Assembly (NCBI GenBank): GCA_030637025.1
Contig: DAOVVV010000028.1
Coordinates: 1-32,142 of the forward strand
Direction: 5' to 3'
Origin: Clostridia bacterium
GTDB taxonomy: Bacteria; CBDUZB01; JAGLHV01
DNA length: 32,142 nucleotides
Every line of letters begins with the position of its first letter. Position 1 is the first letter of the stretch. Positions 1 to 32,142 of this stretch are shown here, piece by piece. Under the pieces are notes generated by a model that searched no databases, was not told where the DNA came from, and saw only the letters and a list, made by a program, of their open reading frames with translations. Made by a program: the position numbers and the translations under genes.

Positions 1-438
1 AGTGATTTAAAAATAGATGGTGCCTATCCGGTAAAACCTCATTCCGGAAGAACTTCTTTTAAAATTTCTTATTCGGCAAAAGGGCCTTATGGTTGGGCCG
101 GTATTTATTGGCAGGAACCGGCGAAGAACTGGGGAACTGTGAAGGGTGGTTTCAATTTAGCAGGGGCAACAAAGTTTACTTTTTGGTTAAGAGGTGAAAA
201 AGGAGGAGAAAGAATAGGGGGATTTACCGTAGGTGGAATAATGGATGGTTCTGTTTCTTCTGATACTGCTAAAGGAAGTCATGGCCCGATAGTAGGTACT
301 AAAGAATGGAAACAATATACTATTGATTTAAGCGGAAAAGATATGTCTAATATTATTAGCGGACTTTCCTTTTCAATTGGTAAAGGAGATAATCCCGGAG
401 GGGCTACTTTTTATTTAGATGATGTAAGATATGAATAA
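1..438 (+). CDS. Partial (5'-truncated) carbohydrate-binding jelly-roll domain protein (CBM11/CIA30-like)
   Basis: Frame +1 is open from base 1 (SDLKIDGAYPVKPHSGRTSFKISY...GWAGIYWQEPAKNWG), beyond the track start at 139. Motifs FTFWLRGEKGGE, EWKQYTIDL and TFYLDDVRYE are typical of galactose-binding-like folds. Confidence 0.7.
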   Translation, partial: SDLKIDGAYPVKPHSGRTSFKISYSAKGPYGWAGIYWQEPAKNWGTVKGGFNLAGATKFTFWLRGEKGGERIGGFTVGGIMDGSVSSDTAKGSHGPIVGTKEWKQYTIDLSGKDMSNIISGLSFSIGKGDNPGGATFYLDDVRYE

Positions 439-514
439 AACGATTGTTGAGTTAATGCTAAAAGTTTAATTGGTCAAATTAGTGCGTGGTTGGATGATTT
501 GTAAAAAAACTAAT

Positions 515-581
515 AGTGTAGGAGTGGTTAAAATTTATTAAAAGACAGATAAATAGAGCTGCTCCTACGCTTTCTTTCTTT
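515..581 (+). terminator. GTAG-type REP-like hairpin followed by a T-rich tail
   Basis: AGTGTAGGAGTGGTT (515-529) pairs with AGCTGCTCCTACGCT (557-571) using G-U pairs, then TTCTTTCTTT. Confidence 0.5.
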
Positions 582-664
582 AAAAAATTAGTTGAAAAAA
601 AAAGTAAAATTAAAAAACTAAAAAACATTTATTGCTAAATTAAAAAAATAATAATAGATATTCT

Positions 665-845
665 AAGAGTTTTGCAAAATAACACATTCTGCCTGTCCGC
701 CAGTACATAAGGTAGGTCATTCCGCTCCGCCTTATCCGCCTGAGGCGGAGGATGATGCGGAATCTATAATGTTCTTAAATATCAATAGATTCCTGCTTCC
801 GCAGGAATGACAATCAAGGTATAAAGGCTATTTTGCAAAAATCTA
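665..845. mobile_element. MITE copy 1 with internal GTCATTCC...GGAATGAC palindromes
   Basis: TIRs AGAGTTTTGCAAAATA (666-681) and TATTTTGCAAAAATCT (829-844) match 15/16. Degenerate flanking duplication TAGATATTCT (655-664) / TAAATATTAT (846-855). Second copy at 11152-11270. Confidence 0.75.
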
Positions 846-875
846 TAAATATTATAAAAAAAGGGGGTATTTAAA

Positions 876-1751
876 ATGAAAAAAATCAGACTATATTTAT
901 TGACGTTCGTTTTACTTCTAAGTTTTGTTTCTTTGGGGATTTTTAGCTGCAGCAAGAAAAAGAAACTCACTTTAAGTTCTTTAGTAATTACTGTATTGCC
1001 GAATCCGGCATCGGTGGAGAAAGGGCATAATGAAACTTTTATTGCTACAGCTCTGCGCAATGGCAGTCCGGTGAGCGTAGATTTTACCTGGTCGGTAAGT
1101 CCCAGTACTTTAGGAACAATAACCGATGAAGGTGTATTTACCGGGTCTGAGTCCGGTTCTGGAACAGTAGTTGCTTCTGCAGAAGGTGAAAGCGGCAGTG
1201 CTGATGTAAGGGTAGGGGCAGACTCTAACTATTATGGTATTCTTAGTGATACCTATCTAAATCCTAGTATAAAATTTGATACGAATAATCCTCCAGATCC
1301 TGATGGTGGATATATGGGTTTTTGGCCATTTGGAGAGATCTCAATGGCAGGGGATAATACAACTTATACTGAAGCTCCGGGAAGTTCAAAAATTACAATT
1401 ACTAGTGGTTGGGCCGGAATGTATGTTATGTTTGGTTATGATGGTACTCCTTCAGGTGGTTCTGCAGTAGAAACGGATATGTCTTTCTATTCAGATGCTT
1501 ATCTTAGATTCGATGTGAAAACGAGTACGGAAGTTATTGTAGGTGTTGAATGGCAAGGAGGATCGGCATCAAAGAAAATTCATGAAGATTTAGGAATAGA
1601 AATGGATGATACTTGGTATCCTGTAGAAATAGACCTTTCTACTTTACCAGGTATAGATTTTAGTACAATTAAATTACCCTTTTTATTCTCAGTAGATGGA
1701 GGGACTGGGGGCACTGTTTTTTGGATAGACAAAGTTCGTTGGGAAAAGTAA
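876..1751 (+). CDS. Lipoprotein with Ig-like (Big_2-type) domain and C-terminal CBM-like domain
   Basis: Signal peptide with lipobox IFS-C. Ig-like segment (ITVLPNPASV...TWSVSP..LGTITDEGVFT). C-terminal jelly-roll ending FWIDKVRWEK. RBS AAGGGGG. Confidence 0.75.
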   Translation: MKKIRLYLLTFVLLLSFVSLGIFSCSKKKKLTLSSLVITVLPNPASVEKGHNETFIATALRNGSPVSVDFTWSVSPSTLGTITDEGVFTGSESGSGTVVASAEGESGSADVRVGADSNYYGILSDTYLNPSIKFDTNNPPDPDGGYMGFWPFGEISMAGDNTTYTEAPGSSKITITSGWAGMYVMFGYDGTPSGGSAVETDMSFYSDAYLRFDVKTSTEVIVGVEWQGGSASKKIHEDLGIEMDDTWYPVEIDLSTLPGIDFSTIKLPFLFSVDGGTGGTVFWIDKVRWEK

Positions 1752-1805
1752 GATTAAAAAAATTATTTATTTTTAAATAAATAATCAAGAAAGATATAAT
1801 AAGAA

Positions 1806-3410
1806 ATGAAGAGAATGAAATATATATTTTTAATTTTTTTCTTTGCTTTAAATATTTTGGTTTTTTATCATTGTTTAGTTCAGGCAGAGTGGAAGATAGA
1901 AATTCTTGACACAGAAGATGATGTGGGTCAATATACTTCTATTGCTATAGACAAAAATAATAATCCCCAAATAAGTTATTATAATGTTGCCAATAGTGAC
2001 CTTAGATATGTATATTGGGACGGTTTTTATTGGGTATATAATATAGTGGATTCAAATGGTGATGTGGGTAAATATTCTTCAATTGCTCTGGATACAAATA
2101 ATTGTCCCCACATTAGTTATTTGGACAGCACTGATGTTCATCTCAAATATGCTAAAAGGGTAAATTCTGTTTGGTACATTGAAGAGCCGGAAGGGGCAAG
2201 CGGTGGTCCATATAGTTCAATCGCTTTTGATACCAATGGAAAACCCCATATTAGTTTTTTGTATATAGCGCCACCCCGTCTTGCATACACCTATTGGCAT
2301 CCGAGTTATTCTTCTTCATGGCATACTACCTATTTAATAGAAACAAATAACACGGGTTCTTATACTTCTATTGCCCTTAATAGCCAAACTGAAGAGGTTT
2401 ATATTAGTTATTATGCCGATGGTGGTCTTAAATATGCCCGCAAGGAGGGTTCAAATTGGTATAAAGAAATAGTTGATTCTGACTACGATGTTGGTTTATA
2501 TACTTCACTTGCTTTGGATACAGATAATTATCCTTGTATAAGTTATTATGACAATAGCCATGGAGACCTTAAATATGCTTATTTGAATGGTTCAAATTGG
2601 TTTACTTGTACAATCGATTCCCAGGCTAATGTTGGTCAATACACTTCGTTGGAAATAGATTCTGATAATAACCCGCACATAAGTTATTATGATGCCTCTA
2701 ATGGGTATCTAAAATATGCTCATAAAGATGGGTCTATATGGGTTATTGAGGTTGTTGATACAGCAGGTAATGTGGGACAATATTGTTCGCTTGCTCTGGA
2801 TGAAAATGATTGTCCTCATATTAGCTATTATGATGCTACTAACGGGGACCTTAAATATGCAAAAAGGGTGCCTGGTTTTTTTATTAAGGGATATGTCAAA
2901 AACTCCGCAGGGGTAGGATTAGCCGGTATTACTTTAACTTTATCCGGTGATGTTTCAAAAACTTATATTACCACGGATACAGGATATTATGAGTTTCTGG
3001 ATTTAATTTCCGGGAATTATACTCTTACTGCGAATAAAGCTGATGGAACTTTTTTATTTGAGCAGAAAAATTATTTTTCTTTAGAAAGTAATTTAGAAAA
3101 TCAGAATTTTATCGGGGTAGAGAGTGGAAAAGCGATAGAGATACATAATTATCCTAATCCCTGTCGTCAGGGGAAGGGAAGTACTTTTGTTTATACTCTT
3201 GGGGAAGCAGATGATGTCTCCCTAAATATTTATACTGATATGGGAGAGTTTGTGAGAGGCGTAGTAGATACTTATACTACACCGGGAACTTATCAGGCAG
3301 GATGGAACGGCAAGGATGTTCATGGAAATCAAATGGAACCTGGTTTGTATTTTGTTGTTTTAAAAGTAGGAAAGAGGGTAAAAAAGAATGCGATAATAAT
3401 TCTTCCTTAA
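1806..3410 (+). CDS. Secreted beta-propeller repeat protein with carboxypeptidase-regulatory-like domain and FlgD-Ig/T9SS-like C-terminal domain
   Basis: Signal peptide (VQA|EW). About 7 repeats of VGQYTSIALDxxxxPHISYY...LKYA. Segment IKGYVKN..G.GLAGITLTLSG. CTD NYPNP...LNIY...WNGKD..G...PGLYFV. Confidence 0.75.
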   Translation: MKRMKYIFLIFFFALNILVFYHCLVQAEWKIEILDTEDDVGQYTSIAIDKNNNPQISYYNVANSDLRYVYWDGFYWVYNIVDSNGDVGKYSSIALDTNNCPHISYLDSTDVHLKYAKRVNSVWYIEEPEGASGGPYSSIAFDTNGKPHISFLYIAPPRLAYTYWHPSYSSSWHTTYLIETNNTGSYTSIALNSQTEEVYISYYADGGLKYARKEGSNWYKEIVDSDYDVGLYTSLALDTDNYPCISYYDNSHGDLKYAYLNGSNWFTCTIDSQANVGQYTSLEIDSDNNPHISYYDASNGYLKYAHKDGSIWVIEVVDTAGNVGQYCSLALDENDCPHISYYDATNGDLKYAKRVPGFFIKGYVKNSAGVGLAGITLTLSGDVSKTYITTDTGYYEFLDLISGNYTLTANKADGTFLFEQKNYFSLESNLENQNFIGVESGKAIEIHNYPNPCRQGKGSTFVYTLGEADDVSLNIYTDMGEFVRGVVDTYTTPGTYQAGWNGKDVHGNQMEPGLYFVVLKVGKRVKKNAIIILP

Positions 3411-3458
3411 ATAAAAATGGTTTTTTTGTAAACAACAAGAAAAAATAGTTTTAAAAAA

Positions 3459-3780
3459 TAAGGTGGTTAATAAAGCCAAAATATGTTTTTCTCTAAACGC
3501 ATAATTTTACCCTGCGGGCACGCAAAAACAAAATAGTCCATAGTCCACAGTCGATAGTCCATAGACAACGGAATAAAGACAACAGATATATGATTTGGAA
3601 GTTTAAATTGATTAAAGGGAGGTTTTAAAAAATGCGGTTTGCAAATGCTAATTTTTGTTAAAATTTGCTAAGTCGTTCAAAACACATTTTGCCTTTATTT
3701 TTTTCTAAGATTGTTTAATAAAGAAATATATATTTTTCACTAAATGCATAGTTTTACCCTATGGACATATAAAAAAAAGC
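3459..3780. repeat. A-B-A palindromic element, copy 1 (interrupted by a heptamer repeat block)
   Basis: Unit A at 3459-3531, degenerate A at 3706-3780 and unit B at about 3647-3703 are colinear with 26233-26488. Confidence 0.85.
3535..3569 (+). repeat. Heptamer tandem repeat AGTCCAT
   Basis: AGTCCAT AGTCCAC AGTCGAT AGTCCAT AGACAAC. Confidence 0.9.
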
Positions 3781-3795
3781 TAATATCCGAGAGAA

Positions 3796-6012
3796 ATGAT
3801 GAGAAAAGCAGTTCTATTTATAATAATTAGTTTAATAATAAATAATGGGTTTATTTTTGGCTCTGAGATGAAGGTACCTGCCGGAGTAGAGGTATCTGCT
3901 TTAGGGGGCGCCGGGACTTCTATGGTGCGAGAGGAATCAGTATATTATAATCCGGCGGCACTTGCTTTTTTCAGAGAGCCTTCTATCGTTACTTCGTGGC
4001 AAAGATGGTATGATTTTATTAATAAAGGCCAGATTATTGGTATTTTTCCCTGCTTTAAAAAAGTGACCATTGGAATTTTTGATAGTTATTCGATTACAAA
4101 AAAAATAGATTGTTGGGATGAAGATAATAATCAGATTAATTCTTCCCGTTTTTTTTCTAATTTAGTAAATATGTCTATTGGTTTCCGGTTAATAAATAAT
4201 TTATCCATTGGTGGTAGTATAAAATATCTTACCGAAAATACTGAAGAGGAACAGGTCTCTTCTAATCTCGCCGGTGATTTATCCGTTTTTACCCAATATA
4301 AGGAAATAATAAATATGGGGGTTAATTGGCAAAACATAGGTAATGTTCAGGAGAGTGTGGTGAAAGCGGGGGTTTCTATGTCGGACAGATCAGAAAAACT
4401 TTCATCTTTTCCCACGATAATTAGTTTAGATTTAAATTATCCTTTACGCTTTAACCCTTATTTATCTCTGGGAATGGAAACATTTCTTTATTCAATATTA
4501 TATGTCCGGGTAGGATATAGAACGGGACCTTTAGATCTGGAAAGATTGGGATATTTGAATGGGTTAAGTTTTGGATTTGGAATTAAGCCTTTTAAAGAAA
4601 GTAATTGGCAGTTGGATTATGCTTTTGTTCCTAACGGGGATTTAGGACAAAAACATCAGGTAAGTATGAAATATAAATTTGGTAAAAAATTAAAGTTAAC
4701 CAAAACCGATCAGGAGGAAGCAACATCCCGGACAAAAGAAGAATTCTTAGAGGAAGGACAAATAAAAACAGAAAGTCTTTTCGAAGAAGGTCTTCAATTA
4801 GTACAACAAGAAAATTATTTAGAAGCAATACTTGTTTTTAACAGATGTCTAAAACAAAATCCGGATTATCAGCAATCAAAAGTTCTACTTAAAGAAGCTT
4901 CTACTAAACTGGACAAAGAAATTATCCTGGAAGGGCAGGATTCAATGATTTTTCAGGGTGTGAAAGAATATTATATAAAAGGAATCAATCAGTACAAAAA
5001 ACATAATTTTGAGGGGGCAATTGGAGAATTTAATAAAGTTATAAAGCATACTTTTCATCCTAAGACCAGAAAATATTTAGAGCAGGCAAAGCAACATCTT
5101 ACAATCCTGGAAAACAAAAAACAGGCAAATTTATATTTTCAGCGTGCGAAAAGTTTAATCAAAGAAGGACAATATACTCAGGCGGAAGAAAATTTAAAAA
5201 AGAGCCTTTTTTATTATTCTGATTATTTGCCGGCAAAAAAATTATTAGAGCAAGTATCACTTAAAACCCATACGGAACAAAAATTGAAGAAACATTTTAT
5301 TACGGGAGAGAAAAATTTTAAGCAAGGTCAATATGAAAAAGCTTTGATTAAATTTTATTATGTATTAAAACTCAATCCGGAAAACAAAAAAGCTTTACAA
5401 ATGATTACTAGATGTGGTTTAAAAATTATAAAAAAAGATAAAGCAGAAAAAATTTCCCCCAAAAAGAGAAAAAATTATTTAAAAAAAGGAAAGATTTATG
5501 AGAAACAAGGGAATTATCAGCAAGCTATTGCTCACTATGCAACGATAATTGTTCATCAGCCGGCGGACATGGAAGTTCTTAAAGAAATACAAAGAGTTTA
5601 TCGAAAAGGACAAAGAGAGGAAAAAGAGCAAAAAAATAAAAAGCAGATTCTTCTGCAGCAGAAAAAAGAAAAAATCAGTCAATATAGTAAAGAAGCCGAA
5701 GAAGCATATAAAGCAGGTAGATATAATTTTGCGATTGAATATTGGCAGAAGGTTTTGGATTTAGATGCGGAAAACGAATATGCTGAAGAAGGAATGAAAA
5801 AATGCAGCAAAAAGTTGGAAAGAGCAACGGGTAAGGGTGTGAATTTAAAGGTAGTGGAAGAATATTATAAACAGGGTTTGATTTATTATAATCAGGGAAA
5901 ATATCAGGAAGCGATATTTGAATGGAAAAAGGTTTTAGAATTAATTCCTGACCATGAAAAAGCAAAGGCAAATATAAAGGCAGTAGAGGAAAAAATGCAG
6001 GTGACCAGATAA
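3796..6012 (+). CDS. PorV/PorQ-family (FadL-like) outer-membrane barrel fused to a long TPR region
   Basis: Signal peptide. ALGGAGT...SVYYNPAALA motif, and a barrel ending LDYAFVPNGDLGQKHQVSMKYKF. Multiple TPRs follow (YYKQGLIYYNQGKYQEAIFEWKKVLELIPDHEKA). Confidence 0.8.
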   Translation: MMRKAVLFIIISLIINNGFIFGSEMKVPAGVEVSALGGAGTSMVREESVYYNPAALAFFREPSIVTSWQRWYDFINKGQIIGIFPCFKKVTIGIFDSYSITKKIDCWDEDNNQINSSRFFSNLVNMSIGFRLINNLSIGGSIKYLTENTEEEQVSSNLAGDLSVFTQYKEIINMGVNWQNIGNVQESVVKAGVSMSDRSEKLSSFPTIISLDLNYPLRFNPYLSLGMETFLYSILYVRVGYRTGPLDLERLGYLNGLSFGFGIKPFKESNWQLDYAFVPNGDLGQKHQVSMKYKFGKKLKLTKTDQEEATSRTKEEFLEEGQIKTESLFEEGLQLVQQENYLEAILVFNRCLKQNPDYQQSKVLLKEASTKLDKEIILEGQDSMIFQGVKEYYIKGINQYKKHNFEGAIGEFNKVIKHTFHPKTRKYLEQAKQHLTILENKKQANLYFQRAKSLIKEGQYTQAEENLKKSLFYYSDYLPAKKLLEQVSLKTHTEQKLKKHFITGEKNFKQGQYEKALIKFYYVLKLNPENKKALQMITRCGLKIIKKDKAEKISPKKRKNYLKKGKIYEKQGNYQQAIAHYATIIVHQPADMEVLKEIQRVYRKGQREEKEQKNKKQILLQQKKEKISQYSKEAEEAYKAGRYNFAIEYWQKVLDLDAENEYAEEGMKKCSKKLERATGKGVNLKVVEEYYKQGLIYYNQGKYQEAIFEWKKVLELIPDHEKAKANIKAVEEKMQVTR

Positions 6013-6036
6013 ATATTAAAAGAAAGGGGAAAAAGA

Positions 6037-6516
6037 GTGAAGTTAAAATTTAAACTGCAGGAATCCAACAGTCCTGAAATTGAGTTGGATAAATCTTTCT
6101 GGTTAGGTAAGATTAAAGTTTGTGTTAATGGGAAAGAAGTAAAACCAATGAAGGAAAAAGGGAATCCCTTCCCTATTCCTATGGGAGATGGGACAGTCAA
6201 AAAAATGTTGGTAAAAGGAGGACTGGATGATCTTCCTAAAGTCATTGTTGACGGAAAACGGATTCATTTAGGCAGAAAACTATTTTGGTATGAATATGCT
6301 TTAGGTTTGATACCGGTTGTGCTTTTAATGGGAGGAGCATGGGGCGGCTTTTGCGGAGGTGTAGGGGTACTGGTTAATTTCAAAATCTTAAGGACTTCTT
6401 ACACAATGAGGACGAAGGTTTTATTTGTTGTGGGGGTTACTTTTTTTTCCAGTTTTATTTATGCAATAATTGTTGTTATGTTTCACCTTTTAATGAGTGC
6501 GGGTGGGGCTATATAA
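6037..6516 (+). CDS. Hypothetical membrane protein
   Basis: GTG start after a purine-rich RBS. Soluble beta-rich N-domain plus 2-3 C-terminal hydrophobic helices. Confidence 0.7.
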   Translation: MKLKFKLQESNSPEIELDKSFWLGKIKVCVNGKEVKPMKEKGNPFPIPMGDGTVKKMLVKGGLDDLPKVIVDGKRIHLGRKLFWYEYALGLIPVVLLMGGAWGGFCGGVGVLVNFKILRTSYTMRTKVLFVVGVTFFSSFIYAIIVVMFHLLMSAGGAI

Positions 6517-6568
6517 AAAGAAAAAGTGTGCACTTTTAATTCTTAAATAACAAAAAAACAAACTTAAC

Positions 6569-6597
6569 TTGACATTGTTTTAATGTAAATGTATAAT
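6569..6597 (+). promoter_or_regulatory. Consensus sigma70 promoter
   Basis: TTGACA (6569-6574), 17-nt spacer, TATAAT (6592-6597): perfect consensus. Confidence 0.85.
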
Positions 6598-6634
6598 ATC
6601 TTACTTAATTTTTTCTTTATCAGTGTTATTTATT

Positions 6635-6669
6635 AGAGGTATCTGTTTTTTGTGAATAGATGCTTTTTT
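6635..6669 (+). terminator. Terminator-like hairpin in the 5' leader
   Basis: AGAGGTATCTGTT pairs with AATAGATGCTTTT (several G-U pairs) and runs into a T tract. Confidence 0.4.
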
Positions 6670-6720
6670 GTCTTATTTAATGACTCTGAAAAAGGGTGTT
6701 AAAAGGGGTTTTTAGCAAGG

Positions 6721-7575
6721 ATGAAGAAAACAGATGTATTAAAATTTTTGATAGTTATAAATCTGTTAGCAATTGTTTTAATTGTCTGGTTCGCCTGGAT
6801 ACAAGATCCAAAATCTGTTTTAGAAGATACTCCGGAAATAAAAGTAGAAACGATAAAGTTAGAGTCGATGGAAAATTTTAAAGAACCTTTGCAGGAAGAA
6901 ATAACCAAGCAAAAAAAACCAGAGAAAAAAGAAAAAAAAGTAATAAAAAAACCGGAAAAAAAAGTAATAAAAATGGCAAAGAAGAAAAAACCGGAAAAAA
7001 AAGAAGTTGTTCCTGAAAAAACATCTAAAGTTTGTATTTATGGTTTGCTAAGTGATAAATATACGGAACCTTCTTTGAAATTTGATACGGCTAATCCCGG
7101 AAATGTAGATGGGGGGTATTTAGGTGCCTGGGGGTCGGCGCAGGTAAAGGGCGGTATTCCGGATACTTATAATGATCCTCCTTCCAGTCTTAAAGTTGCC
7201 TGTGTTGGCGGATGGGGTGGTGTCTGGTTTCAATTTGGATTTGATCCTAAGGGTTCCCCGGGTGAAGCCATGGAAAGAGATATGTCTCTTTATGGAAAAT
7301 ATATAAGGTTCGACATGAAAAGTGACGGAGAAGTAATTGTGGGTATGGAGTGGTGGGATGAAATTGCTCAAAATAAAGATTCAGCCGATATAAAAATTAA
7401 ACGTGATTTAAAATTTCCTACGGATAATAAATGGCATTCTGTTAAAATTGAGTTCACCAAAATAAGAGGAAAAAATTACGGTCATTCGATTAATTTTAAA
7501 AAAATAAAATTACCGGTAAGTTTTTGCGGGGAAAATGTTACTTTTTATATTGATAATTTAAGATGGGAAAAATAA
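6721..7575 (+). CDS. Membrane-anchored protein with KKPEKK linker and CBM-like domain paralogous to 876-1751
   Basis: N-terminal TM helix and Lys/Glu/Pro repeats. C-domain shares YGxLSDxYxxPSxKFDTxNP..DGGY, DMSxY..Y.RFD.K..EVIVG.EW, IKLP and F.ID..RWEK with 876-1751. Confidence 0.8.
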   Translation: MKKTDVLKFLIVINLLAIVLIVWFAWIQDPKSVLEDTPEIKVETIKLESMENFKEPLQEEITKQKKPEKKEKKVIKKPEKKVIKMAKKKKPEKKEVVPEKTSKVCIYGLLSDKYTEPSLKFDTANPGNVDGGYLGAWGSAQVKGGIPDTYNDPPSSLKVACVGGWGGVWFQFGFDPKGSPGEAMERDMSLYGKYIRFDMKSDGEVIVGMEWWDEIAQNKDSADIKIKRDLKFPTDNKWHSVKIEFTKIRGKNYGHSINFKKIKLPVSFCGENVTFYIDNLRWEK

Positions 7576-7580
7576 AGAAG

Positions 7581-7926
7581 AAGACAAAACAAAAGTCCAT
7601 AGTTGACAGACAAAAACAGGCACAAAGGCATCAAGGCACAGAGGCACAGAGTTAAAGAACTCAAGACAAAAATTAGTCCATCGTCTATTGATAACAAATA
7701 ACATAATCAACCACAACGACAGTTATGAATTATGAGTTAAAAACAAAAACAGATTTAGTTCATAGTCCATAGATAACAGATAAAAGATATAAAGACGGTT
7801 AATAAAGACAGTTGAATTAGTTTAGATTGGTTAGATAAAGACAAAGACAGTTTTATTGGTTTAGATTTGTTGAATTGATAAAAGATAAAAAACAAAAAAA
7901 TAGATACTAAATCCGAAATACGAAAT
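7581..7926 (+). repeat. Mosaic array of different short tandem repeats separated by AAAGAC/AAAAAC-like linkers
   Basis: Blocks of AGTCCAT (three blocks), AGGCACAG x4, A(G/A)TTATG x2.5, (A/G)GTT(T)AGATT-like (two blocks) and T(A/C)CGAAA x3. Confidence 0.85.
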
Positions 7927-7979
7927 GAATCTATGTTTTTTTCTCCTTCTTGATGAGGGGATAGAGGGTGGGTAAATAA

Positions 7980-10097
7980 TTGAAGAAGATATTGATTGTT
8001 TTTAAATATAGTGTGGTTGTCTTTTTTTTATTAAGCGTTAGTTGTTTAACTGCTTTTGGTCAGGGAAAAAGTAGCACCACTCTTTATTTATATTTTGCTG
8101 ATGAAGGAATTTATCCTGATACAAGTGTTTTAGAAGATCCATTTAATTCTTACTCTAAATATTTGGTAAGTGATTTGGAAAGAATTAAATGGAAGCACAT
8201 AAATAGTGATAATTCGCGCGATGATTTTTATGTTTGGGCAACTTATCTTGCGTTGGTGCCCGGTGCGGAAGCTCAGTATTATACGGCAATGGCTTTGGAG
8301 AAAGCAAGTTCAAAAGAAGAAATTGTCCGGGGAATGCCTCATAAAGGACTGGTCTTCCGGGGTTTTGGTAATTTAAAGGAACAAGCAGTTAGAGCATATC
8401 AGTCAATAATTAATCATTGGCCCAAGGCAATGAGTTACGATCCCCGTCAAAAGTTATGGTGGTCTTTGGAAGAAGGTTCCCGAAAAGCTATTTATCGTCT
8501 GGGAAAAACACCCGTGGTTCATCGTCCTCTTCCTTTTTCTTTGGTTGGCGGAAAATATGAAATGAGAATGGTAACTAATGATACGACCGGTTATTATCAA
8601 TATGATTGGGCCTGGCATCCGGAGGGAGTGGAAACAGAACAATGGGGGATTAATCAATATCATTCTTTAGGAATGGATTTAGGTTTGAATTATGGCCGAA
8701 AAATTAAAGGCATTTGCGGAATAGAAATATTTGCTAACCGGGTTGCTTATTGGGATGCGCTGTCTTATCGGGAGGATAATGTCGGAGTAGTTATTTCTAA
8801 AGTAGATTTAAATTTTTATGGTGATTGGTTTGATACCTGGATATTTAAAAATGTAGGGCATTATCATTGGGGAGACATGATGGGATTTTATCGGGAGATG
8901 TATGAAACCCAATGGTCCAGGCAGTGTAATGCTTTTACTCCCCAGGGTGTAGAGATTAACGGACGGGGAATCTTGGATGGGATAACGATGATTGCCGGTG
9001 AGGATCCTATTTGGGGAAATAGTTCCGAGATCTTTTTAAAATATGAAAAAAATGTAGGATTGGCTAATTTTAAGTTAATGTATAAAGACAAACTAACCAA
9101 AAAAGAAACAGGAAAAATAGATTCTTTAACCGGGGGAATGTATTACTACGATTTTAATCCCTGGGATAATCAAATGAGTGCTTTTTCCCTGAATGTTGGA
9201 GGGGAAAGAAGAATTTCCTTGGAATCAGAAATAAAAAAGGTTAATGCGGATAATGAAAATATAGCATGGGGGGTAAAAGGAAAAGTTAAAATCATTCCAC
9301 AAAAAGCAGAAATTTCAGCACAATATATTAAAGCAGAGCCATATGCGGGAAATAAAAAAGAATTTTATTTGCAGACAAGATTTGTTCCTATACCCTGTCT
9401 TATTTTAAATAGTGATTATACCTGTCGGGAAAATATTTGGGGTGCTGCTTCTTCTTTTCCTTCTCTGGTTTTAGATAATCGGGAAGGCACAATTATTAAA
9501 GGATCGATTATCTTTGATACAACACCGGAAGTTCCTTTTCGCCTTTGGGATGGAAATTTTAATGAAGATGAAGATGCTCCTCTTGCTCTGGAGTTTGGAT
9601 ACGAGTTTGCTGATTATCCCGGATATACCGACCGCCAAAAACATTATGATTATATTCAACGTGTCTGGTGGGAAGAAGGGACCGGTAGTCAGGGGAGATC
9701 CCCGGTGAAATTAGACAAAATTTTTGCCCAGCTGCTAATAAATCCTTTTAATAGGGGAGATAGAATAATAATAAATTTTGCTACCGGATTAAAACAGGCA
9801 CAGGCAGGAGCGGATTATGTAGTAAAAGAAGAAACCCGTTTTAAAAATATTGAATTGAGTATGAAAATAGGATTTTTCAGAGGTGAAATTAATTGCTTTG
9901 TGGATGATTGGATGCCTTATCAAATAGACGGTCCTTTATATGGAATGACTTACGATGAAAGATTTATTATCTATTTAGGCCGTGTATTTGACCGGCAGGA
10001 AAAATTAAAATTGGGTTTAGAATATGAACAGGTAAATGATAGTCATGAATCAGCCGAGTATAAAGAGTATCGGCTTGTTTGTAGTTTAAAGTTTTAA
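7980..10097 (+). CDS. Predicted outer-membrane beta-barrel with N-terminal TPR-like helical domain (putative glycan porin/receptor)
   Basis: TTG start and signal peptide. Helical TPR-like part (AEAQYYTAMALEKA...QAVRAYQSII). Alternating amphipathic strands and a C-terminal beta-signal YRLVCSLKF. Confidence 0.65.
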   Translation: MKKILIVFKYSVVVFFLLSVSCLTAFGQGKSSTTLYLYFADEGIYPDTSVLEDPFNSYSKYLVSDLERIKWKHINSDNSRDDFYVWATYLALVPGAEAQYYTAMALEKASSKEEIVRGMPHKGLVFRGFGNLKEQAVRAYQSIINHWPKAMSYDPRQKLWWSLEEGSRKAIYRLGKTPVVHRPLPFSLVGGKYEMRMVTNDTTGYYQYDWAWHPEGVETEQWGINQYHSLGMDLGLNYGRKIKGICGIEIFANRVAYWDALSYREDNVGVVISKVDLNFYGDWFDTWIFKNVGHYHWGDMMGFYREMYETQWSRQCNAFTPQGVEINGRGILDGITMIAGEDPIWGNSSEIFLKYEKNVGLANFKLMYKDKLTKKETGKIDSLTGGMYYYDFNPWDNQMSAFSLNVGGERRISLESEIKKVNADNENIAWGVKGKVKIIPQKAEISAQYIKAEPYAGNKKEFYLQTRFVPIPCLILNSDYTCRENIWGAASSFPSLVLDNREGTIIKGSIIFDTTPEVPFRLWDGNFNEDEDAPLALEFGYEFADYPGYTDRQKHYDYIQRVWWEEGTGSQGRSPVKLDKIFAQLLINPFNRGDRIIINFATGLKQAQAGADYVVKEETRFKNIELSMKIGFFRGEINCFVDDWMPYQIDGPLYGMTYDERFIIYLGRVFDRQEKLKLGLEYEQVNDSHESAEYKEYRLVCSLKF

Positions 10098-10174
10098 TAA
10101 AACTAAAAGAAATAAAATCACTAATTAAAAAATGTCATGTAATTTAAATTGTGGCAGGAAAGAGGAAGGATTAT

Positions 10175-11143
10175 ATGAATGGAAAAATTTTTAAGAAAAT
10201 AAATCATGAAGCGGTAGCAGGGTATTTATTTATTTTACCCAATTTTATCGGATTTTTAATTTTTACTTCTTTACCGGTAGTTGCTTCTTTAGTGCTTAGT
10301 TTTTGCAAATGGGATTTATTTACGCCTTTACCTGAATTTGTAGGACTAAGTAATTTTATAGGACTTTTTGGTTTTCATTTTAAAGACGGATATGTTTTTC
10401 AGTCTTTCTGGTATTATTGTTCCTTCTGGCGTTATCTTATTCCTAATGACCCTGAATTTTGGTATTTTTTGTACAATACAATCTTTTTTATGATTGGTAT
10501 TCCCCTTTCTATGGCCGGGTCATTGTTTTTAGCTTTAGTAATGAATCGAAAAATAAAAGGAATTACTTTTTTCAGGACAATTTTTTTCTTGCCGACTATT
10601 TCTTCGGTGGTAGCTATTTGTTTGCTCTGGAGATGGATATTTAATACAAATTATGGATTATTGAATGTGCTTTTATCTAAAGTAGGTTTGCCTGGGCTTC
10701 CATGGCTGAATAGTACTCTCCTGGCTAAGCCATCGCTTATTTTAATGGGGCTATGGATTTGTATAGGCGGGTTTAATATGCTGTTGTATTTGGCGGCTTT
10801 ACAGGGTATTCCCCAGTATTTATTTGAAGCTGCGGATATAGACGGAGCGAATGCCTGGCAAAAATTCAAACACATTATTGTTCCGATGATTTCACCTGCG
10901 ACTTTTTTTATTTTTATTATGAGTATTATTTCCGGTTTTCAGGGTGGATTTCAAAATGCCTATCTGATGACGCGGGGAGGTCCTGCCGGGTCAACAACGA
11001 CTTTAGAATATTATATATATAGTAATGCTTTTACCTGGCATCATATGGGGTATGCCTCGGCTATTTCCTGGTTTTTATTTGTAATTATTTTTGGTGTTAC
11101 TATGTTAAATTGGAAATACGGTGGAAAAAAAGTACATTATTGA
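10175..11143 (+). CDS. Carbohydrate ABC transporter permease (MalF/UgpA type)
   Basis: EAA motif LFEAADIDGANAWQKF and TM helices. ATG 10175 follows GAGGAAGGA (track start 10151). Confidence 0.95.
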   Translation: MNGKIFKKINHEAVAGYLFILPNFIGFLIFTSLPVVASLVLSFCKWDLFTPLPEFVGLSNFIGLFGFHFKDGYVFQSFWYYCSFWRYLIPNDPEFWYFLYNTIFFMIGIPLSMAGSLFLALVMNRKIKGITFFRTIFFLPTISSVVAICLLWRWIFNTNYGLLNVLLSKVGLPGLPWLNSTLLAKPSLILMGLWICIGGFNMLLYLAALQGIPQYLFEAADIDGANAWQKFKHIIVPMISPATFFIFIMSIISGFQGGFQNAYLMTRGGPAGSTTTLEYYIYSNAFTWHHMGYASAISWFLFVIIFGVTMLNWKYGGKKVHY

Positions 11144-11151
11144 AAGTTGAT

Positions 11152-11270
11152 TAGATTTCTGCAAAAATAGCCTTATTACCTTTATTGCCTGCCCGCTCCG
11201 CCTTAGGCGGATAAGGAGGGTCATTCCTGCGGAAGCAGGAATCTATAATGTGTTGTTTTGTAGAACTATT
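11152..11270. mobile_element. MITE copy 2 (inverted relative to copy 1, internally shorter)
   Basis: Both ends match copy 1 in reverse. Flanked by a perfect 9-bp direct repeat AAAGTTGAT (11143-11151 and 11271-11279). Contains GTCATTCCTGCGGAAGCAGGAATCTA. Confidence 0.8.
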
Positions 11271-11327
11271 AAAGTTGATGTATACGGAGTAAAATAAATT
11301 ATTAATGGATAAATTAAGGGAGAGCTT

Positions 11328-12173
11328 ATGGAGAAAAAGAAAAGTTTGAAAAATCAAAAAAAGATTATGGATGTAGTCGTTTATTGTATACTTTCAGTGG
11401 TGGGAATAACTATGCTTTTCCCTTTTTTATGGATGTTGTCTACCTCATTGAAAGATTTAAGCCAGGTATTTACTACCAGTATAAATCTTATTCCGGATCC
11501 TATTAGGTGGGGTAATTATGTTAAAGCCTGGACTTCGATTCCATTCGGAAGATTTTATTTAAATAGTGTTTTTATTGCTGTAACCATCACAGCAGGACAG
11601 GTTTTTACCAGCAGTTTAGCTGCTTATGCCTTTGCCCGTTTAAAATTTCCGGGAAGAGAAAAACTATTTTTTGGTTATTTGGCAACAATGATGATTCCCG
11701 GGACAGTAACGATGATCCCGGTATTTATTTTGATGAAGGTTATGGGTTGGCTGGATACTTATAAGGCCTTAATTTTACCGGGTATGTTTACTGCTTACGG
11801 GACATTTATGTTAAGGCAGTTTTTTATGACTTTGCCTCACGATTTAGAAGATGCAGCTAAAATTGATGGGTGTGGTTTTTTTGGTATTTATTGGCGGGTG
11901 ATTATTCCTTTATCCAAGCCGGCATTAGCTACCTTAGCGACTTTTACTTTTATCTGGAATTGGGGTAATTTTATTTGGCCTTTGGTTGTAACTAATTCGG
12001 AAAAAATGAAAACCTTACCTATTGGACTTTCTTATTTCCAGGATTTACATTCTACGGAATGGACTTTACTTATGGCTGCATCTCTTATTGTGCTTATTCC
12101 GGCGTTAATTGTTTTTATTTTTAACCAACGCTTTTTTACCAGAGGAATAGCTTTAACCGGGATGAAAGGCTAA
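11328..12173 (+). CDS. Carbohydrate ABC transporter permease (MalG/UgpE type)
   Basis: LEDAAKIDG motif, AAYAFARLKFPGR, TM helices, RBS GGGAG. Confidence 0.95.
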   Translation: MEKKKSLKNQKKIMDVVVYCILSVVGITMLFPFLWMLSTSLKDLSQVFTTSINLIPDPIRWGNYVKAWTSIPFGRFYLNSVFIAVTITAGQVFTSSLAAYAFARLKFPGREKLFFGYLATMMIPGTVTMIPVFILMKVMGWLDTYKALILPGMFTAYGTFMLRQFFMTLPHDLEDAAKIDGCGFFGIYWRVIIPLSKPALATLATFTFIWNWGNFIWPLVVTNSEKMKTLPIGLSYFQDLHSTEWTLLMAASLIVLIPALIVFIFNQRFFTRGIALTGMKG

Positions 12174-12194
12174 AAATTAAAAAAGGAGGAAAGC

Positions 12195-13550
12195 ATGCAA
12201 CTATTTTTTCATAAAGGAGAGAATGGAATGAAAAAGTGCTTAGGTTTTTTGTTATTGGTTGTTTTAGGTTCGGTTTTGTTAGGAGGATGTGGAAAAAAAG
12301 AGGATGCAGAAAGCAAAAAAGTAAATATCCGGGTTGCTTTTTGGGGTGGGGTGGAAGAAAAAAAAATAATTACTGAGACTATTACTGATTGGGAAGCAAA
12401 ACAATCAAAAATAAAAATAGAGTTAGAGCATATTCCGGTTACTTCTTATCTGGATAAGGTATTAACGGAAATTGCCGGCAGAAGAGCTGCGGATGTAATT
12501 TTTTGTGATGTAAATGCTTTTGTTCCTTTTTTTTATAAGAATGTTCTTTTGGATTTAACCCCTTTAATTGAAAAAGATAAAGAATTCAAGATTAAAATAA
12601 ACGACTTTTTTCCGGAAGTTTTAGCCAGGTTTACCAAAAAAGGGAAAATATTTTGTATTCCCCGGGACACGGCGCCTTTTGCAGTAATCTATTACAACAA
12701 AGATTTATTCGACCAGTTAAAAATCCCTTATCCCACTGATGATTGGGATTGGGACACATTTTTAAAGATAGCCCAAAAAATGACTATCGATGAAAAAGGA
12801 AAAAACCCTACGGATAAAGGTTTTAATGATAAAAAAGTGAAACGTTATGGTTTTTGGTGTTGGACATGGCAGAATTTTGTTTATAGTAACGGAGGGAAGA
12901 TAGTTGATGATATAAATAATCCTACTACTTGTCTTCTAAATCAACCCCAGGCGATAGAAGGATATCAATTCTATGTAGATTTAATGAACAAATATAATGT
13001 AGCGCCTTCAGGAGATGCCTTAGCTAATATGGGTATAGGGATTGACCAGATGTTTGCTATGGGCAAATTAGCTATGTATCAATCAGGAATATGGGATACA
13101 CCTCATTTAAGAGAAATGCTTAAATTTAACTGGGATGTGGTTATGTTTCCCAAGGGGCCGGGCGGAAGGAGAGGTTTTGCTACCGGGGGTTCAGGGTATG
13201 CTATAGTATCGGCAACCAAGCATCCTCAGGAAGCATGGGAGGTAATAAAGTGTCTGGCTGGGGATGAAGGGCAGGAAAAATTAGCCGATACAGGCCTTGC
13301 TCAACCGGCTAATCGAAAAATAGCAAAAGGAGTCCATTTTGCCCAATCTTCCAGCTTTCCTTTAAATAAAGGAATGTTAAATGAAGCAGTTAAATATGTC
13401 GTTTATGATCCATTTCATATTCGTTGGAGGGAAGCACAGGATAAATATATTACTCCTAAATTGGATTTAATTAATTCCGGTAAAATATCCGTTGAAGAAG
13501 GATTTGAGCGGATAGTACCGAAAGTAAATGCTTTATTGAGGGAAGAATAA
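12195..13550 (+). CDS. Sugar ABC transporter substrate-binding lipoprotein (SBP family 1)
   Basis: Lipobox LGG-C and motifs IYYNKDLFD, P.DDWDWDTF, FAMGKLAMY. The true start may be ATG 12228 (MKKCLG); both starts have an RBS. Confidence 0.93.
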   Translation: MQLFFHKGENGMKKCLGFLLLVVLGSVLLGGCGKKEDAESKKVNIRVAFWGGVEEKKIITETITDWEAKQSKIKIELEHIPVTSYLDKVLTEIAGRRAADVIFCDVNAFVPFFYKNVLLDLTPLIEKDKEFKIKINDFFPEVLARFTKKGKIFCIPRDTAPFAVIYYNKDLFDQLKIPYPTDDWDWDTFLKIAQKMTIDEKGKNPTDKGFNDKKVKRYGFWCWTWQNFVYSNGGKIVDDINNPTTCLLNQPQAIEGYQFYVDLMNKYNVAPSGDALANMGIGIDQMFAMGKLAMYQSGIWDTPHLREMLKFNWDVVMFPKGPGGRRGFATGGSGYAIVSATKHPQEAWEVIKCLAGDEGQEKLADTGLAQPANRKIAKGVHFAQSSSFPLNKGMLNEAVKYVVYDPFHIRWREAQDKYITPKLDLINSGKISVEEGFERIVPKVNALLREE

Positions 13551-13603
13551 TAGAAAATCAAAAATTTTGAACTCAGGGTTGGTTATACATAATTCAATAA
13601 AGG

Positions 13604-14224
13604 ATGTGTATGGGAATGAAGAAGAGCAATACAGGATTTACTTTAATTGAATTGATGATTGCTGTTGGTATTGTTAGTTTGTTGGTGATGGTAGCCGTAC
13701 CCAAGTTTGCTGATGTAATACAAAAATCAAAAGAAGCAAGCACTAAAGGTAATTTAGCTGTTTTAAGAAGTGCAGTTAATATTTATTATTCAGATAATGA
13801 AGGAATGTGGCCCCAACAAAACAGAGTATTAGATAACGATGCTACCTGGCATTATGAAAGTAGTTGGCTTCCGGGAGCAACTGGCGTGGATCCCGACCCT
13901 GATCATTTTGAAACATTGATGTTAGTTCGCGATGGTGAAGGGCGTTTCAAATATATTGACAAGATTCCTAATGCTTACATTGGACAAAAATGGGTGGGTG
14001 CTGCTGGATTTAATAAAGAAGGGACCAGTATTGTAGGAACTTATCATTCGGATGTACAGACAGGGGTTCCGGGAACCGGCAGTATTTTTACAAGGGGGCC
14101 GGATACGGAATGGTTGTGGGAGGTATGGATGTATTGTTGTGATACAGGTAATGTGTGGGTTAACGCCAATAAATTTGCAGGTCCCAGATTTGATACAAGG
14201 GGTAAAGCGATTACAAGCTGGTAA
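13604..14224 (+). CDS. Type IV pilin / pseudopilin with N-methylation site
   Basis: Class III signal G|FTLIELMIAVGIVSLLVMVAVPKF with Glu5. Start may be 13610 or 13616. Confidence 0.9.
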   Translation: MCMGMKKSNTGFTLIELMIAVGIVSLLVMVAVPKFADVIQKSKEASTKGNLAVLRSAVNIYYSDNEGMWPQQNRVLDNDATWHYESSWLPGATGVDPDPDHFETLMLVRDGEGRFKYIDKIPNAYIGQKWVGAAGFNKEGTSIVGTYHSDVQTGVPGTGSIFTRGPDTEWLWEVWMYCCDTGNVWVNANKFAGPRFDTRGKAITSW

Positions 14225-14245
14225 AAGAGGGGGTATTTAAGGAAA

Positions 14246-16369
14246 ATGAGTTCAGTTAATTTAAAGAACGGTTATTTTGAAATTGATGGAAAGAAACAGT
14301 TTATTTTGTCAGGGGAAATTCAGTATTTTAGAATTAAAAAAGATAAATGGAGAAAAATGTTGGAGGGTTTGTGTGAGGCAAATTGTAATACCCTTTCTAC
14401 TTATATACCCTGGAATTGGCATGAGTATGAACAGGGAAAATTTGATTTTACCGGAGAGACACATCCCAGCAGGGACTTAGTAAGTTTTTTAAAATTAGTT
14501 AAAGAATACGGACTAAATTTGGTTATTAAGGGTGGCCCTCATATCCATGCGGAATTTTCAAACGGGGGTATTCCTAAGTGGGTTCTTTCCAGATACCCGG
14601 AGGTGCTTTGTTTAGATAACCAGGGAAAACCGACCGGTAACTATGCTTTTTATCCACCGGTAACCTATCTCCATCCTACTTATATGGAATTAGTAAAAAA
14701 ATGGTATGAAGCGTTTACCAAAATAGTGCTTTCTTCGGATAATATTATTTTATGGCAGGTAGATAATGAAGTGAGTTATAGTTTATCTTTTTTTCATTAT
14801 TCACCCGGACAGGCATTTACCGGGGATTATAATCCATTTCTGGTGGAAAATGGGCTATATCAACAATATTTAACTAAAAAGTTTAAAAATATAGAAGTTT
14901 TAAATGCTCGCTATGGAGAAAATAATACGGATTTTACTTTAGTTTCTCCTCCCCGCAGGGAACCAACTAATGAGGCAGAACAATTTAAAGTGTTTGACTG
15001 GTGTGAATTTCGGGAGAAATTAGTAGGTATGTATGTGCGTTCTTTAATAGAAACTCTCTTTGAGTTGGGTTGTCGGGGGCCTTTTAGTGTTGACGATCCG
15101 CTATTGGGTTATGATACATCCTGGAAAGGTATTTATGATCAGGTTAAAGATCCCCGTTGGCAGGTAGTTATTGGGTATACTTATTATACCGGAAATATGG
15201 AAGAGGAGTCCATAGGGTATCATCTTTCCCGTATAGAATTTACCAGAGCATCAGGGACTCCGGTGGTTTCCAACCATGAAATCCAGGCAGGAAATGTATA
15301 TTTTCTTTCCCATTGGAAACAATCTCCTTCGGATTATGATTTAATTTGGAAAACTTCTATTGGGTTTGGCAGTAATATGATTAATTTTTATTGGTTTTGT
15401 GATGGTTATAACTTTTTAGGATACGAACATTTTTTACCAGAAATGAATTTTTCTTCTCCGCTGGATAGGGATGGCAATAAAAGGTTTCAATTTGGAATAA
15501 TAAAGAAAATCGGTAAAATGCTCAAAAATTATCCGGAAATCGTAGAAACTACTCCTGATTACGATTTGGCCGTTGGATATTATCACCCTTATGCCCGGGC
15601 CGGTAAATTTAATAATTTAGAGGGAATAGGAAATTTCGAACTAAGTAAAGGAGGGGCAGTTGGTTCTTTTATCGATCTTTTAGGAGTATGTAATATTAAT
15701 TTCCAAATGCTTAATTTAGAAGCAAATTTTAAAGAAAACATTTTTTCTTTTCCGGCAAGATTAGTAGTTGTTTGTTATGAATTTTTGGATAAAAGTATTC
15801 AGAAGTCCTTACTTGATTATGTTTCTGCCGGAGGTCATTTGATTTTGTTAAATAAGATACCTCTTAAAGATGAAAACATGCAGGAATGTAAGATATTATA
15901 TGATAGTTTGAAGATAGCAAAGGTAGATTGTTTGCCTAAAGGGAAAGGGTTTTTTGAGATAAATAGAGTGGGATACAAAAATTATGATTTTTGTGTTTAT
16001 GATGATTTACAAGTATATGAATTTAATGATAAAAACTATAGTGTTGATTTAACTTCTTTTTCCTCAGGCAGAATATGTGGATTTAGCAGGAATGTGGGCA
16101 AAGGAAAAATATCGGTTATTGGATTTATTCCCCGGGTTTTTCTGGATGTTTCCAGAAATTTTGCCCGGGATTATTTTGTAAAAAAATCGCGGGATGGGAT
16201 TTTAATTTATGAACGAAAAAATAAAGATTTTTCACTTTTGACAGTCTGTAATTTACTGGAAAAAGAAGAAAAGATAAAAATAAATCAGAAAGAATTTATT
16301 TTACCTCCCCGTCAGGCGACATTTATTATTAAAAAAGGGGAAAAATATGAAAAGTGGGAAGAGGAATAA
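14246..16369 (+). CDS. GH35 beta-galactosidase-like glycoside hydrolase with GH42-like trimerisation domain (cytoplasmic)
   Basis: SGEIQYFR, TYIPWNWHE, GPHIHAEFSNGGIP, acid/base WQVDNE, probable nucleophile HEIQAG. No signal peptide. Confidence 0.8.
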   Translation: MSSVNLKNGYFEIDGKKQFILSGEIQYFRIKKDKWRKMLEGLCEANCNTLSTYIPWNWHEYEQGKFDFTGETHPSRDLVSFLKLVKEYGLNLVIKGGPHIHAEFSNGGIPKWVLSRYPEVLCLDNQGKPTGNYAFYPPVTYLHPTYMELVKKWYEAFTKIVLSSDNIILWQVDNEVSYSLSFFHYSPGQAFTGDYNPFLVENGLYQQYLTKKFKNIEVLNARYGENNTDFTLVSPPRREPTNEAEQFKVFDWCEFREKLVGMYVRSLIETLFELGCRGPFSVDDPLLGYDTSWKGIYDQVKDPRWQVVIGYTYYTGNMEEESIGYHLSRIEFTRASGTPVVSNHEIQAGNVYFLSHWKQSPSDYDLIWKTSIGFGSNMINFYWFCDGYNFLGYEHFLPEMNFSSPLDRDGNKRFQFGIIKKIGKMLKNYPEIVETTPDYDLAVGYYHPYARAGKFNNLEGIGNFELSKGGAVGSFIDLLGVCNINFQMLNLEANFKENIFSFPARLVVVCYEFLDKSIQKSLLDYVSAGGHLILLNKIPLKDENMQECKILYDSLKIAKVDCLPKGKGFFEINRVGYKNYDFCVYDDLQVYEFNDKNYSVDLTSFSSGRICGFSRNVGKGKISVIGFIPRVFLDVSRNFARDYFVKKSRDGILIYERKNKDFSLLTVCNLLEKEEKIKINQKEFILPPRQATFIIKKGEKYEKWEEE

Positions 16370-16377
16370 TTAGGATT

Positions 16378-17616
16378 ATGAAAAAGGTAGACTTGGAAAT
16401 GTGGGTTATGCCTAATGCTTCTTTTAAAACAGGGTTAACTTTTGGAGAAGAATTGAAGCATTTTTCAAAAAAATATCCTCATATAAATGTGCGAGTAAAA
16501 GTTCATACCTGGTCATCTGCATGGAAATTTATTATGGAAGCAGTGAGAACCAGGCAGGGACCGGATATTTTTCAATTAGGTAGTAGTTGGGTTAATACCC
16601 TTGCTTATTTAGGCGGATTAGCGGATATTAGTAAACCAATAAAAGAATTAAAAAAGAAAGATTTTTTTTCTCCTCTTAATAAGCAAATGGAGGAATCTTT
16701 TAAGGAAGAGAAAATATATTCCCTCCCCTGGTTTATGGATGCCCGAATACTTTTTTATCGGAAAGATATTTTTAAAAAAGCAGGACTGGAAGAAAAAGAT
16801 ATTGAAAATTGGGACTCATTTCAAAAGGCTTGCCATAAAATAGAAACACTTAAAATAAAAGGAAAGAAAATCTATCCCCTGGCGGTATCCGGGGCAAAAA
16901 GCTGGACTTTAATTCATGATATTGCTCCCTGGATTTGGGCAGGAGGGGGAGATTTTTTAAAATTTAAAGGCAAAAAGATAAGGTTGCAACAACGAGAATC
17001 TTTGGAGGGAATGAAATTTTATTTTGATCTGGTTAAAGACTACGGAAGTAAAAATGCCTTAAGGCAAAATATGGGCAAGGTAATGGAGGATTTTTTTATT
17101 TACGGGCGTTATGCTATGCATTTCTCCGGAACCTGGGTTTTTTCTGCTTTTCTTAATCCCAGTAGCCATTTATATCGAGCGGAAATTGCCCAAAATATTG
17201 GAATAGCCTTACCCCCTGCAGGGCCAAAAGGAAGATATAGTTTTTTAGGGGGAAGCAATCTGGGAATTGCTAAATTTTCTAAATACCCCCGGGAAGCATG
17301 GGAATTAATTTATTTTTTAACCTCCCCTGCTTCTCAATTGCGCTATACAAAAGCAATCAGTAATCTTCCTGTCCATTCTAAGATATTCAATGCATTCTTT
17401 TTCGAGGATGAGCAATTAGCAGAAAAAATTAAACAAATATGTTCTTGTGGCCGTATGTTTCCGCAGGTATTTTCCTGGGGAATTATTGAAACAATGATAA
17501 TAGAAATGTTGGCAGATATTTTTCACAGGATAAAAGAGGAAAAATACACACAAGCTTTTCTTAAAAAAGAGGTAAAAAAGATTTCTTCCGAGATAGATTT
17601 TGTTCTTTCTCTTTAA
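16378..17616 (+). CDS. Family 1 sugar-binding protein lacking a signal peptide
   Basis: GPDIFQLGSSW, LPWFMDARILFYRKD, PAGPKGRYSFLGGSNLGI. Begins MKKVDLEMWVMPN with no hydrophobic core or lipobox (track start 16354). Confidence 0.85.
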   Translation: MKKVDLEMWVMPNASFKTGLTFGEELKHFSKKYPHINVRVKVHTWSSAWKFIMEAVRTRQGPDIFQLGSSWVNTLAYLGGLADISKPIKELKKKDFFSPLNKQMEESFKEEKIYSLPWFMDARILFYRKDIFKKAGLEEKDIENWDSFQKACHKIETLKIKGKKIYPLAVSGAKSWTLIHDIAPWIWAGGGDFLKFKGKKIRLQQRESLEGMKFYFDLVKDYGSKNALRQNMGKVMEDFFIYGRYAMHFSGTWVFSAFLNPSSHLYRAEIAQNIGIALPPAGPKGRYSFLGGSNLGIAKFSKYPREAWELIYFLTSPASQLRYTKAISNLPVHSKIFNAFFFEDEQLAEKIKQICSCGRMFPQVFSWGIIETMIIEMLADIFHRIKEEKYTQAFLKKEVKKISSEIDFVLSL

Positions 17617-17736
17617 GTAAGATTTAGCGAAAGAGATATATAGGAGACTTATTTTCGGTTAATAGATTTTATAACTTGAAAAAAAATAACATAAACAGCG
17701 TAATATTTTATAAAGAAAAAAAGGAAGTAAACAGTA

Positions 17737-19197
17737 GTGGTTAGAGAGAATCTAAATAGATATTCGGAGAAACTCAGGAAAGTTAGTAAGATTTTTCGTT
17801 ATACCCAGCCAAATTTACAGGAAATTCTTAAGCAGGTTTTAGAAATTGGTTATTCCGCTTTAAAATTTGATTGGATGGAGATAGTATTATGGGATACGGA
17901 AAGAAAGGTTTTAGAAGTGAAAGTAGTTGCTGGAAAAAATGGAATTATGGAGGGGGAAGAAGAGATTTTTTTCTTGGAAGATACTGACCCGAGAGTGGTT
18001 GTAGGATTGGGTAAAAAAGAATATATTGTAAAAAATAAAAAAGGAGCGGAAGGATTTTTTTCTATAAAAAGTGGTAATAAAATTTTAGGGGTTTTAGGAG
18101 TAAATAATCGATTAAGCGGGAGAAAAATAAAACAGTGGCAGATTTTGCTGCTTAAAGAATATGCTGAGGAAGTTGGTGCGGGAATTTGGAATTTAGAATT
18201 ATTTTTGGAAGGACAAAGACAAGCGGATAAATTTAAAGCTATTTCTAAAGTAGGAATGGCTTTAGTAAGCCAGTTAAAATTAGAAAACAGGATAAAGATA
18301 ATTTTACGTAGTATTATTAAGAATTTGAGTATTGACAGGGTTAAATTATATTTGGTGAATGAAGAAAAAAAAGTTTTGCAGGGAACAATGTCTTTTAATC
18401 TCAGAGGAAAATTTCATGTTTTAAAGGAAGTATATTCCTTAAAAAAGAAAACGCATCCGGAAGTTTTTATGTTAATGAAAAAAGAAGCCCAGGAAGTAGG
18501 TTCCTTTGGATTAGTTTTTTCTGTTCCCCTGAAAGCAGAAAAAAAAACAGTAGGGTTTTTGGTTGCTGATAATGTTTTTAGCCGGGAACGAATAAAAAAA
18601 GAAGATATTGAGTATTTGAAACTTTTTGCTCATCAGGCAAGTGTTTCTATAGAAAATGCCCGTCTTTTTAGTGATGTTGAAAGGCTTTCCCTCACCGACG
18701 GATTAACCGGTTTATATACTAACAGGTATTTTAGAACGCGTCTGGGAGAAGAGATTATCCGGACAACAAGGCTAAAAACAAAACTTGCTTTAGCCATTAT
18801 CGATATTGATTATTTCAAAAGATATAATGATTCTTTCGGCCATATGATTGGAGACCGTGTACTTATTCGTTTGTCTAAAATGATTATGGAAAATATTCGT
18901 CAGGTAGATTTTGCTGCCCGCTATGGAGGAGATGAATTTGTTGTTTTTTTTCCCAGCACTTCTTTAGAAGGTGTGCAAATTGTTACTTTACGGCTACTGG
19001 AAGCAATTAGAAAAAATTATTTGTCCATTTCAGGGGAGAAGGTGCGTATTAGTGTAAGTATGGGATTAGCTATTTATCCTACGAATGCACGAAACAAAGA
19101 AGCTTTATTTAGAAAAGCAGATAGGGCTCTTTATCGGGCAAAACTGAAGGGAAGAGACCAGGCCTGTTTTTATTCCGAGTCATTAGATAAAAATTAA
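17737..19197 (+). CDS. Soluble GAF-GAF diguanylate cyclase
   Basis: Two GAF-like regions, TDGLTGLY, DIDYFKRYNDSFGH, intact GGDEF with RxxD I-site (RQVD-FAARY-GGDEF). No TM helix. Confidence 0.92.
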   Translation: MVRENLNRYSEKLRKVSKIFRYTQPNLQEILKQVLEIGYSALKFDWMEIVLWDTERKVLEVKVVAGKNGIMEGEEEIFFLEDTDPRVVVGLGKKEYIVKNKKGAEGFFSIKSGNKILGVLGVNNRLSGRKIKQWQILLLKEYAEEVGAGIWNLELFLEGQRQADKFKAISKVGMALVSQLKLENRIKIILRSIIKNLSIDRVKLYLVNEEKKVLQGTMSFNLRGKFHVLKEVYSLKKKTHPEVFMLMKKEAQEVGSFGLVFSVPLKAEKKTVGFLVADNVFSRERIKKEDIEYLKLFAHQASVSIENARLFSDVERLSLTDGLTGLYTNRYFRTRLGEEIIRTTRLKTKLALAIIDIDYFKRYNDSFGHMIGDRVLIRLSKMIMENIRQVDFAARYGGDEFVVFFPSTSLEGVQIVTLRLLEAIRKNYLSISGEKVRISVSMGLAIYPTNARNKEALFRKADRALYRAKLKGRDQACFYSESLDKN

Positions 19198-19245
19198 TTT
19201 TTTTCAAAATGTCTTTTTAAGGGAAGATTTTTATGTTTATTTTTA

Positions 19246-19275
19246 TTGACAAAATTACATTCTTTTTGTTATACT
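19246..19275 (+). promoter_or_regulatory. sigma70 promoter upstream of GH94
   Basis: TTGACA (19246-19251), 18-nt spacer, extended -10 TGT-TATACT (TATACT at 19270-19275). Confidence 0.7.
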
Positions 19276-19386
19276 TTTAATTCTTATAATAAATTTAAGA
19301 TAATTTAAAAGTGAGTTTATTATTTGTTTTTAAGCTGATTGTAGTTATTTAGGATTAAAAAATTACAAAGAAAAGGAGAGAAAAAA

Positions 19387-21738
19387 ATGAAGTATAGTGA
19401 GTTTAGTAAGGACAACAAAGAAGTTGTCATTTTGAGACCGGATCTTCCCCGGCCGTGGATTAATTATCTTTATAATGAGGAATACTGTGCCATTATTTCT
19501 CATACAGGAGGGGGATATAGTTTTGAGCATGATTGTAAAACTAAAAGAATTACTACATGGAATCCGGATAATCTTTTTACCGATAGGCCGGGTCGATATG
19601 TATTTTTAAGAGATAGGGATAGCAAAGAATATTGGTCAATTAACTGGCAGCCGATTTGTCCGGAAAAACATAATTTTCAATGCCGGCATGGATTGGGATA
19701 TACAGTTATTAGTTCAGAAACTAACAAAATAAAGGGAGAAATAACTTATTTTGTTCCCCGTAAAGAGCCGATGGAAATTTGGAAGATAAAAATAAGCAAC
19801 AAGGATAATAAAAAAAGAAATTTAAGTATGTTTTCCATAACGGAATTAATTTTAGGTGATTTTCAAACAGAATTGCTTTATAAAAATATTTTTGCTATGT
19901 ATAACAAGTCTTGGTTTGATAAAAAATTACAGGCAATTGTTTCAATGAAAAATACCTGGGGATGGGGTGGTGTGTATCCTCATCAGGCTTATGTAGGAGC
20001 AAATTTTAAGATACATGGCTGGGAAACACGCAGGGAAAATTTTTATGGCCGGTATTTAATTCCTTCCCGTCCGGAAGCAGTACTAAAAGGGAAATGTTCT
20101 AACACGGATAATCACGGAGAAAATATGGTTTCTGCCCTACAGCATAATTTTACACTTAAACCAAATGAGGAGAGAGAATTTGTAGTTATGTTAGTCCATG
20201 CAAAATCCCAACAGGAAGGGAATAAATTACTGAAAAAATACCGAAATTTAGAAATAGTAGAAAAATCACTTAAAGAAGTACAGAATTTCTGGCAAAAATT
20301 GGTAGATAAAGTAGAAGTCGTTACTCCGGATAAGAATTTTGACCGTATGGTAAATGTTTGGAGTAAATACCAACTTTATACTGCTAATACCTGGAGTAGG
20401 TCTCCTTCTTATTATCATGAAGGAACAGGGGGGAAAGGTTATCGGGATTCCTGTCAGGATGCAGAAGGAATATTATCTTTAAATTCAGAATATGTAAAGA
20501 ATAAATTGAGAGCGATTGCTATTTTACATTTTAAAGACGGACATACAGCTTCCGGATGGTCGGATCATTATGGTCCTTTTACTGATAGTCCAAGGGCAGA
20601 TCATCCTGCATGGTTTACTTATACCTTATCGGCCTATATTAAGGAAACCGGAGATATAGAATTTTTAAACGAGAAAGCAAAATGGCTTGATGGCGGTCAA
20701 GGAACAATGTTTGAGCATATTTTAGCCAATATTAATTATCTCTGGACTCATCGTGGAAAGCACGGTTCTCCTTTAATTGGGATTGCTGATTGGAATGATG
20801 CTATTGATAGTGCCGGAGATGAAGGAAAGGGAGAGAGTGTTTGGTTAGGGATTGCTTTTCATAGAACTCTTCTTTATGGAGCAGAACTGGCTGGAGTTCT
20901 GGGCAAAAAAGATATACAAGCAGACCTTTTAAGTAAGGCTAAAGAAATGAAAAAAATTCTTAATAGCTCTGCCGGTTGGGATGGACGCTGGTTTTTAGGC
21001 GGATATACTGATGAAGGGAAGCCTTTTGGGTCATCTAAAAACAAAGAAGGTTCAATTCATATGAATTCTCAAACATGGGCAGTATTAGCCGAGGTGTGTA
21101 ATGATAAAAGGCAAAAACAGGTGATGTCAATGGTAGATAAATATTGTGATACTGTTCATGGCCCTGCTTTGCTTAGGCCGGCTTATAAGCAGACAGATTT
21201 ATCTATTGGAAGAATTACTAAGTTTGTTCCGGGAGTAAAAGAAAACGGAGCAATTTTTTGTCACGCAGTGGCGTTTAAGATCGTTGCTGATTGTATGGCC
21301 GGAAGAGGAAATGAAGCGTTTGACTCTTACCAGAAAATAAATCCTGCTTGTCAGAAAAACGGATATAAGGTAGAACCTTATGTTTTTGCGGAATACCTGA
21401 TAGGTCCGGATCATCCGTATAATTTTGGAGAAGGAGCGTATACCTGGATTACAGGGACGGCTGCCTGGATGTATTTAGCCGCTACAGAATGGATTTTAGG
21501 TGCTCGTCGGGATTTTGAAGGTTTACGCATAGATCCTTGTATTCCCTCTAAATGGAATAAATGTTTCATTAAAAGAACATTTAGAGACGATACCTATGAG
21601 ATATCCATTAAAAACCCAAAACATGTAAGTAAAGGAGTCCAATCAATTACAGTGGATGGAACTCCGATTAAAGGTAATTTAGTTAAATATTTTGGTGATG
21701 GAAAAGTGCATCAAGTAAAGGTAATAATGGGAAAATAA
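19387..21738 (+). CDS. GH94 glycoside phosphorylase (cellobiose/chitobiose phosphorylase-sized)
   Basis: PRPWINYL, CRHGLGYTVI, GYRDSCQD, catalytic DWND, GESVW, KENGAIFCH, EPYVFAE, TGTAAW. Confidence 0.93.
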   Translation: MKYSEFSKDNKEVVILRPDLPRPWINYLYNEEYCAIISHTGGGYSFEHDCKTKRITTWNPDNLFTDRPGRYVFLRDRDSKEYWSINWQPICPEKHNFQCRHGLGYTVISSETNKIKGEITYFVPRKEPMEIWKIKISNKDNKKRNLSMFSITELILGDFQTELLYKNIFAMYNKSWFDKKLQAIVSMKNTWGWGGVYPHQAYVGANFKIHGWETRRENFYGRYLIPSRPEAVLKGKCSNTDNHGENMVSALQHNFTLKPNEEREFVVMLVHAKSQQEGNKLLKKYRNLEIVEKSLKEVQNFWQKLVDKVEVVTPDKNFDRMVNVWSKYQLYTANTWSRSPSYYHEGTGGKGYRDSCQDAEGILSLNSEYVKNKLRAIAILHFKDGHTASGWSDHYGPFTDSPRADHPAWFTYTLSAYIKETGDIEFLNEKAKWLDGGQGTMFEHILANINYLWTHRGKHGSPLIGIADWNDAIDSAGDEGKGESVWLGIAFHRTLLYGAELAGVLGKKDIQADLLSKAKEMKKILNSSAGWDGRWFLGGYTDEGKPFGSSKNKEGSIHMNSQTWAVLAEVCNDKRQKQVMSMVDKYCDTVHGPALLRPAYKQTDLSIGRITKFVPGVKENGAIFCHAVAFKIVADCMAGRGNEAFDSYQKINPACQKNGYKVEPYVFAEYLIGPDHPYNFGEGAYTWITGTAAWMYLAATEWILGARRDFEGLRIDPCIPSKWNKCFIKRTFRDDTYEISIKNPKHVSKGVQSITVDGTPIKGNLVKYFGDGKVHQVKVIMGK

Positions 21739-21830
21739 CTAAATTAAACTACTAAAGAATAGATGATGGTTAGTTTTAAAAATACAAAGTTATGCAAATT
21801 ACAATACTAATTTTCTTTTTAATCAACCTT

Positions 21831-21863
21831 TTATTCCGAGGATAAGAATTTCCTACGGAGTAA
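21831..21863. repeat. Small REP-like hairpin
   Basis: TTATTCCGAGGA pairs with TCCTACGGAGTAA with one bulge. TACGGAGTAA recurs at 11283-11292. Confidence 0.4.
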
Positions 21864-21993
21864 GAATGATTAAATTTAAGTGGTTTTTAAGAGAAGAATT
21901 TGTTAAAGGGAATCAAAGAGTGTTTAAAAAGCAAAGAAAATAAAAAAAACAAATTCTTACAAATTATAGAAGGTAATAGAAAAGGAGAAGAAA

Positions 21994-23328
21994 ATGAGAA
22001 AAAAAACTCTGTTATTGTTGGTGGTAAGTTGCATAACTTTTTTTTGTACATTGGAAAATGTTTGGGCCAGACAGGTTAAAATTAGCGGTTCTCGTGGCAA
22101 CTGGCATCTTTTTGTGGAGGGGAAGCCGTTTTATATTAAAGGGGCTGGTTTTGGGAAAACTGTTCATGCTGGTAATATCGATTATTATTTTAGCGAAATG
22201 AAAAAAATAGGATTAAATTCTTTTCGTACCTGGGGTATAGGACATGACACCCCTTTAATGCTGGAAAAAGCGGAAAAATACGGCTTGATGGTAGATGTCG
22301 GTATCTGGCTTTTACAAAATAAAAAGGGAGAAAAGAAATCAGTTGATTATATTAATGGGGAAAAATATAAAACAGAAACTCTTAAAGAAATAGGAGAACA
22401 TGTAAAAAAGTTTAAAGATTACCCGGCAGTGTTAATGTGGAATGTGGGTAATGAAGTAGTATTGGATTTGGAGACAGAAGAGGAAAAAATAGCTTTTGCT
22501 AAATATGTGGAAGAAATTTGTAAACTGATTCATAAAATAGACCCCAATCATCCGGTCACCTCTAGCAGTGCATGGTCTCTTGCCTGGCCATATTTTAAAA
22601 AATATACTCCCAGTCTGGATATTTATGGAGTTAATGTTTATGGTGGATTGGTAGTGATTAAAGAGGAATGGGAAAAAATAGGTGTCGATAAACCTTATTT
22701 AATAACTGAATATGGTCCGCATGGAGAATGGGAAGTTTCTGTTGATGGAAATGAACAGGCAATAATTCCTTCCGAAGAAGTTAAAGCTAATGCCTATTTT
22801 AATGGGTGGAAAAATTATATTGAAAAAAATAAAGGACTGAATATTGGAGGCTATGCTTTTATTTTTGAAGGAAATGAGGATTTTGGTGGAGCCTGGTTTA
22901 ATATCTTTATGTTAGGCCGGAAAAGAGCTGCTTATTGGAAAATATATGAAATGTTTACCGGAAAACAAGTAAAAAATAGTTCTCCCCGGATTAGCCAATT
23001 TAAATTGAGTAAAATTACCGGTATTTATCCGGAAGAAAAAATAAGTGTTTCTGTGGAAGCAAAGGATCTGGATAAAGACAGGTTAAATTATGTTTTTAAA
23101 ATATGTGGCAGAAAGGTTTGGGATGAAGGTATCTATCCGGTTAGGTTTGAAAAAAAGAAAAAGAAAGAGTTTGTAATTACTGCTCCTTGTACTCCGGGAG
23201 TATATTTTTTATATGTTTATGTCTCTGATGGGCAGGGAAATATCGCTGTAGAAGGAAAATCAATTAAGGTAATAGAGAAAAAAGCAATAGAGAAAAAAGT
23301 AATAGAGAAAAAGGAGAAAGGTAAATAA
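21994..23328 (+). CDS. Secreted clan GH-A hydrolase (GH2 TIM-barrel/GH158-like, possible endo-beta-1,3-glucanase) with C-terminal Ig-like domain
   Basis: Signal peptide (VWA|RQ). GKPFYIKGAG, NSFRTWG, acid/base MWNVGNE, DPNHPV, nucleophile YLITEYGP. The GH158 call is from recall. Confidence 0.7.
   Translation: MRKKTLLLLVVSCITFFCTLENVWARQVKISGSRGNWHLFVEGKPFYIKGAGFGKTVHAGNIDYYFSEMKKIGLNSFRTWGIGHDTPLMLEKAEKYGLMVDVGIWLLQNKKGEKKSVDYINGEKYKTETLKEIGEHVKKFKDYPAVLMWNVGNEVVLDLETEEEKIAFAKYVEEICKLIHKIDPNHPVTSSSAWSLAWPYFKKYTPSLDIYGVNVYGGLVVIKEEWEKIGVDKPYLITEYGPHGEWEVSVDGNEQAIIPSEEVKANAYFNGWKNYIEKNKGLNIGGYAFIFEGNEDFGGAWFNIFMLGRKRAAYWKIYEMFTGKQVKNSSPRISQFKLSKITGIYPEEKISVSVEAKDLDKDRLNYVFKICGRKVWDEGIYPVRFEKKKKKEFVITAPCTPGVYFLYVYVSDGQGNIAVEGKSIKVIEKKAIEKKVIEKKEKGK
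23269..23313 (+). repeat. 15-bp coding tandem repeat x3
   Basis: G(T/C)AATAGAGAAAAA(A/G) x3, encoding VIEKK AIEKK VIEKK. Confidence 0.85.
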
Positions 23329-26129
23329 TGGAGAGAAAAAAAATAATTGATTTTGATGCACAAAGTTTTATTATTAAAGGTAAAAGAGTAATTCTTTTTG
23401 GAGGTGAAGTTCATTATTTTCGGGTACCGCATGAATTATGGGATGAGCGGTTAAAAAAGATGAAACAGGCAGGATTAAATTTTATTTCAGCCTATATTCC
23501 CTGGAATTGGCATGAACAGGAAGAAGGAGTTTATACTTGGGAAGGTGATCACGATTTAAGGAAATTTCTGGATATTTGTAAGAAGTATAATTTTTATGTT
23601 GCCCTAAAGCCGGGCCCTTATATTTGCGCCGAATGGGACAACGGAGGATTTCCTCATTGGATACTACCTAAAAATTTAAATTTAAGATTTTTAGATGATG
23701 AGTATCTTTCTTATGTAGAAAAATGGTATAAAGAGGTAGGGAGAGTGATTAAGCCCTATTTAATTACCAATTCCGGGGGGCCGGTAATTCTTTTTCAGAT
23801 AGAAAACGAGTACGATCATTTAATTGAACAGCAAAGAGATGTCGTTATTACCAAAGAAGATGCCAAAAAGTACCTAATGTCTCTTTTAAAATATACAAGA
23901 AGGGCTGGAATAGATGTTCCTGCTTTTACTAACGAAGCTTGTTTTATTCACGGGACAGAAATTATTGAAACCAGAACTTTTTATCCTAATATTCCCTGGC
24001 TGTGGATGTGGGAATTTGATGATTTTGATAAAAAAATCAAACAGGCAAAAAAAGGACAGCCGGATAAACCTGTTTGTATTTTTGAACTTCAGGGAGGATG
24101 GTTTGCTCAATTCGGACAGCCTATATATAATGTGCCTTCTTCTTTGACTAATGCCATTGTGCGTAATGTTTTGGCACGCAATGCCTGTTTGCTTAATGTA
24201 TTTATGTTTGTTGGTGGAACAACTTTTCCTTATTGGGGTTGCCGCGGAGATGCCAGGGGCAGTGGAAGTATGGAGGCTATCGGTTCTGTAACCAGTTATG
24301 ATTTCGGTTGTTCGCCTATTCGGGAATGGGGTCAATTAAGTGAAAAATATTATGATTTAAAATCAACCTCAATGTTTTTAAAAGCGTTTCCTAAGCTTTT
24401 TGTAGAAACGGACGAGGTTCTTGACGGAGCAAAAATTGTTCAGGGGGTAGAGGGAACACATGTAATTAAGGAAAATGAAGTATTTTCCGGTGGAGAATTT
24501 GCTGAAGTTTATGAAAAAGTAATGGTATTGGAAAAAGCAAATAAATCTTCCGGTTTGTTGTTAGTCAGAAATACGGAAACTTCCGATAAAAACTTAGTGA
24601 TTAGATACAAGGTTCCGGGGATTCAAAAGGAAAGGTTGTTACCCCAGGAAGGAAAATTGTTTATTCCGAAGGAAACAGCTTATTTGCTGCCCATAGAAGT
24701 AAAAATTCCTAAGACTAATTTAGTTGTCCAGCATTCGACTTCGGAGATTTTAACTTCTAAGCAAATAGGTAAAAATCAGATATTATTTTTATATGGGACG
24801 AAGGGAAGAAAAGGGGAACTGATTATTCGGGGAGTAAAACGCACTCCAAAAACAATAAAGGGTAAAATTAAACATAAGTTACAAGATCAAGTTCTTCATC
24901 TATCCTATGTTCACAATGATATTCAAATGGTAGCATTAGAAGGAGCAATAATAGTAATTCTTGATTTTGAGAAATCCAGAAATACCTGGCCGGGACAAAA
25001 AGAAAGTATTTTAATTTCTCAGGCCTATTGCCTTGTTGATAGCGGCCAGTCCAAAAAAGATTTAAATTTGCGTTTGCAGGTTTTAAACGGTACGGCAAAT
25101 AATAATTTAATATTTTTACCATCAAAACCGAATAAAATATTGGTAGAAGGAAAATCCGTTTCTTTTAAATGGGATAAAACTTTTTCCTGTATTTCTTTTG
25201 TAATAAAAACAAAAAAAGAAAAACCGGTAAAAATCGAAAAAGATGAGTTTTGTTATGTTTTACCGGATAACAAAGAAAAAGAATTTGATTATAACGACAG
25301 CAATTGGAAATTGTTACCTGAGCCTGTAGCTCTGGAAGATATTAGTATGGCAGACCATGGATTTGTTTGGTATAGAACAGAATTTTCAATTTCAGAAGAA
25401 ATAGAAAAGGCAATAATTGTTTTTGATACCGGAGGTGTTGACCGGGCTTATGTATATTTAAACGGAGAATTTTTATGGAAAGGCATTGGAGAAGCAAAAA
25501 TTGAGGTCCCGGGAAAATTTAAACAAGGGGGAAATATTTTGGCGATTAGATATGAAAATGCCTACCATACCAAAGGGCATCCTGCGGAAGGGCCTATCCA
25601 TAAAAAAAGCGGCATTAAAAAACCTGTATTAATTTGTGGCATAGTAGATAATGAAGAATGGAAAAAAGAGATAAAAAGTTTTCGTGTGCGTTTAGGATTG
25701 GGAGGGGTGCTTCACGGATACTCCAAAAATGAATTTGATGATAGTAAATGGGTTCAGGTTCCACGGGGAGAAAAATATATTTGTCATAAGGATATGGGAG
25801 ATATTGTCTGGTTTAGGCAGAGGTTTAAATTTAAAAAAGAAAAAGGATGGGCAGCACCTTTAGGTTTGTGTATTTCCGAAGCAGCAGAAAGAATGATTAT
25901 TTATCTTAATGGGAAATTATTAGGTAAATATGAAAGTATCGGGCCGCAACATAAATTTTATATACCGGAACCAATGTTAAAAGAGGATAATCTTTTCAGT
26001 TTTATTTTAGAAGGTCCGGGATTTAACCAGTTTAAGCCCAGTGAATTTAAACCGCCTTATTTTAAAGAACCAACAATAGAGACTTTTTTTGAAGCCAGGG
26101 AAATAGAAGTTAAAATCTGTATAAGCTAA
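23328..26129 (+). CDS. GH35 beta-galactosidase-like enzyme with C-terminal galactose-binding-like domains
   Basis: GGEVHYFR, KPGPYICAEWDNGGFP, QIENEY, FELQGGWF, MFVGGTTF, TSYDF. Coupled to the upstream gene by TAATG. Confidence 0.88.
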   Translation: MERKKIIDFDAQSFIIKGKRVILFGGEVHYFRVPHELWDERLKKMKQAGLNFISAYIPWNWHEQEEGVYTWEGDHDLRKFLDICKKYNFYVALKPGPYICAEWDNGGFPHWILPKNLNLRFLDDEYLSYVEKWYKEVGRVIKPYLITNSGGPVILFQIENEYDHLIEQQRDVVITKEDAKKYLMSLLKYTRRAGIDVPAFTNEACFIHGTEIIETRTFYPNIPWLWMWEFDDFDKKIKQAKKGQPDKPVCIFELQGGWFAQFGQPIYNVPSSLTNAIVRNVLARNACLLNVFMFVGGTTFPYWGCRGDARGSGSMEAIGSVTSYDFGCSPIREWGQLSEKYYDLKSTSMFLKAFPKLFVETDEVLDGAKIVQGVEGTHVIKENEVFSGGEFAEVYEKVMVLEKANKSSGLLLVRNTETSDKNLVIRYKVPGIQKERLLPQEGKLFIPKETAYLLPIEVKIPKTNLVVQHSTSEILTSKQIGKNQILFLYGTKGRKGELIIRGVKRTPKTIKGKIKHKLQDQVLHLSYVHNDIQMVALEGAIIVILDFEKSRNTWPGQKESILISQAYCLVDSGQSKKDLNLRLQVLNGTANNNLIFLPSKPNKILVEGKSVSFKWDKTFSCISFVIKTKKEKPVKIEKDEFCYVLPDNKEKEFDYNDSNWKLLPEPVALEDISMADHGFVWYRTEFSISEEIEKAIIVFDTGGVDRAYVYLNGEFLWKGIGEAKIEVPGKFKQGGNILAIRYENAYHTKGHPAEGPIHKKSGIKKPVLICGIVDNEEWKKEIKSFRVRLGLGGVLHGYSKNEFDDSKWVQVPRGEKYICHKDMGDIVWFRQRFKFKKEKGWAAPLGLCISEAAERMIIYLNGKLLGKYESIGPQHKFYIPEPMLKEDNLFSFILEGPGFNQFKPSEFKPPYFKEPTIETFFEAREIEVKICIS

Positions 26130-26164
26130 AAAAATTATCGTATTTGTTGCTATTATTTAATAAC

Positions 26165-26209
26165 AGAAAAACCTGAAAAATCGTTTTTTGCGATAATTCA
26201 GGTTTTTCT
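26165..26209. terminator. Bidirectional intrinsic terminator-like hairpin ending the glycan locus
   Basis: Perfect 13-bp stem AGAAAAACCTGAA / TTCAGGTTTTTCT plus inner ATCG/CGAT. Confidence 0.75.
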
Positions 26210-26232
26210 ATATTATAATTTATTTTAATAAG

Positions 26233-26488
26233 TAAGGTGGTTTAATAAAGCCGAAATATGTTTTTCTCTGGACGCGTAATTTTACCCTGCGGGCACGCAA
26301 AAACAAGCTAAAAATGAGCAACTCGTTTCACTCAGACAAGCGCATTTTTTTAACGCTAATTTTTGCTAAAATTCGCTATATCGTTCAAAACACATTTTGT
26401 CTTTATTTTTTCTTTAAGGTTGTTTAATAAAGCCGAAATATGTTTTTCTCTAAATGCGTAATTTTACCCTATGGGAACGCAAAAACAA
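26233..26488. repeat. A-B-A palindromic element, copy 2 (intact)
   Basis: A at 26233-26306, core AACTCGTTTCACTCAGACA, B at about 26355-26411 (imperfect reverse complement of A), A at 26415-26488. Confidence 0.88.
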
Positions 26489-26510
26489 ATAAAAAGGAAG
26501 TGATAAAATA

Positions 26511-27962
26511 ATGACCAGCGAATCTATGAATGGATTAAAAGAAATCGGAAAATATAAATGGCTTATTACCCAAAGAGATGGTATGCGGGTAAAAGGCATA
26601 ATTTATGCCGATAAAAAATTACTAAAGTCTATTTGTCAGGATAAAGCCCCCCAGCAGGTAATTAATGTAGCCGCTTTGCCCGGTATTGTTAAATATTCTT
26701 TGGCTATGCCTGATATCCATTGGGGATATGGTTTTTGTATCGGCGGCGTAGCGGCAATGGATTATGAAACAGGGGTTATTTCTCCGGGTGGGATTGGCTA
26801 TGATATTAATTGTGGAGTCAGATTAATAAGAACTAATTTAGAGCAGAAAGATATTCAGAAGAAAGTATCGGATTTGATTTTTTCTTTATTCAATAATATT
26901 CCCAGTGGGGTGGGGTTTACCGGCAGAATAAAACTTAATAAACAGGAAGTAAGCAAAGTTCTGGAAAAAGGAGCTAAATGGGCGGTAGACAGAGGTATGG
27001 GAGAACAAACAGATATTGAACATACGGAAAACAAAGGGTGTATGCAGGAAGCCGATGCCGGCAAGGTGAGTCAGAGGGCTTTGGAAAGAGGAAGGGAACA
27101 GTTAGGAACTTTAGGAGCAGGAAATCATTTTCTGGAAATTCAGGTGGTTGATCAGGTTTACGAACCTGATATTGCCCGGAATTTTGGTTTGGAAGAAGGG
27201 CAGATTGTGGTAATGATTCATACCGGTTCACGAGGTTTAGGGTATCAGGTTTGTGATGATTATTTAAGGGTGATGAATGACGCGGTACGAAAATACGCAA
27301 TTCAATTGCCGGACCGGCAGCTTGCCTGCGCTCCTTTAAAATCTCCGGAGGGGATAAATTATTTTCAGGCAATGTCAGCCGCGGCCAATTATGCCTGGGC
27401 CAATAGACAATGTATAACCCATTGGACCAGAGAAACATTTCAGCATGTGTTAGGTTTATCGATGAGGGATTTAGGGATGGAATTAGTTTATGATGTAGCT
27501 CATAATATTGGAAAAATTGAAGAGCATTTAGTAGATGGACGAAAGAAAAAATTGTGTGTTCATCGCAAAGGAGCAACCAGGGCGTTACCCGCAGAGCATC
27601 ACGATTTGCCCGATGTTTATAAAAAAGTTGGCCAACCTGTGCTTATTCCGGGAACAATGGGTACGCATTCTTTTGTTTTGGTGGGAACACCGGGAGCAAT
27701 GGAGCAAACATGGGGAAGCACCTGTCATGGAAGCGGCCGGGTAATGAGCAGGACCCAGGCTTTAAAGCAGGTTTCCGGTCATAAATTACAACAACAGCTG
27801 GCTAAAGAAGGAATTGTTGTTCGGGCAAGAAAAATTAAAACCCTCGCTGAGGAAGCCCCTCTTGCTTATAAAGATGTAGATGCGGTAGTTAATGTTTGCC
27901 ACCAGGCAGGTATTTCTAAAAAAGTAGCCCGCCTAAAACCTTTAGGAGTAATAAAGGGATAA
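26511..27962 (+). CDS. rtcB: RNA-splicing/repair ligase RtcB (archaeal/eukaryote-like long type)
   Basis: MPDIHWGYGFCIGG, GYDINCG, GTLGAGNHFLE, HTGSRG, DVAHN, HRKGAT, PGTMG, CHGSGR, EEAP.AYK. Confidence 0.97.
   Translation: MTSESMNGLKEIGKYKWLITQRDGMRVKGIIYADKKLLKSICQDKAPQQVINVAALPGIVKYSLAMPDIHWGYGFCIGGVAAMDYETGVISPGGIGYDINCGVRLIRTNLEQKDIQKKVSDLIFSLFNNIPSGVGFTGRIKLNKQEVSKVLEKGAKWAVDRGMGEQTDIEHTENKGCMQEADAGKVSQRALERGREQLGTLGAGNHFLEIQVVDQVYEPDIARNFGLEEGQIVVMIHTGSRGLGYQVCDDYLRVMNDAVRKYAIQLPDRQLACAPLKSPEGINYFQAMSAAANYAWANRQCITHWTRETFQHVLGLSMRDLGMELVYDVAHNIGKIEEHLVDGRKKKLCVHRKGATRALPAEHHDLPDVYKKVGQPVLIPGTMGTHSFVLVGTPGAMEQTWGSTCHGSGRVMSRTQALKQVSGHKLQQQLAKEGIVVRARKIKTLAEEAPLAYKDVDAVVNVCHQAGISKKVARLKPLGVIKG
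27920..27936 (+). repeat. 17-bp direct repeat, left copy (inside the rtcB 3' end)
   Basis: AAAAGTAGCCCGCCTAA, identical to 30196-30212. Confidence 0.85.
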
Positions 27963-28118
27963 CTAATTCGTACAAGAAAATTTTTCTGTTGATTTTCTAC
28001 TTAAAAATATGATATTTTAGAGAAAAAAGTAAGCATAATAAATTACCTAAAAAAATTGGTTTATTAGTGATTAGATTAAAAAAATATTATAAATTTGACT
28101 TATAAATGGAGAAAAAAA

Positions 28119-28307
28119 ATGACAAATAAAAAGTATGCCCCGGTAAAATTAGTAATGATAGGTTTGATTTTTATTTTATCTTTTACTGTGATGTAAGGAG
28201 CAACTTGGAATATATTTATAAGAAGTTTTAGTTTTACGGGTAATATGTTAAGTGTAATTGTTTTATGCAATGTAGCTTATAAGAAAGGATTAGAAAAAAA
28301 CAGGTAA
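28119..28307 (+). pseudogene. Possible small protein or remnant of a secreted-protein gene
   Basis: RBS GGAGA, then MTNKKYAPVKLVMIGLIFILSFTVM* (stop ends at 28196). The frame stays open for 36 more codons (GATWNIFI...). Confidence 0.3.
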
Positions 28308-28364
28308 CAATATACTTTATTTTGTAGAACTCTTATAAATTCTAGAACTAAAGGAAATAAAGGA

Positions 28365-30197
28365 ATGGAATTAAAAAAAGAACTTACTCTTTTAAATGTT
28401 TTCTGTATTGCGACAGGGGCAATGATTAGTTCCGGGTTGTTTATTTTGCCGGGGTTAGCTTTTGCTAAGGCGGGTCCTTCAGTAATTCTTTCTTATGCTA
28501 TAGCAGGAATATTTTGTCTTCCTACTCTTTTAAGTATGGCAGAACTGACAACTGCTATGCCTAAAGCCGGAGGTGATTATTTCTATATAATGAGAGGATT
28601 CGGTCCTCTTTTCGGGACTATTGCTGGGTTTTGTACGTGGTTTTCTCTGAGTTTAAAAGGTTCTTTTGCATTATTGGGTATGGGCGCTTACTTGAGTATA
28701 ATAACCCCTTTGCCTTTAAATGTTATTGCCCTTTATTGTTGTCTGTTTTTTATTATATTAAATTTAATAGGTGTAAAAGAGGCAGGAAACTTACAGTCAT
28801 TTCTAGTAGTAGGACTTATAGGGATACTTGTGGGGTATATTGCTTTTGGTACTACCAAGGTTGATTTGGGAAATTTTTCTCCGTTTTTTGCCAATGGATT
28901 CAATGCTATGTTTGCTACGGCCAGCTTTGTTTTTATCTCTTACGGCGGATTGACTAAGGTTGCAGCATTAGCCGAGGAGATAAAGAATCCGGGGAGAGTG
29001 TTACCCTTAGGCATGATTCTTTCTATTGGGATAACTTCTGTTTTATATGCCGTGGTTATTTTTGTGACAATAGGGGTTTCGGATGCGGCAAATTTAAAAA
29101 CAACTGTTACTCCTATCTCTGATGCTGCGGGAATTTTTGGAGGAAATTTTTTAAAAATAATAATAAGCGTAGGTGCATTTTTAGCCTTTATTTCAACTGC
29201 TAACGCAGGGATTATGACTGCTTCCCGCTATCCTTTGGGGATGAGTAGAGATAAGCTTTTACCTTCGGCTTTTCAAAAGATTAGTAAAAGATTTAAAACA
29301 CCTTATATATCTATTCTTTTTACGGGGTTTTTTATGATTGTATCTATTATGGTATTAAGATTAGATTTATTAGTCAAGGTTGCTTCCAGTGTGTTAATTT
29401 TACTTTATATTTTTGCCAACCTGACTTTAATTGTATTTAGGGAAAGTAAAATTCTGAGTTACAAACCAAAATTTTACGCTCCTTTCTACCCTTATTTGCA
29501 AGTTTTAGGGGTGTTAGGGGGAATATTTCTTTTGATAGAAATGGGAACGGTAATTGTTTTTATGACTACGATACTTCTTCTGTTGGGATTTTGTTGGTAT
29601 AAAATTTATGCACAGAAGAGAGCAGCGCAAAACTCAGCACTCATATATGTTTTAGAACACCTGGTGGCGAAGGATAAAGAATTAGCATCAGGAAATCTGC
29701 TTACTGAATTAAAAGAAATCGTTATTAAGCGGGAAGGGCTTATTGAGGAGAAGTTCGGTAAGCTTGTTGAGGGAAGTAAGGTTTTAGATATAAAAGAACC
29801 TATAAAAATGGAAGATTTTTTTAAAGAAATTTCAGGGTTTTTGCATAAAGACCTGAATCTAAGTGAGAAAAAGATATTTGATAAATTTATGGATAGGGAA
29901 AGAGAATCAAGCACTGTAATAGCAAAGGGGTTGGCTATCCCTCATATTTTCGTTAGCGGAAAAAATGAGGATAAACTTATTTTGGTTCGGGCAAGAACAG
30001 GGATTATTTTTCCCCAAGATCAATTAGTGCATATTGCCTTTGTGCTTGTGGGTACTGTTGGTGAGCGCGTTTTACATTTGAAAATTTTAGCTGCTATTGC
30101 CCAGATTACCCATAATCCTGACTTTAAAGATAAATGGTTTGAAGCAAAAAACGAGGAAGAATTAAAGCACCTTATTCTTTTAGCAGAAAAAAAGTAA
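28365..30197 (+). CDS. APC-family amino acid permease fused to a PTS EIIA (Ntr/fructose-mannitol type) domain
   Basis: GAMISSGLFILPG, AELTTAMPKAGG, AEEIKNP, about 12 TM helices. C-terminal RERESSTVIAKGLAIPH. Confidence 0.92.
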   Translation: MELKKELTLLNVFCIATGAMISSGLFILPGLAFAKAGPSVILSYAIAGIFCLPTLLSMAELTTAMPKAGGDYFYIMRGFGPLFGTIAGFCTWFSLSLKGSFALLGMGAYLSIITPLPLNVIALYCCLFFIILNLIGVKEAGNLQSFLVVGLIGILVGYIAFGTTKVDLGNFSPFFANGFNAMFATASFVFISYGGLTKVAALAEEIKNPGRVLPLGMILSIGITSVLYAVVIFVTIGVSDAANLKTTVTPISDAAGIFGGNFLKIIISVGAFLAFISTANAGIMTASRYPLGMSRDKLLPSAFQKISKRFKTPYISILFTGFFMIVSIMVLRLDLLVKVASSVLILLYIFANLTLIVFRESKILSYKPKFYAPFYPYLQVLGVLGGIFLLIEMGTVIVFMTTILLLLGFCWYKIYAQKRAAQNSALIYVLEHLVAKDKELASGNLLTELKEIVIKREGLIEEKFGKLVEGSKVLDIKEPIKMEDFFKEISGFLHKDLNLSEKKIFDKFMDRERESSTVIAKGLAIPHIFVSGKNEDKLILVRARTGIIFPQDQLVHIAFVLVGTVGERVLHLKILAAIAQITHNPDFKDKWFEAKNEEELKHLILLAEKK

Positions 30198-30212
30198 AAG
30201 TAGCCCGCCTAA
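30196..30212 (+). repeat. 17-bp direct repeat, right copy
   Basis: AAAAGTAGCCCGCCTAA overlapping the permease stop codon. Confidence 0.85.
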
Positions 30213-30225
30213 TTTGATTTCTGTT

Positions 30226-30444
30226 TTATTTTTTCCCTCTCTTTCTGATAATAAGCCCGTTTAAAAAACGTCTTAAAATTTGGTCACCGCATTCTTTATA
30301 ATTTTTGTGGTCCTCTCTTCTAAAAAGAGCAGACAGTTCCGATTTTGAAATTTCAAAATCTGCAAGTTTTAAAATTTCAATTATATCGGTATCTTTAAGA
30401 CTCAATGCGATTCTAAGTTTTTTTAATATATCATTATTAGTCAT
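30226..30444 (-). CDS. DUF1456 family (YehS-like) small protein
   Basis: MTNNDILKKLRIAL...CGDQILRRFLNGLI signature. Confidence 0.88.
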   Translation of the reverse strand: MTNNDILKKLRIALSLKDTDIIEILKLADFEISKSELSALFRREDHKNYKECGDQILRRFLNGLIIRKRGKK

Positions 30445-30474
30445 TATTCTTTTCCAGTAGAATGTATTAAGTGT

Positions 30475-32142
30475 CTATTTTTTACCTTTAAAATCTTCTA
30501 AAATTACATATAAAGAAGGAATCATAAAAAGGGTAATAATAGTAGCAAACATTAATCCCCAGCTAAAAGCTAAAGACATAGGAGAGAGCATTTTTTCATA
30601 TCCTCCCCATCCGTAAGCCATAGGAATTAAACCGGCCAGGGTAGTCAAGGTAGTTAAAAGAATAGGCCGGAGACGGGATTTAGCGTTAAGCGAAATAAAT
30701 TCATAAAACTCTGACTTAGTTTTTGTTCCTGAGGTTTTATTTTTTAATGCCTTATTTAATGTGTTTACCATTACAATAGAATCGTTTACTACTATCCCGG
30801 AAAGACTTATCAGGGCTAATAAGACAAACATAGAAATATTTTGTCCATGAAGAAATAAAGCAGTAATAATTCCAATTACCTCAAAGGGAATAATTGACAT
30901 AATAAGCAGAGGTTGGGTTAAAGAATCAAACATAATTGCAATCGTGCAAAAAATCAAAAGAAGCGATAAAAGAATAGCAATTTTTATCCCGCCCATAATG
31001 TCTTTAGTATCCTGTGCTTCACCGCCTATTACTATTTCCAGGTTGTCCGGTTTTTCCCAGGAAGTTAAAAGATTGGTTTTTATATATTCTGCTGATTCTA
31101 AAGCGGTTATTTTTTTAGGGTTTACTTCTGCCGTAATAGTAGTGCTGCGGAGGCCGTTACGATGGTAGACTGCTAAATCTGCTTTTCTGGTGGTATACTT
31201 AATAAAACTTTTTAAATTTATTAATGCCCCTTCTTTATTTTTTATGCCCAGAGAATTAATGACTTTTTCATTTTTACGGCTTTGCTTATTTAAAATTAAG
31301 CGATATTCAATTTCTTCCTCAACGGTTCTTATCGAGGTAACGATAATTCCATCAAAAGCAATCTTAAGGGTTTGAGCTACATCAGCAGTAGATATGCCTA
31401 AAGAAGCCATTTTTCTATGGTTTAGATTAACGACTAATTCGTCCTTACCGTCTTTATGGTCACTATCAATATCGGATACCCCCATTTTTTTCATTTTTGA
31501 GAGGAAAGAGATAATTTTTTCTTCTGCGGTGGTACGGATGTCATTATTGTTAGAAAGAACATGAATAGTTATCGGTTTTTTATTTATTGGACCTATTTTC
31601 TTCTTGTCGAAAATTATTTTAGTTTCCGGGGGTAATTTTATTTTTTTTCTTAATTCTTTAATAATCATCCCTGCGGTTCTTTCCCTTTTGGTATCAGAGG
31701 TGAGAAAAACGGAAATAATTGCCCAGTTTTCATGGTCTCCGAAATTTTTTGTTTTAGAAGTTGAATGATGTCCGATACGGGAAGTATAGGCCAGTAATTC
31801 TTTTTCCGGCAAAGAAGCGATTACTTTTTCTATTTGGATAACTGTTTTTTCTGTTTCAGTTATACTTTGGTTTTTAGTTCCTTCTACTCTAATGTAGAAA
31901 GTATCAATCCCTGATTGTGGAAACATTTGAAATTTTAAGTAAGATTTGGCTAATACCATCATAGATACTAAAATAAGCATAAAAAAAACAAGGAAAAAAT
32001 ACCTGGCTTTTATAAATTTATACAATAATTTCTGATAATAATTTTCTATAGTAATTAACCATACTGGTTTCTTTTTAATTTTGCTTTTTCCGTGGCTTAA
32101 ATGATTGGGTAAAACAAAAAAACATTCAAACAAAGAAATTAA
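30475..32142 (-). CDS. RND efflux permease (AcrB/AcrD/AcrF family), 5'-truncated by the window edge
   Basis: GIVVNDSIVMV, SRLRPILLTTLTTLAGLIP, TLFMIPSLY. The frame is open to base 32142. Confidence 0.93.
   Translation of the reverse strand, partial: LISLFECFFVLPNHLSHGKSKIKKKPVWLITIENYYQKLLYKFIKARYFFLVFFMLILVSMMVLAKSYLKFQMFPQSGIDTFYIRVEGTKNQSITETEKTVIQIEKVIASLPEKELLAYTSRIGHHSTSKTKNFGDHENWAIISVFLTSDTKRERTAGMIIKELRKKIKLPPETKIIFDKKKIGPINKKPITIHVLSNNNDIRTTAEEKIISFLSKMKKMGVSDIDSDHKDGKDELVVNLNHRKMASLGISTADVAQTLKIAFDGIIVTSIRTVEEEIEYRLILNKQSRKNEKVINSLGIKNKEGALINLKSFIKYTTRKADLAVYHRNGLRSTTITAEVNPKKITALESAEYIKTNLLTSWEKPDNLEIVIGGEAQDTKDIMGGIKIAILLSLLLIFCTIAIMFDSLTQPLLIMSIIPFEVIGIITALFLHGQNISMFVLLALISLSGIVVNDSIVMVNTLNKALKNKTSGTKTKSEFYEFISLNAKSRLRPILLTTLTTLAGLIPMAYGWGGYEKMLSPMSLAFSWGLMFATIITLFMIPSLYVILEDFKGKK

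Follow-up and report, generated by a model that had tools for sequence, protein, structure and literature searches.

A 404-nt gap between two + strand genes, lying in a 32,142-nt stretch of bacterial DNA (hereafter the window), holds eight blocks of short tandem repeats that look unrelated to one another and are joined by similar linkers. This raises the question of what kind of element such a mosaic is and how it came about. Heptamer repeats have been known from cyanobacteria since 1990 and from Xanthomonas since 2015 and, to our knowledge, have no accepted origin or function; nor do we know of an explanation for the IVP/S23p proteins, about 30 years on. An earlier note on this DNA proposed a hotspot recording successive insertions, left either by repeat-flanked mobile cassettes or by templated repeat addition, or else a platform for RNA binding in the leader of an operon.

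The reading that we favour, with a probability of roughly 0.55, is that gap 7576-7979 is a resident, non-coding mosaic array made of short tandem-repeat modules under genus-wide sequence constraint, of the same kind as the cyanobacterial STRRs. Every block is a copy, often shortened, of one of the dispersed module families A to E, and the same class of repeat forms the arms of cassettes that carry a small four-helix-bundle gene, that of the IVP ('rRNA intervening-sequence protein'). The genome with this locus (G000) is not cyanobacterial. It lies in a phylum-level group with only four genomes in the collection, and its genus comprises four species, among them the sister species G001.

Table 1. 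Position and content of the gap, its blocks and linkers, its flanking genes and the module A reference copy (window coordinates)
Feature	Position	Strand	Description
Canonical module A, 32 nt	3535..3566	+	AGTCCAT AGTCCAC AGTCGAT AGTCCAT AGAC; followed by AAAGAC; E 1.7e-10
Upstream gene	6721..7575	+	284 aa; without Pfam or NCBIfam match; stop codon 19 nt 5' of first repeat block
Intergenic gap holding the whole mosaic	7576..7979	+	404 nt
Short A-type block	7594..7611	+	AGTCCAT AGTTGAC AGAC
Linker AAAAAC	7612..7617	+	Abuts module B on its 5' side
Module B	7618..7651	+	Four 8-nt units AGGCACAA AGGCATCA AGGCACAG AGGCACAG; E 5.1e-9
Degenerate A-type pair	7675..7688	+	AGTCCAT CGTCTAT
Linker AACGAC, then partial module C	7715..7741	+	AGTTATG AATTATG AGTTAAA; AGTTATG block 7721-7741; E 0.05
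A-type pair running into AGAYAAN heptamers	7757..7795	+	AGTTCAT AGTCCAT (7757-7770), then AGATAAC AGATAAA AGATAT
AAAGAC linker and module D, copy 1	7804..7836	+	AGTTGAATT AGTTTAGATT GGTTAGAT; repeat part 7810-7836; E 0.0085
Two AAAGAC linkers and module D, copy 2	7837..7876	+	AGTTTTATT GGTTTAGATT TGTTGAATT; repeat part 7849-7876
Weak A/T-rich inverted pair 7894-7905 / 7929-7940	7894..7940	+	12 nt, 92% complementary; 23-nt loop contains module E; T run after
Partial module E	7901..7926	+	TACTAAA TCCGAAA TACGAAA (7905-7925); E 0.011
Downstream gene	7980..10097	+	705 aa; TTG start; without Pfam or NCBIfam match

Structure of the mosaic and its linkers

All eight blocks listed in the earlier note were found where it had placed them. 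Adjacent near-duplicate units with a period of 7-10 nt cover 179 of the 346 bases of 7581-7926, against a mean of 35.8 covered bases (sd 23.4, maximum 129) in dinucleotide shuffles, none of which reached 179 in 1000 trials. Tandem Repeats Finder, at a score of 30, called four arrays (7618-7651, 7771-7795, 7789-7813 and 7904-7926), the two-copy blocks falling below this threshold. The two copies of module D share 86% identity across 29 nt, and the + strand is A-rich (166 of 346 bases).

The linker AAAGAC occurs four times where 0.55 occurrences are expected, a count attained in 2 of 1000 shuffles, and AAAGAC, AAAAAC and AACGAC together occur nine times against 1.60 expected (0/1000), which upholds the claimed excess over composition-matched shuffles. 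All of these linkers are on the + strand and none on the reverse strand. The single polarity described for the blocks also stands, with strong inverted partners absent from the mosaic and only the weak A/T-rich pair of Table 1 found at short range; this pair, with the T run after it, may be a weak terminator, although the terminator scan did not call it. Neither terminal inverted repeats nor a target-site duplication were found around the blocks.

Genome-wide, the association of linker and modules is real, yet uneven. Indeed, of the full-length copies, 20 of 35 for module B and 17 of 32 for module D have AAAGAC on their immediate 5' side (for module D, 7 flush as AAAGAC and 10 as AAGACA, one base further in), against 9 of 57 for module A, 0 of 24 for module C and 0 of 15 for module E. 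Modules are most often joined by AAAGAC-type units, and AAAGAC also occurs in tandem within this repeat system; as a target site of insertions it is no more than putative.

Two other candidates were rejected. A CRISPR array would have identical 23-47-nt repeats with unique spacers, whereas the units here are 7-10 nt long and stand head to tail with no spacers. As for a coding reading, there is no + strand ORF, and the open frames on the - strand at 7545-7716 are a by-product of purine richness.

Module families in the genome

The module A copy at 3535..3566, in another gap of the window, was taken as the reference in the searches, and the blocks fall into five module families. In G000, nhmmer returned 78 matches for A, 42 for B (of which 7618-7651 is a full-length member), 25 for C, 37 for D and 20 for E at E ≤ 0.01; at E ≤ 0.1 there were 227 matches forming 120 arrays, 216 of the matches being intergenic by crude ORF calls that cover 87.8% of the genome. 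In the genome-wide tandem-repeat table the canonical unit ACTATGG comes first, with 60 rows. The units are therefore strongly enriched elsewhere in the genome, as the earlier note had supposed, and its special hotspot becomes one of about 120 arrays.

These arrays share more than their units. Co-orientation holds in 48 of the 52 multi-module arrays of G000, the other 4 being of mixed polarity, and in 16 of 18 in a blind 599-kb sample of G001. Multi-module stretches longer than 150 nt are common to different loci (C11), duplication of a higher order is visible within arrays (C4, C26), and the copy number of units differs among loci and among species. The repeat mask used 16-mers present at least 4 times, 11-mers and 13-mers being too permissive in this AT-rich genome.

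Extragenic mosaics of a few conserved short motifs in many gaps resemble the BIMEs of E. coli and the REP/REPIN-RAYT systems. BIMEs (bacterial interspersed mosaic elements) are built on palindromic REP units and accompanied by a RAYT transposase. G000 has three Y1_Tnp genes, and some gaps with arrays also contain REP-like hairpins or a 159-nt element bounded by terminal inverted repeats, as would be expected if the modules moved through an HUH transposase or in the manner of MITEs (miniature inverted-repeat elements). However, the modules are direct repeats with neither palindromes nor terminal inverted repeats, and they show no association with the Y1 transposase genes, of which two lie 2477 nt and 6432 nt from the nearest array and the third has no array on its contig. 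Such transposition is extremely improbable as the source of the modules. At several loci a small hairpin-like element also interrupts modules A and B, at a constant position following CAT. Small dispersed repeats were reportedly found inserted in cyanobacterial heptamer arrays by Elhai et al. in 2008, and the hairpin-like insert agrees with that description; 7581-7926 differs in having no such insert.

Constraint and turnover across species

The module A 32-mer, searched with at most 3 mismatches and with its internal order of variant units, occurs 53 times in G000 and 156, 49 and 23 times in the other species of the genus; it was found in none of the 37 other-family genomes searched, and the reversed control gave 0. 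Copies of module A share an identity of 0.922 between G000 and G001 (0.951 and 0.911 within each genome), against 0.668 at four-fold sites (14,698 sites). These figures indicate that the modules are under much stronger constraint than neutral sites, although DNA exchange between co-resident species could mimic such constraint. Some sequence-specific agent would then hold the module sequences constant.

The same figures bear on the simplest alternative, an ordinary local microsatellite in which the blocks were born in place by replication slippage, with neither dispersal nor a sequence-specific agent. Variation of unit copy number by locus and species is in its favour, and polymerase slippage is proposed for the bacterial heptamer excess in a study of heptamer repeats (PMC4692102). 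On the other hand, local slippage accounts poorly for a 32-nt word of fixed variant-unit order dispersed through four species, for 92% identity of module A where four-fold sites have 67%, for multi-module stretches shared between loci and for five adjoining unit types of different period. The earlier note had argued from the last point that slippage of one motif is insufficient. Judged on sequence comparison, the microsatellite reading is largely refuted already, and we consider it very unlikely.

Arrays nevertheless change. Of 203 adjacent gene pairs that are conserved between the species, 4 carry an array in both, 4 carry one in a single species and 195 carry none (Fisher p = 2.5e-6). In the shared gaps the module letters differ in 3 of 4 cases (one has D in both species) and the sequences in 4 of 4; a single AGTCCAT unit in one species stands opposite four units in the other. 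From one species to the next, arrays thus stay in the same gene gap and have their modules replaced. The locus itself varies among relatives, as had been anticipated: the G001 orthologous gap differs in content and likewise opens with A-type units straight after the stop codon.

Under the favoured reading, content would change by two routes: (i) slippage of single units, and (ii) duplication or replacement of whole modules, which could proceed by recombination or conversion between arrays via shared units and also by occasional insertion of an IVP-type cassette followed by its decay.

Association with IVP genes

The earlier note stated that such repeats flank four-helix-bundle genes, and in other genomes this proved sound. 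Complementary repeat arms, detected as local-alignment z-scores of the flanks (z ≥ 4), are present at 15 of 20 and 9 of 12 IVP loci, i.e. 24 of 32, against 3 of 120 random genes; local alignment replaced a count of shared reverse-complement 7-mers, which was too noisy (8/20 IVP loci versus 16/150 controls). Four-unit AGTC or reversed-pattern arrays occur in 16 of 147 other-family genomes, and IVP genes in 14 of these 16 as against 43 of the remaining 131 (Fisher p = 3.4e-5), with a threshold picked after the table had been seen; an alternative cut (forward pattern, at least 1 hit) gave 14/17 versus 43/130 (p = 1.3e-4). AGTC-core arms surround IVP genes in G045, G042 and G065. As to the direction of cause, cassettes may simply land in arrays. 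In the openly available papers that were searched, IVP genes were not found described as generally linked to heptamer arrays spread through genomes.

In the sister species, an IVP gene is found at this very gap in decayed form. The G001 gap orthologous to 7576-7979 contains the 3'-terminal 21-23 codons of an IVP gene with arm-like flanks, that is, a decayed IVP cassette (blastn E 6e-12; tblastn E 6.8e-7). In another G001 gap an IVP gene lies between direct copies of module D with AAAGAC linkers, and the G000 ortholog of that gap is a mosaic without the gene. Furthermore, no two of the IVP copies examined share a unit type, and the cassette arms in G003 and G001 consist of AGACGAA-like units resembling the linker.

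All of these observations lend support to a stack of footprints, in which each block is the solo arm left after a separate insertion and loss of an IVP cassette at an AAAGAC-type target, so that the gap is a record of them. Deletion between direct arms, such as those of module D in G001, would leave a solo module, and a separate unit type for each copy would explain why neighbouring blocks look unrelated. Against this, the roughly 120 arrays of G000 contrast with just 2 intact IVP genes (C7:20595-20912 and C7:11814-12125) and no gene fragments; the arms of most cassettes are inverted, so decay should give hairpins, and mixed polarity is rare among the multi-module arrays; a few module words recur at many loci where a new unit type per event would be expected; and no pair of empty and filled sites defines a target site or duplication. 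We regard a stack of footprints as unlikely. The cassette footprints suggested in the earlier note find support in the decayed cassette of the G001 ortholog and none at the locus itself, which has no ORF, no IVP remnant by tblastn and no transposase close by. That cassette arms are usually inverted, and the blocks here all direct, also weighs against the resident array that we favour; no inverted tandem-unit arms able to pair into a stem are present at 7581-7926.

Co-location within this genome, for which the earlier note had proposed a test, was not observed: the arrays of G000 are not near its IVP, Y1_Tnp (HUH) or integrase genes as a class. One of the two IVP genes has a reverse-complement module A 105 nt away, the chance that a random segment falls within 500 nt of an array being 7%, and the flanks of the two genes are not strongly complementary (z 2.1 and 1.0). 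The RVT_1 reverse transcriptase model gave 0 matches in G000 (97.8% complete, a missing contig being possible), which leaves templated repeat addition, the other mechanism put forward in the earlier note, with no candidate enzyme.

A wider conjecture can be stated, which we hold to be tentative and rather unlikely. The heptamer-type intergenic repeats of bacteria, the cyanobacterial STRRs included, might be arms and solo remnants of a single unrecognised class of mobile cassette, whose only gene, IVP/S23p, would encode a sequence-specific factor that recognises 7-10-nt tandem units and thereby keeps them conserved. In the present lineage the inverted arms would have given way to co-oriented direct modules, stacked after stop codons by conversion, by insertions one after another and by deletion from one direct arm to the other.

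Position and orientation relative to genes

The anchor point of sense arrays in G000 is the stop codon upstream of them (median distance 22 nt) and not the start codon downstream (median 178 nt), and arrays extend from just past the stop codon to about 50 nt 5' of the next start codon, the distances to start codons being uncertain with gene calls that are crude longest ORFs. Within 25 nt after stop codons, AGTCCAT is found in 21 cases and its complement in 0. ABC permease and solute-binding genes lie 3' of the downstream gene, and the proposal that the mosaic belongs to the leader of this barrel/ABC operon fits poorly with anchoring to the upstream stop codon.

In G000, 70 arrays are sense and 25 antisense (27 versus 1 for module D; 3 versus 10, the opposite way, for module E), whereas the G001 sample shows no sense bias (10 versus 9). 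A strand bias relative to transcription, for which the earlier note had asked, is thus present in the one genome and not reproduced in the other. Gene strand is confounded with GC skew, the orientation of 1518 of 1634 genes being that of the local skew, and GC skew failed to separate replication from transcription polarity.

The bias in G000 could point to a role at transcript level, which counts against the resident-array reading. The array would then be a functional cis element: either in the DNA or in the transcript, as part of a 3' UTR or of intercistronic RNA, it would provide a spacer or a platform for multivalent binding, with a role in RNA stability, insulation, termination or the organisation of the nucleoid. 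The anchoring to stop codons and the constraint on modules agree with such a function, as does the 9-10-nt period of module D, close to one helical turn; moreover, no promoter-like site was found on the + strand of the gap, so read-through transcription is plausible. Unfavourable to it are the turnover of sequence and module letters in shared gaps, the failure of the sense bias in G001 and its reversal in module E, and the many kinds of flanking genes. The RNA fold of the array is ordinary (z -1.47), and Rfam covariance models gave 0 matches at E ≤ 1 over positions 3300-8200 of the window. We know of no partner protein for such arrays. A cis-acting function seems quite unlikely to us; no evidence was seen that the array serves the neighbouring operon, and we regard it as selfish or nearly neutral DNA.

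Comparison with known repeat systems

Cyanobacterial STRRs, to which the earlier note likened the repeats, are an apt comparison by description. The heptamer repeats of Xanthomonas and Anabaena are 89-93% intergenic in two xanthomonads, stand at mean distances of 28 nt from the ORF on their 5' side and 160 nt from the following one, and are found in the same gaps of related species, where their length varies (Rehm et al. 2015, PMC4692102). The arrays described here are alike in being (i) tandem heptamers in tens to hundreds of dispersed intergenic arrays, (ii) near the 5' neighbouring ORF, sometimes over its stop codon, and far from the next, and (iii) present in the same gaps of related species with variable length and sequence. 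They differ in that families of period 7, 8 and 9-10 nt are joined in one polarity by a common unit, each family being a fixed 30-nt word and not a homogeneous run, and in belonging to a lineage other than the heterocystous cyanobacteria. They are also A-rich and not G-rich, so no G-quadruplex is expected. Mazel et al. 1990 is reportedly the original STRR paper, and the published STRR units presumably have the same 4-base core as module A.

The cassettes of 23S rRNA intervening sequences (IVS) with an IVP gene (S23p, PF05635) offer the second comparison. They have arms of the same class of short tandem units at the 24 loci counted above, and one lies decayed in the G001 copy of this gap; in Coxiella, the IVS has tandem heptamers upstream of the IVP ORF, with a copy number that varies among strains (PMC4990558). 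The present locus differs in having no ORF and in lying outside rRNA genes; it also lacks inverted arms and, with them, a long stem for RNase III. In addition, distant blastn gave no match to plasmids or phages, and no viral contig matched a module-A 23-mer.

Implications

This locus and its relatives tie heptamer repeats to IVP genes through fixed words conserved far above the neutral rate, through orthologous gaps that keep an array while swapping its content, and through two gaps, one where direct modules enclose an intact IVP gene and another with a decayed one. Binding of IVP protein to module oligonucleotides can be tested directly, and a genetic test is also possible because AGTC-core units, together with IVP genes, occur in the cultured Pedobacter albus and Runella defluvii.

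Even if they are plain junk DNA, the arrays break assemblies and mislead calls of gene starts and operons in these genomes. When metagenome contigs from four runs were compared with 6800-8800 of the window, two contigs from two runs of one study tiled the locus with 0-4 differences; none spans the gap, and they break at module B, where the depth is 2474.8 against 17.8 in the flanks.

The gap and its repeat blocks

The mosaic of repeat blocks at 7581-7926 is real and far from chance. It belongs, as one array among others, to a system of short-tandem-repeat modules that are constrained in sequence and found throughout the genus. It occupies a gap of 404 nt (7576-7979) flanked by two ORFs, both on the + strand (see table). 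All eight blocks described in the earlier note were found at their positions in this gap; the two-copy blocks are below the threshold of Tandem Repeats Finder. Adjacent near-duplicate units of period 7-10 cover 179 bases of this 346-base interval, versus a mean of 35.8 ± 23.4 (maximum 129) in dinucleotide-preserving shuffles, none of 1000 reaching 179. The three linker hexamers (AAAGAC, AAAAAC and AACGAC) occur 9 times in the same interval versus 1.6 expected, a count matched in 0 of 1000 shuffles, so that the proposed linker association exceeds that of composition-matched sequence; the + strand carries all of them, the other strand none. The absence of a strong inverted partner for the blocks in the gap was also borne out, the sole short-range pair being an A/T-rich one of 12 nt around the last block. 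This pair (7894-7940) encloses module E, precedes seven consecutive T and could be a weak terminator before the 705-aa gene; the terminator scan made no call. No promoter-like or terminator-like site was called on the + strand of the gap, its RNA fold is unremarkable (z -1.47), and Rfam, plasmid, phage and viral-contig searches gave no match.

Coordinates of the features of the gap and of recurrent elements in G000, the genome of the window (C numbers are contigs)
Feature	Position	Strand	Remark
Upstream ORF, 284 aa	6721-7575	+	no Pfam or NCBIfam match
Downstream ORF, 705 aa	7980-10097	+	no Pfam or NCBIfam match
8-mer array	7618-7651		Tandem Repeats Finder
AGATAAA array	7771-7795		Tandem Repeats Finder
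13-mer array	7789-7813		Tandem Repeats Finder
7-mer array	7904-7926		Tandem Repeats Finder
CCGCCTTA...GCTNCAGC element	C31:20140-20204; C4:27558; C40:2785; C42:3517; C26:11422		G000
GKVFNGTVVVAK-ending gene family	C11:1567-3297; C12:3-605; C12:842-2578; C28:341-2071; C58:1555-3267; C58:10923-12086; C58:18955-20526; C71:303-3032		G000
CGAACGAAGTGAG gene-less element	C26:43237-44684; C11:3295-3680; C35:33665-34133; C71:6547-6838		G000

Module families in the genome

In G000 (2.36 Mb, 77 contigs, 33.5% G+C), AGTCCAT is the commonest non-trivial tandem unit (60 rows of the tandem-repeat table), and ATAGTCCATAG has 46 + 60 occurrences versus about 0.8 expected per strand. Five profiles were built from seed copies and used in an nhmmer search of G000, which yielded at E<=0.01 78 matches to module A (four AGTCCAT-type heptamers), 42 to module B (four AGGCACAA-type octamers), 25 to module C (AGTTATG-type), 37 to module D (GGTTnnATT-type, period 9-10) and 20 to module E (TACTAAA/CGAAA-type). 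In the gap, B, C, D and E are detected, the three A-type pairs lacking the length needed for a score. With the cutoff at E<=0.1, 227 matches group into 120 arrays, and 216 of them are intergenic, versus 87.8% of G000 under crude ORF calls. The units are thus enriched elsewhere in the genome, and this gap is not a singular hotspot but one of about 120 arrays. Polarity is single in 48 of the 52 arrays having at least two matches, module order is free (almost all transitions were observed) and 80 of 105 arrays begin with A or D. Some arrays contain tandem duplications of a higher order, 100-150 nt in length, and 16-mers occurring at least 4 times make up 15.0% of intergenic DNA versus 1.1% of coding DNA.

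The runs in which the locus occurs are metagenomes of cold seeps and marine sediments. In four metagenome runs (X1, X3, X5 and X6), contigs end in the module B region (7604-7670), and in X1 the summed contig depth is 2474.8 over module B versus 17.8 in the flanks; module B is very abundant in those communities and breaks short-read assemblies.

Position, orientation and linker

The 71 sense arrays between co-directional genes start a median of 22 nt past the upstream stop codon (IQR 13.5-58.5) and end a median of 178 nt ahead of the next start codon; by a 16-mer mask, repeated DNA spans from 8 nt past the stop codon to 50 nt ahead of the start codon. AGTCCAT is present within 25 nt past 21 stop codons and its complement past none, and 32 genes have an AAAGAC that begins no more than about 8 nt from their stop codon, most of these occurrences continuing into arrays. 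The same positional rule applies to the heptamer repeats of Xanthomonas and Anabaena, which lie near the 5' neighbouring ORF and far from the next one, and at times overlap the stop codon (PMC4692102).

Array orientation in G000 is 70 sense versus 25 antisense (binomial p = 4e-6), a figure to be read with gene strand and local GC skew almost fully confounded (1518 of 1634 genes co-oriented). This bias varies by module family (sense and antisense, respectively: A, 49 and 21; B, 24 and 9; C, 14 and 6; D, 27 and 1; E, 3 and 10), and it is absent from the sister species G001 as sampled blind (10 sense, 9 antisense). Members of one paralogous gene family share the ending ...GKVFNGTVVVAK, in some cases as a close variant, and all copies in the table have an array within about 15 nt past the stop codon, the first module being D, B or A depending on the copy.

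AAAGAC stands directly 5' of 20 of the 35 full-length copies of B and 17 of the 32 of D (7 flush AAAGAC; 10 AAGACA, one base further in), of only 9 of 57 for A, and of 0 of 24 and 0 of 15 for C and E; it is found within 14 nt downstream of A in 26 of 78 cases. Since AAAGAC and its relatives AGACAAC, AGATAAC and AGATAAA make tandem runs of their own, the linker is read as a further unit family within the system and its commonest joining unit. The common linker of the earlier note is therefore real and often precedes B and D, but AAA(G/A)AC is not proven as an insertion target.

Constancy and turnover in the genus

Module A, at three mismatches or fewer, is present in 53, 156, 49 and 23 copies in the four species of the genus and in none of 37 genomes of other families, the reversed control also giving 0. 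A phylum-scope search of the collection yielded these 4 genomes alone, so in the collection the lineage stands as a phylum-level group of its own. Between G000 and G001, identity is 83.5% in coding DNA, 66.8% at four-fold sites (14,698 sites, 150 ortholog pairs) and 92.2% between non-orthologous copies of module A, which matches the similarity among copies inside each genome (95.1% and 91.1%, respectively). The internal order of variant units in module A, together with a second conserved order, recurs in all species of the genus. Because module A is so much more alike than four-fold sites and its unit order recurs, the modules are held constant by something, be it selection (acting on the element or on the host) or an exchange of recent date. 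Slippage alone was rejected as the cause, as it fails to account for the between-species identity and the fixed unit order.

Synteny was compared with the first 60 contigs of G001, taken blind (599 kb), which gave 323 reciprocal best hits and 203 pairs of neighbouring genes conserved between the species. Of the 203 gaps, 4 have an array in both species, 1 has one in G000 alone, 3 have one in G001 alone and 195 have none (Fisher p = 2.5e-6). Polarity relative to the genes is kept in all four shared gaps, in one only over the first part (A+C+E-A- in G001). Module content differs in three of them (AD vs AAEE, AADB vs ACEA, D vs CA; the fourth has D in both), and sequence diverges past the first few bases in all four. 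One shared gap has a single AGTCCAT unit in G000 versus four in G001; at another, which precedes a well-conserved promoter region, G000 has a D-type array and G001 an A-C array instead. At 7576-7979, A-type units come right after the stop codon in both species (blastn match 34 nt past the stop), followed by unrelated sequence, in gaps of 404 nt and about 570 nt, respectively; the locus thus varies among relatives, as anticipated. Since gaps are shared and their content differs, the arrays are probably old residents of specific gaps with rapid internal turnover.

Relationship with IVP genes

The earlier note linked such repeats to genes of a small four-helix-bundle 'rRNA intervening-sequence protein' (IVP; PF05635). 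The flanks of IVP genes (215 nt upstream, 220 nt downstream) were scored for complementarity: 15 of 20 loci reach z>=4 (median 7.2), versus 3 of 120 random G000 genes, and complementary flanks were found in 9 of 12 loci of a second set. These arms are short tandem arrays whose unit type differs per gene copy. Among 147 genomes of other families, IVP genes are present in 14 of 16 array-positive genomes versus 43 of 131 others (Fisher p = 3.4e-5), a genome counting as array-positive when a four-unit AGTC-core pattern, as such or reversed, matched it 5 times or more. This threshold was set once the table had been inspected; if the forward pattern only is used and 1 match suffices, the figures are 14 of 17 versus 43 of 130 (p = 1.3e-4). 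In Coxiella, one report describes an rRNA intervening sequence with tandem heptamers in strain-variable number just upstream of the IVP ORF (PMC4990558). The open-access literature searched (main texts) gave no description of heptamer arrays being linked to IVP genes in general.

The link therefore stands for arms and genome co-occurrence, but not for co-location with arrays in G000. If the arrays were simply remains left by cassettes (an IVP gene with its repeat arms), the numbers would be hard to reconcile: G000 has about 120 arrays, whereas its IVP genes number two (C7 carries both) and fragments of such genes are absent. Only one of these genes is near an array (105 nt), a random segment lying within 500 nt of one in 7% of cases; neither has strong inverted arms (z 2.1 and 1.0), and mixed polarity is seen in only 4 of 52 multi-module arrays. 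The simple form of this explanation is thus weighed against. Co-location with mobility genes was not found either: no RVT_1 gene was detected in G000, and none of its three Y1_Tnp and two integrase genes is near an array.

Two comparisons within the genus connect direct mosaics to IVP cassettes. Firstly, the G001 gap orthologous to 7576-7979 carries the 3' end of an IVP gene, 21-23 codons together with the stop codon (78% identity over 69 nt with the gene of G003, another species of the genus, E 6e-12; tblastn E 6.8e-7), with an arm-like stretch upstream (E 9e-4). Secondly, an intact G001 IVP gene (locus L198, G001:C179:2752-4666) lies between direct module-D copies joined by AAAGAC (inverted-arm z 0.2), and the orthologous G000 gap (C71 6547-6838) has the orthologous D first, then A, E, other units and a gene-less element, with no IVP gene. 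The latter element, recurrent in G000, has the motif CGAACGAAGTGAG, of which the genome contains 7 exact copies, surrounded by GTCATA-type units. The flanks of the second G000 IVP gene are similar to the element, and in a Ratteibacteria genome (G045) the motif is just upstream of an IVP start codon; the element may be an IVP cassette minus its gene.

The most likely history of the gap is long residence with turnover, which would proceed by slippage, by module-level duplication and replacement, and by occasional cassette insertion and decay, such a case being observed in G001. The module system resembles the cyanobacterial STRRs (short tandemly repeated repetitive sequences) and the Xanthomonas and Anabaena heptamers, and belongs to the repeat class from which the arms of IVP cassettes are built. 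The IVP protein may be the agent keeping the module words constant.

Occurrence outside the genus and associated small elements

An exact module-A 23-mer is found at no fewer than 102 loci of the species-level genome collection (including L131, L140, L109, L113, L078, L095, L106, L141 and L154), some in other phyla. Its hosts include Pedobacter albus, Runella defluvii, MAGs of Cytophagaceae, Flammeovirgaceae, Schleiferiaceae and Planctomycetales, one Chlamydiae MAG, Ratteibacteria and other records labelled Omnitrophota; AGTC-core heptamers are therefore common to several phyla, on the evidence of Bacteroidota isolates and MAGs and of Planctomycetales, Chlamydiae and Ratteibacteria MAGs. In these genomes, the 23-mer is usually right past a stop codon and followed by its own reverse complement, giving a hairpin. 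IVP genes (PF05635) were present in all five 23-mer genomes tested, with 1 to 7 each.

Small elements accompany the modules in G000. An element of about 40 nt with an internal hairpin (CCGCCTTA...GCTNCAGC) interrupts modules A and B, always right after CAT, and on C4 it bridges a B module's start and an A module's end. Similar small dispersed repeats are inserted in cyanobacterial heptamer arrays. In the window, 3411-3795 contains both ends of an element of about 159 nt with terminal inverted repeats, module A and AAAGAC lying between the ends; its peak 14-mer count in G000 is 50.
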